Shown here piece by piece: positions 1 through 64,000 of a DNA stretch of 64,000 nt (positions within the stretch are counted from its first letter, which is position 1; every line of letters starts with the position of its first letter). The position numbers and the translations under genes were made by a program. The notes below the pieces were generated by a model. The model was not told the DNA's origin. It worked only from the letters and a program-made list of their open reading frames with translations, and made no database searches. The stretch comes from Candidatus Poribacteria bacterium (GTDB lineage: Bacteria > Poribacteria > WGA-4E > WGA-3G), in the NCBI GenBank assembly GCA_965242965.1, contig OZ251518.1, positions 4,128,001 through 4,192,000 on the forward strand, read 5' to 3'.

Positions 1-1710
1 AATCGCGGCACCACGGGATATGTGTTGCTCCAGACGCGGGAGCTCGCGCCATCGCCTGTCGCCTTGGACCGCCTCGTGTTTAACGAATTGCGCAACGCAA
101 CAGACGATAAACAGGATTGGCTAGAGGTGAAAAATATCAGCGGCGCGGACATGTCGCTCGCCGACTGGGAGATAAGCATTGTGGCATCGGCGGGACAGGA
201 TGTGGACATCGTTGCGTTTCCCGACTACACACTGCCGGCGGGGGAGGTCTTGCTCATCGTCAACACGGACCCGGGCGAGACGGACCTGGCGAGTGGCGTG
301 AACATTGCGACAGGGGTTGGCAAGAAAGGCGCGAAGCACCGGTATCTCGTCTCGGGCAATCTGAAGTTCCCGCAGACATCCTATCTGTTGCTGTTGCGGA
401 GTGCCACAGATAAAAACGGCACTTCGGCAGCAGTGGAGGATGTGGCGGGGAATTACTTCCGCGCAACGGGAGATTTCTTGTATGGTGCGGGGACGCAAGT
501 GTGGCCGTTGCAGGATACCGAGCGTCCGTCTTCCGCCGATGCCGCGCCGTTGACAGCGGGTGAAGCTTGGGCGCGGGTTTCAACGGATAAGCGTGGTTAC
601 CTTGCTGCGGCTTGGAGTCAGCGTGGGTATCAAGCCGGGCTTGGGTATAAACGCGGCGCAGATGCCGCGACGAGTCTCGGCACCCCAGGATATGCAAATA
701 CGGCTGTCACTGGGGAGGCACCGAGCGGGCGCGTCAGTATCAGCGAGTTGATGTTTGCGAAAAAAGCCGGGCGGCGGACGGTGCCGCAGTGGATAGAGCT
801 CTACAATAATTCCATGACGGAGGCAGTGAAGTTAGAAGGCTGGCAGTTGGAGGTAGAATACCTGAGCGAGGAAGCCGCGCGTCGGCATCGGTTCGATGCC
901 GTTTCGCTCACGCCGCTCACGGTGTTGCCAAATCAGACGGTGTTGCTGGTGACATGGCGAGGTGAGACTTCGGGGCATTTTCCTGAGGAGCGCGTCTATA
1001 ACCTTTACTTTGAGCATCCGGCGGCGTTCAACCAACGCGAACGGCGGCACGATGTATTGAATCCGTTGGGGTTCTCGATTCGGCTGTTGGATGCATCAGG
1101 GACGCTTGTGGACAACGTCGGCAATTTAGATGGCGTGGCTCGGACGCAGGATGCGCCCGCGTGGGAAGTGCCGTCAAGTGTGACACCTGATGGGACGCGG
1201 GTGTCGCTCATCCGCAGGTATGAAGACAGCGCGCCGCTGCCGGGCACCGAGGCAGACAGTTGGGTAAGCGCATCGAACGTGAAACTCGCAGTGTCCACCT
1301 ATTATGGATGGGAGTCAGACATCGGGACACCTGGGTATCGGGACGGCGGTCCGTTGCCGGTGGTGTTGTCGCAATTCCAGTCGGTTCGGACAGATGCGGG
1401 GGTTGTGATTCGTTGGACAACCGAGTCGTCGGTGGACAATGCGGGGTTCAACCTGCTGCGCGGAACGAGTTTGCAAGGGCCGTTTACAAAGATTAATCCT
1501 GCCTTAATCGCGGGTGCAGGGACGACAGGTGAGGAGCGGGTTTATACGTTTACAGATGCGACTGCGGAGCCGGGTGTTGTCTACTATTATCGTCTGGAGG
1601 AGGTGTCGCTGGGTGGTGCGCGTCAGCAGTTAGCGACGGTGCGGTTGCGTGGCCAGGTGTCGGCGCGTGGGAAATTGACGAAGCGGTGGAGTGAGTTGAA
1701 ATCGCAGTAG
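1..1710 (+). CDS. Secreted lamin-tail-domain (LTD) repeat protein with C-terminal FN3-like domain; 5' end truncated by window
   Basis: Frame is open from base 1. Two LTD-like repeats (LVFNE..DWLEVKN..L.PGE..LIV; ISELM..QWIELYN..GTPG), then PLPVVLSQF..VIRWTTESSVDNAGFNLLR, ending in GKLTKRWSELK. Confidence 0.8.
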   Translation, partial: NRGTTGYVLLQTRELAPSPVALDRLVFNELRNATDDKQDWLEVKNISGADMSLADWEISIVASAGQDVDIVAFPDYTLPAGEVLLIVNTDPGETDLASGVNIATGVGKKGAKHRYLVSGNLKFPQTSYLLLLRSATDKNGTSAAVEDVAGNYFRATGDFLYGAGTQVWPLQDTERPSSADAAPLTAGEAWARVSTDKRGYLAAAWSQRGYQAGLGYKRGADAATSLGTPGYANTAVTGEAPSGRVSISELMFAKKAGRRTVPQWIELYNNSMTEAVKLEGWQLEVEYLSEEAARRHRFDAVSLTPLTVLPNQTVLLVTWRGETSGHFPEERVYNLYFEHPAAFNQRERRHDVLNPLGFSIRLLDASGTLVDNVGNLDGVARTQDAPAWEVPSSVTPDGTRVSLIRRYEDSAPLPGTEADSWVSASNVKLAVSTYYGWESDIGTPGYRDGGPLPVVLSQFQSVRTDAGVVIRWTTESSVDNAGFNLLRGTSLQGPFTKINPALIAGAGTTGEERVYTFTDATAEPGVVYYYRLEEVSLGGARQQLATVRLRGQVSARGKLTKRWSELKSQ

Positions 1711-1729
1711 GTTAAAAAACGGCCCCCTT

Positions 1730-2140
1730 CACCGTAGGGCGAGGGCCTGTCCCTCGCCATGCCATCGGGCGCGCGTTATCTTGACCCGTTCGGGAGCAGG
1801 CGCTCCCGAACTACAGAGCTTGAGCGCGCGTCCCATCTGTAGTTCAGGAGCACCTGCTCCTGAACTGTTTGGGATCAGATGTCTTCCCCGTAGGAGAGAC
1901 CTCCCGGTCTCGATGCAATACTTATCGGGACAAGGATGTCCCTCCTACCTGTCCCGCGCCAGCGTTGAGTATCGCCAGCGATCGCGGGGGACAGGCCCCC
2001 GCGCTACGGTGGAAATGACGTGTCTCCTTCTGTAGGTCAGGAGCGCCTGCTCCTGACTCGTTCGGGAGCGGGTGCTCCCGAACTACAGAGATGGGCCCGA
2101 GGCACTCCCGTAGGAGAGACCTCCCGGTCTCGATGCATCC
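1730..2140. repeat. Intergenic REP-like mosaic (GTAG hairpin families)
   Basis: Contains GTAGGGCGAGGGCCTGTCCCTCGCC, GTAGGAGAGACCTCCCGGTCTCGAT, GTAGTTCAGGAGCACCTGCTCCTGAAC and CGCGGGGGACAGGCCCCCGCGCTAC. Confidence 0.9.
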
Positions 2141-2162
2141 CGCCGAATAGATGCTTTTCTGG

Positions 2163-2191
2163 TTGACTTCCTTTATCAAAAATGGTAAAAT
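2163..2191 (+). promoter_or_regulatory. Sigma70-type promoter
   Basis: TTGACT-17 bp-TAAAAT with extended -10 TG; AGGAGG RBS precedes the ATG at 2213. Confidence 0.6.
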
Positions 2192-2212
2192 AAAAAAAGG
2201 AGGTTAATCACC

Positions 2213-2707
2213 ATGTTTCACCGTTCAATTATAAAACCAATCCTCGTTGGCATTACAATTCTTGCGCTGCTTTCGTGCGGCAGTGGGGAAATCCAAAATT
2301 TTGAAGGCATTCGTATCCAATCAGACCCGAGGGTGGACCGGATCGATCTTCGCATTTATCTCGTTGATAGAAACGGCACACCGCTCATCTGGAACCAGAG
2401 CATCCTCAGTCCAAGCGTAGGTGTCAGCACGATATCGGAGGCGGATTTTACGACGAACGCCAAGGTCTACTCCATTCGCAATGGGCAAAAACATCGGAAA
2501 GTTTACGATGGCCGCCTCATCGATCTTCGCTGGTCCCGAGAATTGAACAGGCTGGACAGACTCATGACAGCCGAGATTCCGCGCGCGTTGATTGCGGAAG
2601 ACCCCGAGCGGGACACCCCCTTAGGTATCGTCACCATTGAAGTTGAGACAGAAAAACAAGGTCCTTTTGCGGATACGCTGGAGCGGACCGAGATTTACAA
2701 GTATTGA
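2213..2707 (+). CDS. Hypothetical lipoprotein
   Basis: Strong RBS; signal peptide with lipobox LLSC. Confidence 0.75.
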   Translation: MFHRSIIKPILVGITILALLSCGSGEIQNFEGIRIQSDPRVDRIDLRIYLVDRNGTPLIWNQSILSPSVGVSTISEADFTTNAKVYSIRNGQKHRKVYDGRLIDLRWSRELNRLDRLMTAEIPRALIAEDPERDTPLGIVTIEVETEKQGPFADTLERTEIYKY

Positions 2708-2710
2708 CTT

Positions 2711-3580
2711 ATGCCCATCCATACACAAGACTACCGACATTGGGAAGGCACGCTGAAACCGCACAGCCCCATGCGCTGGTGGGTAATCACGAAGGCGGAA
2801 CTGAAGCTGCTCGCTCAGCGGAAACTCGTCCGGCTCATCGTCGCAATTCCCCCGGCGGTTTACATGCTAGCCCACGCCATGCTCATCTATCTCAGCGATT
2901 ATCTGCCGGAAGACGCGATGCCGTTTTTGATAGACAAGGCGTTTTTTCACCGCTTCTTCTTCAGTTTCCGCTTTGTGTTCCTATCCGGGTTCCTCATCGC
3001 CCTGGTGACGATTTTCAGCGGTTCAGGCCTCATCGCCACCGATTTGAAGAACAACGCGCTGTCTCTCTATCTATCCAAACCGATTTCGTGGGTAGATTAC
3101 CTCATCGGGAAATTTGCCGTCGTCGGCATCCTGCTCGGCTGCACGCTCCTGATTCCCGGATTGCTCCTCTTTCTGGAGCATGTGCTGTTAACCGACACCA
3201 ATTTCTTCCAAAAACACTATTGGATGCCGTTCTCCATGATTGCGTATTCAGCGATTATCATCACCTCGACGAGCCTGCTGATGTTGCTATTTTCATCGCT
3301 GACCTCAAACCCGCGTTACGCCACGATAGGTTTCTGTGCCGTTTGGTTTGGCTCAAATGCTGTTTTCGGCGTGCTCCAAGGAACTAAAATTGCACGGAGC
3401 AGCAAAGTAGCACTCGTTTCGATCTGGGCGAACTACGACAGACTCGGTGCCGCGCTGTTCGGGTTGCCCAATAACTACGATGTGCATTGGTTTTGGGCGT
3501 TGCTGATATTGGTGGTGTTGGCGGCGTTGTGTATCCTGGTCCTTCGGCATCGGATTCGTGCCGTTGAAATTGTGAAGTGA
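2711..3580 (+). CDS. ABC-2 type transporter permease
   Basis: About 6 hydrophobic segments; motif LIATDLKNNALSLYLSKPISWVDYLIGK typical of ABC-2 permeases. Confidence 0.85.
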   Translation: MPIHTQDYRHWEGTLKPHSPMRWWVITKAELKLLAQRKLVRLIVAIPPAVYMLAHAMLIYLSDYLPEDAMPFLIDKAFFHRFFFSFRFVFLSGFLIALVTIFSGSGLIATDLKNNALSLYLSKPISWVDYLIGKFAVVGILLGCTLLIPGLLLFLEHVLLTDTNFFQKHYWMPFSMIAYSAIIITSTSLLMLLFSSLTSNPRYATIGFCAVWFGSNAVFGVLQGTKIARSSKVALVSIWANYDRLGAALFGLPNNYDVHWFWALLILVVLAALCILVLRHRIRAVEIVK

Positions 3581-3615
3581 AGATGTCTCTTGCCGAAATT
3601 AAAAGGAGGAGAAAA

Positions 3616-3915
3616 ATGAGATTTGACAAGTTGTCTTTCTCAGCAAGCTCCGTATCCCTATTACGTGTGATTTCAGCGTTAACTGTAGGGATACTGCTAC
3701 TTTCCATGTCTTTTTTTCCTGCCAGTGGGATAGGGGAAAGTAAGGGAAAAGCAGCGGCTGATATTGCGAAAGGTGTTGCCATCATAGCCGGGGGAATAGC
3801 GATCCTTGTCTCTTCTCCCGTTGTTGTTACGGTTTCAACTGTTGTGGCGTTGGTTGGCACTGCCTACGCGGCGGGATATTATGTTACGGATAAACTTTTG
3901 AGTTTTCCCCAGTAG
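3616..3915 (+). CDS. Small secreted/membrane hydrophobic protein (99 aa)
   Basis: AGGAGG RBS before ATG 3616; signal-like N-terminus and Ala/Gly/Val-rich hydrophobic C-half; the stop TAG is part of a GTAG repeat. Confidence 0.65.
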   Translation: MRFDKLSFSASSVSLLRVISALTVGILLLSMSFFPASGIGESKGKAAADIAKGVAIIAGGIAILVSSPVVVTVSTVVALVGTAYAAGYYVTDKLLSFPQ

Positions 3916-4180
3916 GAGAGACCTCCTAGTCTCGATGCGAGCGATGTTCCCGTAGGAGAGACCTCCTGGTCTTGATGTGGTGCGTATCGGGACAAGGATG
4001 TCCCTCCTACCGAAAGGCCTCGAGCCCACCTCTGTAGTTCGGGATCGCCTGATCCCGAACGGGTCAGGAGCAGGTGCTCCTGAACTACAGGGGGATGCGG
4101 TCTGCCAGCCAAACGCATGGCGAGGGACAGGCCCTCGCCCTACGGTGAGGGGGGCGTTTTTTCACCGTAGCGCGGGCACG
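3912..4180. repeat. Intergenic REP-like mosaic
   Basis: Two GTAGGAGAGACC units, GTAGTTCGGGATCGCCTGATCCCGAAC and GGCGAGGGACAGGCCCTCGCCCTAC. Confidence 0.9.
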
Positions 4181-4208
4181 TCCATTTTAACGGAGAAAGG
4201 AGAACCTG

Positions 4209-5447
4209 ATGCAAACGAAACGATTCGTCTATATCTTTATCGGGGTAGTCATCTTAACACTAGGGATTGCGTTTTGGCGCGTTACCCAAAACTCACCTTC
4301 ACCTGTTCAGAAGGTATTTCGGACGACGCACCCGAGCGATTTAACTAACGAGCCCCCGACACAAGCACCACACAGTTCAGAAGAGCCGGCACTTACAGAA
4401 GACGCGACCTCTCGGCACGCGGAGAGTATCGCGTTTACGAAATCCCTTCTTTCTGAGGAACAACTCGCAAATCCAGAGGTACGGCAGTTCTTCGAGCTGC
4501 TTGCGTCGGAGGAGTTTCAAGCATTTACAGCAACTCACCGGACCTTGGAGGAGCGATTAGAGTTTCTAGCAGACCGGGGTGCAGATGTGCCACGCAATCT
4601 GAACATGCTATTATTTCGCGAATCTTTCCCTACTGGGGAACCGGCGGATTTTGAACCGATGATGCGGCAGAAGTTGTTGCACATGCTTCAAGAGGCAGGC
4701 ATCGGCGGTCCCGAAGAAGTGCCAGCCGAGATTCTCGCGCTTCGCGCCAACCGCGACTTGATGCCAGAACTCACTCAGGTAGCCGCGCTATTAGAGGAAT
4801 ACGGACAAGAAGAGGGGCTCCGGCAGCTCTATGCGTCGGATCCGGCTTTGGCAAGAGGGGTTGAGTGGGGATTACAGCAAGAACGGGCACATAAAAAGAA
4901 GCGGGCTGTCATTCGGGCATTTTGGGATGAGGAGCGACATTTTCATTGGAAAATGGGCTACTTCAAGGGACAGTTTGCCGGGGAAGAGGGCTCCAGCGCG
5001 TGGGTTGATGAAGTGCTAGCGAGTTTAAGTCCCGCCGCGCCTGCTGTCCCGATGTTTGTTGAACCCACGGAAGTCGCGTCTCCACCGAAAAATGAGGGAC
5101 AAGTTGAAACCGTCGTTCCTGATATTTCAACTACGCCGCGGGAAAAACAGCATCTGCCACACAGCGACAGTCCAATTGTGCGGGAAGGGGAGACCCGGCC
5201 AACAAGCCCGGCGGCACCGGAGCAGGGCAAACGCTTGACCCCCGTCACGCCTACGACTTCTCTGCCAGCCGATGCCGATTTTGAAACGGTTCTTAGCGAA
5301 CGCTTTTCACCGGCGCGGTTGAATCGAGCCATGGCGGCGTTGAATCGCTATGGCCCTGAAGAAGGGGTTCGCCGTCTCAAAGCGTCAGATCCGGAGTTGG
5401 CGGTGCAGGTGGAACGCCTACTCCAGAAACAAGGGGAAGAAGATTAA
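4209..5447 (+). CDS. Membrane-anchored hypothetical protein with internal YGxEEGxRxLxASDPxLA repeat
   Basis: AAGGAG RBS; N-terminal TM helix; Pro/Thr-rich linkers; 412-aa ORF. Confidence 0.8.
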   Translation: MQTKRFVYIFIGVVILTLGIAFWRVTQNSPSPVQKVFRTTHPSDLTNEPPTQAPHSSEEPALTEDATSRHAESIAFTKSLLSEEQLANPEVRQFFELLASEEFQAFTATHRTLEERLEFLADRGADVPRNLNMLLFRESFPTGEPADFEPMMRQKLLHMLQEAGIGGPEEVPAEILALRANRDLMPELTQVAALLEEYGQEEGLRQLYASDPALARGVEWGLQQERAHKKKRAVIRAFWDEERHFHWKMGYFKGQFAGEEGSSAWVDEVLASLSPAAPAVPMFVEPTEVASPPKNEGQVETVVPDISTTPREKQHLPHSDSPIVREGETRPTSPAAPEQGKRLTPVTPTTSLPADADFETVLSERFSPARLNRAMAALNRYGPEEGVRRLKASDPELAVQVERLLQKQGEED

Positions 5448-5449
5448 AT

Positions 5450-6130
5450 GAGGGTGTTTCATAACTCGTTCAACATCGCGGGGGATACCCGCTCGCCATA
5501 ATCCGCGCAATCCAACGTTCGCGGGGGAAACCCGCTCGGATGCGCGTGTGGCATCCGAGGGCCCCCGCGCTATGGTGAAAAAACGCCTCTCTTTCACGAA
5601 CGCCGCCCTTTCACGTAGGGCGAGGGCCTGTCCCTCGCCATCGTCGGCGCACTCCAACGATCGCGGGGGACAGGCCCCCGCGCTACGATAAAAAACGGTT
5701 CTTGAGCACTCGCGGGGGACAGGCCCCCGCGCTACGGGGAAAATGGTACGTTACCGTAGGGCGAGGGCCTGTCCCTCGCCATGCTGCGATCGCGGGGGAC
5801 AGGCCCCCGCGCTACGATAAAAAAACGCCCCCCCCTCACCGTAGGGCGAGGGCCTGTCCCTCGCCATCGTCCGCGCGCCCAGGCCCTGTAGGGCAGGAGC
5901 ACCTGAGCCTGACCCGTTCGGGTGCAGGCGCACCCGAGCTACAGAGGTGGGCCCGATGCCTGCCGGTAGGAGAGACCTCCCGGTCTCGATGCTCTCTTCG
6001 GTAGGAGATACCTCCTGGTCTCGATGAGATAAGGCGTGCGTTATCTTGACCTGTTCGGGTGCAGGCGCACCCGAGCTACAGAGGTGGGCCCGATGCCTGC
6101 CGGTAGGAGAGACCTCCCGGTCTCGACATT
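5450..6130. repeat. REP mosaic beginning with GAGGGTGTTTCATA terminal repeat
   Basis: Left TIR at 5450 followed by more than 10 GTAG-family hairpins. Confidence 0.9.
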
Positions 6131-6227
6131 ACCGCGACGAACGCAACACTGCAAATCGGTGGGCTTTTCAAAACCCTCCGCGTGATTTAGGTTGTAGGTT
6201 TCCTATAATGCCTAATGGAGGCACCAA

Positions 6228-6983
6228 ATGTTATCCAGCAAATTCGTCATCAGCGCACTTCTCGTTTGTGGATTGATAGTCACCGCCTGCTTGCTTTGGA
6301 GTTGGCACGGGCATCGCGAACTCGCAGAACAAGAGGCAAAACACGCGCAGTTCCTTCAACAGATAACCTCCCAAAAGGCTGCGCCAACTGTCCAAGCCAC
6401 TGGACAAACTGACACTGAATCGGAGACATCCCCAAACGGGGAACGTCTTGACGATACCGCTAAGGAAGAACTTCCTGAAATGGAAACTTTCTTACCAGTT
6501 ACGGACACGGATAGTGTAGAGCGGGTGTCCTCGCAAGGCGAACCGATTGACAAAGAGGCACCTATTGAGACAGTGCGCGTTTCCCCGTTTGGATTCGGGC
6601 CCTATCCCGAGGTCCCAGAGGGATGTCCTGTTCCTCGCAACATCTGGCATGCCTCTGATGCACAGATGGAACTCCTCTTTCGCGTTGCCATCCAAAAATG
6701 GAATGAAGGCGAGCGTTTTAACGGGTGCAGCACCGGCGATGGAAAAATCTATCTGCATTACCCAAACACTGTCTATATTCAATATGGGGAGCCGGAAGTC
6801 AATGATTCTGGCATCCTCATCCGTCCGATTACTCACGTAATCAGTGCAAATATCGGGATGTCACCGCAGCAAATGCGATCCGGGGAAATTCCGGCGGGCA
6901 TCCATGTGCTAGAATACGGTAAGGACGGCATCGATGCTTATGAGTATCTGGACTTACCGTACCAACCTGAAAAGGAGTTTTAA
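6228..6983 (+). CDS. Membrane-anchored hypothetical protein (VSPFGFGPYPEVP motif)
   Basis: GGAGG RBS; N-terminal TM, acidic linker, globular C-domain. Confidence 0.8.
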   Translation: MLSSKFVISALLVCGLIVTACLLWSWHGHRELAEQEAKHAQFLQQITSQKAAPTVQATGQTDTESETSPNGERLDDTAKEELPEMETFLPVTDTDSVERVSSQGEPIDKEAPIETVRVSPFGFGPYPEVPEGCPVPRNIWHASDAQMELLFRVAIQKWNEGERFNGCSTGDGKIYLHYPNTVYIQYGEPEVNDSGILIRPITHVISANIGMSPQQMRSGEIPAGIHVLEYGKDGIDAYEYLDLPYQPEKEF

Positions 6984-6984
6984 T

Positions 6985-7631
6985 GAGGGTGTTTCATAAA
7001 TCGCCCAACGTCGCGGGGTTCCCTCGCCATGCGTTTGGCTGACAGACCGCGTCACCTCTGTAGGTCAGGATCGCCTGATCCTGACCCGTTCGGGTGCAGG
7101 TGCTCCCGAACTACAGAGGTGGGCCCGATGCCGGCCGGTAGGAGAGACCTCCCGGTCTCGATGTTCCCGTAGCGCGGGGGACAGGCCCCCGCGAACTCCA
7201 TCGTCAAGTTATGTTTTTAGGTCCTTTAGGACCTACATGTCTATAGAAAAACGTGTCGTACCGTTTTCAAGGTCCTTTAGGTCCTTAATGAAAAACCATG
7301 CGGACTCTCAAAGTCTATTAAGGACCTAAAGGACCTTAGGGTTCTTGGCGAGTGCGCGTGCTATAGACATTAAGGTCCTAAAGGACCTAAGAGACGTTTT
7401 TTCATCGTAGCGCGAACGCTGGCGAGGGGAACCCGCTCGGATGCGCGTCTGGCATCCGAGGGCCCACGCCCTACGGTGAGGGGGGGCGTTTTTTTTCGTA
7501 GCGCGGGGGCCTGTCCCCCGCGAGCGTTGGAGTGCGCGGACGATATCAAGACCAGGAGGTCTCTCCTACCCGAAGAAATCGAGACCAGGAGGTCTCTCCT
7601 ACGGGGAAGGCATTGATATATGAAACCCCTC
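6985..7631. mobile_element. MITE-like element with TIRs enclosing REP modules and an AGGTCC/CTATAG element
   Basis: GAGGGTGTTTCATA at 6985 and TATGAAACCCCTC ending 7631; no coding capacity. Confidence 0.6.
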
Positions 7632-7815
7632 GTTTATTTGTTGATTTCATGCAGTGAATCTGTTAGCATTAAACACATCTCCTGCAAATGGATTTCCTAG
7701 AAATAGGGTAAATTTACGGGAAGTCGGTAGACTGTGGATGTAGCGAAACATGTGGCAGAGGAAACACTGAATGCAACGGCGGCGGTTCTACCGGTTGCTG
7801 AAAAGGAGAAGTTTG

Positions 7816-9885
7816 ATGCAAAATAGAATGCCATGCATATCAGGACAAGTCGCCCCAAGTGACACTGATGTGACGACATGGGCGTTACCGGCAGGTGCAG
7901 TGGCGCGCTTGGGCCGAGGTAGAGTGCAGGACATAGCCTTCTCGCCACAAGGGCATCATCTCGCCATCGGCACCTCTGTCGGCATTTGGTGGTATTCGCT
8001 TGCATCAAGGGTTCCCTTCGCACTCTCAGAAACGGAAAGGGGGATGGTCGATGCCATCTCCTTTTCTCACGATGGACGCTGGTTTGCTTCGGGCAATATT
8101 GACGGTGTGCTCAAAATCTGGGATATGCAGCACCAAGTTTGTGCCGAACGAGTCAGGGGGCAAAGTCAGTGGCGTATCCAGATGCGTCCTACCTTTTCGC
8201 CGCAGATGCGTCCCACCTTTTCGCCGGATGGGCATCACCTCGCCGTTTTGGCGGAGGGCTACAATACGCTTGACATCGTGAACTCGGCAACAGGCGAACA
8301 CGTTGCCACGCTCGGTGAAAGCACCCCAACAAAAAAAATCCGTCGATCCGCGGGCAACCTGCTTGCATTTTCGCCAGACAATCAACTGTTAGCGAATGTG
8401 AATTCTACGGAGGATATGTCTCGCGACTTTGTGACAGTCTGGGATATTGAATCGGGCGAGTGCGTCTCCCGTGTCTCGGAAGGCAAAGACTTTATTTACG
8501 GGCTCTGCTTTTCGCCTTGTGGCAGATTCCTCGCCGTTGGCTATTGGGGTGGCATCCTAAACGTCTGGGATATTTTCAGCGGTAAATTAGAGTTAGCCCT
8601 GACAGACTACGGAAAATATCGGATGTATCCCGCGTATTCACCGGCAGGCGAACTGCTCGCAGCGGGACTTTATCAATACGAAAATCAGCACGTCGTGCAA
8701 GTCTGGCAGGTAGCGCAAAACGAACAACTAGATACAATGCAGTTATTGCGAGGGAACGTCAGGCTCGTTCAATTTTCCCAGGGGGGTAATCAGGTGGCAG
8801 TCGCCAGTTCCCGCGGGGTCAAAGTGTGGACGAAACCCGACGACACCGCTGCCACGCAGGTGTCATTTGATGAACATCGAGATACCGTTGAATCCGTCGC
8901 ATTTTCACGAGATGGACATACGTTGGCAGCGGGATATCGGTGGGATGATTTGTCCTTATGGGATGTCGCGACGCGGCACTCGCGCCGCGTGCTTGAGGGG
9001 CAGCCACCCTGTCGCACCCATTTTGTTCACGTATCGCCAGACGCGAAACTCTTCTCTGTCAGCATCGATGACAGTATCCTCAGGGTGTGGGATATTCAAA
9101 AGGCTGAACTGTGCGCCGAGATGTCTGGACCCGAGAGGCCGGGGACGTGGACGGTGGCGTTATCGCCGCAAGCCGATTTGCTGGTAAGCGGCTATAGAAA
9201 TGGAACGCTGATAGTTTGGGACGTGCAGCACGGACAAAAGCGACACATCCTGCAGGCTCACACGGACAGCATCAAGTCTGCAGCGTTTTCGGCTGATGGC
9301 AAACGGCTTGCAAGTGCATCAGAGGACAGAACAGTCCGCCTCTGGGATGTCGAGAGTGGAAAAGCGGTTGGCACATTACCTGTCCAACCGCTGTTAGTTG
9401 CAGCCAAGTTTAACGCGGAGGTTCCAGCAATTCTGCGGGATGTGAAATCGTTGTCACAGGCAAACAAGCAGCTGCGTCCTCGTTTCACTGAAGTCATCAC
9501 ATTTTCACCTTGTGGTCGCTGGATTGCCGGCAGTGGTGTATTTGGGGATGGGGAGATTCGGTTGTGGGATGCCACGATGCATGAAATCCGCATGGTGCTC
9601 CTACTGCCCGATGGATGTGAGCGAACGTTTGTATTGGCTTTTTCGCCGTGTGGAAGATACCTCGCTTCCGGTGCTTGGTGGCGCGGCACAGAAAAGGTGT
9701 CTATCCGGTTATGGGACGTGGCGATAGGTGAGCATCTCGCGGCTTTCTGGGGGCACCCCACTGATGTCCAAACGCTCGCCTTCTCCCCAGATGGAGAGTT
9801 ATTAGCAAGTGGCAGTTATGACGGCACTATCCTTTTGTGGGATTTAAGTTCAGTAGGCGCGCCCGGTCTCCATAAATCCCGGTAG
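7816..9885 (+). CDS. WD40-repeat protein
   Basis: Many repeats such as AFSPDGxLLASGSxDGTILLWD; N-terminal TTWALPAGAVARLGRG; AAGGAG RBS before ATG 7816. Confidence 0.92.
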   Translation: MQNRMPCISGQVAPSDTDVTTWALPAGAVARLGRGRVQDIAFSPQGHHLAIGTSVGIWWYSLASRVPFALSETERGMVDAISFSHDGRWFASGNIDGVLKIWDMQHQVCAERVRGQSQWRIQMRPTFSPQMRPTFSPDGHHLAVLAEGYNTLDIVNSATGEHVATLGESTPTKKIRRSAGNLLAFSPDNQLLANVNSTEDMSRDFVTVWDIESGECVSRVSEGKDFIYGLCFSPCGRFLAVGYWGGILNVWDIFSGKLELALTDYGKYRMYPAYSPAGELLAAGLYQYENQHVVQVWQVAQNEQLDTMQLLRGNVRLVQFSQGGNQVAVASSRGVKVWTKPDDTAATQVSFDEHRDTVESVAFSRDGHTLAAGYRWDDLSLWDVATRHSRRVLEGQPPCRTHFVHVSPDAKLFSVSIDDSILRVWDIQKAELCAEMSGPERPGTWTVALSPQADLLVSGYRNGTLIVWDVQHGQKRHILQAHTDSIKSAAFSADGKRLASASEDRTVRLWDVESGKAVGTLPVQPLLVAAKFNAEVPAILRDVKSLSQANKQLRPRFTEVITFSPCGRWIAGSGVFGDGEIRLWDATMHEIRMVLLLPDGCERTFVLAFSPCGRYLASGAWWRGTEKVSIRLWDVAIGEHLAAFWGHPTDVQTLAFSPDGELLASGSYDGTILLWDLSSVGAPGLHKSR
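8179..8226 (+). repeat. 24-bp in-frame tandem duplication (QMRPTFSP x2)
   Basis: cagatgcgtcctaccttttcgccg / cagatgcgtcccaccttttcgccg. Confidence 0.85.
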
Positions 9886-10400
9886 GAGAGACCTCCTGGT
9901 CTCGATGCAATAGACGCTTGACCTGTTCGGGTGCAGGCGCACCCGAACTACAGAACTCGGGGGCGCGCCGGGTAGGAGAGACCTCCTGGTCTCGATGTGC
10001 CCGTAGCGCGGGGACCTGTCCCCCGCGGTGGTCATCAACAAGCGTTGGCGTTTTAGGTCCTTTAGGTCCTACATGTCTATAGATACACGTGCAGGTCCCA
10101 TGTCAAGGTCCGTTAGGTCCTTAATAAAAAAACACGCTGCCCTGGCAAAATCTATTAAGGACCTAAAGGACCTTAGGGTTCTTCGCAGGCGTGCGTGCTA
10201 TAGACATTAAGGTCCTACGGACCTAAGGGAACAAGAGACGTTTTTTGCGTAGTGCGAGCGATGGCGAGGGACAGGCCCTCGCCCTACGGTGAAGGAGAGG
10301 CTTTCTGCCGCCGCGCCCCCGGTAGGCGCGCAGCCCTATTGCATCGAGACCAGGAGGTCTATCCTACCGGGAACATCGCTGACATCAAAACCGGGACAGC
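9882..10400. repeat. REP mosaic with AGGTCC/CTATAG element (about 10051-10227)
   Basis: GTAG hairpins plus five AGGTCC-type hairpin/repeat units bounded by CTATAG motifs. Confidence 0.9.
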
Positions 10401-10470
10401 GCGTCAACAGGACGAAAACTGCGGGCAAACCGAGGTGTTGCTTCGCCCGCCGACTTTAGGAGGGAAACAC

Positions 10471-11178
10471 TTGAAAGTTTTGACAGTCTTTGCAATTCTG
10501 TTTTTTGCCACGCTTCTTGGACTGATTTTCTACGCGCACTACGATACCAATAAGTTCATCGAAAGCCTCCCGCAGGCACCCGCTCAGCAACGTGAAGTGG
10601 AGCCGGAAGAAAAAACACCAAAGCCACACGAGAAGGGGACTGCCGAAAACGAGGCAGAACAGCACTTAGAGGATACCGCGCCTGTGCCCGACACCCACGG
10701 CCATTTTCAGGAGTCTACCGATTCGCATGGGCACGGCCATCATGCTCCCGCGTCTGCGGATTCAACCTCTTGGGGGGATGCTTTGGAAACTGATCTGCCG
10801 CTGCCCGCCGAAGAAACGGGTGAAGAAACCACAAGCGCGGTGCAACTGCCCCCGGGTCTCGTGCCTTGGAAGACGGTCGGTCCCGATGGGGAAATCGTTT
10901 ACGATAGAGCGGCTGTCATCGCGGCGTTTGGAAACACCCCGAAAGTCCATGCCTATTTAGAATTGGCGAGGAAAGTCAACACGGCTGACTCCTACACGCA
11001 GAAAGAGATATACGAGTTTATGGTATTGGAGAAAGAGTTCACTCAGGATCCGAATATCCTGCCATCCCACCTAGAAAAGATGAGAAGGAGTGCTGTTCAA
11101 AATCCGGATGGAGTGATTCCGTCTTGGCGGGCTTTGAAAAATAATCCGAATATGAGGATAACGATAAGAGAGAAATAA
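10471..11178 (+). CDS. Membrane-anchored His-rich hypothetical protein
   Basis: AGGAGG RBS before TTG 10471; TM helix then KFIESLP and HGHF..HGHGHH. The upstream part of the tracked ORF is repeat-derived. Confidence 0.75.
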   Translation: MKVLTVFAILFFATLLGLIFYAHYDTNKFIESLPQAPAQQREVEPEEKTPKPHEKGTAENEAEQHLEDTAPVPDTHGHFQESTDSHGHGHHAPASADSTSWGDALETDLPLPAEETGEETTSAVQLPPGLVPWKTVGPDGEIVYDRAAVIAAFGNTPKVHAYLELARKVNTADSYTQKEIYEFMVLEKEFTQDPNILPSHLEKMRRSAVQNPDGVIPSWRALKNNPNMRITIREK

Positions 11179-11180
11179 TT

Positions 11181-11563
11181 GAGGGTGTTTCATATCTCAA
11201 TGCCTTCCGGGTAGGAGAGACCTCCTGGTCTCGATGCAATAGGGCGGCGCGCCTGCCGGGGGCGTGGCGGCAGAAACCCCCCTTCATCGTAGGGCGAGGG
11301 ACAGGCCATCGCCAGCGTCCGCGCAATACAACGCTCGCGGGGGCCTGTCCCCCGCGCTACGGAAAAAAACGGCACTTCACCGTAGGGCGAGGGCCTGTCC
11401 CTCGCCATCGCTTGAGCACCCGGCCCTGTAGGGCAGGATCAGGCGATCCTGAACTGTTCGGGAGCGGGTGCTCCCGAACTACAGAGGTGGGCCCGATGCC
11501 TGCCGGTATTCGCCAGCCCTCCAAGGCGGGATAAATACCGAAACGGAGTTATGAAACACCTTC
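11181..11563. mobile_element. MITE-like element with TIRs and 3-bp ATT flanking duplication
   Basis: att|GAGGGTGTTTCATA ... TATGAAACACCTTC|att; interior consists of REP hairpins. Confidence 0.7.
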
Positions 11564-11564
11564 A

Positions 11565-12335
11565 TTAATACGAGACCGGCACCGGCGCATAACTGTTAAA
11601 CCCTTCTGTCCTATCTTCGCCTTGCAACAGATAGATCTGGTGCTTGCGCCGCCACTCGGCACCCGGATACCGCACATCCGCCGGCATATAGCGCATCGTG
11701 TAACCGCACCGCCGTTTCTGCGAGACGTTTGGACTAGAATTGTGGATTGTCCACGCATCGTGAAAATGACACTCGCCGACTGCCAATTCCAAGTCAACGG
11801 CGCGCGAGATGTCCATGTCTTCCCCGACAACTTCGCTGCCGAAGAGGTTGTTATCGCGATTCACTGCCTCATAGCGCCGGTCGCGGAGCCGATGGCTGCC
11901 GGGGATGACGCGCATGCAGCCGTTTTCTACCGTCGATTCGTCCACAGCCAGCCACATCGTAATGACGTTCATCGGTTCTAGGGATTTGCCCCAGTAGACT
12001 CCATCTTGGTGCCACGGCACCTCCATGCCGTCGCTCGCACGCTTGCTAATAAAATGGCTGGACCAGAGGACGATATCCGGTCCGATGAACCGTTCAATTA
12101 CCTGCAGCACGCGCGGGTGTGTGAGGTATTTGAACAAAAAGGGATGCTCAAAATGCGGCACGTCCATCTGTTCGGGACGTTTTCCTTCTGGCAAATCGGC
12201 TATCATCGCGTCCACGTAATCGCGCAGTTCGTCCAATTCAGGTTCGGTAAAAATCCTACCGAATGTGAGGTAGCCGTTCTCTCGGTAAAATGCGACCTGG
12301 GCATCGGATGCGGTGGTTTCTATTTTCCAATTCAT
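11565..12335 (-). CDS. Phytanoyl-CoA dioxygenase (PhyH) family Fe(II)/2OG oxygenase
   Basis: FYRENGYL, PWHQD, ENGCMRVIPGSH, distal His (IHNS) and RRCG. Confidence 0.93.
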   Translation of the reverse strand: MNWKIETTASDAQVAFYRENGYLTFGRIFTEPELDELRDYVDAMIADLPEGKRPEQMDVPHFEHPFLFKYLTHPRVLQVIERFIGPDIVLWSSHFISKRASDGMEVPWHQDGVYWGKSLEPMNVITMWLAVDESTVENGCMRVIPGSHRLRDRRYEAVNRDNNLFGSEVVGEDMDISRAVDLELAVGECHFHDAWTIHNSSPNVSQKRRCGYTMRYMPADVRYPGAEWRRKHQIYLLQGEDRTEGFNSYAPVPVSY

Positions 12336-12384
12336 ATTTTTCTCCTAAATTTTAGGGCGGTTCGTGTGCCGCAAGAACTCCGTC

Positions 12385-12960
12385 TTCATCGTAGGGCGAG
12401 GGCCTGTCCCTCGCCATGTCCTGGTAGGAGAGACTTCCCGGTCTCGATGCGCGCGATGTTCCCGTAGGAGAGACTTCCTAGTCTCGATGCAATAGGGCGG
12501 CGCGCCTCCCGGGGCCGCGGCGGCAGAAAGCCCACCCCTTGAAAAAACGGTTTTTAGGTCCGTAGGACCCTAATGTCTATAGTTCGCGTGCCCGCCAAGA
12601 ACACTAAGGTCCTTTAGGGCCTTAATAGTTTTTGCCAGGTCGGCGCGTGTTTTTATTAAGGACCTAAAGGACCTTGAAAAGTAACGACACGTGTATCTAT
12701 AGACATGTAGGTCCTAAAGGACCTAAAAACATAACTTGCCGATGGAGCTCGCGGGGGACAGGCCCCCGCGCTACGGGAACATCGAGACCAGGAGGTCTCT
12801 CCTACCCGGAAAGGCATTGATATACGAAACACCCTCGCCTGAGCTATTTCCAGCCTTGCGAGGGACAGGCCCTCGCACTACGATTGCCGGATGTTTTTTG
12901 ATTCAGTTTAGCGTGTCACCACAATCATTGCGAGGGACAGGCCCTCGCACTACGTTCGCC
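12385..12960. repeat. REP mosaic with AGGTCC/CTATAG element (about 12553-12728) and a right TIR at about 12823-12836
   Basis: Direct inspection of repeat units. Confidence 0.9.
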
Positions 12961-12998
12961 GGCCGTTTTTTGATTCAGTTTAGCATGTCACCACAATT

Positions 12999-13027
12999 TT
13001 GACAAATTGTAAGGTGCATGCTAAAAT
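12999..13027 (+). promoter_or_regulatory. Sigma70 promoter of glycerate kinase gene (probably leaderless mRNA)
   Basis: TTGACA-17 bp-TAAAAT with extended -10 TG; ATG begins 8 nt after the -10 box; no SD. Confidence 0.65.
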
Positions 13028-13034
13028 TCTACCC

Positions 13035-14173
13035 ATGAAAATCGTAGTTGCACCTGATTCATTCAAAGGCAGCGTCACCGCACTGCAAGCCGCAAGTGCG
13101 ATGGAGACAGGGCTCCGCCGCATCTTCCCTGCTGCCACTATTGAGAAAGTTCCGATGGCAGATGGCGGCGAAGGCACCGTGCAATCTCTCGTTGATGCCA
13201 CCGGTGGACATTTCCAGACGCGCCGTGTCCTCGCGCCTCTCGGTGACGAAGTTGACGCGCAATTCGGCATCCTCGCCGATGGAGATACGGCTGTGATTGA
13301 GATGGCTGCCGCCTCCGGTCTGACGCTTGTCCCACCCGATAAACGGAATCCTCTTAAAACGACAACCTACGGGACGGGGCAACTTATCCGCGCCGCGCTG
13401 GAAGCCGGATGCAGACGCTTGATTATCGGCATCGGCGGCAGTGCTACCAACGATGGCGGCGCAGGCATGGCGGAAGCACTCGGCGTGAAATTATTGGATG
13501 CAAACGGAAAACCGATTCAGCGCGGCGGCGGTGGACTCGGCACTCTCGCGACAATAGACATCACCGGCTTGCATCCCGCGATTGCCGAAACGGATACCGT
13601 CGTCGCTTGTGATGTCAACAACCCTTTAACCGTCCCGAAGGCGCGTCGCATGTCTACGGCCCGCAGAAGGGAGCAACGGCTGCGATAATCGAGACGCTAG
13701 ATGCACATCTCGCGCATTTTGACGCAGTCTTAACACAAACGCTTGGCAAATCGTTTAACGCCATTCCCGGCGCGGGTGCCGCTGGCGGATTAGGTGCTGG
13801 GCTCATGGCGTTCCTCAACGCAGAACTGCGCCTCGGTGTTGACATCATGGTAGATGCGGTGAAACTCAAGGAGCGTATCAAAGGTGCCTCTCTCGTCTTC
13901 ACAGGTGAAGGGCAGCTCGATTTTCAGACAGTTTTCGGCAAAACGCCTGTCGGTGTCGCCAAGGTAGCGAAGGCATACAACATCCCCGTTATCGCCATTG
14001 CCGGCGGCATCGCTGAAGGTGCCGAGGCGGTGTATGACGCTGGCATTGATGCGATGTTAGGCATCGTTCATGAACCGATGTCGCTTGAACTTGCCGTCGC
14101 GGATGCCTCGCGATTAATCGCTGATACCGCGGAACGGGCGGCACGGTTAATCGCGATTGGACAAAAGTTTTGA
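13035..14173 (+). pseudogene. garK: Glycerate kinase (GarK/GlxK) with single-base frameshift at about 13632
   Basis: MKIVVAPDSFKGS, MADGGEGT, GIGGSATNDGG in one frame; GASHVYGPQKGA, GAGAAGG, TGEGQLD in another. One G is missing at ACC-G(G)T-CCC (NPLTGPEG). Confidence 0.85.
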
Positions 14174-14189
14174 TGCGATAACCCTTTTG

Positions 14190-14478
14190 GCCCGTAGCGC
14201 GGGGGCCTGCAACTGAAACCCCTTTGGCCCGTAGCGCGGGGGCCTGTCCCCCGCGATCGTCGCATGGCGAGGGACAGGCCCTCGCCCTACGGTAAACTGA
14301 AACCCCCTTCGCCCCGTAGCGCGGGGGCCTGTCCCCCGCGATCGTTGCACGGCGAGGGACAGGCCCTCGCCCTACGGTATGCGGCACGTTTTTTCACGTA
14401 GCGCGGGGGCCCTCGCGCATCCGAGCGGGTTTCCCCCGCGATCGGTGCATGGCGAGGGACAGGCCCTCGCCCTACGTG
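14190..14478. repeat. REP mosaic between convergent genes
   Basis: Paired GTAGCGCGGGGGCCTGTCCCCCGCG and GGCGAGGGACAGGCCCTCGCCCTAC units. Confidence 0.9.
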
Positions 14479-14489
14479 CAACTGATTTT

Positions 14490-15821
14490 TCACGTTACCG
14501 ACGTATCTTTCAAAAAATCGTCTGTCTCAATCTGCCACTGATGCATATCAGCGGCAAGCGATTGGATGCGTTCCGCATGTTCAGGCAACATCGAAAGATC
14601 GGTTGTCTCACCCGGGTCGTTCGCCAGATCGAAGAGTTGGATGCGGTTCGTCCCCGCGCCTGTCTCTTTAGATACGTAGTAACGGATGAGTTTCCAACGT
14701 CCATCGCTGACGGTGCGCTGAATGTCGCGATAGGCGGCGAAAACAGTCTCGCGAACGCGTTCCGCGCTACCGTTCATCAACGGCACTAAACTCCTCCCCT
14801 CAACCGTATCCGGACATGCCCCGTCGGTTAACTCACAAACGGTAGGAAACACGTCGTAGAGATAGGTTAACGCATCGACTGTTTTGCCTTCGGGCACCCC
14901 CGGTCCTGCGAATATCGATGGCACGCGGATGCTGTGGCTATAGAGATTCTGTTTGCCTAACAGCCCGTGCTGTCCGACGGCTAATCCGTGGTCTGCCGTG
15001 TAAATAATCAGCGTATTTTCCAACTGCCCGGTGGCTTCCAGCGTTTTCAGCACGCGCCCGATCTCAGCATCCATGTGCGAGATCATCCCGTAATAGTCGG
15101 CGATGTGTTGCTGCACGATTTCTGGGGTGCGCGGGAACGGTGCCAACACTTCGTCTCGGATGCGCATTTCGCCGTTGTCAAACGGATGCTCCGGCATGAA
15201 GTTTTCAGGGACAGGTATCTCCTCCGGCGCATACATCGACGCGTATTCGCCGGGCGGCGTTCTCGGGTCGTGCGGTGAAGTGAACGCAAGGTAGAGGAAA
15301 AACGGGGCATCGGCATCGTATTCCTGCAAGAATTGCACCGCTTCATCGGTAAACATCTCGGTAGAGAACTTCTCGCCGATATATTTCGCCGTGTTGGGAT
15401 AGGCACCGTTTGCGTCATAATCAAAGACAGGCACCTCAAAATGACTGCTCATTCCGCCGAAGAAGATTTTGGCACCATCGGCGAAACTGTTAGTGAACGT
15501 CTGTTTGTCGTTATGCCATTTCCCGGTTGCGAAGGTATGATACCCTTCTTCGCGCATCACCTGCGGCCACACTGCTAAATCACGGTTAATCTCCTGCATG
15601 CCGCTGCGAAATAGACTCGCGCTTGTCAGCACGGCGGCGCGACTCGGCACACAAACGGCACCGACAAGCGAGCCCATGATATGCGTTTGTCGGAATGTCG
15701 TCCCGCGCGCCATGAGTGAATCGAGGGTAGGCGTTTGCACCGTTGCATCGCCCATCGCGCCGATGGCATCAAACCGATGGTCATCGGCTATCATGAAAAG
15801 AATGTTGGGTTGTGAAGGCAT
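14490..15821 (-). CDS. Sulfatase (formylglycine-dependent, choline-sulfatase-like)
   Basis: PNILFMIADD, CVPSR (CxPxR), GKWH, PHDP, DHG, GKQNLY. Confidence 0.95.
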   Translation of the reverse strand: MPSQPNILFMIADDHRFDAIGAMGDATVQTPTLDSLMARGTTFRQTHIMGSLVGAVCVPSRAAVLTSASLFRSGMQEINRDLAVWPQVMREEGYHTFATGKWHNDKQTFTNSFADGAKIFFGGMSSHFEVPVFDYDANGAYPNTAKYIGEKFSTEMFTDEAVQFLQEYDADAPFFLYLAFTSPHDPRTPPGEYASMYAPEEIPVPENFMPEHPFDNGEMRIRDEVLAPFPRTPEIVQQHIADYYGMISHMDAEIGRVLKTLEATGQLENTLIIYTADHGLAVGQHGLLGKQNLYSHSIRVPSIFAGPGVPEGKTVDALTYLYDVFPTVCELTDGACPDTVEGRSLVPLMNGSAERVRETVFAAYRDIQRTVSDGRWKLIRYYVSKETGAGTNRIQLFDLANDPGETTDLSMLPEHAERIQSLAADMHQWQIETDDFLKDTSVT

Positions 15822-15929
15822 GTTTTTATCCTATAGACATTAGTTTTAATAGTTGAGATCAGGCGAGCTCAACCTACAGAGACTTTTTGTGGAAGTATAG
15901 CATGGTTCGCGGAAAAATGGAAATTCTTC

Positions 15930-15958
15930 TTGATTCTTAATCCATTTTGCGGTATAAT
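15930..15958 (+). promoter_or_regulatory. Sigma70 promoter upstream of the ATPase-PIN pair
   Basis: TTGATT-17 bp-TATAAT; AGGAGG RBS at about 16033. Confidence 0.55.
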
Positions 15959-16046
15959 AGTTTTGAAGGGTTCTTGTCACATGTAGGCATGCGAGGGACA
16001 GGCCCTCGCACTACAGAACATGAGGTGATTATAGGAGGAATGAACG

Positions 16047-17396
16047 ATGCTAACGCATATCCGTATGAAAAACTTCAAATCGTGGAAAGACAGCGGCAAG
16101 GTGAAACTCGCGCCGCTGACCGGCTTTTTCGGCGCGAACAGTTCTGGCAAAAGCAGTCTCTTGCAAATGCTGTTGCTCCTGAAACAGACAATCGGCAGTG
16201 ATGAGGTGCTGTTCTTCGGCGACGAAAACTCACTTGTCAACCTCGGCAGTTTTGACGAAGTGATTCATCGCCATAACCGAGACGCGCGACTTGAGTTGGA
16301 ATTTGGCGGCAACCTTCGGGAACCGCGTCTCGTTGACATTCCTTTGGAAAAGGGACGATTGGACAAAACGGCGGTAGATGGCTTCACTTTCCACACGGTG
16401 CTCAGCGCGGGAAATGGGGAGCCTAAGATTCAAAACTTTCGCTATGTTTCCTCCACCGGCCGCCCGAAAATAATCTGGCATTTTCTCCAAAGCAAGGTAG
16501 AAGGAGGGAGAATAAGACGACTAGGCCATCAATTTTTCAACGGCAAGAACCTGGGACACGCCTATGTCCACAACTGCTACGGAGTGCCTGCACTGCGGCG
16601 GAATATACAATGGGATAGCAAATTCTTAGGACAATTCTCATCGCTCTTTAAGGCATTCTTTTCCGACCTCTATTATCTCGCCTCAACTCGGGCTGAGCCG
16701 CGGCGGCACGATCGGTGGGAAGGGGAGCATGCGATAGACGTTGGGAAACGGGGACATGATGTCATTAGCGCGCTCCTGTCCGCGCGCGTGAAACATCGGG
16801 GACAGAATGAGGAACGAATCTCCGCGTGGCTCCGAGAGATGAAATTAGCGCACTCATTTTCGCTTGAAAGTCAAGACGACGATGAGAAGAACTACGAAAT
16901 TCGCCTCCGCAAAAACGCAGAAAGCCCCGCGGTGCCGCTGGTTGACATGGGATACGGATTGTCCCAGTTTTTACCGGTGCTGGTGCTTTGCTATTACGTG
17001 CCGAAGGGCTCAACGCTGATTCTGGAACAGCCCGGTATCCATCTGCATCCGATGGTGCAGTCTCAACTTGCCGACTTGTTGATAGAGGTTGTCACCGAAC
17101 GCAACCTGCAGGTTATCGTGGAGAGCCACAGCGAGCATCTATTGGTGCGCCTGCAACGCCGCATCGCTGAAGGAGGAACAGGAGAAACAACAATTAGCAC
17201 AGACGAAATCGGGCTCTATTTTTGCCGCAACGATGAGGCAGAGGGAGTTTCTACGTTGGATCCGCTGGATGTAGACAAGGTGGGTAACATCCGAAACTGG
17301 CCGGAGAACTTTTTCGGCGACGTGATGGGTGACATGTTTGCGATAACTGACGCGCAAGCGAAACAACTGAAACGTCAGGAAGAAGGAGGGGATTGA
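16047..17396 (+). CDS. ABC/SMC-type ATPase (AAA_15/AAA_21) with DUF3696-like C-terminus
   Basis: MKNFKS, Walker A GANSSGKS, signature MGYGLSQFLPVL, Walker B LILEQP, ESHSEH, C-terminal GNIRNWPENFFG. Confidence 0.88.
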   Translation: MLTHIRMKNFKSWKDSGKVKLAPLTGFFGANSSGKSSLLQMLLLLKQTIGSDEVLFFGDENSLVNLGSFDEVIHRHNRDARLELEFGGNLREPRLVDIPLEKGRLDKTAVDGFTFHTVLSAGNGEPKIQNFRYVSSTGRPKIIWHFLQSKVEGGRIRRLGHQFFNGKNLGHAYVHNCYGVPALRRNIQWDSKFLGQFSSLFKAFFSDLYYLASTRAEPRRHDRWEGEHAIDVGKRGHDVISALLSARVKHRGQNEERISAWLREMKLAHSFSLESQDDDEKNYEIRLRKNAESPAVPLVDMGYGLSQFLPVLVLCYYVPKGSTLILEQPGIHLHPMVQSQLADLLIEVVTERNLQVIVESHSEHLLVRLQRRIAEGGTGETTISTDEIGLYFCRNDEAEGVSTLDPLDVDKVGNIRNWPENFFGDVMGDMFAITDAQAKQLKRQEEGGD

Positions 17397-17956
17397 TGGA
17401 GGCAGTTATCATTGATACGAACGTGCTCGTCGTTGCAAACACGGAGATCCGAGAGGATGAAAACGGTAGGCTCATCGCTGTAGGTATGGCAAATCACGCT
17501 ACACCGGCGTGTATCATCACCTGCCAAAATCGGTTGGATCAGATTCGCAGCGGCTCTACAAAGGTCGTGCTGGATGACAGCGAGCGTATCGTCGGAGAAT
17601 ACCGGCGAAAGATAGAACGTTCGCGGCACCGCCGATTGCAGCAAAATCGCGCTGGAGATCTGTTTTGGGCTTGGTTAATGCGGATTCAGTGGCGTGAAGA
17701 AAAGTGCACGATGGTGCATATCACCCCGCGGCAGGAAAACGGCACAGAGTTTGAAGAGTTTCCCGACGATACAGCGTTAAACGACTTTGACAAGGACGAC
17801 AGGAAATTCATCGCGGTGGCAATTGCTTATACGCGCGACACTCAGCAGACAGCCCCTATCTTGCAAGCGGTGGATACAAAATGGGAAGGCTTCATTGAGG
17901 CACTACAGCGGCACGGCGTGGAAGTTGAGCAGATCTGCAAACCTGAGCAAGCCTAG
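17396..17956 (+). CDS. PIN-domain-like nuclease
   Basis: VIIDTNVL, EYRRK, FDKDDRKFIAVA and AVDTKW acidic residues; TGATG overlap with the ATPase stop. Confidence 0.75.
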   Translation: MEAVIIDTNVLVVANTEIREDENGRLIAVGMANHATPACIITCQNRLDQIRSGSTKVVLDDSERIVGEYRRKIERSRHRRLQQNRAGDLFWAWLMRIQWREEKCTMVHITPRQENGTEFEEFPDDTALNDFDKDDRKFIAVAIAYTRDTQQTAPILQAVDTKWEGFIEALQRHGVEVEQICKPEQA

Positions 17957-17965
17957 TTCTTATTT

Positions 17966-18422
17966 CCGGGTGTTTCATATTTCGATTCGTTCGTTAGGAG
18001 AGCCCTCCTGGTCTCGATGTTCCCGTAGTGCGGGGGCCTGTCCCCCGCGAGTGTTGGGTTGCGCGAGCGATGGCGAGGGACAGGCCCTCGCCCTACGGTG
18101 AGGGGGCGTTTTTTTTTCGTAGTGCGGGGGCCTGTCCCCCGCGAGTGTTGGGTTGCGCGAGCGATGGCGAGGGACAGGCCCTCGCCCTACGGTGAGGGGG
18201 CGTTTTTTTTTCGTAGTGCGGGGGCCTGTCCCCCGCGAGTGTTGGGTTGCGCGAGCGATGGCGAGGGACAGGCCCTCGCCCTACGATGAAAGGGGGCTTT
18301 CTGCCGCCGCTGCCCCGGGCTATTGCATCGAGACCAGGAGGTCTCTCCTACCAAGAAGACGCGGGAGTCGCCCGATCTCCAACGGAGAATAAATACCGAA
18401 ACGGATTTATGAACACACCCTC
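17966..18422. mobile_element. MITE-like element containing about three tandem 94-bp REP doublets
   Basis: Degenerate TIRs CCGGGTGTTTCATA / TATGAACACACCCTC; unit starting GTAGTGCGGGGGCCTGTCCCCCGCGAG at 18025, 18119 and 18213. Confidence 0.65.
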
Positions 18423-18428
18423 TCTTAT

Positions 18429-19202
18429 TTACATCCCATCAACTGCCTTGAAAAAATCAGCATTTGATGCGCTGAAACCGAACTGCTGTTCTACCTCCCG
18501 AATGGCAATTTCAGTGGTGAACAACGTATCAAACGTGTCAGGAAATTCCACACCCGTTGTGGCATCTCGGAGGAGGACGATGTTGTAGCCATAACGCGCC
18601 ATTGAACGGATACCGTAGTCCCTGCCTAAAACGCACCAATTCGTCGCGAAACCCGCATAGAGCAGATGCAAGATGTGCTGTTCCTCCAGCAACGCATGCA
18701 ACTGTGTCCCAGCGGCGATGACAAAATCATCGGCTTGAACGTCGATTGCCGGAGAGACAGCGAGTTCCGGTTCAAGGCTATCCCAATGCACACCGATGCC
18801 CGGCGGTTGACTGCGAGGACCGCGGTAAACCTCGAAGTCGCCTTCGCGAGAACGAAACGCCTCGGGCGGCCACGCCGATGGCACAGACGATTCAGGCGGT
18901 TTATGTCGACTGAGCTGCGGATACTGCGCGGCTACTGGCGGCGAGGGTGCATGAACGATTGTGACACCGGCTCTCCGTGCCGCATCTATCACGGGAACAA
19001 CGCAGTCTACCGTTATCTGTTTTGCCCGTTCGATCCAACTTTCAATGAAATGCACGTTCCACAGATCTACCAAGACCAGGGCTGTTTGTGCAACAGGCAT
19101 CGGCATCTCAAATTCGCGACGGATGAATTGCGTCTCGCGGCACGGGATATTTGCCGGCGTGCTATCTTGAAAGTAGCGCACGCGTAAATTGAGTTTTTTC
19201 AT
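18429..19202 (-). CDS. Isochorismatase-family cysteine hydrolase
   Basis: TALVLVDLWN, AARRAGVTIVH, AGFATNWCV, LLRDATT. Confidence 0.85.
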   Translation of the reverse strand: MKKLNLRVRYFQDSTPANIPCRETQFIRREFEMPMPVAQTALVLVDLWNVHFIESWIERAKQITVDCVVPVIDAARRAGVTIVHAPSPPVAAQYPQLSRHKPPESSVPSAWPPEAFRSREGDFEVYRGPRSQPPGIGVHWDSLEPELAVSPAIDVQADDFVIAAGTQLHALLEEQHILHLLYAGFATNWCVLGRDYGIRSMARYGYNIVLLRDATTGVEFPDTFDTLFTTEIAIREVEQQFGFSASNADFFKAVDGM

Positions 19203-19325
19203 GAGTTGTGTGAGGGTGTTTCATAAATCCGTTTCGGTATTTATCCCGCCACCAAAACGCATGGCGAGGGACAGGCCCTCGCCCTACGTGAAGGGGCGGC
19301 GTTTTTTTCACCGCACGCTGTTCAC

Positions 19326-21563
19326 CTATTCCTGAAACAGCGAGGCATCTAACGCTGCATTCAACGTTACCTGCGAGATCCAACTCTCCGTGAAGAGCTC
19401 TCCATCAACATTTTGGACAACATGATGCGTCACCTGGATACCATCGACATCCCGATAATCGTCAAAAAACGTTTCCCGATTCGCGGTAACGCCTTGCGAC
19501 ATCTCGCGGAAACCCATCTTCACAACGTAGTGCGTTTCCTCGCTAATGAAGATACGAAGGAGCTCCCCCGAAGGCTGTGTGACAAGCAACACTGCCGCCG
19601 GCGTTCCCCCTACATCTTCTGTCCCAGCGTATTGCACCGGGATATCGTTCAGCGTGAGGTTTGTCAGTAGCCAGATCGTCTCACGAAAAACGCCGTCCCT
19701 ATAGGTGTTCACCGCCTCAGGTGGCAGCGGTTGCACCCCCATCTGGCTCTTCATAACCGCAGTTTCGCCATCGAAAATCTGACTCATCTCGCCTACCTGT
19801 GGGATAGACGCGTCTTGGCGGAATTTGTCCGGATAGAGATAATACGACGTGCCTTCGATCTGCATCGGGCCGTTCGGCGTATTGGCGGCAGTCTTGCCTT
19901 TCAACACGATGTTTTTCACCGCCTGCAGCTTCTCGATTCCGCCGTGTGCTTCAACGGCTGCGGCGAGAATCTCCTTTGCCATTGCGATGTCCGCCTCGCT
20001 CGCCTCAGGCATCGGTTCCGCGGGTGGCGGCGCAGGACGCGCTATCTCAATCTCATTTACCTCGCCGAATTCGCTCAACGGCCGGTCAAAAATGTCCTTA
20101 TTGCCGACGGTGACGATAGTGAGTGCATCCGGATGGAGATATTTCTGTGCAACTTCCTGCACGTCTTCCGCCGTTACCTTTGCGATGTTATCACTGAATG
20201 TCTCAAGAAAATCGGGTGCGTAACCGCGAAATGCCAGCATCATCTGCTGAAAAGCGATCTGGCTGCTGCTATCAAACTGAAAAACGAACGAATTGGTGAG
20301 CGAATCCTTTGTCCGCTGCAACTCGTCTTCCGGGACCTGTGTATCCCGCAAATCGCTGACGATGTCAATAATGAGCGCGATTGCCTCGGCGGTTTTATCT
20401 GCGCGCGTCTGCGAATACGCAAACCACTCACCCGGGTTCGTGTAATAACTCGTCTGCATCAAACTGCCCACCATATAGGCGAGTCCGTGTTTCTCGCGCA
20501 CCTCCCGCATCAGCCGTGACGTAAACCCGCCTTCACCGAGGATCTCGTTCATGACACGGAGCGCGAAGTAGTCCGGAAAATCAGGCGTGCGCTTGATACC
20601 GAAATGCCCGATTAACATCGTCGTCTGATTTAGCTCCTTGAAAATATAGTTGACAGACGGCTCCGGCGCGTTTTCTACCGACGGCACGGCAGGAAACTCA
20701 ATCACCGAGTTTTCCCATCCCGCAAACACCGTTTCCAATTGCGCGATGAGCGTCTCTGTCTCAAAATCGCCGGTAATCGCGAGGCTGATGTTGTCGGGTT
20801 GATAGTATTTCGCATGGAACGCCTGAAGATCAGCGACAGTGATGCTCTCCACGCCTTCAATCTCGGAATACCGACCAAACGGATGCGATTTCCCGTAAAG
20901 CAGTGCGGAGAAATTGCGCCACGCTAACTGAATAGGATTGTCGTTTCTGCGACGGATGGACTCGATTGCCTGCTGTTTGCGGAGTTCCAGTTTATCCTCC
21001 CGAAACGCCGGATGCATCAGCACATCGGCAAAGATTTCCAACCCCTTTTCAATATCCTCGGCGAGGGTTGAGAGACTCATCCCGCCATATTCCGCGGACA
21101 TGCTGATTTCAACGGCGGCGGCCATCGATTCCAATTCCTCGTTGAGTGCATCGGGCTCGCGCGAGACGGTGCCGCCGGTGCGCATCACGCTGGCGAAGAT
21201 GGATGCTAATCCCACCTTATCCCCCGGTTCATAGATGCTGCCTGTCTTAATCAATCCGTTGATGTTGAAGAGCGGCAACTCCCGGTCCTCCAGCAAATAG
21301 AGTTTCATCCCGTTTGACAACTCGCGCTGTTCCGGGACAGGCGGTTTGAATTGGATGGGTTCAAACGTGAGTTCTTCGTGCGGTTTCGCTATTGTCGGCA
21401 GGGTTACGCACAGCATCGCCAAGGCAATGAGCATCGCGATGCTCAACCACTTTCGGTACAGCGAGGGCCACTTTCGGTACAGCGAGGGCCACTTTCGGCA
21501 CAGCGAGGGAAAGACACTCGCACTACGGGTTAAGGTAGTCGATATGACACGTTGATTTTTCAT
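19326..21563 (-). CDS. M16 (pitrilysin) family peptidase, non-catalytic subunit with extra C-terminal domain
   Basis: LSNGMKLYLLED, no HxxEH (SIFAS instead), SRLMREVREKHGLAY; about 230-aa C-terminal beta-rich extension. Exact start uncertain. Confidence 0.88.
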   Translation of the reverse strand: MKNQRVISTTLTRSASVFPSLCRKWPSLYRKWPSLYRKWLSIAMLIALAMLCVTLPTIAKPHEELTFEPIQFKPPVPEQRELSNGMKLYLLEDRELPLFNINGLIKTGSIYEPGDKVGLASIFASVMRTGGTVSREPDALNEELESMAAAVEISMSAEYGGMSLSTLAEDIEKGLEIFADVLMHPAFREDKLELRKQQAIESIRRRNDNPIQLAWRNFSALLYGKSHPFGRYSEIEGVESITVADLQAFHAKYYQPDNISLAITGDFETETLIAQLETVFAGWENSVIEFPAVPSVENAPEPSVNYIFKELNQTTMLIGHFGIKRTPDFPDYFALRVMNEILGEGGFTSRLMREVREKHGLAYMVGSLMQTSYYTNPGEWFAYSQTRADKTAEAIALIIDIVSDLRDTQVPEDELQRTKDSLTNSFVFQFDSSSQIAFQQMMLAFRGYAPDFLETFSDNIAKVTAEDVQEVAQKYLHPDALTIVTVGNKDIFDRPLSEFGEVNEIEIARPAPPPAEPMPEASEADIAMAKEILAAAVEAHGGIEKLQAVKNIVLKGKTAANTPNGPMQIEGTSYYLYPDKFRQDASIPQVGEMSQIFDGETAVMKSQMGVQPLPPEAVNTYRDGVFRETIWLLTNLTLNDIPVQYAGTEDVGGTPAAVLLVTQPSGELLRIFISEETHYVVKMGFREMSQGVTANRETFFDDYRDVDGIQVTHHVVQNVDGELFTESWISQVTLNAALDASLFQE
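21448..21509. repeat. 21-bp tandem repeat x3 in the 5' end of the M16 gene
   Basis: cactttcggtacagcgagggc repeated (PSLYRKW). Confidence 0.85.
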
Positions 21564-23062
21564 TCGGTATCCTCCTTATCGGGAGTCTTCTTAATCAGGG
21601 TGGCGACAGTCCTGTTGCTTTTCGTAAAATAGGTTTCCGCCGCTTTCATGATGTCTTCCGGCGTGATTTGATACATTTTTTCGCGCCAATCGAGGATATA
21701 CTCCCAGTTACCGGCGATGCCTTCATAGAAGGCTAACTGCCGCGCCATGCCCGTGTTTGAGCTAAGGTTACGGATGAAGCCGGCATCAACCTGCTTCAGA
21801 ATCCGTTTAAATTCCTTGTCCGCCACCGGTTCCGTCTTTAGTCGTTCTAACTCCGCGTAAATTGCCGCTTCAACGTCAGCCGTTGTGTTGGGCGAACGCG
21901 GGGTGGCATCAATCACAAAGAGATTGTCGTAGCGCGCGCCGGGGTAGCCGTTACTGGCATCGACAGAAACCGCTATTCCCTTTTCGACGATGTTTTTGTA
22001 AAACCGCGAGGTGCGGCCATCTGCCAGAATCGCGCTAATCATGTCCAGCACATAATCGTCAAAATGCGGGATAGTGGGTTTATGATACCCGAGCATGAGT
22101 TGCGGTTCCGCGTCAAATTCCACTTCGATGCGGCGTTCGCCTTCCTGCGGCGGTTCGTCTACCGTCACTGCCGCGGGCAGCGGTTGCGAGGGGATGTCCC
22201 CGAAATACTTGTCGATGAGTTGTATGGTATCCTCAACGTTAATATCGCCGACGATTACCATCACGGAGTTATTGGGCGCGTAGTGGATGCGGAAGAATTC
22301 CGCCGCTTTCCGGCGATTGAGCATCGCAATGTCCGAGGGCCACCCGATAATCGGCATACCGTAAGGGTGCGCGGTGAAAGCGGCGGCGATGAACTGTTCA
22401 TAAAGTTTACCGCCCGGGTCGGTATCTACGCGCATTCGGCGTTCTTCTTTGACTGCCTCGCGTTCCACATAAAACTCGCGCAAAACGGCGTTTTTCAGCC
22501 GGTCTGCCTCCAACATCGCCCACAACTCCAACTTGTTAGAGGGCAATGCCACGGTGTAAATCGTATAGTCCACGGAGGTGCCGACGTTGAAGCCGGTGCT
22601 GCCGTGTTGCGTGTAAATTTCGGTATATTCGCCGGTGACAATCCACGCTTTGGCGGCTTCTTGCTGCGCTTTGAGTTCCGCCGCCAATTCGGCGATTTTT
22701 TCGGCATCGGCGCGATTGCCCTTGGCGCGCTCCATGTCAAGCGCGTCGCCTATCCGGTCGATCTCCGCCAAAACCGCCTTCTCCTGTTCATAGTCTTTGG
22801 TGCCGATAGTTTTCGTGCCTTTGAACAGCATGTGCTCTAACATGTGCGCGATGCCGCGTGCGTCGTCAGACTCGTCTACGGAACCGGCTTTAAACAGGAT
22901 ATACGGCGCAACCGTCGGCGAGGTGTGCCGTTCTATCATGAGCAGTTTCAATCCGTTCGGGAAGGTATGTTCTACCACCCGGTCTGCCAGATTTTGTGCG
23001 GAGGCAACCCCGTGCAAAATCATCAGCACGAGGAGCATCAGCCATCGACTGACGTGTTTCAT
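21560..23062 (-). CDS. M16 family Zn metallopeptidase, catalytic subunit
   Basis: Signal peptide; GIAHMLEHMLFKGT (HxxEH); EREAVKEERR; HPYGMPIIG. Confidence 0.93.
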   Translation of the reverse strand: MKHVSRWLMLLVLMILHGVASAQNLADRVVEHTFPNGLKLLMIERHTSPTVAPYILFKAGSVDESDDARGIAHMLEHMLFKGTKTIGTKDYEQEKAVLAEIDRIGDALDMERAKGNRADAEKIAELAAELKAQQEAAKAWIVTGEYTEIYTQHGSTGFNVGTSVDYTIYTVALPSNKLELWAMLEADRLKNAVLREFYVEREAVKEERRMRVDTDPGGKLYEQFIAAAFTAHPYGMPIIGWPSDIAMLNRRKAAEFFRIHYAPNNSVMVIVGDINVEDTIQLIDKYFGDIPSQPLPAAVTVDEPPQEGERRIEVEFDAEPQLMLGYHKPTIPHFDDYVLDMISAILADGRTSRFYKNIVEKGIAVSVDASNGYPGARYDNLFVIDATPRSPNTTADVEAAIYAELERLKTEPVADKEFKRILKQVDAGFIRNLSSNTGMARQLAFYEGIAGNWEYILDWREKMYQITPEDIMKAAETYFTKSNRTVATLIKKTPDKEDTE

Positions 23063-23075
23063 TTTTCACTCCTTG

Positions 23076-23535
23076 TATAATCTCACGTAATGGAACGTAG
23101 GGCGGGGGCCTGTCCCCCGCCGTGCTACGATCGCGAGGGACAGGCCCTCGCACTACGAGCTTGGAACGTATTATCCCGTCCTTGGAACGTATTATCCCGT
23201 CCTTGGAACGTATTATCCCGTCCTTGGAACGTAGGGCGGGGGCCTGTCCCCCGCCGTGTTACGATCGCGTATAATCTCACGTAATGGAACGTAGGGCGGG
23301 GGCCTGTCCCCCGCCATGTTACGATCGCGAGGGACAGGCCCTCGCGCTACGGGCCCTGGAGGGAACTTGTCCTCCAACGTTTACGATCGCGAGGGACAGG
23401 CCCTCGCGCTACGGGCCCTGGAGGGAACTTGTCCTCCAACGTTCACGATCGCGAGGGACAGGCCCTCGCGCTACGGGCCGCGGGGGTGTTCGTCCGCGCG
23501 GCGATTCGCGAGGGACAGGCCCTCGCACTACGGGC
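23076..23535. repeat. REP mosaic with 21-bp tandem (cttggaacgtattatcccgtc x3) and local duplications
   Basis: Direct inspection; the segment gtataatctcacgtaatggaacgtagggcggggg occurs at 23076 and 23269. Confidence 0.88.
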
Positions 23536-23580
23536 GAGAGGCGGCGCGCTTTACAAGCGCGCCCACCAATAATAAGCCGC

Positions 23581-23838
23581 TTACTCTTTCGCCAGATCGC
23601 CGAGCAACCCGACGAGGGCAAATCGGACATGCGACGAGAGCGCGGAATTCTCCGCGCGAAGGTCCGCGCCTTCCTCGTCCGGATACATCACGTGTTGTGC
23701 CACAGCGCGTTTGACCCACCGTTCTGCCCGGTCATCGTAAGGGACATACTTCTCTTTCGGTGCCGTGCAAGCCGGGCACTCATCAGGCGGGCTATCCGCT
23801 TCTTTCCACAGATACCCGCAGGCTATACAAACAAACAT
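23581..23838 (-). CDS. Rubredoxin-like small protein
   Basis: FVCIACGYLW...PPDECPACTAPKEKY (CxxC..CPxC); GAGG RBS. Confidence 0.85.
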   Translation of the reverse strand: MFVCIACGYLWKEADSPPDECPACTAPKEKYVPYDDRAERWVKRAVAQHVMYPDEEGADLRAENSALSSHVRFALVGLLGDLAKE

Positions 23839-23920
23839 TGCGAATTCCTCTCTTTTGAAAAAATTATGAGTGTTTCTATTCTAGCAAATTTTCTATTGCA
23901 ATGCAAGGTTTAATTTATTT

Positions 23921-24590
23921 GCGGGTGTTTCATAAAGCGTTCAACGTCGCGGGGGACAGGCTCCCGCGCTACGGCGAGAAAAAACGCCTCTCCTTCACGT
24001 AGGGCGTGGGCCCTCGCATGCCACACGCGCCGGCGAGGTTTCCCTCGCCATCGTCGGCGCACTCCAACGATCGCGGGGGACAGGCCCCCGCGCTACGATA
24101 AAAAAAACGGTACTTCACCGTAGGGCGAGGGCCTGTCCCTCGCCACCGTTCGCGAGCCAGGCCCTGTAGGGCAGGATCGTCTGAAGCTCTGGCATAATTG
24201 CCAAGCGATCCTGACCTGTTTGTGATCAGGCGATCACAAACTACAGAGGGAGCGCGAAAATCCCTCTTCATCGTAGGGCGAGGGCCTGTCCCTCGCCATG
24301 CCTCGCGCTACGGAAAAACGTCTCTAAGGTCCGTAGGACCTTAATGTCTATAGCACTCGGCGACGTGAAGAGATTTAAGGTCCTTTAGGTCTTAATAGTT
24401 TTTGACATGCGGCGAGTTTTTTTATTAAGGACCTAAAGGACCTTGACATGGGACCGGCACGTTTTTCTATAGACATGTAGGTCCTAAAGGACCTAAAACG
24501 CCATCTCTTGACGATGGCGATCGCGGGGGACAGGCCCCCGCGCTACGAGAACATCGAGACCGGGAGGTCTCTCCTACCCGAAGAAATCAA
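23921..24590. repeat. REP mosaic with left TIR and AGGTCC/CTATAG element (about 24325-24497)
   Basis: Direct inspection of repeat units. Confidence 0.9.
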
Positions 24591-24606
24591 GACCAGTTCG
24601 CAGCTT

Positions 24607-26622
24607 TCATCGTGTCTTCAGTTCAGCAATTTGATCGCGGAAGTCGGCGGCCTGCTCAAAATCCAGGTCCAACGCAGCCTTGTGCATCTGCCGCGTTAAA
24701 TCGGCGATGATCGCCTGAACGTCTTCACGTTTGGAATCCTCTGGAACAACAACCCGTTTCGCAGGCTTCGTCGTCTCGTATTCCGCTGACGATTCGGCGA
24801 TGAGCTCCTGAATAGCCTTTTCGATTGTCGCGGGCGTGATGTTGTGTTCGGTGTTATATTTCATCTGCGCCTCGCGTCGCCGGCGCGTCTCCCGCATCGC
24901 TTCAGCCATCGCATCCGTGATGGTATCGCCATATAGGATCACCTCGCCATCAACGTTCCGCGCCGCGCGTCCCGATGTCTGCACCAATGATCGAACCGAC
25001 CTGAGGAACCCGGGCCGGTCTGCGTCTAAAATCGCGACAAGGGAGACTTCCGGCAGGTCCAACCCCTCGCGCAGCAGGTTGATGCCGACAAGCACATCAA
25101 ACACGCCTTCGCGCAGTTCGCGGAGAATGCGCGCCCGGTCAAACACGTCAACTTCGGCGTGCATGTAATTCGCACGGATGCCTGCCTCCGTGAAATACTC
25201 CGTTAAATCCTCCGCCATCCGTTTCGTCAGAGTTGTGACGAGGACGCGCTGTTTCCGCGTCACGCGCTCGCGAATCTTGCCCATGAGATGGTCGATCTGG
25301 TTTTTCACGGGATGGACAGCAATCTCCGGATCGATGAGGCCTGTCGGGCGGATCAGCTGCTCGGCAATCTGGGTGCTGTTTTCCAATTCATAAGGCCCCG
25401 GCGTTGCCGAGACAAAAACGACTTGGTTGACATGCGCCTCAACCTCTTCAAACCGAAGCGGACGGTTATCCAACGCCGATGGCAATCGAAACCCGTAATT
25501 GACGAGCGTCTCCTTTCTCGACCGGTCACCGCGATACATCCCGCGCAGTTGTGGGATAGTCACGTGCGATTCGTCCACAAAAAAGAGGAAATCGTCAGGG
25601 AAATAGTGGAGGAGGCAGTAAGGCGGTTCTCCCGGTTGCAACCCGGAGAGATGCCGCGAATAATTTTCAATGCCTGAGCAGTAGCCCACCTCCCGCAACA
25701 TCTCCAGATCGAAGCGGGTGCGCTGTTCGATGCGCTGCGCCTCTAGCAGTTTGTTCATCTTCTTGAACTCAATGATGCGTTCTTGGAGTTCAAGTTCGAT
25801 GTTAATGAGTGCCTCGTCAAAGATTTCGGCATCTGTCATGAAGTGCTTCGCGGGGTAGATTTCCAGACTTTCCGGTTTTCCCAGCACTTCGCCTGTCGTG
25901 GTGTCAATTTCGGCGATTCTGTCGATTTCGTCGCCAAACAATTCAATGCGATAGGCGTTTTCGGAATACGCCGGAAACACCTCAATCACGTCGCCGCGCG
26001 CGCGGAATGTGCCTTGCCAAAAGTCAACATCGTTGCGAGTATATTGAATGCTGACTAAATCACGAAGCAATCTATCGCGGCGGACAACCTGTCCAATCTC
26101 AACGTCAACCTTCTGTCCTTCAAATTCATCGGGGGAGCCGAGGCCATAGAGGCACGAGACACTGGCGACGACGATGACATCGCGCCGCGAGATTAAGGAG
26201 GCACTCGCAGCGAGGCGCATCCGCGTGATCTCCTCGTTAATCCGCACATCCTTCTCAATATAGGTATCGGTAGAGGGGATGTATGCCTCCGGTTGATAAT
26301 ACTCGTAATCGCTGACGAAGTAGTGAACGGCGTTGTTTGGGAAGAACGTCCGGAACTCGTTGTAAAGTTGCGCGGCGAGCGTCTTATTCGGTGAAATGAC
26401 GAGGGTGGGACGCTGGACGTTCTCGATGAGATTTGCCATCGTATAGGTTTTGCCGGAGCCTGTCACGCCGAGGAGTGTCTGTGCTTTATCGCCTCGGCGG
26501 AGTCCTTCGGAGAGTTGCGCGATGGCTTGTGGCTGGTCTCCTTGCGGCGTGAAGTCAGATATTAATTCAAAACGTTGCATTTCGCCGCTATGTTTGATGA
26601 TGCGCTTGATTTTTTCTCGCAT
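24607..26622 (-). CDS. uvrB: Excinuclease ABC subunit B
   Basis: PQGDQPQAI, LGVTGSGKT, YYQPEAY, DESH, GINLLREGLDLPEVSLV and the C-terminal UVR motif. Confidence 0.98.
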   Translation of the reverse strand: MREKIKRIIKHSGEMQRFELISDFTPQGDQPQAIAQLSEGLRRGDKAQTLLGVTGSGKTYTMANLIENVQRPTLVISPNKTLAAQLYNEFRTFFPNNAVHYFVSDYEYYQPEAYIPSTDTYIEKDVRINEEITRMRLAASASLISRRDVIVVASVSCLYGLGSPDEFEGQKVDVEIGQVVRRDRLLRDLVSIQYTRNDVDFWQGTFRARGDVIEVFPAYSENAYRIELFGDEIDRIAEIDTTTGEVLGKPESLEIYPAKHFMTDAEIFDEALINIELELQERIIEFKKMNKLLEAQRIEQRTRFDLEMLREVGYCSGIENYSRHLSGLQPGEPPYCLLHYFPDDFLFFVDESHVTIPQLRGMYRGDRSRKETLVNYGFRLPSALDNRPLRFEEVEAHVNQVVFVSATPGPYELENSTQIAEQLIRPTGLIDPEIAVHPVKNQIDHLMGKIRERVTRKQRVLVTTLTKRMAEDLTEYFTEAGIRANYMHAEVDVFDRARILRELREGVFDVLVGINLLREGLDLPEVSLVAILDADRPGFLRSVRSLVQTSGRAARNVDGEVILYGDTITDAMAEAMRETRRRREAQMKYNTEHNITPATIEKAIQELIAESSAEYETTKPAKRVVVPEDSKREDVQAIIADLTRQMHKAALDLDFEQAADFRDQIAELKTR

Positions 26623-26693
26623 GTGCGTGCTCCTTTGCGCGGTTTGTTAAAAGGTGTTACGTTTAGTATAGCATATTCTGGGGGAAATGTGGA

Positions 26694-27690
26694 GCAGGAT
26701 TTGCAGGATTTATAGGATTTACAAGATGAAGAGAAAATGGGTTTTACCGTAGCGCGGGGGCCTGTCCCCCGCGAGCGTTCAATTGTTTGAAGCAGGATTT
26801 ACAAGATTTATAGGATTTGCAGGATTATCTCTCACGCAACGAGCCTTCTTTTTGCAACGGATGCCTCTTCAGGTCCTTTAGGGACCTGCATGTCTATAGA
26901 AAAACGGACCTGCCACCGTTTTCAAGGTCCTACAGACCTTAGGTTCATCGTGGTGCGGGGGCTATAGACATTAAGGTTTTACAGACCTTAAGTCCCGAGA
27001 GGAAACCCCACCTTTTTTCGTAGGGCGGGGGCCTGTCCCCCGCGATGCTAATTGGCTGAAGCAGGCTGAACCTAAGTAGTTCGGGATCGCCTGATCCCGA
27101 ACGGGTCAAGATCGGGCGATCTTGACCTACAGAGACGAGGCAAATTATCTGTCCCCCGCGAAGCCTCTTGTTGTCTGAATCAGGATTCACAAGATTCACA
27201 CGATTTACAAGAGTATCTTTCGCGCCGCTAGCATTTTTTTGCAATGGATGCCTCTTCAGGTCCTTTAGGTCCTGCATGTCTATAGAAAACGGGTTTCCAT
27301 AATTTTCAAGGTCCGTTAGGACCTTAATGGAAATGGCAGCCAAGCGAGTCAAGGCACATTAAGGACCTAAAGGACCTTAAGTTCATCGTGGTGCGAGGAA
27401 CTATAGACATTAAGGTCTTACAGACTTTAGGTCCTGAGCGGAAACGCCACAGTTACCGTAGCGCGGGGGCCTGTCCCCCGCGAACGTTCGATCCAAACGA
27501 AAAACGTCGCGGGGAACGTAGCGCGGGGGCCTGTCCCCCGCAATCTCTCTGCCAAAACGAGAAACGTCCGCAGCCCTAGAGGCTTGGACGTTTACTGTCA
27601 CGATCGATGCATGGCGAGGGACAGGCCCTCGCCCTACGGTGGTAGGAGGGTTTTTTAGGTGCCGTAGCGCGAGGGCCTGTCCCCCGTAAT
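26694..27690. repeat. About 1-kb repeat mosaic (9-bp caggattta tandems, AGGTCC/CTATAG elements, REP hairpins)
   Basis: caggatttg/taggattta/caagattta tandems at 26694, 26793 and 27180; AGGTCC elements at about 26869-26990 and 27256-27434. Confidence 0.9.
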
Positions 27691-27863
27691 GCCAATTGAA
27701 TGCTCAGCCAATTCACATACAATAAGCGGAACGTCACTCTCCTCCAGAGATTGCACGCCTCCTCCCCGACATGCCAAAAGCCGTCGGCATTATAGACGTA
27801 CTGGACCCCATCATAAGTGAAACTAATCCCCGTCTCGTGAGGGACGCAATGAACCTTGCTCAT
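27576..27863 (-). CDS. Small hypothetical protein; 3' part runs into REP repeats (possibly truncated)
   Basis: GGAGGT RBS before ATG 27863; unique sequence to about 27690, then repeat-derived RGTGPRAT. Confidence 0.4.
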   Translation of the reverse strand: MSKVHCVPHETGISFTYDGVQYVYNADGFWHVGEEACNLWRRVTFRLLYVNWLSIQLALRGTGPRATAPKKPSYHRRARACPSPCIDRDSKRPSL

Positions 27864-28074
27864 ACCTCCGCCTCCGTTTCTCGCTGCACTCAATCAAACG
27901 ATTAGCACGCCGAGAACACTCATCAAGCGAAATCTTTCCCGCCTGATAATCATCTGCAATCTGTTCCCACGCAGCGATAATATCCTGCGCCCGCGGACAC
28001 GGTTCTGTCAAAACAGAATACGCAATCACCGCAAGCAATGCACCGATGATAACGCCAATTAATAAATTGTTCAT
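27823..28074 (-). CDS. Small membrane-anchored hypothetical protein (83 aa)
   Basis: N-terminal TM (LLIGVIIGALLAVIAYSVL) followed by a helical, basic tail; weak RBS. Confidence 0.5.
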   Translation of the reverse strand: MNNLLIGVIIGALLAVIAYSVLTEPCPRAQDIIAAWEQIADDYQAGKISLDECSRRANRLIECSEKRRRRYEQGSLRPSRDGD

Positions 28075-28083
28075 AATGGATTC

Positions 28084-28130
28084 AAATGAAATGCGAAACC
28101 CCGCCGTGAAAAATCCACAGCGAGGTTTCG
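28084..28130 (-). terminator. Probable intrinsic terminator after the M15 peptidase gene
   Basis: CGAAACCUCGCUGUG..CACGGCGGGGUUUCG stem, with G-U pairs on the minus strand, followed by CAUUUCAUUU. Confidence 0.55.
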
Positions 28131-28153
28131 GTTATGCGCGTGATGCGCGCGGG

Positions 28154-29923
28154 TTAATTATGCCATTGATAGGTGCCGCCGCCCGGACGACGCGCGCGAC
28201 AACTACCATTGCCTTTAGAACATTTCGTATATGTCAGACCGCAGCCGCTGCGGGTGCAAGTATAAGACGTTGCATGCCACGCAACAGCGGAGCTATTGCA
28301 ACTCCAATAACTATGCCCGGCACCACAGGTGCTTTGGTGGGCGGTTCGGCTGGAGGCGCGGCCGCCGGAGGTGCAGGCACCTGAGCCTCGCCATGTGTTG
28401 CCGCATCGGACAGTTGTCGGTGTCGATGTCGTTGGCGCAGCCGGCGCAGTGTCGGTGCTAGTTCCGCCATCAGCACCATCATCATCGTCATCACTACCAC
28501 CATCGTTATCGCCACCGTTGTTAGACGAAGCCTTGGGCTTCGTCTTTATCGTTCTGGGGGAACCCAGGCTGCTGCCAGCGGGAGGAATCCAATTGGTGGG
28601 CCGCCAATCCGCATGCACGTGCCCAGTAGTGTAAATTTTTCTATACCTGTGAGAACCGGCTTTCAAGGCGGCATCCTTCAGTGCTGTTCGATCCGCGGAA
28701 GTTATATTGCCATCACCGTTTGCATCCGGTAGCGACGTTTTTGATCCGTCGACTTTCCCGTTTTTGTAGACGATTTTTCCGCCGATATCTAGGGCGCAGC
28801 CGTATTGGTGCAGCCCGTGCGCTGATGTCGGGGGATCACCGGGGCCCACAATACAATAAACGTTGTGATGCGGATGCCGATAGCCGGATTTGACAATAAG
28901 GTCCGTTTTCGTAAGATTCACGCAGTGTGATGCCCAGGCGGCGCGCATGGAATCTAGGCCCAAATTGATCATATACGGGTAGTGTCCCCAATTGTAGACA
29001 CGGCCAGCATCAGTGGCAGTGAATTTGTCCCGGCTGGGAACCACGTTCCGGTTATGATCGACATACTCCTGTCGGAGGCCGTCTTTTTGGTCTTGCGTGA
29101 CTGTCAGCAACTTTGTGACCGTGCCGCCATCAGAGGTGGTACCGGTAAAGCGGATTGTCAGATACATTCTTATTGCATCTCTACCCGGATAATCTGTCTT
29201 GCTCCCCGGATCTGGCGGTTCCAGATTAGGGTTACACTCATTTTCTTCCTGATGCGCGTTGCCGTTCAGCGTGGCCTTGTATTTCCAGACTTTGCTGAAC
29301 CCAGACCCTTCTGGATCCGGGTCCACTGTGCTGCTATCAACAGTGAAACCATGGGACATTGTGACTGTCCAAGTTGCACCCGTGATTTCACAAGTGTTCG
29401 GCGGTTGACTGCCATCGTAAGTAACCTCTGCTTCCACCTCACAGGTTGTCTCTGTGTCGGTGATGAAGGTAGTCGCGATGGTTTCGCTGCTTTGTCCGAT
29501 AGTCAGTTTCTTGAACGTGACGGTCGGTGCTGTGCAACTCTGCTGCGGTTGCTGTCGTCTCGGAGTCTGTTCCCGCTGAGGCGTTTGACTCGTTGTCTGA
29601 CTCGTTGTCTGACTCGTTGTCTGACTCGTTGTCTGACGTGTCGTTGGTGCCGGTGTCGTTGCCTGCGCACGGTGCGCCTGCCCAGCATGCCGGGTTCGCG
29701 AGCCCGCATGACATCCCCAGTAGGCATGTTCTCCGCTAGGGCATCTGACTATGTGTTGGTACCGGTTGTTCCGAACCCAGCCGCCACGGTCACACGTGAG
29801 TCCGTACTTAGTAATCAGGCCACAGCGCACCCAGCGTGCTTCAACAGGTGCACTACTGGAGATACAGAAACAAATCGCGATAAATATCGCGAAACCTGCA
29901 TACCCAAAATATTTGCGGTTCAT
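28154..29923 (-). CDS. Secreted M15/LAS-type Zn peptidase with terminal Cys/His-rich repeat modules
   Basis: AAGGAG RBS before ATG 29923; signal peptide ending VEA; SGYR, H-x6-D (HQYGCALD) and HVH motifs; Thr/Gln and Asp/Gly linkers. Confidence 0.8.
   Translation of the reverse strand: MNRKYFGYAGFAIFIAICFCISSSAPVEARWVRCGLITKYGLTCDRGGWVRNNRYQHIVRCPSGEHAYWGCHAGSRTRHAGQAHRAQATTPAPTTRQTTSQTTSQTTSQTTSQTPQREQTPRRQQPQQSCTAPTVTFKKLTIGQSSETIATTFITDTETTCEVEAEVTYDGSQPPNTCEITGATWTVTMSHGFTVDSSTVDPDPEGSGFSKVWKYKATLNGNAHQEENECNPNLEPPDPGSKTDYPGRDAIRMYLTIRFTGTTSDGGTVTKLLTVTQDQKDGLRQEYVDHNRNVVPSRDKFTATDAGRVYNWGHYPYMINLGLDSMRAAWASHCVNLTKTDLIVKSGYRHPHHNVYCIVGPGDPPTSAHGLHQYGCALDIGGKIVYKNGKVDGSKTSLPDANGDGNITSADRTALKDAALKAGSHRYRKIYTTGHVHADWRPTNWIPPAGSSLGSPRTIKTKPKASSNNGGDNDGGSDDDDDGADGGTSTDTAPAAPTTSTPTTVRCGNTWRGSGACTSGGRASSRTAHQSTCGAGHSYWSCNSSAVAWHATSYTCTRSGCGLTYTKCSKGNGSCRARRPGGGTYQWHN
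29586..29637. repeat. 12-bp tandem repeat x4 (TTSQ linker)
   Basis: tgactcgttgtc repeated. Confidence 0.9.
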
Positions 29924-30117
29924 TGAAAAATTCTCCTTTTGATACGCGCGCCAAGAAGGCGCGCCGTTGATAAACATAATCTCTCTCTCCGCGCGAAACG
30001 TTCGCACGGCCCTGTACCTAGAGTTATGTCAAAACGTTCTGTTTTGACAGGTTAGTATTTAGGCGCAGGAGAGGCTTTCCTTTCCCACGCGCGACGGTAA
30101 CTGTCGGAGTTATGCTA

Positions 30118-30945
30118 CTATCTTTTTAGGACAGCGATAGCCTCCGCCACGCGCCGTTTACCATAAGGGCTCAGGGATTCCTTGGCAAGCAGCAGATTAA
30201 ATTTTGGCAGGATAATATGTTCAACGATGCCGCCTAGGTCTGCCCGGCGCTGCGCCCCGATTTGGCCTAAGATATCAGAGACAACATACAGGCCCATCGA
30301 ATCTTCTTTCGCTTTGAGTGCCTCGTCTAGATAAGGTATCAGATAGGGGACGGTGGGCGGCCCCATGGCGACGAGTGCTTCTTCAATAGGCTTGCCCGAG
30401 ATGGGGCTCTCGCACTCATAAGCGACGAAGACTTCAATAGAGCGCGGGTCGCGGAGGGCGGCGAGTTCCTCCAGCAGTATAATGAGATCTTCGGAGTTAT
30501 CCTCAGTACTTCCTTCCGGGGCAAGTTCCATCGGTGGTGGCATCAATTGCTGGACAAGCCCCGCCGTTCTCGGGTCTGCATTACCACCCCAGGCGAACGG
30601 GTTATCAGCGATGTAGTCGAGTTTCGCCCAGGCCTTAGCAACAGGATCCTCGGCATCCAGTTTGTCAAACCCTTCCGGTTTGACGGCCTCGTGCGGCCTG
30701 CCCGTGCTCGGTTCCCAGTCAACACTCGGTATCAGTTCGTCTCCACCGGTCTCGTTATCATGTGCATCATCGGCGTGCCACTCGTCACCGTGCCAATGAC
30801 CACCCGCTTGTTCTTCGGCAGGTGGTGCCGGCGGCACAGGCAGCGATGCATCAAACCGCTGCTTCTGCCATTCCGCATAGAAATAAATAGCGAGACAGAT
30901 AGCCAGCAAGATGCACAAGCCACTGATCAGCGTTTTCGGTTTCAT
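30118..30945 (-). CDS. Membrane-anchored protein with GHWHGDEWH motif and HEAT-like helical C-domain
   Basis: AAGGAG RBS before ATG 30945; TM; RFDASLP; LAALRDPRSIE, EALVAMGPPTVPYLIPYL and ILGQIG HEAT-like segments. Confidence 0.8.
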   Translation of the reverse strand: MKPKTLISGLCILLAICLAIYFYAEWQKQRFDASLPVPPAPPAEEQAGGHWHGDEWHADDAHDNETGGDELIPSVDWEPSTGRPHEAVKPEGFDKLDAEDPVAKAWAKLDYIADNPFAWGGNADPRTAGLVQQLMPPPMELAPEGSTEDNSEDLIILLEELAALRDPRSIEVFVAYECESPISGKPIEEALVAMGPPTVPYLIPYLDEALKAKEDSMGLYVVSDILGQIGAQRRADLGGIVEHIILPKFNLLLAKESLSPYGKRRVAEAIAVLKR

Positions 30946-30973
30946 GAGAAAATCTCCTTGGAACAGCACCTTT

Positions 30974-31459
30974 TCATCTCTCATATTGCCGAGTGAGGAA
31001 AAGGTGCTGTTCGTTCAGTGCTAACGTGATGCGCCGGTCGCCCTTTTCAAGGACAACCTGTTTCGGTTCAATCATAACCAAACGCCAGCCGTCTTGCCCC
31101 TCGTCTAGCGTCACGAAATAAACCCGCTGCGTGTCAACCGATTTCAGGACAGCTTGATAGTAACCAAGCGCGTCCTTCAAGACAGTGCCCACCAGTTGGA
31201 AAGGGACATCGCTTTTAACTTCAGCCTTCCAACCCAGAGGTAGGAACAGGTTATTATCAATAATCACCTGAAAGTATTCCGAGAGCTCTCCTTCCCCATC
31301 AGGAGAAGACCCCCGTTCAGATGACATTTCAGTTTCAGTTTGGGTTTCAGTCCGCTCAACAGAGACTACCTGTTGCGAGTGCCTCGGTTTCCGAGTCATG
31401 AACATGCCGCCGATTAGCACCAATAGGAGCATCACGATAGATGCAGCGATGGTTTTCAT
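30974..31459 (-). CDS. GspC/T2SS protein C N-terminal-like protein (short)
   Basis: TM helix, IIDNNLFLPLG, FQLVGTV..AVL..YFV..GWRLVMIEPKQVVLEKGDRRITLAL, resembling the GspC HR domain. Confidence 0.65.
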   Translation of the reverse strand: MKTIAASIVMLLLVLIGGMFMTRKPRHSQQVVSVERTETQTETEMSSERGSSPDGEGELSEYFQVIIDNNLFLPLGWKAEVKSDVPFQLVGTVLKDALGYYQAVLKSVDTQRVYFVTLDEGQDGWRLVMIEPKQVVLEKGDRRITLALNEQHLFLTRQYER

Positions 31460-31548
31460 CGCAGTCTGTTTTCTCCGTTTGTTGGGCGCGCGGTTAGGCG
31501 CGCGGTTGGTAAAACGTTTTCTAGGTACGCGAGCGATGTCGCGCGGGC

Positions 31549-32151
31549 TTAGTCGGCTTCTCCAAGATGCCGAATCTCAAAGGCGTAGACGCGCATTGTA
31601 GAAAATCCATTTCTCTCAAACTCTGCGTGTCTCGTGTATGCCGCAAGAAAACCGGTGAATTCATATTTCTGCCCCGATTGATAGGCTTCCGGAAGTTTCG
31701 GCAAGTCCATCGGACGTACGCGAATAGATGGATATCCCTCAAGCCACAATTCATCAACCTCTTCAGTGAAAGGGAAGGCAGTCCAGTCAGTCACAGACGT
31801 GCTGACATAATCAACAACGCCCGTAAAACGAACAAACCGGCCATCATTATCCCACAAGTTTGCGCGCAAGTCTCGCGAGCGGACCGTCTCAACCGCTGCA
31901 TTTTCCAGTGGTGAGAGTGTGACGTTAACGGGGAGTCCGTTTAGATCGTTTTGGAACTGCCCCACGTTTGTGGCGGTGTTGGCGGGTTCACCTTGTTCTC
32001 CGAATTGTGAGGCGACTTCCACCAAATCGAGAATGTTCACGATACCGTCGCGGTTTACATCGCCTGTGAGTTCAGGTTCAACTGCGACAAGGAGTGCACC
32101 GAGACTTAAAACCATCAGCGCAATGACGATGCAAAGTGTTTTGCGTTTCAT
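31549..32151 (-). CDS. Secreted protein with dockerin-like Ca-binding repeat
   Basis: GGAGG RBS; signal peptide; GDVNRDGIVNILDLVEVASQFG. Confidence 0.8.
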   Translation of the reverse strand: MKRKTLCIVIALMVLSLGALLVAVEPELTGDVNRDGIVNILDLVEVASQFGEQGEPANTATNVGQFQNDLNGLPVNVTLSPLENAAVETVRSRDLRANLWDNDGRFVRFTGVVDYVSTSVTDWTAFPFTEEVDELWLEGYPSIRVRPMDLPKLPEAYQSGQKYEFTGFLAAYTRHAEFERNGFSTMRVYAFEIRHLGEAD

Positions 32152-32164
32152 TTAGATTCCTCCG

Positions 32165-32641
32165 TTAGAACGTTCGTTTTGGTTGCGCGCGAGTCAACGC
32201 GCGCATACCGAAGATGCGTGGATGGGCACGGTGCCCGGCCATCTTCGTCTGTCTGAATCGCGGATTTACGAGATTATAGGAAAACATGCATCGGGCCAGT
32301 CCCAATGCAACACAAATAACCCGCCACGCAAAGAATGCGTGCGGGGTAGAAGACGACATGACGACGAAAGTCGCCGCTGTCAAGTGAATAAAATGTGCTT
32401 AACGCCTGTGGGTGTCGGGGGGGGTCGAGCCTCCCCTCCGGGCATTAAGGTGAACGGGAACTCGTGACGGCGCGACAACGGGCATAGACGCACGGCAAAC
32501 GTGCATCTCTCGGTACCCAAGCAGGTCTACGGCGACCTCATTAGCAATGGAAAAATCAATTCGCTGGTTCACGGTATTGTTCCTCGTGTTCGGTTTCGGT
32601 TTCGCGGTGGCGCGTTTTTTTTCGCGCGTATCACCACGTTT
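32165..32641 (-). ncRNA. Candidate large structured non-coding RNA / 5' leader (family not recognised)
   Basis: About 10 non-repeat hairpins in about 480 nt, no credible ORF, directly downstream of three tandem promoters. Confidence 0.55.
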
Positions 32642-32647
32642 GCAATT

Positions 32648-32677
32648 ATTATACACGAAAAATGCAATAAATGTCAA
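32648..32677 (-). promoter_or_regulatory. Sigma70 promoter P1
   Basis: TTGACA (32677-32672) - 18 bp - TATAAT (32653-32648). Confidence 0.75.
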
Positions 32678-32722
32678 ACATTTTTTTTGCGAAAAATCGT
32701 GGAAATGCTCACAATTAACCAC

Positions 32723-32751
32723 ATTCTACAAGAATTTCGGTTTTTTGTCAA
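32723..32751 (-). promoter_or_regulatory. Sigma70 promoter P2
   Basis: TTGACA - 17 bp - TAGAAT. Confidence 0.7.
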
Positions 32752-32825
32752 CGTTTTTCTGCGAAAAATAGTGAAAACAGTTAAATTCACGCGAAAAATC
32801 GCCAAAAATGTTTAAAACTGATTTT

Positions 32826-32854
32826 ATTTTAGCAAATGTCGCATTTTTTGTCAA
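32826..32854 (-). promoter_or_regulatory. Sigma70 promoter P3
   Basis: TTGACA - 17 bp - TAAAAT with extended -10 TG. Confidence 0.7.
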
Positions 32855-33035
32855 GGTTATTTCGCGAAAAAAAACGCTGCTGCTACCGTAGCGCGGGGGA
32901 CAGGCCCCCGCGATCTGCCGACCGAAACGAAAAACGTCCGCAGCCCAAGAGGCCATGGACGTTTTTTGAGATGATCGAGGCATGGCGAGGGACAGGCCCG
33001 CGCCCTACGTTTCGTGGCGCGATTTCCGCTTTTCC

Positions 33036-33971
33036 CTAAAACAACAAATTCTCCCCACTCACAGCCCGCGCCGACTCGCCGCCGAAGGTGAGATTGAATT
33101 GGAACCCAGGACGACTTATATACCCCAACTGAAATGCCAACGTGTTGCTGACCTCATAACGGAACGCTAACCCAATAAGGTTCGCGACGTTCAACCCGGC
33201 ATAAGGAAGTTCGCGCGAGAAATCGGCTACCAATCGCATGTTATCGGAAACGGCGACTTCCGCACCTACCTGCCAATTAAGCGTGAAGAAATCGGTGGTT
33301 CGCAGTGCTTTAGAAGTCAAGAACGCGCCTACACCCGCATGGACTTTGAAGAAATCGCCAAATCGCTGTGTGCCGACGAGATAGGTATTTAAACCGACAA
33401 ACGGGAAACTATCGGCAGGACTATGATCGAGAAATTCGTTGTCGGAGTTGAGCCTGTCATCGGCAGTGTAGCCGAACTGCGCGTCGCCGCCGATGGAGAG
33501 GCTCGGGAAGTTATCGTTCCGGTCTGGCTTGAGGTTATACTTCATGCCGATAATGCCTTCAAAAAGCGACTGCTCATAGACGCGCTGATTGGCGAGTTCG
33601 TCGTTATCGGTATTATAGAAATCGTGGATGACTTTCCGCACGCCGCCGGTTGAGAAAGTGCCGCCAAGCACCAAATCGAGTTGCTCGCTCAACCCGTAGG
33701 TGAATCTGACGGGGATGAGGAACGTCTCAATTTCCAGCGTCACCCGATGCGATTCCTCAAAACCGCCGATATCCACCCGTTGACTGTGGTCTGGGAGTAA
33801 ATCGACCTTGGCGTATTGGAAGAGTCCAAACGTCGTAGTGGAACCGCCTTTGCCCATCGGTTCGGCTGTCTGGATAGTGCTGAGTTGCGGGACAGGCGGG
33901 AGTTGTGCGAATAGCGGTGTCGTGATGCTGATGAGTATCAAACAGCAGATTTGCAATTTAAGATAGCGCAT
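33036..33971 (-). CDS. Putative outer-membrane beta-barrel protein
   Basis: Signal peptide; alternating amphipathic strands (VRFTYGLSEQLDL, AFRYEVS, FQFNLTFG). Confidence 0.65.
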   Translation of the reverse strand: MRYLKLQICCLILISITTPLFAQLPPVPQLSTIQTAEPMGKGGSTTTFGLFQYAKVDLLPDHSQRVDIGGFEESHRVTLEIETFLIPVRFTYGLSEQLDLVLGGTFSTGGVRKVIHDFYNTDNDELANQRVYEQSLFEGIIGMKYNLKPDRNDNFPSLSIGGDAQFGYTADDRLNSDNEFLDHSPADSFPFVGLNTYLVGTQRFGDFFKVHAGVGAFLTSKALRTTDFFTLNWQVGAEVAVSDNMRLVADFSRELPYAGLNVANLIGLAFRYEVSNTLAFQLGYISRPGFQFNLTFGGESARAVSGENLLF

Positions 33972-33989
33972 AATTTTTAGGTTTCCATG

Positions 33990-35078
33990 TTAGGGGCGCG
34001 CCTCGACGAGCGCGCTTTCATCGCGACGGCCATCGGGGCCGGGGGTATCATCGTATGCCGTGATGTAGTATCGCCGGAATTCAAGCGATTGCTCAACGAG
34101 AACCGGGTCTTCGCCCGGAATGGTGAAGTTGCGTTCTTTCCGTCCGACTGCGGGCCGCGGCAGGAGATTCCCCTCGGCATCTGCCGTGTAAAGTTGATAT
34201 CCCGCCAGGTCTGCTTCAGTGTTCGGTGTCCACGAAATCACCGCGTCGTATTTTGTGTTAAAGAGGGAGCGCGGTAAGTAGCGCACCCGCACGTCTTTCG
34301 GCGGTGCCGGCGGCAGATTCGGCACGGTAGCACTGAGTGTCGTCACGCCTTCTGCGCCGAATTCATCGACAGCGGCGATACGGTAAACTTTCCGAGTGCC
34401 GTCCGCCTCAAAATCGAAGTCAAAGTAGTAGTCTTTATCCCGTTTGATTTCCGCGAGCAGTCTAAAATGCAAGGATTTTTCCTCCGCGTCGTCCGTGTCA
34501 ACAGCGGCGTAGACGCGAAAGAGAGAAAAGTCATAAGGCACCTCATAGTCTCGCCAAAAAAGTTTGACGGTGAGGTCTGTCGGTTCACCGAGGGTGACAA
34601 CCGGTGATGGCGGTGGAACACTCGGCGTAGCGAACGCCGTTTTCCAGACGCGCAGAGGTTCCTCATCGGCGCGCGGCGGATTGTTTGCATCTGGGGTTTC
34701 AACGCCGTTGACATCGATGTAAGCGATGCGATATTCGTAGGCGAGGACGCGTCCGAGTGAATCACGCCGGTCGTTCTCCAGATTTTGGGTATCAATAAAT
34801 TCGCTCGCGGGTGCCTCCACATACCCGACCTCCGTAAAATCGGCATCGTCGGTGGCGCGGCGGTAGATGCGATACGCTTGGATGCCTTCCTGTCCGATAT
34901 CGTTCCACGTGACGCGCACCTGTTCGTTGCCTGCATAAAGGACGAGTCCGTCAGGCGCGCCGGCAGTGCGCAGGTTTTCTGCATCTAGCGGATTCGCGAA
35001 ATCTTCGTCGCTGGTGCAAGAAACCGCGAAAACGGCGAGGATGAAAAGCATGGGTATGCTCCAATTGTGATGTCTCAT
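33990..35078 (-). CDS. Fibronectin type III repeat lipoprotein
   Basis: Lipobox AVSC; NPLD; three FN3-like units (VTWN..YRIYRR; LFW..FRVY; ISWTPN.EADLAGYQLY). Confidence 0.8.
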   Translation of the reverse strand: MRHHNWSIPMLFILAVFAVSCTSDEDFANPLDAENLRTAGAPDGLVLYAGNEQVRVTWNDIGQEGIQAYRIYRRATDDADFTEVGYVEAPASEFIDTQNLENDRRDSLGRVLAYEYRIAYIDVNGVETPDANNPPRADEEPLRVWKTAFATPSVPPPSPVVTLGEPTDLTVKLFWRDYEVPYDFSLFRVYAAVDTDDAEEKSLHFRLLAEIKRDKDYYFDFDFEADGTRKVYRIAAVDEFGAEGVTTLSATVPNLPPAPPKDVRVRYLPRSLFNTKYDAVISWTPNTEADLAGYQLYTADAEGNLLPRPAVGRKERNFTIPGEDPVLVEQSLEFRRYYITAYDDTPGPDGRRDESALVEARP

Positions 35079-35125
35079 CGCATTTTCTCCATTAGAGTTC
35101 CTCATTTTCCCGTAGGCGGGTTGCG

Positions 35126-35632
35126 TTAAAAATAGTGCATCAATCTGAGGCTCGCGCGGCCCGTTTCCCACTCATACTGCGGTTGTAACAGCGTGGTGAA
35201 TCGGAACGGGGTCTGCTGCGCGAAGCTTGTTCCGCCGAGAATCCTATTTGCTTGTGGCGATGCAGGTTCGTCTGGCGTGTTCAATTGTCCATAAATCGAA
35301 AGCAACACGGCGAGCCCGATACATCCGTAGCCGACGCGCGACATGATGACGCTGCCGTTTTGCCTGGCAAGATAGGCATCCCGATGCGCTTGGATGTCCG
35401 ATTGGACCGCGGCACTGAGGTATTCATCGTATCGGTTTTGCGCAGACGTTTTGAGCATGCTGCCGCCGAATTGTAATCCGAGCCCGGTGGTTAACAGGAC
35501 GATGGGGAGCGTTCGTGAGTGGCGCGTTGCCGATGTCTGCCCACTTGCTAACACGATGATAAAGGCGCAGCAGCACGTTATTCGCAAGGCATTCAATAGG
35601 TGTTTCTTGTTCAAGTTTGTCTTCCTCCACAT
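35126..35632 (-). CDS. Hypothetical exported/membrane protein
   Basis: Signal-like N-terminus, two hydrophobic segments, C-terminal Phe; co-oriented with the two downstream genes. Confidence 0.65.
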   Translation of the reverse strand: MWRKTNLNKKHLLNALRITCCCAFIIVLASGQTSATRHSRTLPIVLLTTGLGLQFGGSMLKTSAQNRYDEYLSAAVQSDIQAHRDAYLARQNGSVIMSRVGYGCIGLAVLLSIYGQLNTPDEPASPQANRILGGTSFAQQTPFRFTTLLQPQYEWETGRASLRLMHYF

Positions 35633-35653
35633 ATCCGATATATGAAATTCAAT

Positions 35654-35984
35654 GAGGGTGTTTCATAAATTTGTTTCGGTAGTTATCGCCCCTGGAGGCG
35701 GGCGGCTACCGAGCCCTCTTGGTAGGGACGCTCGCGGGGGACAGGCCCCCGCGCTCCGGTAACCGGACGGTTTCTTGGCCGCAGAACGGCCCCCTTTTAC
35801 CGTAGGGCGAGGGCCTGTCCCTCGCCCATGCTGCGGTCCACCGAACCGCTCTGTCGTTCGGGTGCGCCTGCACCCGAACGAGTCTATTGCATCGAGACCG
35901 GGAGGGCTCTCCTACGGGATGCTCGCGGGGGACAGGCCCCCGCGCTACGGTAACCGGACGGTTTCTTGAGTTATGAAACCCCTC
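35654..35984. mobile_element. MITE-like element with TIRs and 3-bp AAT flanking duplication
   Basis: aat|GAGGGTGTTTCATAA ... TTATGAAACCCCTC|aat; interior REP hairpins. Confidence 0.7.
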
Positions 35985-36030
35985 AATTAAATAAAGTTTA
36001 ACGTATTTTTTTTGGAAAGTCAAGGATTTT

Positions 36031-36060
36031 TTGACTTAACGACGAAGAATATGGTATAAT
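36031..36060 (+). promoter_or_regulatory. Sigma70 promoter
   Basis: TTGACT-18 bp-TATAAT with extended -10 TG. Confidence 0.6.
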
Positions 36061-36176
36061 TAACAAATAGGCACTGTTTGAAACCGCGCCTACCGGACAT
36101 ATAGGTTAAAAAACCAGCAGTGCCACGAACTTTTCACACGCTCGGTTGTCATACTCTGCAGGAGGAAAGATAAATA

Positions 36177-37022
36177 ATGAAAGGACTCTTGAAAATTGCC
36201 ACGCTTTTCGGCATCGGAGGTTTGGTATGCCTTTTAATTTTCGCGTTACGCGAACCGCTGGCGCAAGATAAACCCGCCGGCGATGTCATCGCCACGAAGA
36301 CAGAACTCGGCGCGGCGAAACAGCGCGAGGTGAAGGAAGAAGCAGTGAAACGTAGCACGGCAATGCAACAACGTGCCGCGCGTACCCGACAACGCCAAAC
36401 TGACTTCGGCGAAAACGAAGCGTTTTATCGCGTCATCATTGACAATAATCTCTTTCGGCCCCTCGGCTGGAGAAAGCCGAATGAGGAACCGTCGTATAGC
36501 CTACTCGGCACCGTCGTTGACACAGACACCGGGATAGCCCAAGCGATTCTGCTGGAGAAACGCTCCAATCGCCATTACTTCGTCTCCATCGGCGAAAAAG
36601 TGGGCGACGTAACGGTGAAGGATATTCAACCCAAACAGGTTGTCTTGGACGAAGAGGGGAAGGCGATAACGCTGAAGGCGGGTTCACTACAGTTTCTGAC
36701 TCGGCAGCGGGGAAGCGGCCGCGGTGCTGAAGCACGCGACAGCGAAGCCGCTAAAGGCAACGAAGGCGAGCAAGCCGCAGCGAACGCTAAGAAAGCGGCT
36801 GCCAACGCGAATCCGCAGGCTAACCGATTCAGCGGGAATCCAGAACTCGCCGAAAAGTGGCGGAACGCCTCACCGGAAGACAGGCGGAAAATCGAGGAGT
36901 ATATGCGAAACCAGCGCGCTGAACGGCGAGAACAGAGAGAAAAGACTCGTGAGGAAAACCGCGGTAATAGAGGCAGTAGAAGAGCACGAGGTGCCAGAGG
37001 TGACCGCGGGAGAGATAGGTAA
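36177..37022 (+). CDS. GspC N-terminal-like protein with Arg/Glu-rich tail
   Basis: TM; FYRVIIDNNLFRPLGW; YSLLGTVV..AIL..YFVSIGEKVGDVTVKDIQPKQVVL; paralogue of 30974-31459. Confidence 0.7.
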   Translation: MKGLLKIATLFGIGGLVCLLIFALREPLAQDKPAGDVIATKTELGAAKQREVKEEAVKRSTAMQQRAARTRQRQTDFGENEAFYRVIIDNNLFRPLGWRKPNEEPSYSLLGTVVDTDTGIAQAILLEKRSNRHYFVSIGEKVGDVTVKDIQPKQVVLDEEGKAITLKAGSLQFLTRQRGSGRGAEARDSEAAKGNEGEQAAANAKKAAANANPQANRFSGNPELAEKWRNASPEDRRKIEEYMRNQRAERREQREKTREENRGNRGSRRARGARGDRGRDR

Positions 37023-37074
37023 TATCAAATTCGGTTGAATTGTGAGGGCGGAGTCGAGAAACGGCCTCCCTTCT

Positions 37075-37600
37075 GCGTAGGGCGAGGGCCTGTCCCTCGC
37101 CATGCTGCGATCGCGGGGGAAACCCGCTCGGATGCGCGTATGGCATCCGAGGGCCCCCGCGCTACGGTGAAAAAAACGCCATCCCCTTACCGTAGGGCGA
37201 GGGCCTGTCCCTCGCCATGCTGCGATCGCGGGGGACAGGCCCCCGCGCTACGATAAAAAACGTCTCTTAGGTCCGTAGGACCTTAATGTCTATAGCACGC
37301 GTGCTAGCGAAGAAGCCTAAGGTCCTTTAGGTCCTTAATGTGTTTTGATGCACCGCGTGTTTTCCTATTAAGGACCTAAAGGACCTTGAAAACGGGCCGA
37401 TACGTTTTTCTATAGACATTAAGGTCCTAAAGGACCTAAAACGCCACCGCTTGACGATGGAGATCGCGGGGGACAGGCCCCCGCGCTACGGTACCGGGAG
37501 GGTTTCTGAGTCGAAAAATGCCCCCCCTTCATCGTAGGGCGAGGGCCTGTCCCTCGCCATGCTGCGATCGCGGGGGACAGGCCCCCGCGCTACGGGAAAA
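37075..37600. repeat. REP mosaic with AGGTCC/CTATAG element (about 37266-37441)
   Basis: Direct inspection. Confidence 0.9.
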
Positions 37601-37681
37601 AACGGTCCCCTACCTGTCCCTAAATAGCCGCGCGACATATTTGCCGGGACGGATACCCAATCCGCCCCGGCATGCACACTC

Positions 37682-38500
37682 TTAAGCCGCCTGCACAGCG
37701 TTCGCCGGCATGTTTTCTAGCCGCGAAAGCCAGTAACCGACATCAAATGCATCATCACCGATGAGGAACCGCCACTGCTTAATGCGGTTGACAATCTCAA
37801 GCCGCACATCGTTGCCATACCATTTGTGGTTCCTGCCCAGAATGCCGTGGATAGGCGCGGTGTCAATATCCTCCGTATTCCAGAGCCGAAGCTGGCGCAC
37901 CGTCGGGTTGAGGCGCAGTTTGAACATATAGCGCGTCCTGTCGGTGAGGTTCGGCTGCGCGCAGTGCCACATCCCGTGATGCACGACGAGAAGCGTGCCT
38001 GCCTTGCAGACCACGGGGTGCTGCCCAAGGAAGTTCTGGTAACGCGCGATGTCTGTCTCGCAGACCCGGCGGTAATGGCTTCCCGGCAGAATCATCGTGC
38101 CGCCCATCTCCCGCGGCGTGTCATGCGAGAAATAGAAGAATTGGATGTCAAAGTGCATCCGCAAATCGATGATAGCATCGGCGTGCCAAATCTGTCCCGT
38201 TTCGTTCTGCGGCCGCACAATATGCACGGCGTGATGATCATAGAGGGGGGCCTCGCCGACGAGACTGTGGACAATTCCCTGCACTTCCGGCATCCGGAAA
38301 ACCTTGCCGACAGCGGAGTCATCGTCCCAGACTTCGTCCAGCACCGTTCCACCGCGTCCGCGCACAACCAACCCATTTTCCATCTCGGCGTGCGCGGCTT
38401 CGTTCAATTCGCGCGGAATCAATTCGTCAAAGCGAAGGTAGCCGTCTGCTACAAAATTCGCCATCTGTTCTGTCGTGAGCAAATGCTTTTTGTCACTCAT
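37682..38500 (-). CDS. PhyH-family dioxygenase
   Basis: FVADGYL, IWHAD, GGTMILPGSH, GMWHC and RYMFKLR. Confidence 0.9.
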   Translation of the reverse strand: MSDKKHLLTTEQMANFVADGYLRFDELIPRELNEAAHAEMENGLVVRGRGGTVLDEVWDDDSAVGKVFRMPEVQGIVHSLVGEAPLYDHHAVHIVRPQNETGQIWHADAIIDLRMHFDIQFFYFSHDTPREMGGTMILPGSHYRRVCETDIARYQNFLGQHPVVCKAGTLLVVHHGMWHCAQPNLTDRTRYMFKLRLNPTVRQLRLWNTEDIDTAPIHGILGRNHKWYGNDVRLEIVNRIKQWRFLIGDDAFDVGYWLSRLENMPANAVQAA

Positions 38501-38519
38501 GTGTTTCCTCCAAAACTTG

Positions 38520-38765
38520 CGGTATCGGGAGCAGAATTCCCGCCTACCTCATCGAGACCGCCTACCTCATCGAGACCGGGAGGTCTCTCCTACGGGTGTC
38601 TGGGTAGGAGGGACATCCTTGTCCCGATACGCACATCGAGACCGGGAGGTCTCGCCTACGGGTGTCTGGGTAGGAGGGACATCCTTGTCCCGATACAAAA
38701 AATCGAGACCGGGAGGTCTCTCCTACCTCGGTGTATCAAGACCGGGAGGGCCCGCCTACCGGTTC
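38520..38765. repeat. REP mosaic (GTAGGAGAGACC and GTAGGAGGGACATCC families)
   Basis: Tandem duplicated doublets. Confidence 0.88.
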
Positions 38766-39029
38766 CAGTTTCTCCAGAATATACTCAAACCGAAGATACG
38801 AGGTATGATACTCCATGCCGGGATAGGCAGGGAATTGTTGCGGGAACTGAATGACGCGCCACCCATCTTTCATCGCCTCCAGCACGGAGGAGTAGGGTGG
38901 AGTTTCGCTGTCCCCAGTAGTATGCCTGACTGCGCCTGTGCCATCGTAAATCGCCCAGGCGACAACGCCGCTGTTCAAATCTGGTGTGTGCAGATACAGC
39001 ACCAGCAGTTTCTGTCTTAATTGAGACAT
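38736..39029 (-). CDS. Small conserved hypothetical protein upstream of PhyH gene
   Basis: LRQKLLVLYL..WAIYDGTG..PPYSSVLEAMKDGWRVIQFP..EYILEKL; last residues are repeat-derived. Confidence 0.75.
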   Translation of the reverse strand: MSQLRQKLLVLYLHTPDLNSGVVAWAIYDGTGAVRHTTGDSETPPYSSVLEAMKDGWRVIQFPQQFPAYPGMEYHTSYLRFEYILEKLEPVGGPSRS

Positions 39030-39128
39030 GTGAAGAGTTGACCTTTCTGGGTTTGGATTCCTGATTCCGTTATCTCTGTCAAAACGATTCAGTACCGTGC
39101 ATCCCAGAACCGAATCGTCGTGTTATCT

Positions 39129-39902
39129 TTATCGCGTCGCTTGTGCCCGAATCTGGCCCCACGTCGTGACGAGTTTGCCACCCGGTTGCACATCCAACGC
39201 CACCGAGATGCCATCGTCCATGAGCTCCTTAATTTCCTGCTCGCTGAGGGCTCTGGCGTAAAGGATAACTTCGTCAATCGTGCCTGTCATCCAGTAACCG
39301 CCGATATCACAACCGCCGATAAAGAAAACGTTATCGTGGTTATCGGGTTTTGTGCCGGGCGAGACTTCGGCATCGACTTCGCCGTTCAGATAGAGTTTGA
39401 AATCAGAACCATCGTAAGTGCCGGCGACGTGATGCCACTCTCCGTCCGTGATAGCGGTTTTCGCATCAAACGATTTCCATCCCGCATTCGTCGTGAAGGA
39501 ATAGTGGACGACACCGGTGTTGATATTGCCGAACAATCCGTAGTTGCGTCCGGTCGGATTGCGATTCTCTTTGGAGGCGATAATCTGCCACTTCCCGGAA
39601 ATTTTCGGGATGTTGACATAGGCGGCGAGGGTGAATGTCTCCAAGTCCAGCGCGTCGTCATCGGTGACTGTCACCATATCGGCACCGCCGAATTCCATGG
39701 CACCGCCAAATTTTCCTTCCACCCACTTCGGTTTTCCCTGGGCGATTTCGCCATCCAAGCCGTTATCCGATGCATCGGTGACTGCGTTGCCTTTGCCTTC
39801 ATCAAGCAGCCAAGCACCAACGAGCCCATCTGTATCCAATGCCATCAGCGATGGCGTTATTGCAAACAGGCTCAGTATGAGAAGGGTTAGCATTTTGTTC
39901 AT
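39129..39902 (-). CDS. Secreted LamG/concanavalin-A-like domain protein
   Basis: LVGAWLLDEGKG, WVEGKFGGAMEF, EWHHVAGTYDG, IDEVILYARALS and tail GKLVTTWGQIR. Confidence 0.92.
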   Translation of the reverse strand: MNKMLTLLILSLFAITPSLMALDTDGLVGAWLLDEGKGNAVTDASDNGLDGEIAQGKPKWVEGKFGGAMEFGGADMVTVTDDDALDLETFTLAAYVNIPKISGKWQIIASKENRNPTGRNYGLFGNINTGVVHYSFTTNAGWKSFDAKTAITDGEWHHVAGTYDGSDFKLYLNGEVDAEVSPGTKPDNHDNVFFIGGCDIGGYWMTGTIDEVILYARALSEQEIKELMDDGISVALDVQPGGKLVTTWGQIRAQATR

Positions 39903-39917
39903 GAAAAGTCTCCTGTT

Positions 39918-40172
39918 AAAACGGGCCTGTTGAGGGACAGGCCCTCAACCTACGCGCGAAACTAACGGGCCTGTTGAGGGACAGGCCCTCAACCTACGCA
40001 CGCGCGCATTTTTAAACTAACGGGCCTGTTGAGGGACAGGCCCTCAGCGTTTCACTACCGTAGCGCGAGGGCCTGTCCCTCGCGAACCCTCAACGTTTTA
40101 ATACCGTAGCGCGAGGGCCTGTCCCTCGCGAAAACGGGCATGTTGATAGGCTGTCCCTCAACCTACGCGCGC
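39918..40172. repeat. Locally amplified REP variant (aacgggcctGTTGAGGGACAGGCCCTCAACCTAC x4)
   Basis: Copies at about 39919, 39964, 40019 and 40133. Confidence 0.88.
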
Positions 40173-40184
40173 GTCACGCATTTG

Positions 40185-41480
40185 TTAAACTTCGGTGCCG
40201 GCAGGAATGGTTGCATCTTTTGGGACGATGACAATTCCATCGCGGATGTAGAAGTTGTCTCCATCGTAATTATCAGTGCCGTCGCGGTTAACAATTACCG
40301 AATTATCGCCGATCCGTGCATTTTTGTCAATGATCGCGTTCTGAATCAGGCACTTCTCTCCTATTCCGACGTTCGGAACGCCATCCTGCGCGTTTTGTGC
40401 GCGTTGCGCCTCCGATTCGTAGTAGTCCGCGCCCATCAGCACCGATTGATAAACGCGGCTGCCGCTGGAGATAACACTCCGAATCCCGACAATCGTCCGG
40501 TCCAATTCCGAATCGTCAATGATAGAACCCTCGGCAAGGATGGAAGAACGAACGCTACTGCTGTTCACTTTCGTGCTCGGCAGATGGCGGCGGTTGGTAT
40601 AGATGGGTGCCTGTTCATCGTAAAAATTGAACGCCGGTGCGATATCCGTGAGCGCGATATTCGCCAAATAGAAGGAACGGATAGTGCCGATATCCTCCCA
40701 ATAGCCATCAAAAAAGTAGGCGGAAACCCGACGCGTCCCAATGGATTTCGGGATGATGTCTCTGCCAAAATCGACGTTTGAGTCATCTTGGAGGACCTCT
40801 TGCAACACCTCGCGGTTAAAAATATAAATGCCCATGGAGGCGATGTATTCCCTGCCATGTGGTTCAATGCCGCGTGAGGTAAAGACATTGGGGGAAACCC
40901 GCAGCTGCAGCAGTTCTTCTTGCGTCTGCGGTTTCTCCACGAAATCGGTGATGCGGCCATCGGCATCGGTTTGCAGAATACCGAGCCCACTCGTCACCTC
41001 CTCGTCCACAGGAATAACAGAGACGGTGATGTCGGCGTTCGTTTCCGTGTGGACCTGGAGCATTTTACGGTAGTCCATCCGATAGAGATGGTCTCCTGCA
41101 AGAATGAGGACGTATTCATCGGGGAACCGTGGGTTCAAAATATACGGTTGATTGTGCTTGACGGCATCCGCCGTGCCTTGATACCATTCTTCGCCCATCA
41201 ACGTTTGTTGCGCCGCCAGAATCTGCACGAACCCGCGGCGATAGGTATCAAACCGGTATGTCTGCGCGATGTGCCGATTCAACGAAACCGAGTTGAACTG
41301 CGTAAGGACATAGATGCGTTCCAGTCCGGAATGAAAGCAGTTGCTAATCGGGATGTCAACAAGCCGGAATTTCCCGGCGATGGGGACGCTCGGTTTGGCG
41401 CGGTCGCGAGTGAGTGGAAACAGGCGTGTGCCACGGCCACCGCCAAGGATAACTGCAATAACGTTTTCTGTTGTTCGCAT
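40185..41480 (-). CDS. glgC: Glucose-1-phosphate adenylyltransferase
   Basis: ILGGGRGTRLFPLT..RAKPSVP, WYQGTADAV, FVEKP, ASMGIYIF, YWEDIGT. Confidence 0.97.
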   Translation of the reverse strand: MRTTENVIAVILGGGRGTRLFPLTRDRAKPSVPIAGKFRLVDIPISNCFHSGLERIYVLTQFNSVSLNRHIAQTYRFDTYRRGFVQILAAQQTLMGEEWYQGTADAVKHNQPYILNPRFPDEYVLILAGDHLYRMDYRKMLQVHTETNADITVSVIPVDEEVTSGLGILQTDADGRITDFVEKPQTQEELLQLRVSPNVFTSRGIEPHGREYIASMGIYIFNREVLQEVLQDDSNVDFGRDIIPKSIGTRRVSAYFFDGYWEDIGTIRSFYLANIALTDIAPAFNFYDEQAPIYTNRRHLPSTKVNSSSVRSSILAEGSIIDDSELDRTIVGIRSVISSGSRVYQSVLMGADYYESEAQRAQNAQDGVPNVGIGEKCLIQNAIIDKNARIGDNSVIVNRDGTDNYDGDNFYIRDGIVIVPKDATIPAGTEV

Positions 41481-41483
41481 AGG

Positions 41484-42089
41484 TTACAGACTCCCTTTCG
41501 TCGATAGCACCCCCGTGATGCGTTCGTCAAGGCGCGTCGCAATGTCCAACGCCTTCGCAACCGCCTTAAAAATCGCCTCGATGATGTGGTGCCGATTCGT
41601 GCCGTAGGGGACGTTGATATGCAACGTTGTCCCGCTATGGTTGACAAATCCGTGAAAAAATTCCTCAGCGAGTTCAATGTCGAAATTGCCGACTTTGCCG
41701 TATTTGAGCGGCGTATCGTAGTGCAGATGGGGGCGGCCGCATACGTCCAAATCCACCTGAGCGAGGGCTTCATACATCGGCACGGTGAAACTGCCGAACC
41801 GCTGCATCCCGGTTTTATCCCCCACCGCTTCGTGAAGTGCCATGCCCAAGCAGATGCCGACATCTTCGGTGGTGTGGTGTGCATCGACGTGTAAATCCCC
41901 GGTAGCTTCAACCTCAAGGTGAAAAAACCCGTGTTTTGCGAAGAGTTCCAACACGTGGTCCAAAAATCCTACGCCGGTGTTGATGTTAGCTGTGCCTGTT
42001 CCGTCAAGCGTGAGGCGGAGTCGGATTTGGGTTTCTGCCGTTTTCCGCGTAATTTCTGCTTGTCGGAGGTGTTTCGTTGTTTGAGCCAT
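41484..42089 (-). CDS. hisB: Imidazoleglycerol-phosphate dehydratase
   Basis: RKTAETQI, GFLDH, DAHHTTEDVG, NRHHIIEAIFKA, STKGSL. The upstream part of the tracked ORF is repeat-derived. Confidence 0.96.
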   Translation of the reverse strand: MAQTTKHLRQAEITRKTAETQIRLRLTLDGTGTANINTGVGFLDHVLELFAKHGFFHLEVEATGDLHVDAHHTTEDVGICLGMALHEAVGDKTGMQRFGSFTVPMYEALAQVDLDVCGRPHLHYDTPLKYGKVGNFDIELAEEFFHGFVNHSGTTLHINVPYGTNRHHIIEAIFKAVAKALDIATRLDERITGVLSTKGSL

Positions 42090-42144
42090 ATTATACCTTG
42101 AAAACGTTGTTTTGTGCAATAATCTTTCGCGTTCTGTTGCTCCC

Positions 42145-42390
42145 GCGGCATGGCGGGGGACAGGCCCCCGCCCTACGTTATAATACGGGTTTCCGCGTCC
42201 GTAGCGCGAGGGCCTGTCCCTCGCGAGCGTTGTAAAGAACGGTTGCCTTGGGTCCCGGCATGGCGGGGGACAGGCCCCCGCCCTACAGGCCAATAGAGGT
42301 TTCCGCGTCCGTAGCGCGAGGGCCTGTCCCTCGCGAGCGTTCGGTTTATCCCGCGGCATGGCGGGGGACAGGCCCCCGCCCTACAGGCCA
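42145..42390. repeat. REP mosaic between glgP and hisB
   Basis: GGCGGGGGACAGGCCCCCGCCCTAC x3 and GTAGCGCGAGGGCCTGTCCCTCGCG x2. Confidence 0.9.
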
Positions 42391-42402
42391 AGGAGTTATC
42401 CC

Positions 42403-45039
42403 CTATACCCACTTCACCAATCCCAATTCATACGGCGATTGCAAATCTTCATGATACGGTAGGACGCGCAGCGTCCAACCATGCAACCCCGTCTGTTGCA
42501 AGACGAGCGTTCCCTCAAAGAGATGGGCTCCACCGTCGAGTTCCCCGCGGGATTCCATTGCGACAACGTTGCCGTTGCGAATTTCGCCTGCCTCGTCTAA
42601 TACGCCGTGATAAATCTGAACCGCCAATTCGTGCGGCGATAACGCGCCGGTGTGAACAACCGCCTGCACAAGCACAGATTCGCCTACGCCGAATTCACCG
42701 TTTTGCCTGCCGAGTCCTGCCGATGTGGGTTCGGTTGTTCTCTCCTCAATGCGGAGTCCGTGCCAGTGGTTACGGATGTGCGATTTCCAATGCGCTAACG
42801 CAACGCTGCGTTGCGCGCTGTCCTGATTGAGATGCTGTGAGCGTCGGTGCGCTGGAAAATAGAGCTGCTCCGCATACTCCGAGACCATCCGTTTTGTATT
42901 GAAAACCGGTGCAAGGTTTTGCATCGCATCCTTCATCCGCGCCACCCAAGCATAAGGAACATCGTCAACCGGGTGCCGTTCATAAAAGAGCGGGACAATT
43001 TCCTTTTCAAGGAGTTCATAGATGGAGTTGGCGTGCGCCTTGTCAACGGAGCCCGGGTCTTCCGCGACCGGGCTGGCTTCAATTGTCCAGCCGCCGCACG
43101 TTTTTGTATTGCGCAAGGCGTTCGGTGTGCGGGATTGGTGTAAGCGTAACCTGTCCTCAATGTTGTCACTGGCTACGTCTTCTGCTTCTGCCCACCACCC
43201 ATCGGCGATGCTAAGGTTCAGCACACCGTTGGCGGCCGCTTTCATCCCACTCGTCCCACTCGCCTCATTTGGAGGTAAGGGGTTGTTGAGCCAGACATCT
43301 ACGCCTTCAACGAGGTAGCGGCCGACACAAATGTCGTAGTTCTCGATGAAAACGATTTTATGCTGGAACCGCGGTTCGGCGGCGATGCGGCAGATACGCT
43401 GGATGAGCAGTTTGCCTTCGTAGTCGTGCGGATGCGCCTTCCCGGCGAAGATGAGTTGCACGGGCCGTTCAGGATTGTTGAGGATTTTATCCAGTCTATC
43501 AACATCTTGGAACAGCAGCGTGGCGCGTTTGTAAGTCGCGAATCGGCGGGCAAACCCGATAGTCAACGCCGCTGAGTTGAGGATTTTCTCGGGGGCGGCG
43601 GTTCTAGCCTGCCGCTGCCGTGCGAAGGCGATGAGCCGTTCGCGGCGGCGTTCATGCGTCCGCCAGAGTTCCGTATCCGGAATCTGCGAGATCTGCGTCC
43701 AAACGGCTTGGTTCGTTAAATCGACAATCCATCGCGGGCCGAGGTATCTGTCAAACAGACTCTGCATATCGCCAGATACCCAAGAGCGGGTGTGGATGCC
43801 GTTTGTAATCGCGCCGATAGGCACTTCATGCACGGGGAGTCCGGGCCAGAGCCCTTTCCACATCTCGCGCGCCACACGGCCGTGTAATTGACTCACGCCG
43901 TTGCACATTGCGGAGAGCCGCAGCGCGAGCAGCGCGGGACTGAAATCGCTGTTGGCATCGGCGGGGTTTGCCCTGCCTAAGCCGAGGAACATCTCCTCTG
44001 AAACACCTAGCGCGCCGTAATACCCACCAAAATAGTAATTCACCAGATTCGGCGGAAACCAATCGATACCGGCAGCCACCGGCGTATGCGTCGTGAAGAT
44101 ATTCCCGGCCCGGGTCGCTTCGCACGCCGCGTGGAAATTGATGCCGGTTTCCCGCATCAACTGCAGAATGCGTTCAATCGCGAGAAACGCCGCGTGCCCC
44201 TCGTTCATGTGACAGACGGTGGGACGAATGCCGAGCGCGGTGAGGGCCCGATACCCACCGATGCCGAGCAGCATCTCCTGTTTGATGCGCATCCGTTCAT
44301 CGCCGCCGTAGAGATAATCGGTGATGTTCCGCAACTCATCGTTCTGGTTTTCGGCGATGTTGGTATCCAGCAGATATAACGGGACGCGCCCGACTTGCGC
44401 ACACCACACCTTCGCATACGCCTTTCCCTCCGGATAGTCAACTTCGACTAAGAGGGGATTGCCATCTTCGCCGCGGGCGGCTTGGACAGGCATGTTGTAG
44501 AAGTCGTTCAGCGGATAATCCGCCAATTGCCAGCCGTCTGTCGTGAGCCGCTGACGAAAATAGCCGTGCTGATAGAGCAACCCTACTGCAACGAAGGGCA
44601 ACCCTAAATAACTGGTGGATTTGAGATGGTCTCCTGCAAGAACCCCCAACCCGCCGGAATAGAGCCGCATGCACTCTGTCAACCCGTATTCCATTGAAAA
44701 ATAGGCGATTTTCAGGGCGGTGAGCGACGCATCGGCGGCGCATGTTGTCTCAAACCACGACGGCGCGGTCCGGTAGGTTTTGAATTTTTTGTGGACTACG
44801 TCAAGGCGTGCGAGGAACGCCTCGTTTTTGGCGGCAGCGTCTAACTGCGCTTGGGACATCTGTCCGAGCATCGCGACCGGGTTGTGGTAAGTTTTCTCCC
44901 ACAGCTCCGTATCAAGGTACCGGAAAAGCGTCAGTGCTTCCCTATCCCAGGTCCACCACAAGTTTTCGGCGAGTTCGCGTAGCGGTTCAAGTTTCTGCGG
45001 TAACGCCGGCACCACAGTGAGTTGGCGAAGTGGCTTCAT
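42403..45039 (-). CDS. glgP: Alpha-glucan (glycogen) phosphorylase
   Basis: AYFSMEYG, YSGGLGVLAGD, HMNEGH, ARRFATYKR and PLP motif EASGTSGMK. Confidence 0.96.
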   Translation of the reverse strand: MKPLRQLTVVPALPQKLEPLRELAENLWWTWDREALTLFRYLDTELWEKTYHNPVAMLGQMSQAQLDAAAKNEAFLARLDVVHKKFKTYRTAPSWFETTCAADASLTALKIAYFSMEYGLTECMRLYSGGLGVLAGDHLKSTSYLGLPFVAVGLLYQHGYFRQRLTTDGWQLADYPLNDFYNMPVQAARGEDGNPLLVEVDYPEGKAYAKVWCAQVGRVPLYLLDTNIAENQNDELRNITDYLYGGDERMRIKQEMLLGIGGYRALTALGIRPTVCHMNEGHAAFLAIERILQLMRETGINFHAACEATRAGNIFTTHTPVAAGIDWFPPNLVNYYFGGYYGALGVSEEMFLGLGRANPADANSDFSPALLALRLSAMCNGVSQLHGRVAREMWKGLWPGLPVHEVPIGAITNGIHTRSWVSGDMQSLFDRYLGPRWIVDLTNQAVWTQISQIPDTELWRTHERRRERLIAFARQRQARTAAPEKILNSAALTIGFARRFATYKRATLLFQDVDRLDKILNNPERPVQLIFAGKAHPHDYEGKLLIQRICRIAAEPRFQHKIVFIENYDICVGRYLVEGVDVWLNNPLPPNEASGTSGMKAAANGVLNLSIADGWWAEAEDVASDNIEDRLRLHQSRTPNALRNTKTCGGWTIEASPVAEDPGSVDKAHANSIYELLEKEIVPLFYERHPVDDVPYAWVARMKDAMQNLAPVFNTKRMVSEYAEQLYFPAHRRSQHLNQDSAQRSVALAHWKSHIRNHWHGLRIEERTTEPTSAGLGRQNGEFGVGESVLVQAVVHTGALSPHELAVQIYHGVLDEAGEIRNGNVVAMESRGELDGGAHLFEGTLVLQQTGLHGWTLRVLPYHEDLQSPYELGLVKWV

Positions 45040-45078
45040 CAAATACGTTTCTCCTCCCGACGCGCATTGAAAGCGCGC

Positions 45079-45303
45079 CTACTGGGAATTATCCGCGGTT
45101 CCCGTTTTGAGCGTCAGGTAGACACCGCGGTTCCGTTTTTCAAAGACTAGGTTTTCCTCACGTGCGAGCCAGCCGATGCCCATGAGCACCAGCCGTTCAC
45201 TTCCATCAATGTCCCGGATGAGTTTGCTCACCGTGGCTTCGCCGTGTTCCTCTAAATAGTGCCAGATTTCGCCAGCGACTTTTCCAATATCGTCTTGCAT
45301 CAT
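45079..45303 (-). CDS. Small winged-helix protein (DUF2582-like)
   Basis: IGKVAGEIWHYL...MGIGWLAREENL. Confidence 0.85.
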   Translation of the reverse strand: MMQDDIGKVAGEIWHYLEEHGEATVSKLIRDIDGSERLVLMGIGWLAREENLVFEKRNRGVYLTLKTGTADNSQ

Positions 45304-45359
45304 TTTTCCTCCGTGCGGGTTATCGTTTCACAAAGATTTTGTGCACCAATCCATTATAT

Positions 45360-45388
45360 ATTATAGACTGATTTCGCGCCGATGTCAA
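45360..45388 (-). promoter_or_regulatory. Consensus sigma70 promoter for wHTH-glgP
   Basis: TTGACA-17 bp-TATAAT. Confidence 0.7.
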
Positions 45389-45485
45389 GAGAAAATCAAT
45401 GTTTCTGCACCGTGCAAAAATTCGCTTGCTTTTTCATCGCAAATCTGCTAAAATCCACGTAAATCCAAAGGAGACAGGTGCAAAA

Positions 45486-46223
45486 ATGCGTATCAGAAAT
45501 TTCGTTATCTTCTTCACGGTGTTGGCGTTCGGCATGGCGGTTTCCATGAATGTGTCGGCGGAACTGCTGTTCCACGATGATTTTGAGAAAGATGAGCTTG
45601 GACAAGAGCCCGCGAAATGGGAGCTCGGGCACGATGGCAGCACGAAGGCAGAAGTCGTCGCAGACCCGAGGGATGCCAGCAATAAAGTGCTTTTAACAGC
45701 CGATAAAGGATCGAACGCCTCGCGGCATGATGTCGGCGGCTCCATCTATGTCGTCGGTGATGCCAACTGGGACGATTACGTCGCCGAATGGGACATGATG
45801 TTTCCCGATGACTTTTACATGGGGGTTGTCTTTCGCTTTCAGGATGGCGAGAAGTTCTATCTGAGCGACCGGCGGCAAGGCGGCAGAGACTATCATTTCT
45901 ACAAACGGCAAGGCGGCTGGGCGCAAGTCCAAGCCGGGATGGTGGAAAATGAACCGGAGGTATGGTATCGCGCGCAACTCACGCTAGCCGGCGATGAATT
46001 CACCTTCAAACTGAAAGAACGGAAGGACAAAACGTCGTTTGACAGGCTTGATGCAGCGACTGAAGGTTCGGATGCTACCTTCAAAACCGGCAAGTTCGGC
46101 AATTACGGCCTCGTCTATATTGATAACCTCTTCATTGGGGATTCCGTGGAAGATCTGGTTTTGCCGGTGGATGCACGGGATAAATTGAGCGTCACGTGGG
46201 GTGCTATGAAAGCGCGTTATTAG
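45486..46223 (+). CDS. Secreted beta-jelly-roll (LamG/DUF1080-like) protein
   Basis: Signal peptide; LFHDDFE, WDDYVAEWD, GVVFRFQD, VYIDNL and tail DKLSVTWGAMK. Confidence 0.8.
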   Translation: MRIRNFVIFFTVLAFGMAVSMNVSAELLFHDDFEKDELGQEPAKWELGHDGSTKAEVVADPRDASNKVLLTADKGSNASRHDVGGSIYVVGDANWDDYVAEWDMMFPDDFYMGVVFRFQDGEKFYLSDRRQGGRDYHFYKRQGGWAQVQAGMVENEPEVWYRAQLTLAGDEFTFKLKERKDKTSFDRLDAATEGSDATFKTGKFGNYGLVYIDNLFIGDSVEDLVLPVDARDKLSVTWGAMKARY

Positions 46224-46269
46224 AGTCTCTCTTGGCGCGTAAAGCGAGGAGATGTCTCTTGCATTCCTG

Positions 46270-46512
46270 ACATGGCGGGGGACAGGCCCCCGCCCTACGT
46301 TTCACCGGAGTTCAAGTAGTGCGAGGGGCTGTCCCTCGCATTCCTGGCACGGCGGGGGACAGGCCCCCGCCCTACGGTGCACCGGGATTCAAGACTCTCT
46401 TTGCGCGTAGTGCGAGGGCCTGGCCCTCGCATTTTGACATGGCGGGGGACAGGCCCCCGCCCTACGTTTCAAGGACACGCAGATGGCGGGGGACAGGCCC
46501 CCGCCCTACGGG
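46270..46512. repeat. REP mosaic
   Basis: GGCGGGGGACAGGCCCCCGCCCTAC x4. Confidence 0.9.
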
Positions 46513-46537
46513 ACAATATATGAGGAAAATCAACATC

Positions 46538-47818
46538 ATGTCAACCTATATTGCATACGGCGGCAAAGACACCGTCATCACAACCGAAGAAAAACGGGAA
46601 TTGCTCCACGAGGCGTTGCAGAAGCGGGGAGGTATCCCGAAAAAGATTTTAGTCGTTCCGCCGGATATGACGCGCCTCCACTCCAACGCCGGTGAACTCA
46701 CCCGAATTCTCTATGAACTCTGGGATGCGGCAAACGGTGATGTCTTTGATATCCTCCCTGCTACAGGCACGCACGCACCGATGACTCCCACGCAACACAC
46801 CGAAATGTACGGAGAATTGCCGAAGGCAATGTATCACGTGCATAATTGGCGGAGCGGGCTCCACCACTTCGGCGAGGTGCCGTCCGAATTTGTGCGAGAG
46901 GTTTCAGGCGGGAAAGTCAACTATCCGATTCCGGTTTCTGTCAATCACCGGCTCGTGGAGGGATATTATGACATGATGCTCTCTGTCGGACAAGTAATTC
47001 CGCACGAGGTTGTCGGCATTGCGAACGGGTTTAAGAACATTCTCATCGGCACAGGCGGCGTGGAGACGATTAACAAATCGCATTTCTTGGGGGCAGTGGA
47101 CGGCATGGAGCGGCTGATGGGACGCACCGATACCTCCGTACGGAAGGTGCTGAACTACGCGCACGCGCACTATCTCAAGCAACTCGGCATTGTCTATGTC
47201 ATGAGTGTCATGGATGTCGATACCGATAGCAACCGCGTCATGCGTGGGCTTTACGTCGGCGACGATGCGGATACCTTTGCGCGCGCCGCCGAATTGAGCC
47301 GCGCTGTGAACCTCACATTTTTAGATGCGCCGTTAGAGAAGGCAGTTGTCTACTTGGATGCGAGGGAATTTAAAAGCACGTGGCTCGGCAACAAGGCGAT
47401 TTACCGCACCCGCATGGCGATGGCGGATAACGGCACCCTGGTCATTATCGCGCCCGGGGTTCGCGAATTCGGCGAAGATGCCGAGATCGACCGGCTCATC
47501 CGCAAATACGGCTACCGCGGCACGGAGACAACCCTCAACGCTGTCGCCGAAAACGCTGAGTTGCGGGAGAACCTCTCCGCCGCAGCGCATCTCATCCATG
47601 GCAGCACCGAGGGGCGTTTCAAGGTTATCTATGCCCCTGGGCATCTCACGCAGGCAGAAATCGAATCGGTGGGTTATGAATGGGCACCCCTAGACGAAAC
47701 CCTCGCGAAATATAACCCTGAAACGCTTGCCGATGGGTTTCACGATGATGGTTTTTTCTATATTAGTGAACCGGGGCAAGGGTTGTGGGCGTTGCGTTCG
47801 CGGTTTGATTCCAAATAA
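46538..47818 (+). CDS. Lactate racemase (LarA/DUF2088) domain protein
   Basis: LVVPPDMTR, ATGTHAPMT, HVHNW, IPHEVVG. Confidence 0.85.
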   Translation: MSTYIAYGGKDTVITTEEKRELLHEALQKRGGIPKKILVVPPDMTRLHSNAGELTRILYELWDAANGDVFDILPATGTHAPMTPTQHTEMYGELPKAMYHVHNWRSGLHHFGEVPSEFVREVSGGKVNYPIPVSVNHRLVEGYYDMMLSVGQVIPHEVVGIANGFKNILIGTGGVETINKSHFLGAVDGMERLMGRTDTSVRKVLNYAHAHYLKQLGIVYVMSVMDVDTDSNRVMRGLYVGDDADTFARAAELSRAVNLTFLDAPLEKAVVYLDAREFKSTWLGNKAIYRTRMAMADNGTLVIIAPGVREFGEDAEIDRLIRKYGYRGTETTLNAVAENAELRENLSAAAHLIHGSTEGRFKVIYAPGHLTQAEIESVGYEWAPLDETLAKYNPETLADGFHDDGFFYISEPGQGLWALRSRFDSK

Positions 47819-47834
47819 CCGTTTCCGCGCGATT

Positions 47835-48571
47835 TCCCCGTAGGAGAGACCTCCTGGTCTCGATTTCTTCCCATCGGCGCGCCGTCCCAGTCTTGATGCA
47901 ATAGGGTGGCGCGCCTACCGGGGCCGCGGCGGCAGAAGGTCCCCTTTCATCATAGGGCGAGGGCCTGTCCCTCGCCATCGCTCGCTCGCCAGGCCCTGTA
48001 AGTCAGGATCGCCTGATCCTGACCTGTTTGTGATCAGGCGATCACAAACTACAGATGGGGAAACACACATCGTGACGATGGACAACGCGGGGGACAGGCA
48101 ACCGCGATACGAAACAAAACGCCCTTTCACCGTAGGGCGAGGGCCTGTCCCTCGCCATCGTTCGCACTACGGAAAAAACGTCTCTTGTTCTCTTCAGGTC
48201 CGTAGGACCTTAATGTCTATAGCACGCGCGAACGCGAAGAACCCTAAGGTCCTTTAGGTCCTTAATAGCTTTTGACATGCCGCACGTTTTTTATTAAGGT
48301 CCTAACGGACCTTGAAAACGTAACGACACGTGCTGCTATAGACATGTAGGTCCTAACGGACCTAAAACGCCACCGCTTGACGCTGGCCAACGCGGGGGAC
48401 AGGCCCCCGCGCTACGGGAACATCAAGACCTGGAGGTCTCTCCTACGGGGAGGCATCGAGACCAGGAGGTCTCTCCTACGGGGAGGGCCTGCCCACCGGC
48501 AATTCCCCATTTTTTCACCGTAGCGCGGGGGCCTGTCCCCCGCGACGTTGAGCGAGTTATGAAACACCCTC
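47835..48571. repeat. REP mosaic with AGGTCC/CTATAG element (about 48194-48366), ending in a right TIR
   Basis: TTATGAAACACCCTC at about 48557-48571. Confidence 0.9.
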
Positions 48572-48573
48572 CT

Positions 48574-49668
48574 TTAATTTCTCCCCCACGCATTTGCCAC
48601 GATAACCAAATCCAACACATTCACCACGCCATCGCCGTTGGCATCGGCAGGATGCTTCCCAGTCTGTCCGAAATTTGAGGCAATCAACATCAAATCCAGA
48701 ATGTTCACGCTTCCATCGCCGTTCACATCGCCAGAGAGTGTCTCTTCCTGTGTATCCGTTGGCAGAGCAGCTGTCGTAAGCGCAAGATCAAACGTCAGTT
48801 CCTCAATCACCGGCACGTTCGTTGCGGCGAGCTCCTTCTCATAACTCCATATCTCATTCCCAAGCGGTGTGAGTCGAGCATAGATATCGGCACTGAGGAC
48901 AACGTCTAGGCCATAAAGGAGTTCAGCCTCGTAGACGCTTTGGATACGCGCAGCATCGCCACCGGGGATAGCGATGGGCTGCCCTTCACTCGTGATGGAT
49001 ACCCCGTTCACTACCAACGCTTTTCCGACTAAACTTCTGTGACTGGAGAGGTCTGCGTGAGCAACGATACCGGCATCCAAGGAGTTCTTGATAATCCTCT
49101 TTAGGAGCTCTTTAGCGATTGTCCCAAGCGGCGTAGTCGTGTCTAAAATGGCAGACCCGAGTTCAACAGCACCGAGCTCCACGCTCACAATATTGAGAAG
49201 GTCTGTTTCAAGTCGGACCGGGGTAGTGTCGTCGAGGAGAAATCCGTTGAATGTTTGTGATTCGTTCCATTCTTTCGCCGTGGTGAGACGGGATATCTCC
49301 ATGCTACGCCTGATGTCAATATCGCCATCTTCTTCCCAGAATGCAAGAGGGATAGCGAAGTCCAAATCGAGGGTGCCGCGGGTTGTGACGCTGCCGTTGG
49401 TGCTAAGCGATGCGCTGGTGCTACGCACGGTAATTGTCTCGGAATCCTGGGCGAAATTCATGTCGCCTGTGACAGATGCCGCGATGGTTTCAGTGCCGAA
49501 TTCCATGCTGAGCGCGAGGGCGATGGCACCGCCTATCGTGTAATCCCAAGTCAGGCTATCGCCAAAGGGCTTTAAGGTGGCATCGTAGGTGACAGATTCG
49601 GCGGCACCGAGGCGGACGGTGAAAAAGAAGCATGTGAACATTAAAACGAAAGCAGCGGTAGGTTTCAT
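48574..49668 (-). CDS. Secreted protein with C-terminal dockerin-like domain
   Basis: Signal peptide; GDVNGDGSVNILDL..FG..ADANGDGVVNVLDL. Confidence 0.85.
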   Translation of the reverse strand: MKPTAAFVLMFTCFFFTVRLGAAESVTYDATLKPFGDSLTWDYTIGGAIALALSMEFGTETIAASVTGDMNFAQDSETITVRSTSASLSTNGSVTTRGTLDLDFAIPLAFWEEDGDIDIRRSMEISRLTTAKEWNESQTFNGFLLDDTTPVRLETDLLNIVSVELGAVELGSAILDTTTPLGTIAKELLKRIIKNSLDAGIVAHADLSSHRSLVGKALVVNGVSITSEGQPIAIPGGDAARIQSVYEAELLYGLDVVLSADIYARLTPLGNEIWSYEKELAATNVPVIEELTFDLALTTAALPTDTQEETLSGDVNGDGSVNILDLMLIASNFGQTGKHPADANGDGVVNVLDLVIVANAWGRN

Positions 49669-50342
49669 CGGTTTTTCCTCTCGAAAAGTTCGGGTGAGAC
49701 ACCGGTGTTGACTTCATAGTTGGCGATGCGATTAATCAGGACGCGGTTTGATACGGGAAAGAGACTTCGCGTTTCAACCGGCAAAAAGGAGCCACTGTTG
49801 CCGGGCGCATAGTGAAACTGCGTCCGGACAAATTCAGTGGCATCGAAAAAGTAGGTGAGTTGCACCACGTTCCAATTCTGCGGCGATATCCAGAGTCGCG
49901 CCTGCATTTCGGGCTTCTCGGCATCCGTGATTTCAAGAACGTAATATTCCTGTCCGCTGAGTAGTTCTCGTTTCGCTTGCAGCCGCAGCTCCAGTGTGTT
50001 GAAGCGTTTGAGGGAGCTAAGCAGTTCAACGCGGAAAATGCCGCGGGATGTCCCACCGATGTTCTGAACGGCGTGTTCCCCCGGCTTCCGATAAAAAAGG
50101 TTGAAAACAGCTTGCGGGGGCTGCCGCTCAAACAGACTGCCGGATACTTCAAGGGAATCGGTGGCATAGGTATGAACGACAGCGGCGTAGTCATCAATTT
50201 CTTCATAGACTTGCAATGCGTTGTCCATTACCTCCTGCGCGGTGGGGGCAGTTGTTGCTGTTGCCGGGCGCGCTAGCAGCACCGCACCGATGAGGAGCAG
50301 GCTAAGTATCACCAGCCTGTTTCTAGCATCATGGCTTATCAT
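49665..50342 (-). CDS. LolA-like outer-membrane lipoprotein carrier/sorting family protein
   Basis: AAGGAGG RBS before ATG 50342; YEEIDDYAA, FYRKPG, RLWIS, NYEVNTGVSPELF. Confidence 0.7.
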   Translation of the reverse strand: MISHDARNRLVILSLLLIGAVLLARPATATTAPTAQEVMDNALQVYEEIDDYAAVVHTYATDSLEVSGSLFERQPPQAVFNLFYRKPGEHAVQNIGGTSRGIFRVELLSSLKRFNTLELRLQAKRELLSGQEYYVLEITDAEKPEMQARLWISPQNWNVVQLTYFFDATEFVRTQFHYAPGNSGSFLPVETRSLFPVSNRVLINRIANYEVNTGVSPELFERKNR

Positions 50343-50362
50343 GGTATCCTCCTTAATGAACT

Positions 50363-51024
50363 GAGGGTGTTTCATATCTCGATGGTTTCCCGGTAGGAGA
50401 GACCTCCTGGTCTCGATTTCTACCGCCCTGTCTCAATTTTTTCCTGTCGGCGCGCCATCCCGGCCTCGATGTTCCCGTAGCGCGGGGGCCCTCGGATGCC
50501 AGACGCGCATGCGAGCGGGTTTCCCCCGCGATCTCCATCGTCAAAAGGTGGCGTTTTAGGTCCTTTAGGACCTACATGTCTATAGAAAAACGTGCCGTTA
50601 CGTTGTCAAGGTCCTTTAGGTCCTTAATAAAAAACACACGGTAAGGCAAAATCTATTAAGGACCTAAAGAACCTTAGAGTCTTTTGCGTTTCGGCTGCTA
50701 TAGACATTCAGGTCCTACAGACCTGAAGAGAACAAGAGACGTTTTTCCGGCGCGCGAACGGTGGCGAGGGAAACCCGCTCGCATGCGCGTATGGCATCCG
50801 AGGGCCCACGCCCTACGATGAAGGGGCTTTCTGTCGTCGCGGCCCCAGTAGGCGCGCCGCCCTATTGCATCGAGACCGGGAGGTCTCTCCTACCGGAAGG
50901 CATTGAGACCAGGAGGTCTCTCCTACGGGGACATCGCCTGCATCGAGACCGGGAGGGCCCGCCGACGCAATGCGAACAGGAAACTTCCTAATCCTGCTAA
51001 TCCTATAATCTTGGAAATCCTGCT
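50363..51024. repeat. REP mosaic with left TIR, AGGTCC/CTATAG element (about 50554-50725) and 9-bp tandem
   Basis: Direct inspection. Confidence 0.9.
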
Positions 51025-51747
51025 TCAGAACAGCAGCTCCTGCAATTCCGCTAACTCCTGAATCGTCTCGGGCCAAATGCCGGCCTGCACTCCGTCCCGG
51101 TCGATGAGAATTGCGCGAATGCCCACGCCTTGCGCGCCGATGATGTCCGCCGCGTAGGTATCGCCGACATGGACAACCTCTCCTGCCGAAACGCCCACCG
51201 CCTCCATCGCGTAACGGAAAATGCCCGGGTCTGGCTTCGCAGACTTGACGCGCGTGTCATGCGACGCGACTATCGCGTCAAAATAGTGCATGATGCCGAG
51301 GCGTTCGGTGAGGGGATGCAGCGGCGTATCCCAATTAGAGACGATGGCGAGTTTCAACCCGTTCGCCTTGAGTTGCTGCAGCGTTGGAATGACATCGTCG
51401 TAAAGCGTCGCATCACTCGCAGCAAAGAGCGAGTGTTCATATTGCAACAGTTCCCATGCCATCTGTTCCCGCAGTGCTTGTTGCGAGCGGGAGGGCTCTC
51501 CTACCGGCAGGAGTTGCTCGACAAATTCGCAATAACTGTCCACGATTTCTCGCATTGTCTCCAGAAGGTTGTGCGTGCCCGGGTCTGAGGCGGATGCTTC
51601 GGCGTAGAGATTCGCGCGTGCCGCTGCGTAGTTGTCCCAATTAAGTTGGACCTGATACCGGTCGGCAACTTTTTGGAGTTTCGTTTTGAGCGGTTGCGCC
51701 CAGTAGCATAAGGTCCAGTAGAAATCAAAGAAGACTGCTTTTATCAT
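51025..51747 (-). CDS. HAD-superfamily hydrolase (IA)
   Basis: IKAVFFDFYWTL, AIVSNWD, KPDPGIF, HVGDTYAADIIGA. Confidence 0.9.
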   Translation of the reverse strand: MIKAVFFDFYWTLCYWAQPLKTKLQKVADRYQVQLNWDNYAAARANLYAEASASDPGTHNLLETMREIVDSYCEFVEQLLPVGEPSRSQQALREQMAWELLQYEHSLFAASDATLYDDVIPTLQQLKANGLKLAIVSNWDTPLHPLTERLGIMHYFDAIVASHDTRVKSAKPDPGIFRYAMEAVGVSAGEVVHVGDTYAADIIGAQGVGIRAILIDRDGVQAGIWPETIQELAELQELLF

Positions 51748-51817
51748 GATTGTATGCCAAATTAACCTCTGCCCTGAAGACCAAACGGTCAAGAGCATCG
51801 AGACCGGGAGGTCTCTC

Positions 51818-52504
51818 CTACCGGTAACGCGTCGGATCGGGGATACCTGCCTCCGCAAAACCCCTCTTTCGGAGCAGACAACTATCGCAGCTGCCGCAGG
51901 CAGTGCCATCTGCACCCGGGTCATAGCAACTCAGCGTGAGGCTATAATCCACTCCGAGTTTCGCGCCGATTTGGATAATCTCCGCTTTCGTTTTGTCAAT
52001 GAGCGGCGTGCGGATTACAAGTTCGGTTCGTCCTTCTACGCCTGCGCGCGTCGCCAAATTCGCCATCGTCTGGTAAGCGTGGATGTATTCCGGACGGCAA
52101 TCGGGATAACCGCTGTAATCGAGGGCGTTGACACCGATGAAAATGGTATCGGCGGCAAGCACTTCTGCCCACGCGAGCGCGTAGGAAAGGAAAATGGTGT
52201 TTCGAGCCGGCACGTAGGTTATCGGGATGTCTTCTCCCATCTCCGCCTCCGAACGGTGCTTCGGCACCTCAATGTCTGCTGTCAACGCCGATGCGCCGAA
52301 CGTGCGAAGATCGATGTCAACAACGGTGTGCTGTTTGACACCCATCGCCTTCGCGATATTTTCGGCGCATGCCAACTCAACTTTGTGGCGTTGCCCGTAT
52401 CGGAAACTCATCGCATAGGCATCGTAGCCTTCAGCCAGCGCGATGGCGAGTGTGGTGGTGGAATCAATGCCGCCGCTGAGTAAGAGGACTGCTGTTTTGG
52501 TCAA
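51818..52504 (-). CDS. queC: 7-cyano-7-deazaguanine synthase
   Basis: [38 protein letters not shown]. Confidence 0.97.
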
Positions 52505-52544
52505 TTTTTATCCTTTCTTTTTTTCATTACTTTTATCTATACAT

Positions 52545-52691
52545 GAGGGTGTTTCATAACTCCGTTTCGGTATTTATTCCCCCTTGGGGAGCGGGCGACT
52601 ACCGAGAGGGCATCGAGACCGGGAGGTCTCTCCTACCAGCAATAGCGCAGGGGCCTGTCACCGCGACGTTGAGCGATTATGAAACACCCTC
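52545..52691. mobile_element. Short MITE-like element (147 bp) with perfect TIRs
   Basis: GAGGGTGTTTCATAA ... TTATGAAACACCCTC. Confidence 0.7.
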
Positions 52692-52699
52692 ATCCATAC

Positions 52700-53000
52700 A
52701 TCGTAGGGCGAGGGCCTGTCCCTCGCCACGCCGCGGTTTGAACGAAAATCTCTTCCCTCTTCTGTTGAGCGCGCGAGGGACAGGCATGCGCCTTACGAAG
52801 GCAGAGTATTTTTTGCCTAGTTCGGCGACTCGCGAGGGACAGGCCCTCGCGCTACGGGGACTGAGAACGCGGCGAATCGCGAGGGACAGGCCCTCGCGCT
52901 ACGGGGACTGATAGCGCGGCGCATCGCGAGGGACAGGCCCTCGCGCTACGGAAACCGAGGGCGCGGACACATACGAGGGACAGGCCCTCGCGCTACGGTG
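52700..53000. repeat. REP array (CGAGGGACAGGCCCTCGCGCTACGG x4)
   Basis: Regular ~48-bp spacing at 52830-52998. Confidence 0.88.
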
Positions 53001-53029
53001 CCCGAGGGCCGCTTTCTCGTCTCGCGTGG

Positions 53030-53557
53030 TTACGCCTTCTCAAACTCTAATTTGGCGAAGCGGAGGAAAATCCCGCCGCCCGGCTTACCGAAAGGCCCGT
53101 TGACAGCCAAGCAGGCGATGACATGCTTCGTTCCCGGTTCCGCGCTTTCGGAAACGACGACGCGCTGCGGTGCATTGAAACCTGAAGCGGCACCGCGCCC
53201 CGATTTCCCGAACGCCAGATCGATGGTGCCATCAACCCAGACCTCGCCGTAATCATCGATGCACGTGTGAAACCACACCTTTGAACCAGCGACTGAAACC
53301 CCATCGACTTCTTCGGGAAGCGTGACGGTAATCCGATACCATCCGAAGCAGAGGCCCGATAAGATAATCTCTTGGATATTCTCACAGATACCCCAGCCAG
53401 AGTCGTCGTATTCTGCGAGACGGGCAGGCGTTTCCGCGAGTCTATCGACGAGGCCGCCGTTCGGTTCACCGGGGACGAGCCCATCGGCGTAACGCCACTG
53501 CGCGTTAGTGAGTTGGAGGTGTTCCGCGTTTTCTAAATCCAATTCTGCAATAATCAT
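53030..53557 (-). CDS. Hypothetical protein, galactose-binding/GH2 sugar-binding-like fold
   Basis: AAGGAG RBS; YDDSGW, FGWYRITVTLP, IDDYGEVWVDG, LAVNGP. Confidence 0.7.
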   Translation of the reverse strand: MIIAELDLENAEHLQLTNAQWRYADGLVPGEPNGGLVDRLAETPARLAEYDDSGWGICENIQEIILSGLCFGWYRITVTLPEEVDGVSVAGSKVWFHTCIDDYGEVWVDGTIDLAFGKSGRGAASGFNAPQRVVVSESAEPGTKHVIACLAVNGPFGKPGGGIFLRFAKLEFEKA

Positions 53558-53679
53558 TGTATCTCCTTTTCGCCCGGGCGGAGATAGAGAGAGCCGCCCG
53601 GACAATTTGTTTAACCATATCTCAAGCTCTGTAGTTCGGGCTCGCCTGAGCCCGAACGGCAGCCGCCCGGACAATGTGT

Positions 53680-54837
53680 TTAACCATCTCGCCAAAGCTG
53701 ATAAGCAATGGCTGTTGAAACCATCAGGAAAATGCCTGAGACAATAAATGGCATCTGAATCGAGAAGTTCACCAGAAACCCGCTGGCAACGTAACCCGCA
53801 AGAAATCCGGTACTCCATGCCAAGTGTGTTATTCCGACACCGTGCCCTTTTTCATCGGGCGCGGTGAATTCGTTGATAAAGCGCGGGATAGTCGTTGACA
53901 ATGCCCACGCTGCGCCAGTGCCAAGCACGCCGAACATCTCAAGGGCGACGAGCGACTGATGAGAGAATACCAAGCCGAAAGCAAGCAGCGTCACGAGGCA
54001 GTTTGCTACAAAGGCAGGCGCGCGGTGCCCAAAAGTATCACAGAGTTTCCCTGTAGCCAGTTGGCACCCGAAAGCGAACAACAAACTGATTGCGCCGTAA
54101 TAACCGGTAGTTTTGACACCGGCTATCCGTGAAATCAGCACGGGCATCAGCAGATTCACGGAGCCCCAATAGTAGGTTGGCAATAGGCGTAAACCGATGA
54201 GCATCCGCATCTCGCGCCGGCGACTCAAGTTCAGATACGCTTGAAATGCGTCTATCCCGAAGGTTTTTGAGCGCGTCTCGCGTGCTTGCCGAACCTTTGG
54301 TAAGAAGAGACACGCCCCTAAAAATAGGATGCCTACCAGTAACACCGCGCCGCCACCGAAAACGCCGTAACCGATGCGCGCAATCACTTCCCCGGCTACT
54401 GCACTGCCGAACGCGCTCCCCAGCGTCGTGCTGATAAAATAGAGTGCCGTTGCCAGGCCTAGTTTATTCGGCGGCACCGCGCTGATGAGGTAAGATTGCC
54501 CACCGGCAGTTTTGAAGCCGGAGGCGATGCCCTCATAACAGAGAATGCCCCAGATAAACAGCGGCGTTTGTGTCGTAAAGAGTCCGCCGATTGCGATTGC
54601 GCCTGTCATGCCGAGGAGCAGCGTGAGTTTTCGTCCAAACCTGTCGCTGAGACTTCCGCCGATAAGTGCGGCTATGCCGCCGAGTCCAATCGGCAATGCG
54701 CGTAGCAACGCTGCAAAGAGCGCGTCTTCCGCCAAAACCTCCTCGGCGTAGACAGGAAATAGCATCAGCACAGGCCCTGTTACCAAGCCGATGACAAACA
54801 CGATGAGGCAGAGGAGAATAAAACCGGAACCCCACAT
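53680..54837 (-). CDS. MFS transporter
   Basis: About 12 TM segments; GSLSDRFGRK motif A; start uncertain. Confidence 0.92.
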   Translation of the reverse strand: MWGSGFILLCLIVFVIGLVTGPVLMLFPVYAEEVLAEDALFAALLRALPIGLGGIAALIGGSLSDRFGRKLTLLLGMTGAIAIGGLFTTQTPLFIWGILCYEGIASGFKTAGGQSYLISAVPPNKLGLATALYFISTTLGSAFGSAVAGEVIARIGYGVFGGGAVLLVGILFLGACLFLPKVRQARETRSKTFGIDAFQAYLNLSRRREMRMLIGLRLLPTYYWGSVNLLMPVLISRIAGVKTTGYYGAISLLFAFGCQLATGKLCDTFGHRAPAFVANCLVTLLAFGLVFSHQSLVALEMFGVLGTGAAWALSTTIPRFINEFTAPDEKGHGVGITHLAWSTGFLAGYVASGFLVNFSIQMPFIVSGIFLMVSTAIAYQLWRDG

Positions 54838-54876
54838 CGGAAAGATACCTCATCGTCCATTTATCCCTACCGGTGA

Positions 54877-56514
54877 CTATCGCAGGGTTTCCGGGAAATA
54901 CCGCATCAGACTCTCCGTGATGTTTGGTGCGGCGGTGCCGAGTCCACAAGCACTCGTCGCCTTCATGACTTCCCCAATTTCTTGGATGTGCGCGCTGTTT
55001 GCTTTGCCGTCAAGCATCTCCGTTAGCCGCTGTGTCCCGATGCGGCATGGGAAACATTTCCCGCACGATTCTTCGGCGAAAAATTCCATCGCGTTGCGCG
55101 CCACGTCTAACATGTCCCGCGTGTCATCAAACACCATAATTCCAGCTGCGCCGAGCATTGCGCCGACTTTTTGGAAACTGGGTTCATCAAGCGTGATGTC
55201 CAAATCCGCGCCTGCGATGAACCCCCCAGAGAGTCCTGCTGAAGTAATCGCCTGGATTGAGCGTCCTGTTTCAGGGCCGCCTGCCCAATCGTAGAGGAGC
55301 GTTTTGAGCGGCAATCCAAACGGGACTTCATAATTCCCCGGCAGCTGAATATCACCGGAGAGGCTAATGATTTTTGTTCCAGCCAAGTCCTCATCGTCAC
55401 TCAGGTTTTGATACCACGCCGCGCCGTGTCGTAGGATTTGTGCGGCGGCAGCGAGCGTCTCCACGTTATTTACTGCAGTCGGGAGGTTTTCAAAGCCGTG
55501 TGTTACAGGATACGGCGGCCTGTTTCTTGGAAAGGGATGCTTCCCCTCAAGGCTATTGAGCAGCGAACCTTCCTCTCCACAGACATAGGCACCTGCGCCT
55601 CTTCGGATATAAATGTGGAAATCAAACCCTGCGCCGAGGATATTCTCGCCGAGCAATCCCGCGGTTTCCGCTTCGGTGATTGCGCGTTCAAGCGTTTTCA
55701 AGGTTTGCGGATATTCATAGCGGAGGTAGATAAACCCGCGCGTCGCGCCCGTTGCGTAAGCGGCGAGCGTCATTCCCTCAAGGACAGCGTGCGGCGCGTA
55801 ATCCAGAATGACTCTGTCCTTAAAACAGCCCGGTTCGCCTTCATCGGCGTTGCAAACGACGGTTTTCGGTTCGCCGGGTGCATTCATAACCGATTCCCAC
55901 TTTGCCCCGGTAGGAAATCCCGCGCCACCTCTGCCTGCGAGTTGGCTATCCTTCAGCGCGGCGATTACCTCGGTTGGAGATGTTGTCACGGCGCGTGTTA
56001 ACCCTTCATAACCGCCGGTGCGTCGGTAACCTGCGAGAGTGTTGCGTTCCGGTTCACGAATCTCTGCAAAGATGCATTCTTCGTGCATGCCCGGATTCGG
56101 CGGCGGCAGCGGCGTGGCGTGAACAGCGAGTGCGTCCACGTTTCTTCCTGTCAACACCGCATCGCCTTTCAAGACTGGCACACAATCGTCGCATCGTCCC
56201 GCGCACGGCATCGGTGTGCCGCCTTCGCTTTTGAGCGCGTCAAGGATTTCTAATCCCCCTTTCAGTCGGCAGACGGGCCCCGTGCAGACGCGCGGGGCAT
56301 TTTTCCCCGGTGACTCGCTCGCAAAGTGGTGATAAAACGTTAACGTGCCGAAAAGTTCCGCCAACGGAATCCGCAGCCCGACTGCGATGTCGCGAAGTGC
56401 CGCTTCTGAAATGAACCCATCTCTATCATGGAAAGCGTGTAACACCGCGAGCAGCGGTGCCGGTGCCTCGCGAAATTGCGCAATCAACGCTTGGTTTGTG
56501 GCGGTGCCGTTCAT
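54877..56514 (-). CDS. NuoE-NuoF-like fusion (NADH-binding flavoprotein, FdsG/FdsB-like)
   Basis: TFYHHF, CTGPVC..CAGRC [2Fe-2S]; GRGGAGFPTG, NADEGEPG, GAGAYVCGEE, ESCGKCFPCRIG, SACGLG. Confidence 0.88.
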   Translation of the reverse strand: MNGTATNQALIAQFREAPAPLLAVLHAFHDRDGFISEAALRDIAVGLRIPLAELFGTLTFYHHFASESPGKNAPRVCTGPVCRLKGGLEILDALKSEGGTPMPCAGRCDDCVPVLKGDAVLTGRNVDALAVHATPLPPPNPGMHEECIFAEIREPERNTLAGYRRTGGYEGLTRAVTTSPTEVIAALKDSQLAGRGGAGFPTGAKWESVMNAPGEPKTVVCNADEGEPGCFKDRVILDYAPHAVLEGMTLAAYATGATRGFIYLRYEYPQTLKTLERAITEAETAGLLGENILGAGFDFHIYIRRGAGAYVCGEEGSLLNSLEGKHPFPRNRPPYPVTHGFENLPTAVNNVETLAAAAQILRHGAAWYQNLSDDEDLAGTKIISLSGDIQLPGNYEVPFGLPLKTLLYDWAGGPETGRSIQAITSAGLSGGFIAGADLDITLDEPSFQKVGAMLGAAGIMVFDDTRDMLDVARNAMEFFAEESCGKCFPCRIGTQRLTEMLDGKANSAHIQEIGEVMKATSACGLGTAAPNITESLMRYFPETLR

Positions 56515-56548
56515 GACGATTTCTCCTTCCGATGAATTTCTTTATGCT

Positions 56549-56577
56549 ATTTTACCAATTTTTCCAATTCATGTCAA
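56549..56577 (-). promoter_or_regulatory. Sigma70 promoter
   Basis: TTGACA-17 bp-TAAAAT with extended -10 TG. Confidence 0.6.
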
Positions 56578-56751
56578 GATTTTTTGTGCGAATAAAATTT
56601 GACATGATTCGGCAGCCATTCCCGAAAACTAAATTGTCCCGCGTTCTGCAATTTTTTTTCTTGCAACCAATTGCAAATTGTGATAATCTATATGAATACT
56701 TGCCTAACGGCAGAAAAATCATTACACAATCTCACGTTTTAAAGGAATATC

Positions 56752-58803
56752 ATGAAAAAATCTCATTCCCGACTCCTCTGGACAGGGTGCATCTTACTCA
56801 TCAGCGCAAGTTTGGCGCACAGCCAGCAGTATGTCATCGTTGACAGCGCAGACGGCGACAGACTCACAGGCATCTGGCGCGGTGCAAACGATACCGAATT
56901 TGAGGTTGACTATCACGGCCAGGTTTTGCGCCTCCCGCTTAAAGGACGCACCATCCGTTTTACGTCAAACTTGGAGCATGTAGCGGATAGAACCGCTGTT
57001 AAACACTTCCGCAATGGGCTCGATTTGCTGGAATTAAACTCGCCGGCACTCGCGAAACGGCGATTTGAAGCCGCGCTGGAAGAATTTCCGAAATACGCAG
57101 ACGCGCACTACCAACTCGGTTTACTGCATCAAGAAGCCGGGGAAACCGCAGCGGCGTTGGCACGCTTCCGTTCTGTCACGATGATAGATGCCGCCAGTTT
57201 TGAGCTCGTGCCGCTGTTGCGGCACATCGGCGACACTGCGCTCGCCGCCGAAAATTACACGACGGCCGTTGATGCTTATCAACTCATCTTGAACCATTAT
57301 CCCGAACACGAATCGGTAAGAACGCTCGGCTACCTCACCGGGTTCTTGCACGTGGAGCAATTGCGAGACACGGCGGCGGGACTCGTGCTGCTGGAATGGG
57401 CAATTAAGGAGTTCCCCGACGCGCCTCTCCATGAAAAAGCGGTATTCCAGATAGGCACACTGCAGGCAGAGACTGGGGAGCTAGACAACGCGCACCACAC
57501 CTTATCAGGTTTCTTGCAACGTTACCCAGAAAGTGAATGGAACAACGAGGCGCGCCTCGCCTTGGCTATCGTGAATCTCCGACTGGGGCGAAAACAAGAT
57601 GCGGCGACAGAGGCGAACCTCGTCCGGACGCTAAGCACCGAGCCCGCGCTCATCGAACGCGCAGAAGAAATCCTCGCTGAAAGCGCGTGGAACGTTTACA
57701 CCGAAGCGGAAGGACTACCGCACAACACTATCCAAGCCATCGCCATGAACGGAACGTATCTCTGGATAGGCACGCCGAAGGGCATCATGCTGGTTGAAAC
57801 CTATCTCAATGGCTGGATGCCGATTCCCTCGGTAGCAAACCTGATAAATACCCACTTTGAAACGGTGCCGGATGTCCGAACCATTGCTGTCCATGCAAAC
57901 GAAGTCTGGATTGGCACCCGAAATCAGGGCGCGCTCTACTACAATCAAGAGACGAACGAAACCAACCGGTACGCGCCACCCGATGCACTGCCGAGTGCCT
58001 GGGTGCGCGATATTCAGATAGATGACACCGAAATCTGGTTCGCGACGGACGCAGGCGTAGTGCGTCAACCTCGCGCTACCGGCGAACATCTGGTTTACAA
58101 CACACAGAACAGCTTTATCCCCACGGACGATGTCCACACACTGGCGTTAACCGATACAACCCTCTGGGTGGCTTCACAAGATGGCACAATAGCAACCTTT
58201 GACAGGCAGTTGCAGGAGTGGCAATCTTATCACTCCACTGAAACCGAAGAAGGCACCGCCATCGCCAAATTTGATGTCGCGGCGGAACAACTCCTCTTCA
58301 CGTGGTTCAACGCCAACTATCAGGCAAACGGCTATTTTCAGGCGGAATGGAATGGCGACAACGGGATATCTACGACACTCCTAACCGGTATTGAAGAACC
58401 TGCTGATTTAACGGCGATTTACATTGCCGGCGTTATTGATACATCGCCAATAGCGGTAAGCCCTAGTCCCGAAACACCGAACGGTGCAGTAGAAGAGAAC
58501 ACGGGTATCGAAACCTCGCCAGCGGAGACACCGCCCTCCGAAGGAGAGGAAGGTTTCCTTGAAAGCACCGAAGCCCCGGGCACCCCGCTTGTCCTTTGGA
58601 TAGCTACGAACGACGATGTCTTCGTCTACTATACCCGTTCAGGAGCCGACAGCGGCTGGAAGACAATCCGCACGCCTCGGACGCTCATAGGGGAGTCTAG
58701 GGCGCGGTGCATCGCCGTGGCGAATGATAAAGCATGGCTCGGCACATCCAACGGGTTAGCGACAATCAGCGCGCAGACGTTGAATAAGAGAGAGTTCCAG
58801 TAG
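56752..58803 (+). CDS. Secreted TPR + beta-propeller (two-component regulator propeller-like) protein
   Basis: Signal peptide; TPRs (YADAHYQLG, YPESEW..EARL); GLPHNTIQAI..LWIGT repeats. Confidence 0.85.
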   Translation: MKKSHSRLLWTGCILLISASLAHSQQYVIVDSADGDRLTGIWRGANDTEFEVDYHGQVLRLPLKGRTIRFTSNLEHVADRTAVKHFRNGLDLLELNSPALAKRRFEAALEEFPKYADAHYQLGLLHQEAGETAAALARFRSVTMIDAASFELVPLLRHIGDTALAAENYTTAVDAYQLILNHYPEHESVRTLGYLTGFLHVEQLRDTAAGLVLLEWAIKEFPDAPLHEKAVFQIGTLQAETGELDNAHHTLSGFLQRYPESEWNNEARLALAIVNLRLGRKQDAATEANLVRTLSTEPALIERAEEILAESAWNVYTEAEGLPHNTIQAIAMNGTYLWIGTPKGIMLVETYLNGWMPIPSVANLINTHFETVPDVRTIAVHANEVWIGTRNQGALYYNQETNETNRYAPPDALPSAWVRDIQIDDTEIWFATDAGVVRQPRATGEHLVYNTQNSFIPTDDVHTLALTDTTLWVASQDGTIATFDRQLQEWQSYHSTETEEGTAIAKFDVAAEQLLFTWFNANYQANGYFQAEWNGDNGISTTLLTGIEEPADLTAIYIAGVIDTSPIAVSPSPETPNGAVEENTGIETSPAETPPSEGEEGFLESTEAPGTPLVLWIATNDDVFVYYTRSGADSGWKTIRTPRTLIGESRARCIAVANDKAWLGTSNGLATISAQTLNKREFQ

Positions 58804-58867
58804 GAAAACCCTCGGGCCCGATACAAAAATTGAAACAGGGGACCCGCCTACGAACCAGAGAGGACAG

Positions 58868-59695
58868 ATGATGCCGCAACAACCAACCTGCATCAAACTG
58901 ATGACACGCTGGCATCGCGCGCAACCGCAGCACGTTGAAGACGAACTCGTCGTTGAAGAACCGCTGGAAGTGCGCGTGAACCAAACGAGTCTCATCGTCG
59001 TTATGCGCACTCCCGGGCACGACTTTGAACTCGCGGCGGGGTTTCTCTATACGGAGGGACTCATTACGTCCAGTGATGACATTGATATCATCGCTTATTG
59101 TGAAGATAGCGAAGATAACATCGTCAACGTTGGCCTCGCGTCAGGGTTGCATCTGGATGCTGAGGCTGGCTGGCAGCGCAATTTTCACGCGAATGCAAGT
59201 TGCGGGCTCTGCGGGAAAATGACAATTGAATCTGTCAAACTTCAGGTGCCGGAAATATCAGTAGGGACAGATTTCCGGCTCTGTCCACAAACACTTTACC
59301 AACTCAACGCACGGTTGCGTGCATCGCAATCGGTTTTTGAAAAGACAGGTGGGCTTCACGCCGCCGGGCTATTCAATGAAAACGGCGAACTCTTAATTAT
59401 CAGAGAGGACATCGGCAGGCATAACGCCGTGGACAAGGTGATTGGACACGCGTTGTTGGCGGACATGCTCCCGTTAGCGCGGCACATTTTGATGGTAAGT
59501 GGACGCGCGAGTTTTGAGATTGTGCAGAAGGCACTCTTCGCGCGCATCCCGATAATCGTCGCCGTATCCGCCGCCTCCACTCTCGCCGTGGAACTCGCAC
59601 AGGAAGGCAACCTGACGTTAATCGGTTTCATGCGCGGGGAGAGCATGGCGGTTTATAGTTGTCCGGAACGTATCAATAAAAAACTATCCTTTTGA
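58868..59695 (+). CDS. fdhD: Formate dehydrogenase accessory sulfurtransferase
   Basis: VEEPLE, MRTPG, SCGLCG, TGGLHAA, EDIGRHNAVDK, SGRASFE. Confidence 0.96.
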   Translation: MMPQQPTCIKLMTRWHRAQPQHVEDELVVEEPLEVRVNQTSLIVVMRTPGHDFELAAGFLYTEGLITSSDDIDIIAYCEDSEDNIVNVGLASGLHLDAEAGWQRNFHANASCGLCGKMTIESVKLQVPEISVGTDFRLCPQTLYQLNARLRASQSVFEKTGGLHAAGLFNENGELLIIREDIGRHNAVDKVIGHALLADMLPLARHILMVSGRASFEIVQKALFARIPIIVAVSAASTLAVELAQEGNLTLIGFMRGESMAVYSCPERINKKLSF

Positions 59696-59747
59696 CGCGA
59701 CGTGTATCTATAAAGGTAAACAATCCTTACAAAGGAGCGACTTTCTC

Positions 59748-60038
59748 ATGAATTTCATTTTGAGCGGCATCCAGTGGACAGGCAATTTCCTATTTTTGGC
59801 AGTTGTCCTCGGCACCTTCATCGTTTCGTGGGTATACGCACATCGGTTGCGTGAACGCCACGGCGCGGATTTCCCGTGGAACAAAGCCGCCGGTATCATC
59901 GGCGTTGAAGTTCTACTGTGGATTGCGTTTAACGTGTTCTTGGAATTTTTCAAGGCATATTGGCTGCCGATTGCCATCATCGCGGTTGTTGTTATCGCTG
60001 TCATTCTCTCACGAAAGAAGAAGCGGCGTTATGTCTAA
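59748..60038 (+). CDS. Small membrane protein (3 TM)
   Basis: AAGGAG RBS; three hydrophobic segments and a basic tail. Confidence 0.75.
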   Translation: MNFILSGIQWTGNFLFLAVVLGTFIVSWVYAHRLRERHGADFPWNKAAGIIGVEVLLWIAFNVFLEFFKAYWLPIAIIAVVVIAVILSRKKKRRYV

Positions 60039-60056
60039 CACCGAATCGCTTTTGGC

Positions 60057-60475
60057 CCGTAGGGCGGGGGCCTGTCCCCCGCCATTCCTCGGGCTACCCA
60101 TTATGAACGATCGCGAGGGACAGGCCCTCGCGCTACGGAACACAGAAAAACACTTTGGAACCCGTAGGGCAGGGGCCTGTCCCCTGCCATCCCTCGGGCT
60201 GCCCGAGCCTGAACGATCGCGAGGACAGGCCCTCGCGCTACGGAACACAGAAAAGCACTTCGGAACCCGTAGGGCAGGGGCCTGTCCCCTGCCATCCCTC
60301 GGGCTGCCGTAGCCTGAACGATCGCGAGGACAGGCCCTCGCGCTACGGAACTGAGCGGCAGCAATCGAGACCGGGAGGTCTCTCCTACATGAACGTTCGC
60401 GAGGGACAGGCCCTCGCGCTACGGAACAGAGAAAAGCCTGAACGTTCGCGAGGGACAGGCCCTCGCGCTACGGAA
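60057..60475. repeat. REP mosaic with tandem ~105-bp doublets
   Basis: Direct inspection. Confidence 0.9.
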
Positions 60476-60537
60476 CGGAGAAGAGCCCGAACTACTGAAA
60501 CGAAACGAATCAAATCAACCTAATAAGGAGACAAAAA

Positions 60538-61590
60538 ATGCCACGTACAGGCAGAGCCGTAGTCGCATACGGCCAAGATTTTGAAATTCGCGAATATCCC
60601 GTGCCAGACCCGGCACCGAACACAGTCCTACTCCGGCAAGAACTCGCCGGTATCTGCGGCACCGACTTGCATAACTGGCAGAACGGTTTCCAACGCGAAA
60701 TCCTTCTGGGACATGAAAACGTCGGCATCGTTGAGGCAATCGGTGATGGCGTGGAGAACGACTATGTCGGCAAGCCGATTAAAGAGGGAGACAGGATTAT
60801 CTTCGCGCCCGGCACCAACTATGGCGGTTACGGGTTTCAGTGGAATCCGGACGAGGCACCCCATTTCCGTGGCGGCTTCGCCGATTACATGTATCTCACC
60901 TACCCGAACACCTGTTTTATGAAGACAGATGCGTCGCCTGAGGTAGCCGTGCTCACCGAACCTTTTACTGTCGGCGTGCATGCCGTCATGCGCGGCGAAA
61001 TCAAACTCGGCGATACCGTTGTCGTGCAAGGCTCCGGTGCCATCGGGTTGGTAACACTCGCCTGCGCGAAATTGAGCGGTGCGGCAAAGGTGATAATGGT
61101 AGGCGGTCCGGCCGGACGCTTGGAACTTGCCAAACGTCTCGGCGCGGATGTCACCATTGATATTGAGGAAGTCACTACTGTCGAAGAGCGCACCGAGTTA
61201 GTTAAGGCGGAAACCCCGCGTAAGGCAGGTGCCGATGTCGTTTTTGAGTGTGCCGGCTTCCTTCCCGCTACGCCGGAAGGACTCGGTTATACGCGTGCCA
61301 GCGGCACCTTCGTTGAAGTCGGACACTTCGTCGATATGGGTTCGATCGACTTCAACATCAACCAATTGCTGATGCGCAAGAACTTGCGCGTTGAAGCCAT
61401 CTGGGGTAGCCGTTATGAGCATTTCGTGCGCGGGTTGCCGCTGCTTGAAAATAGCGAGCTCCCCTTCGCCGACATGATCAGCCATCAACTGCCGTTATCA
61501 CAGGTGGAAGACGGTTTCAAGGCACTTGATGGCGGCTACCGCATCAACGGTGAAACGGCAATCAAAATTGCTGTCCGCGCCGAGGAATAA
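60538..61590 (+). CDS. Zn-dependent alcohol dehydrogenase (MDR) family
   Basis: GICGTD, GHE, GSGAIG, ADVVFECAG. Confidence 0.93.
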   Translation: MPRTGRAVVAYGQDFEIREYPVPDPAPNTVLLRQELAGICGTDLHNWQNGFQREILLGHENVGIVEAIGDGVENDYVGKPIKEGDRIIFAPGTNYGGYGFQWNPDEAPHFRGGFADYMYLTYPNTCFMKTDASPEVAVLTEPFTVGVHAVMRGEIKLGDTVVVQGSGAIGLVTLACAKLSGAAKVIMVGGPAGRLELAKRLGADVTIDIEEVTTVEERTELVKAETPRKAGADVVFECAGFLPATPEGLGYTRASGTFVEVGHFVDMGSIDFNINQLLMRKNLRVEAIWGSRYEHFVRGLPLLENSELPFADMISHQLPLSQVEDGFKALDGGYRINGETAIKIAVRAEE

Positions 61591-61599
61591 ACCATCAAA

Positions 61600-61780
61600 T
61601 CCCGTAGGGCGATGGCCTGTCCCTCGCAATAGATTGAGGGTGTTTCATAAATTTATCCCCCTTGGGGGGAGGGCGAATACCGATAGAAAAGCCAGGGGGT
61701 GCCGGACATCGGCCCAACCCCTGTAGTTCGGGATCGCCCGATCCCGAACAGGTCAGGATCAGGCGATCCTGACCTACAGG
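61600..61780. repeat. Short REP mosaic with left TIR (61636)
   Basis: GAGGGTGTTTCATAA and GTAGTTCGGGATCGCCCGATCCCGAAC. Confidence 0.8.
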
Positions 61781-61862
61781 GGTGATGAGGATTGCCCAGC
61801 AAAACGCCCGGCGAAGGATATGCCCCTACCCTACAAACTAGAATTTTTAAGGAGTCAAACCT

Positions 61863-62882
61863 ATGTCAAAAACTTATCGCGTCGGCTTCGCCTCCCTCGT
61901 GCATGACCACGTCTGGGGCGAACTCCGTCACTGGAAGGCGCATCCGAACGTTGAAATTGTCGCCGCCGGCGATATTAATGCCGAACTCCGCGCCCAGTTT
62001 CAAGCCGAGGCAGGCGTTGACAACGTCTACGCCTCTTGGCAGGAAATGTTGGAGAAAGAAACGTTAGACATCGTCCAAGCGGCAGCCGAGAACAACGCCG
62101 GTCCAGACATCGTTGAAGCAGCGGCGGCGAAAGGCATCCACGTCGTCTCAGAGAAACCGATGGCGGCGCGCTTGTCGCAGGCGGATCGGATGCTTGCCGC
62201 CGCCGAAAACGCCGGCACCTTACTCATGGTGAATTGGCCGACAGCGTGGAGCCCCGCGCTGAACACCGCAATGAACCTCATCAAAGAGGGGAAACTCGGC
62301 GATGTTTTCTACTTCAAGTGGCGTTCCGCACACAACGGTCCCAAGGAAATCGGCTGCTCCCGCTACTTCTACGAATGGCTCTACGATGAGGAGAAGAACG
62401 GCGCGGGCGCATTAATGGACTACTGCTGTTATTGCGCCGATATGTGCGCCTATCTCCTCGGACTGCCGCAACAGGTGACGGCTTTCCGCGGCACGTTCGT
62501 CAAGGACTATCCGATCCCCGATGACAACGCCGTTATCCTCATGAAATACGGCAACGCCTTCGGGATTACGGAGGCATCTTGGACACAGAAGGTGGGCTAT
62601 GTCACGCCGAACCCGGTGGTTTACGGCACTGAGGGCGCGCTGATAGTCAGCGGTAATGAGGTGCATCTGCATCCCGCCGGTGGCGACGCGCAAGTGATTA
62701 CCCCGGAACCACTTCCCGAAGGTTCACGCAACGCAGCGGAGTATTTCATTCGCTGTCTTGGAACCGGCGCGCCGATCGAGGGACTCTGCAACGCAAAAGT
62801 CAGCCGCGACGCGCAGGAAATCTTAGAGGCGGGGCTCGTTTCCGCAGATAGCGGACAGGTAGTCAACTTGCCGATGACGTAA
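61863..62882 (+). CDS. Gfo/Idh/MocA family oxidoreductase
   Basis: GIHVVSEKPMA, GAGALMDYCCY, DDNAV, YGTEG. Confidence 0.93.
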   Translation: MSKTYRVGFASLVHDHVWGELRHWKAHPNVEIVAAGDINAELRAQFQAEAGVDNVYASWQEMLEKETLDIVQAAAENNAGPDIVEAAAAKGIHVVSEKPMAARLSQADRMLAAAENAGTLLMVNWPTAWSPALNTAMNLIKEGKLGDVFYFKWRSAHNGPKEIGCSRYFYEWLYDEEKNGAGALMDYCCYCADMCAYLLGLPQQVTAFRGTFVKDYPIPDDNAVILMKYGNAFGITEASWTQKVGYVTPNPVVYGTEGALIVSGNEVHLHPAGGDAQVITPEPLPEGSRNAAEYFIRCLGTGAPIEGLCNAKVSRDAQEILEAGLVSADSGQVVNLPMT

Positions 62883-62897
62883 CGGGTATTTCCCTCT

Positions 62898-63245
62898 GGG
62901 TAGGAGAGACCTCCTGGTCTCGATGCAATACCGGTAGGCGAGCCCTCCTGGTCTCGATACGATGGCGAGGGACAGGCCCTCGCCCTACGGTGAGGGACAG
63001 GCGTTTTTTTCACCGTAGCGCGGGGGCCTGTCCCCCGTGATCGTTGGAGTGCGCGAGGCATGGCGAGGGAAACCCTCTCGCATGCGCGTGTGGCATGCGA
63101 GGGCCCAAGCCCTACGGTGAGGGGGAGGCGGCCTCGACACCCGTAGCGCGGGGGCCTGTCCCCCGCGATCGTTGGAGTGCGCAAGACATGGCGAGGGAAA
63201 CCCTCTCGCATGCGCGTGTGGCATGCGAGGGCCCAAGCCCTACGG
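62898..63245. repeat. REP mosaic
   Basis: Direct inspection. Confidence 0.9.
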
Positions 63246-63345
63246 TAATTCCGGATATATCGTATATTGACTTTCAAATCCATTCATGCTAAATTGCAAA
63301 TATCTTTCTTTCAATTTAGCATTATTCAATAACAAGGAGAACCTT

Positions 63346-64000
63346 ATGAGCGATAGAATTCCCATCGCCTTACAGTTGTATTCGATCCGAGAAGATTGCG
63401 CCCGCGACCTGTCGCACTGCCTGCAGGCAGTCGCACAGATGGGATATGAGGGTGTCGAATTCGCTGGTTACTACGACAGAACAGCGGAAGAATTGCGTGG
63501 CATGTGCGATGACTTGGGCTTAAAAGTCGTCGGAACGCACACGCAACTCAGCACGCTCCTCGGCGATGAACTGCCCAAGACGGTGACGTTCAACCAGACC
63601 CTCGGTAACCCGTATCTCATCGTGCCGGGGTTGCCTGAACCGTATCGTAACTCGCGGCAGGCGTGGCTGGACACGGCGAAACTCTTCAACGAAATCGCCG
63701 AAAACATCGCCGACCAGGGTATGTTCACCGGCTACCATAACCACGCCGTTGAATTTGCGCCGATGGACGGCGAATTGCCGTGGGACACCTTTTTCGGTAA
63801 TACCCGCGACGATGTCGTCATGCAGATTGACACCGGCAACGCGCTCCACGGTGGTGCAGCGAGCGTGCCGTTTCTTGAACGCTACCCCGGCCGCGCCAAA
63901 CTGGTGCATCTCAAAGAGTATTCGTCCACGAACGACAAGGCACTCATCGGCGAAGGCGACGTGCCGTGGGACGATGTCTTCCACACCTGCGAAACCATCG
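63346..64000 (+). CDS. Sugar phosphate isomerase/epimerase (xylose isomerase-like TIM barrel); 3' end truncated by window
   Basis: AAGGAG RBS; MSDRIPIALQLYSIR..GYEGVEFAG..GYHNH..QIDTG..VHLKE. Absent from the ORF track because it has no stop in the window. Confidence 0.9.
   Translation, partial: MSDRIPIALQLYSIREDCARDLSHCLQAVAQMGYEGVEFAGYYDRTAEELRGMCDDLGLKVVGTHTQLSTLLGDELPKTVTFNQTLGNPYLIVPGLPEPYRNSRQAWLDTAKLFNEIAENIADQGMFTGYHNHAVEFAPMDGELPWDTFFGNTRDDVVMQIDTGNALHGGAASVPFLERYPGRAKLVHLKEYSSTNDKALIGEGDVPWDDVFHTCETI

Follow-up and report, generated by a model that had tools for sequence, protein, structure and literature searches.

Homopolymer contingency loci are found in host-adapted bacteria such as Neisseria, Campylobacter and Helicobacter. 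The locus described here is like them in having a poly-G/C tract of at least 8 nt, in being associated with surface or host-interaction genes and in occurring many times per genome. A phase-variable leader-peptide attenuator was demonstrated experimentally at pil1 of Streptococcus gallolyticus (Danne et al. 2014, PMC3894217). In the available text of that study, a promoter precedes a leader-peptide ORF with a simple-sequence repeat, the in-frame ORF ends 39 bp short of a premature terminator, out-of-frame repeat numbers yield longer peptides that stop in or beyond the terminator, and the ribosome prevents the hairpin from forming (PMC3894217). The locus analysed here is built alike, with an in-frame stop 53 nt short of its first terminator-like hairpin and another frame that runs beyond it, and the genes controlled in pil1, like those presumably controlled here, encode surface or host-interaction proteins (PMC3894217). 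As far as the available text goes, mgtP in the Salmonella mgtCBR leader is likewise a short proline-codon ORF within a long leader under attenuation control (PMC3641672), and reused or mobile promoters likewise comprise near-identical upstream regions ahead of non-homologous genes in one genome (Nijveen, Matus-Garcia and van Passel 2012, PMC3575422). The promoters and the leader ORF with Shine-Dalgarno (SD) site and start codon that belong to the pil1 type are both present at our locus, as predicted from sequence motifs.

Poribacteria are uncultivated symbionts of sponges, and they encode many eukaryote-like surface proteins that are thought to mediate dealings with the host. To our knowledge, nothing is known about how these proteins are controlled. 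We analysed a stretch of 64,000 nt from a Candidatus Poribacteria genome (contig OZ251518.1, positions 4,128,001 to 4,192,000; hereafter the window) and found that the hairpin-rich stretch at 32165-32641 is part of a multi-copy, probable control cassette of this sponge symbiont. The cassette consists, in this order, of a REP element, three promoters, a 5' hairpin, an SD site, a 57-codon upstream ORF, the terminator-like hairpins T1 and T2, and the SD site and start of a gene. Its features in the window are as follows.

32900-32152, minus strand: the cassette copy in the window
32870-32999, no strand assigned: REP/MITE-type interspersed repeat directly upstream of the cassette, from blastn against the own genome
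32648-32854, minus strand: three tandem sigma70-type promoters, from consensus matches
32603-32638, minus strand: P1, the 5'-terminal hairpin (-18.6 kcal/mol, z = -4.25)
32581-32585, minus strand: SD site GAGGA of the upstream ORF, 8 nt 5' of its GUG
32399-32572, minus strand: leader-peptide ORF upstream of the gene, 57 codons, from a GUG to a UAA (32401-32399)
32417-32424, minus strand: C8 homopolymer, in ACC CCC CCC, Thr-Pro-Pro in the upstream ORF
32398-32449, minus strand: hairpin P7, CUUAAUGCC...GGCGUUAAG (-23.9 kcal/mol, z = -3.2)
32352-32381, minus strand: hairpin P8 (-13.1 kcal/mol)
32309-32345, minus strand: T1, terminator-like hairpin, stem 32345-32320, U-rich tail UUAUUUGUGUU at 32319-32309 (-17.3 kcal/mol)
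32279-32309, minus strand: T2, second terminator-like hairpin, stem 32309-32287, tail UGUUUUCC (-13.9 kcal/mol)
32274-32276, minus strand: UAA stop codon of an alternative long frame, 10 nt past T2, reached with one extra C
32200-32281, minus strand: second short interspersed repeat with two hairpins, between T2 and the ribosome-binding site of the gene, from repeat matches
31549-32163, minus strand: main gene, SD GGAGG at 32163-32159, ATG at 32151, 200 aa, predicted to be exported, weakly dockerin-like

The preliminary description had considered the stretch free of REP repeats, but it is not repeat-free. Positions 32899-32286 are one member of a family of at least 17 copies in the same genome (69-93% identity), and 32281-32200, which holds the last two of the hairpins listed earlier, is another interspersed repeat with 85% identity to C1:4242530-4242610 and with weaker copies elsewhere; among the other cassette copies it is common to c11 only. 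The own genome carries about 17-24 cassette copies, 17 of them full and the others divergent. Copies are 81-93% identical over about 615 bp, and the cassette, promoters included, is 85-93% identical ahead of non-homologous genes. Conservation of the unit extends to T2 (32287) and not as far as 32165. A covariance model, R1, which covers the 3' module of the cassette only, gave 24 matches in the own genome at E<=0.01. It detected the module in 82 of 112 genomes belonging to this family and in none of 51 genomes from other families of the phylum. Because the cassette is multi-copy, it is not a single-locus RNA gene. The earlier proposal of an abundant ncRNA of about 480 nt was thus not borne out, as the unit ends at T2, is multi-copy and contains an upstream ORF. 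The cassette was covered 30-70 times more deeply than its flanks (short contigs, unknown kind of library), as a repeat should be, and this has no bearing on expression.

When the window was compared with its own genome by blastn, 327 matches were obtained at E<=1e-5 for all query parts together, and most of the 80 matches listed fell to the 115-130-bp REP-type part. The copy alignment places this REP-type repeat just 5' of most cassette copies. The promoters have -35 boxes starting at 32854, 32751 and 32677 and -10 boxes ending at 32826, 32723 and 32648. They had been noted before and are real consensus matches, one agreeing with TTGACA-N17/18-TATAAT at 12/12 positions and two at 11/12. Promoter modules recur within the cassette family (one to three per copy), and their core is similar to the promoters 5' of the 23S rRNA gene of this genome. 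Spacing from the -10 box alone would place the transcription start near 32641, followed by P1, whose pairs are kept with compensatory changes in alignment A1 (columns 16-22/49-55 and 27-31/44-48). A boxA-type rRNA antitermination signal was considered for UUCACUUGACAG, which is like the boxA of the 23S leader, and was rejected since it is not kept in other lineages.

We then assessed the folding of the region 32152-32650. The minus strand folded at -183.3 kcal/mol (z = -4.03), and none of 100 shuffles was as good, whereas the plus strand gave z = -1.43 and was equalled by 8 of 100 shuffles. Together with many G:U pairs that exist on the minus strand only, this agrees with the strand assigned before. 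All ten hairpins listed in the preliminary description are present on the minus strand of 32165-32641; the hairpins are real. Folded singly, five of them had energies between -13.1 and -23.9 kcal/mol and z values between -2.7 and -4.3. P7 encloses the C-run, and the stop codon of the upstream ORF sits in its 3' strand. A terminator scan found T2 and not T1, and the U-tracts of both are interrupted.

Covariation was assessed pair by pair. Changes on both sides were found in 7 of 7 outer pairs of P7 (alignment A4), and P8 had compensatory changes at 6 of its 11 pairs in A3 and at all 11 in A4. A3 comprises 32 members: 17 copies and a further 3 divergent ones from the own genome, plus 12 copies from three related genomes. 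For T1, 94.6% of cells were paired in A4, with compensatory changes in 8 of 10 pairs, and divergent paralogues keep the stem with an altered sequence. The T2 stem covaries between copies and genera, and T2 is missing at loci L078 and L080. Overall, 84% of cells were paired in A4 compared with 34-56% when partners were slid, and 28 of 30 pairs had changed on both sides, compared with 17.5 +/- 1.8 after shuffling (0 of 500 shuffles reached the observed number) and 9-16 after sliding. Within the own lineage, 11 of 30 pairs had changed on both sides, against 4.8 +/- 1.4. RNAalifold on a MAFFT alignment gave a poor consensus. The hairpins of the 3' module are real structure, and the covariation of P7, P8, T1 and T2 favours the complex cis-regulatory leader that had been one of the two earlier suggestions.

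No known RNA class was recognised, in agreement with the earlier statement. Rfam gave no match at the gathering score in the whole window, and ARAGORN detected neither tRNA nor tmRNA. At E<=10, six chance-level Rfam matches were obtained in 31900-33100, all with E>=0.13 and far below their gathering scores; the best of them (E = 0.13) falls outside the element, and the only one inside the stretch of interest is SorX (32178-32246, plus strand), whose 14.9 bits fall far short of its gathering score, 46.6. An antiterminator formed by P5 and T1 was rejected, since only 6 bp are possible and the pairing is not conserved on inspection (variants of the P5 helix were assessed by eye). Antitermination by a NusG paralogue of the RfaH/LoaP type was likewise rejected, as the genome has a single NusG-domain gene.

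The upstream ORF is preceded by a GAGGAAC block, in which G3, A4, G5, G6, A7 and C9 are invariant and A8 nearly so (alignment A2). At 27 of 36 representative loci, an ORF with an SD site and a start codon extends to the C-run, and its start, frame, proline run and stop position are conserved between genera. In 20 aligned peptides from several genera, M1 was invariant or nearly so, P51 invariant and P52 nearly invariant; mean column identity was 34%, and M1 and the two prolines were the only conserved positions. An N-terminal M-(N/Q/K)-x-R motif recurs between genera, its arginine codon alternating among CGA, AGA and AGG. Indels in the ORF outside the C-run measured 3, 3, 15, 3, 3 and 9 nt, six of seven being multiples of three, and the sole 1-nt insertion disrupts copy c1. 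Codon-level purifying selection within the own lineage was weak, with 34, 36 and 43 variable sites at the three codon positions of 57 codons and a synonymous/non-synonymous ratio of 0.45 in the ORF frame versus 0.36 and 0.52 in the other two. The preliminary description had set a conserved ORF under codon-level selection against an RNA; conservation of start, frame and stop was found for the 57-codon ORF, and selection on its codons was weak. In public assemblies, gene callers predict 71 homologous proteins of 50-100 aa (most 57-66 aa) and 14 longer ones, and the 71 are all unnamed and lack Pfam domains. We rejected a short peptide beginning with an AUG inside P7, since this AUG is not kept in other genera.

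A C-rich run was found in 58 of 58 family members, a few of them interrupted by U or A, and its length differs across paralogues and genera, from 5 to 17. Exactly 8 C's are present in 19 of the 32 members of A3, despite 10-30% divergence between copies. This constancy counts against a switch, since a hypermutable tract might be expected to be more variable. No indel at 32417-32424 was listed in four runs of short contigs, which does not establish constancy, and an exact-flank pattern scan of metagenome contigs for locus-specific C-run alleles gave no match.

The reading frames beyond the C-run were then compared. For the window copy, stop codons close the three frames 15, 34 and 140 nt past the run, and T2 ends 129 nt past it; the frame in use is closed 53 nt 5' of T1, and the long frame is open through T1 and T2. 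At 56 of 58 loci some frame is open from the C-run beyond the T1 tail, and nearly all loci also have a frame closed no more than about 20 nt after the run. All 26 loci of the set from other genomes had an open frame, where mononucleotide shuffles predict 11.2; a neighbour-preserving shuffle expects 17.6 of 26, so part of the openness is due to base composition. Of 47 loci at which a gene start was called, 21 have a long frame that closes no more than about 30 nt from this start. In the window copy it ends 125 nt 5' of the gene, and translational coupling is therefore absent there. The long frame does not represent a conserved protein, a reading we rejected because the frame read differs by locus and the peptide is not conserved between genera. 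Among 27 loci, 22 were in the short and 5 in the long state. In the public assemblies, the N-terminus was joined to the read-through frame in 3 of 17 inspected near-length proteins and in 9 of 12 inspected longer ones. Both frame states exist among natural homologues.

The main gene product is probably exported, judging by eye from its signal-peptide-like N-terminus, and it matches Pfam Dockerin_1 with E = 3.9e-4, below the curated cut-off. In 20 of the 21 copies of the own genome, a co-oriented ORF of at least 110 aa begins at a distance of 51-317 nt from the family match, and in the remaining one at 728 nt; these distances were measured from the ends of the family matches, which include T2 in full copies. 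At L078 and L080 the gene starts 13-14 nt after the T1 tail with its SD immediately behind the tail, and there is therefore no space for a promoter of its own. The genes behind the copies encode mostly exported proteins and include dockerin-like, tyrosinase, TPR, trypsin-like, cohesin, LamG and ABC-2 proteins and unknown domains; cadherin, LRR, fibronectin-III and lamin-tail domains are also found behind the cassette.

We lean, with modest confidence, towards the cassette being a translation-dependent transcription attenuator with a leader peptide, set by slippage of the poly-C run. The data establish the anatomy of the cassette, its conservation and covariation, its frame architecture and the natural occurrence of both frame states; that it is transcribed and translated, that transcripts end at T1 and T2 and that the run slips at this locus, we infer. 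Strong tandem promoters would initiate an mRNA near 32641, and ribosomes would translate the upstream ORF (32572-32399) after the 5' hairpin, reading the eight C's as proline codons. With C8, the ribosome would halt at the UAA in P7, 53 nt 5' of T1; T1 and T2 would be free to form, and the majority of transcripts should not reach the gene at 32151. With one C gained or two lost, the frame would be open through P8, T1 and T2 to the stop at 32276-32274, and a ribosome trailing the polymerase in this long frame would block both hairpins, letting transcription enter the gene. The C-run would thus probably set whether the downstream exported-protein gene is on, acting as a stochastic, heritable on/off or low/high switch that would be present at about 20 loci per genome ahead of different exported and host-interaction-type genes.

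The proline codons themselves might instead be what is read. EF-P acts at consecutive proline codons, and such codons could stall or frameshift ribosomes when EF-P activity or charged tRNA-Pro is low, so that the position or frame of the ribosome would decide whether T1 and T2 form. The cassette would then be an attenuator that senses proline or EF-P, comparable to mgtP in the mgtCBR leader of Salmonella; mgtL in the Salmonella mgtA leader is a further proline-codon leader ORF. We regard such a physiological sensor as rather doubtful. Inside the peptide, nothing but Pro-Pro is nearly invariant (PPD in the window copy), and the run stays at 8 in most paralogues, as expected if the codons themselves count. 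However, inspection of A1, A3 and A4 revealed no conserved alternative pairing that could compete with T1 as an antiterminator, some members with interrupted runs do not have Pro-Pro (for example PSLPQ in L081), and the open long frame and the copies fixed in it fit a DNA-level switch more simply. It also seems unlikely to us that the poly-proline run works through the ribosome as well as through DNA slippage, whereby an EF-P- or tRNA-Pro-sensitive frameshift or stall at CCC-C would tune read-through of T1/T2 at about 20 loci, and off-state leaders of about 330 nt with an exposed C-rich loop might accumulate from promoters of rRNA strength and act in trans. If true, a ribosome-read proline run would constitute a translation-state-controlled regulon for the host-interaction proteins of a symbiont.

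Other explanations would detach the cassette from the gene behind it. The 57-aa product could be functional in its own right, encoded by a multi-copy small-protein gene with its own promoters and with T1/T2 as its terminators; duplication through repeats would have spread it as a mobile cassette with strong promoters, the unrelated genes being merely downstream. We consider this distinctly improbable. Gene callers do predict the 71 near-length and 14 longer public entries, the M-(N/Q/K)-x-R motif is recurrent between genera, and high identity of the cassette before non-homologous genes is the pattern of reused or mobile promoters, as the available text of that work describes it (PMC3575422); yet the peptide is conserved only at M1 and the two prolines, shows little codon-level purifying selection within the lineage and has no Pfam domain. 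The co-oriented ORFs less than 320 nt past the family match in 20 of 21 own-genome copies, and the genes of L078 and L080 directly behind the T1 tail, also argue against it. A stand-alone abundant ncRNA of about 330-355 nt that ends at T1 or T2 and acts in trans through its C-rich loop, where it might pair with G-rich tracts of mRNAs or titrate a C-binding factor such as Rho, appears very improbable in view of the conserved ORF signals (SD, start, frame, in-frame indels and stop position) and the tight same-orientation linkage to the downstream gene. Very strong tandem promoters followed by two terminator-like hairpins would suit such an RNA, as would a conserved structure with no Rfam match and the presence of a rho gene in this genome; a terminated leader would build up anyway in the attenuated state.

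The genes behind the cassette have one leader design in common across 82 of 112 genomes of the family, and if our reading is true, surface proteins would be switched stochastically, locus by locus, through a slippery run that gates terminators. For annotation, the analysis provides a covariance model and a small-peptide family that is now missed or called hypothetical. It also calls for caution, as Rfam-negative, structure-rich leaders can conceal translated upstream ORFs.

Finally, we compared the cassette with the known systems. Contingency loci carry the tract within the structural gene or within its promoter, whereas the tract of the cassette lies in an upstream ORF and would gate terminators; the structural gene is therefore never frameshifted. 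Compared with the reused promoter groups, as far as the available text describes them, the reused unit of the cassette spans about 600 bp and adds to the promoters a whole putative regulatory leader with upstream ORF, repeat and terminator-like hairpins (PMC3575422). The Salmonella mgt leaders sense charged tRNA-Pro/EF-P through alternative stem-loops (PMC3641672); no alternative pairing was found in the cassette on inspection of the alignments. Their proline runs, as presented in the available text, are not long homopolymers and are single-copy, in contrast to those of the cassette. A search of open-access literature text returned no description of such a switch in Poribacteria. The pil1 switch was established experimentally and the cassette is known here from its sequence, and the repeat consists of GCAGA pentamers in pil1 and of poly-C proline codons in the cassette (PMC3894217). 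Unlike pil1 as described in the available text, the cassette has two tandem hairpins plus the conserved P7 and P8, its leader belongs to a conserved peptide family of 40-65 aa, it is multi-copy with about 20 loci per genome, 82 of 112 genomes from a single Poribacteria family contain it, and in this lineage it carries its own tandem promoters. By analogy, our best reading is that the cassette works like the S. gallolyticus pil1 switch, and that its poly-C version in Poribacteria would be new.

We folded the 499 nt at 32152-32650 on both strands. The minus strand reached -183.3 kcal/mol (z = -4.03), a value attained by 0 of 100 shuffles, against z = -1.43 on the plus strand, where 8 of 100 shuffles were equally good. 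In A1, an alignment of 30 cassette copies from four genomes, G:U pairs at seven positions were found on the minus strand only. All the hairpins that the preliminary description had drawn in 32165-32641 were present on the minus strand, and the promoters it placed upstream were three near-consensus sigma70 promoters, matching at 12/12, 11/12 and 11/12 positions. The sole exception was its statement that repeats are lacking there: querying the own genome (2 contigs, 5.7 Mb in total) with 32152-32900 returned 36 matches, making 32899-32286 a repeat-family member, and 32281-32200 is another short repeat. Rfam gave 0 matches at gathering score across the whole window and, at E ≤ 10, only chance-level matches far below gathering scores; ARAGORN found no match.

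At least 17 of the 36 own-genome matches span 32899-32286 at 81-92% identity, and with an nhmmer profile the count was 17 full copies and six partial or divergent ones. According to the alignments, the repeated unit comprises a REP-type element, between one and three ~100-bp promoter modules and a transcribed part of ~355 nt whose 3' end is two hairpins. The parts in the window are as follows.

Features of the cassette in the window
32870-32999 and genome-wide (blastn): REP/MITE-type element of ~115-130 bp, containing CGGGGGACAGGCCCCCGCGCTACGG
32585-32581, minus strand: GAGGA, 8 nt from the GUG at 32572 that starts the upstream ORF of 57 codons
32401-32399, minus strand: UAA stop of the upstream ORF
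32398..32449, minus strand: hairpin P7, with a C8 run at 32424-32417
32352..32381, minus strand: hairpin P8
32309..32345 and 32279..32309, minus strand: terminator-like hairpins T1 and T2, with U-rich tails
32200-32281: short interspersed repeat with two GC-rich hairpins, 85% identical to C1:4242530-4242610 on the main contig, with several weaker copies

The REP/MITE-type element lies directly upstream of most cassette copies and makes up most of the 80 matches listed of the 327 that the whole query gave in own-genome blastn. The 32200-32281 repeat sits between T2 and the ribosome-binding site of the gene, and among the copies only the window copy and c11 carry it. Because a related genome fuses the proximal promoter straight onto the 3' module (G4_L022) and divergent own-genome copies have different 5' halves, the 3' module is the core, and the window copy's 5' part, ~200 nt long, is specific to its lineage. 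The locus at G000:C1:683923-684795 (L031) is paralogous to the window, with 79% identity over 901 nt; the shared stretch extends into a second dockerin-like gene, covering its start and indicating that cassette and gene were duplicated together. Elsewhere in the same genome, a promoter stack at G000:C1:3550360-3550760 (minus strand) stands ahead of tRNA-Ala and 23S rRNA; its core, TTTGACATT...ATTTTTGTGGTATAAT, closely resembles the proximal promoter of the cassette, and a boxA-like GUUCUUUGACAAU stands after the tRNA.

We tested the hand-drawn structure on A1. There, 94.1% of cells paired against 29-47% with slid partners, a fraction inflated by deriving the structure from the window copy, and 15 of 69 pairs had changed on both sides, compared with 6.6 ± 1.9 after shuffling (reached by 0 of 500) and 7-10 with slid partners. 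R1, a covariance model built for the 3' module (P7 with the C-run, P8, and T1 with its tail; 161 positions, 30 pairs, 32 input sequences), gave 24 matches at E ≤ 0.01 in the own genome. It matched 82 of 112 genomes of the same family, in all 6 genera, but none of the 51 genomes searched from 8 other families in the phylum. We aligned 26 of its matches, one each from 26 other genomes, to the model (A4). In this alignment the paired fraction was 84% of cells (34-56% with slid partners), and both-side changes affected 28 of 30 pairs (17.5 ± 1.8 shuffled, 9-16 slid) and 127 cells (against 48.5 ± 5.6); being fitted to R1, A4 leans towards the structure, a bias that the slid controls carry only partly. 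The covariation in both alignments demonstrates that P7, P8, T1 and T2 are real, conserved RNA hairpins. One own-genome locus, L095, carries from the module P7 and a C9 run (R1 E = 0.021). Three further loci, L096-L098 (G000:C1:5009522-5009675, 1025968-1026126 and 4280033-4280189), form a third, more divergent subfamily scoring 26-29 bits with R1, with the C-run kept and the tail GGGCUAUUUGUGUUGCA.

Three-frame translation of 58 family members revealed one recurrent ORF across the C-run. Its start lies 100-160 nt ahead of the run, and its stop, a UAA within a conserved GUUAA in the 3' strand of P7, comes 13-15 nt behind it; in the window the C8 run reads ACC CCC CCC, Thr-Pro-Pro. GAGGAAC and GUGAACCAGCGAAUU were rejected as helix strands, being the Shine-Dalgarno site and first codons. 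A Shine-Dalgarno site and start with an ORF reaching the run were found in 27 of 36 representative loci; the remaining 9 escaped the simple Shine-Dalgarno rule, and three-frame translation still gives ORFs in several of them. An alignment of 20 peptides, drawn from several genera, shows no variation at the start methionine or P51 and almost none at P52, and an N-terminal M-(N/Q/K)-x-R recurs, its arginine encoded by CGA, AGA or AGG. The run ranges from 6 to 13 C's, with compensation that brings the frame to one and the same stop. Indels outside the run measure 3, 3, 15, 3, 3 and 9 nt, and the sole 1-nt insertion, in own-genome copy c1, destroys the ORF. In public assemblies, 71 unnamed predicted proteins of 50-100 aa, mostly 57-66 aa, match the ORF. 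The evidence speaks against a protein with its own function: mean column identity of the peptides is 34%, variable sites per codon position number 34, 36 and 43 of 57, single-nucleotide differences have a synonymous/non-synonymous ratio of 0.45 in the ORF's frame and of 0.36 and 0.52 in the other two, and the leader peptide has no Pfam domain.

In the window copy the three frames stop +15, +34 and +140 nt after the run; T1 starts 53 nt past the in-frame stop, and +129 is the end of T2. With one more C or two fewer, the ORF enters the long frame, which spans P8, T1 and T2 and stops at 32276-32274. Of 58 loci, 56 have some frame without a stop between the run and the end of the T1 tail. In other genomes 26 of 26 loci have one, against 11.2 expected by mononucleotide shuffle and 17.6 by the weaker, neighbour-preserving shuffle. 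Where a gene start is called (47 loci), the long frame ends within ~30 nt of it in 21, a group outside which the window copy falls (-125 nt). Long-frame peptides are unconserved from genus to genus, T1 being translated in more than one frame; what the loci keep is openness, not a protein. Recognised upstream ORFs use the short frame in 22 of 27 loci and a long frame in 5 (L063, L069, L072, L079 and L082). Of the public proteins, 17 of the 71 near-length matches and 12 of the 14 longer ones were inspected; 3 of the former (P0019, P0022 and P0032) and 9 of the latter join the conserved N-terminus to a read-through frame. Slippage at the window's own locus is something we infer, since four runs of short contigs listed no indel at its run and an exact-flank scan of metagenome contigs gave 0 matches. 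The main contig (5.66 Mb) holds 118 tracts of at least 8 consecutive C's or G's, about two dozen of them in the cassette family; the others may include further switches.

As the run consists of proline codons, there is room for a physiological version of the switch: stalling or frameshifting would respond to EF-P or tRNA-Pro, in the manner of the mgtP leader (PMC3641672). Such a sensor would usually need a conserved antiterminator pairing, and inspection of the alignments found none. A NusG paralogue is absent from the genome, and Rho is encoded, with nothing linking it to the cassette. In most other copies (e.g. L002, L006 and L008), the 100-150 nt that follow T2 hold a spacer rich in C and U and poor in G, CCCUGCCACAUUUCCGGUUGCACCCGUUUCC..., and behind it a CGCGCGCCGC...GCGGUGCG hairpin, an arrangement kept in three genomes and missing from the window copy. 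This segment falls inside the long read-through frame, and the spacer could also be a Rho loading site.

Downstream, a co-oriented ORF of at least 110 aa starts 51-317 nt past the family match in 20 of 21 own-genome copies and at 728 nt in the remaining one, and most have good Shine-Dalgarno sites. Pfam matches comprised dockerin-like (2), trypsin-like, LamG, ABC-2 permease, a coiled-coil membrane protein, cohesin with a T9SS-type tail, TPR (3; two exported, one with an FRG domain) and a tyrosinase common to twin copies c7 and c9, one of which was scanned; 8 of 20 ORFs scanned had no Pfam match. Judged by eye, ~12 of 21 have signal-peptide or lipoprotein-like N-termini. In other genomes, a consensus-like promoter lies 90-540 nt upstream in 16 of 26 loci, and an ORF of at least 80 aa, sought on the same strand only, starts 13-520 nt downstream in 26 of 26. 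Their Pfam matches were cadherin (3), LRR (3), fibronectin-III (2), Big_9 (2), lamin-tail, methyltransferases (2), DDE transposases (2) and C5 methylase. Behind the module, a few genomes have a DDE transposase or C5 DNA methylase gene (L083, one other locus and L069), not an exported-protein gene. In L078 and L080 the Shine-Dalgarno site of the gene directly follows the T1 tail, so these genes have to be transcribed through T1.

The preliminary description had proposed an abundant ncRNA or a cis-regulatory leader. The latter was right in outline, and the object reads as a translated, repeat-gated attenuator cassette instead of a large novel ncRNA. We are fairly confident that it is a leader acting in cis, equipped with an upstream ORF and terminators, and consider it somewhat more likely than not that a poly-C frame switch is its working principle. 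Homopolymer contingency loci are classical, and the open-access papers searched on Poribacteria held no description of such a module. What is new is the combination and scale: a conserved leader-peptide and RNA-hairpin module confined, among the genomes searched, to one Poribacteria family; its multiple copies, borne in the window's lineage on a reusable cassette that has its own tandem promoters; and its placement ahead of genes for eukaryote-like and exported proteins. For the mechanism there is a published precedent in S. gallolyticus pil1, an experimentally shown, attenuation-like phase switch (PMC3894217). There, GCAGA repeats in the leader-peptide gene place the stop 39 bp before the terminator, or within or beyond it, and long-form translation prevents the terminator hairpin. 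In its predicted anatomy the Poribacteria cassette corresponds to pil1 point by point, and it differs in its repeat, a poly-C run of proline codons in place of GCAGA repeats.
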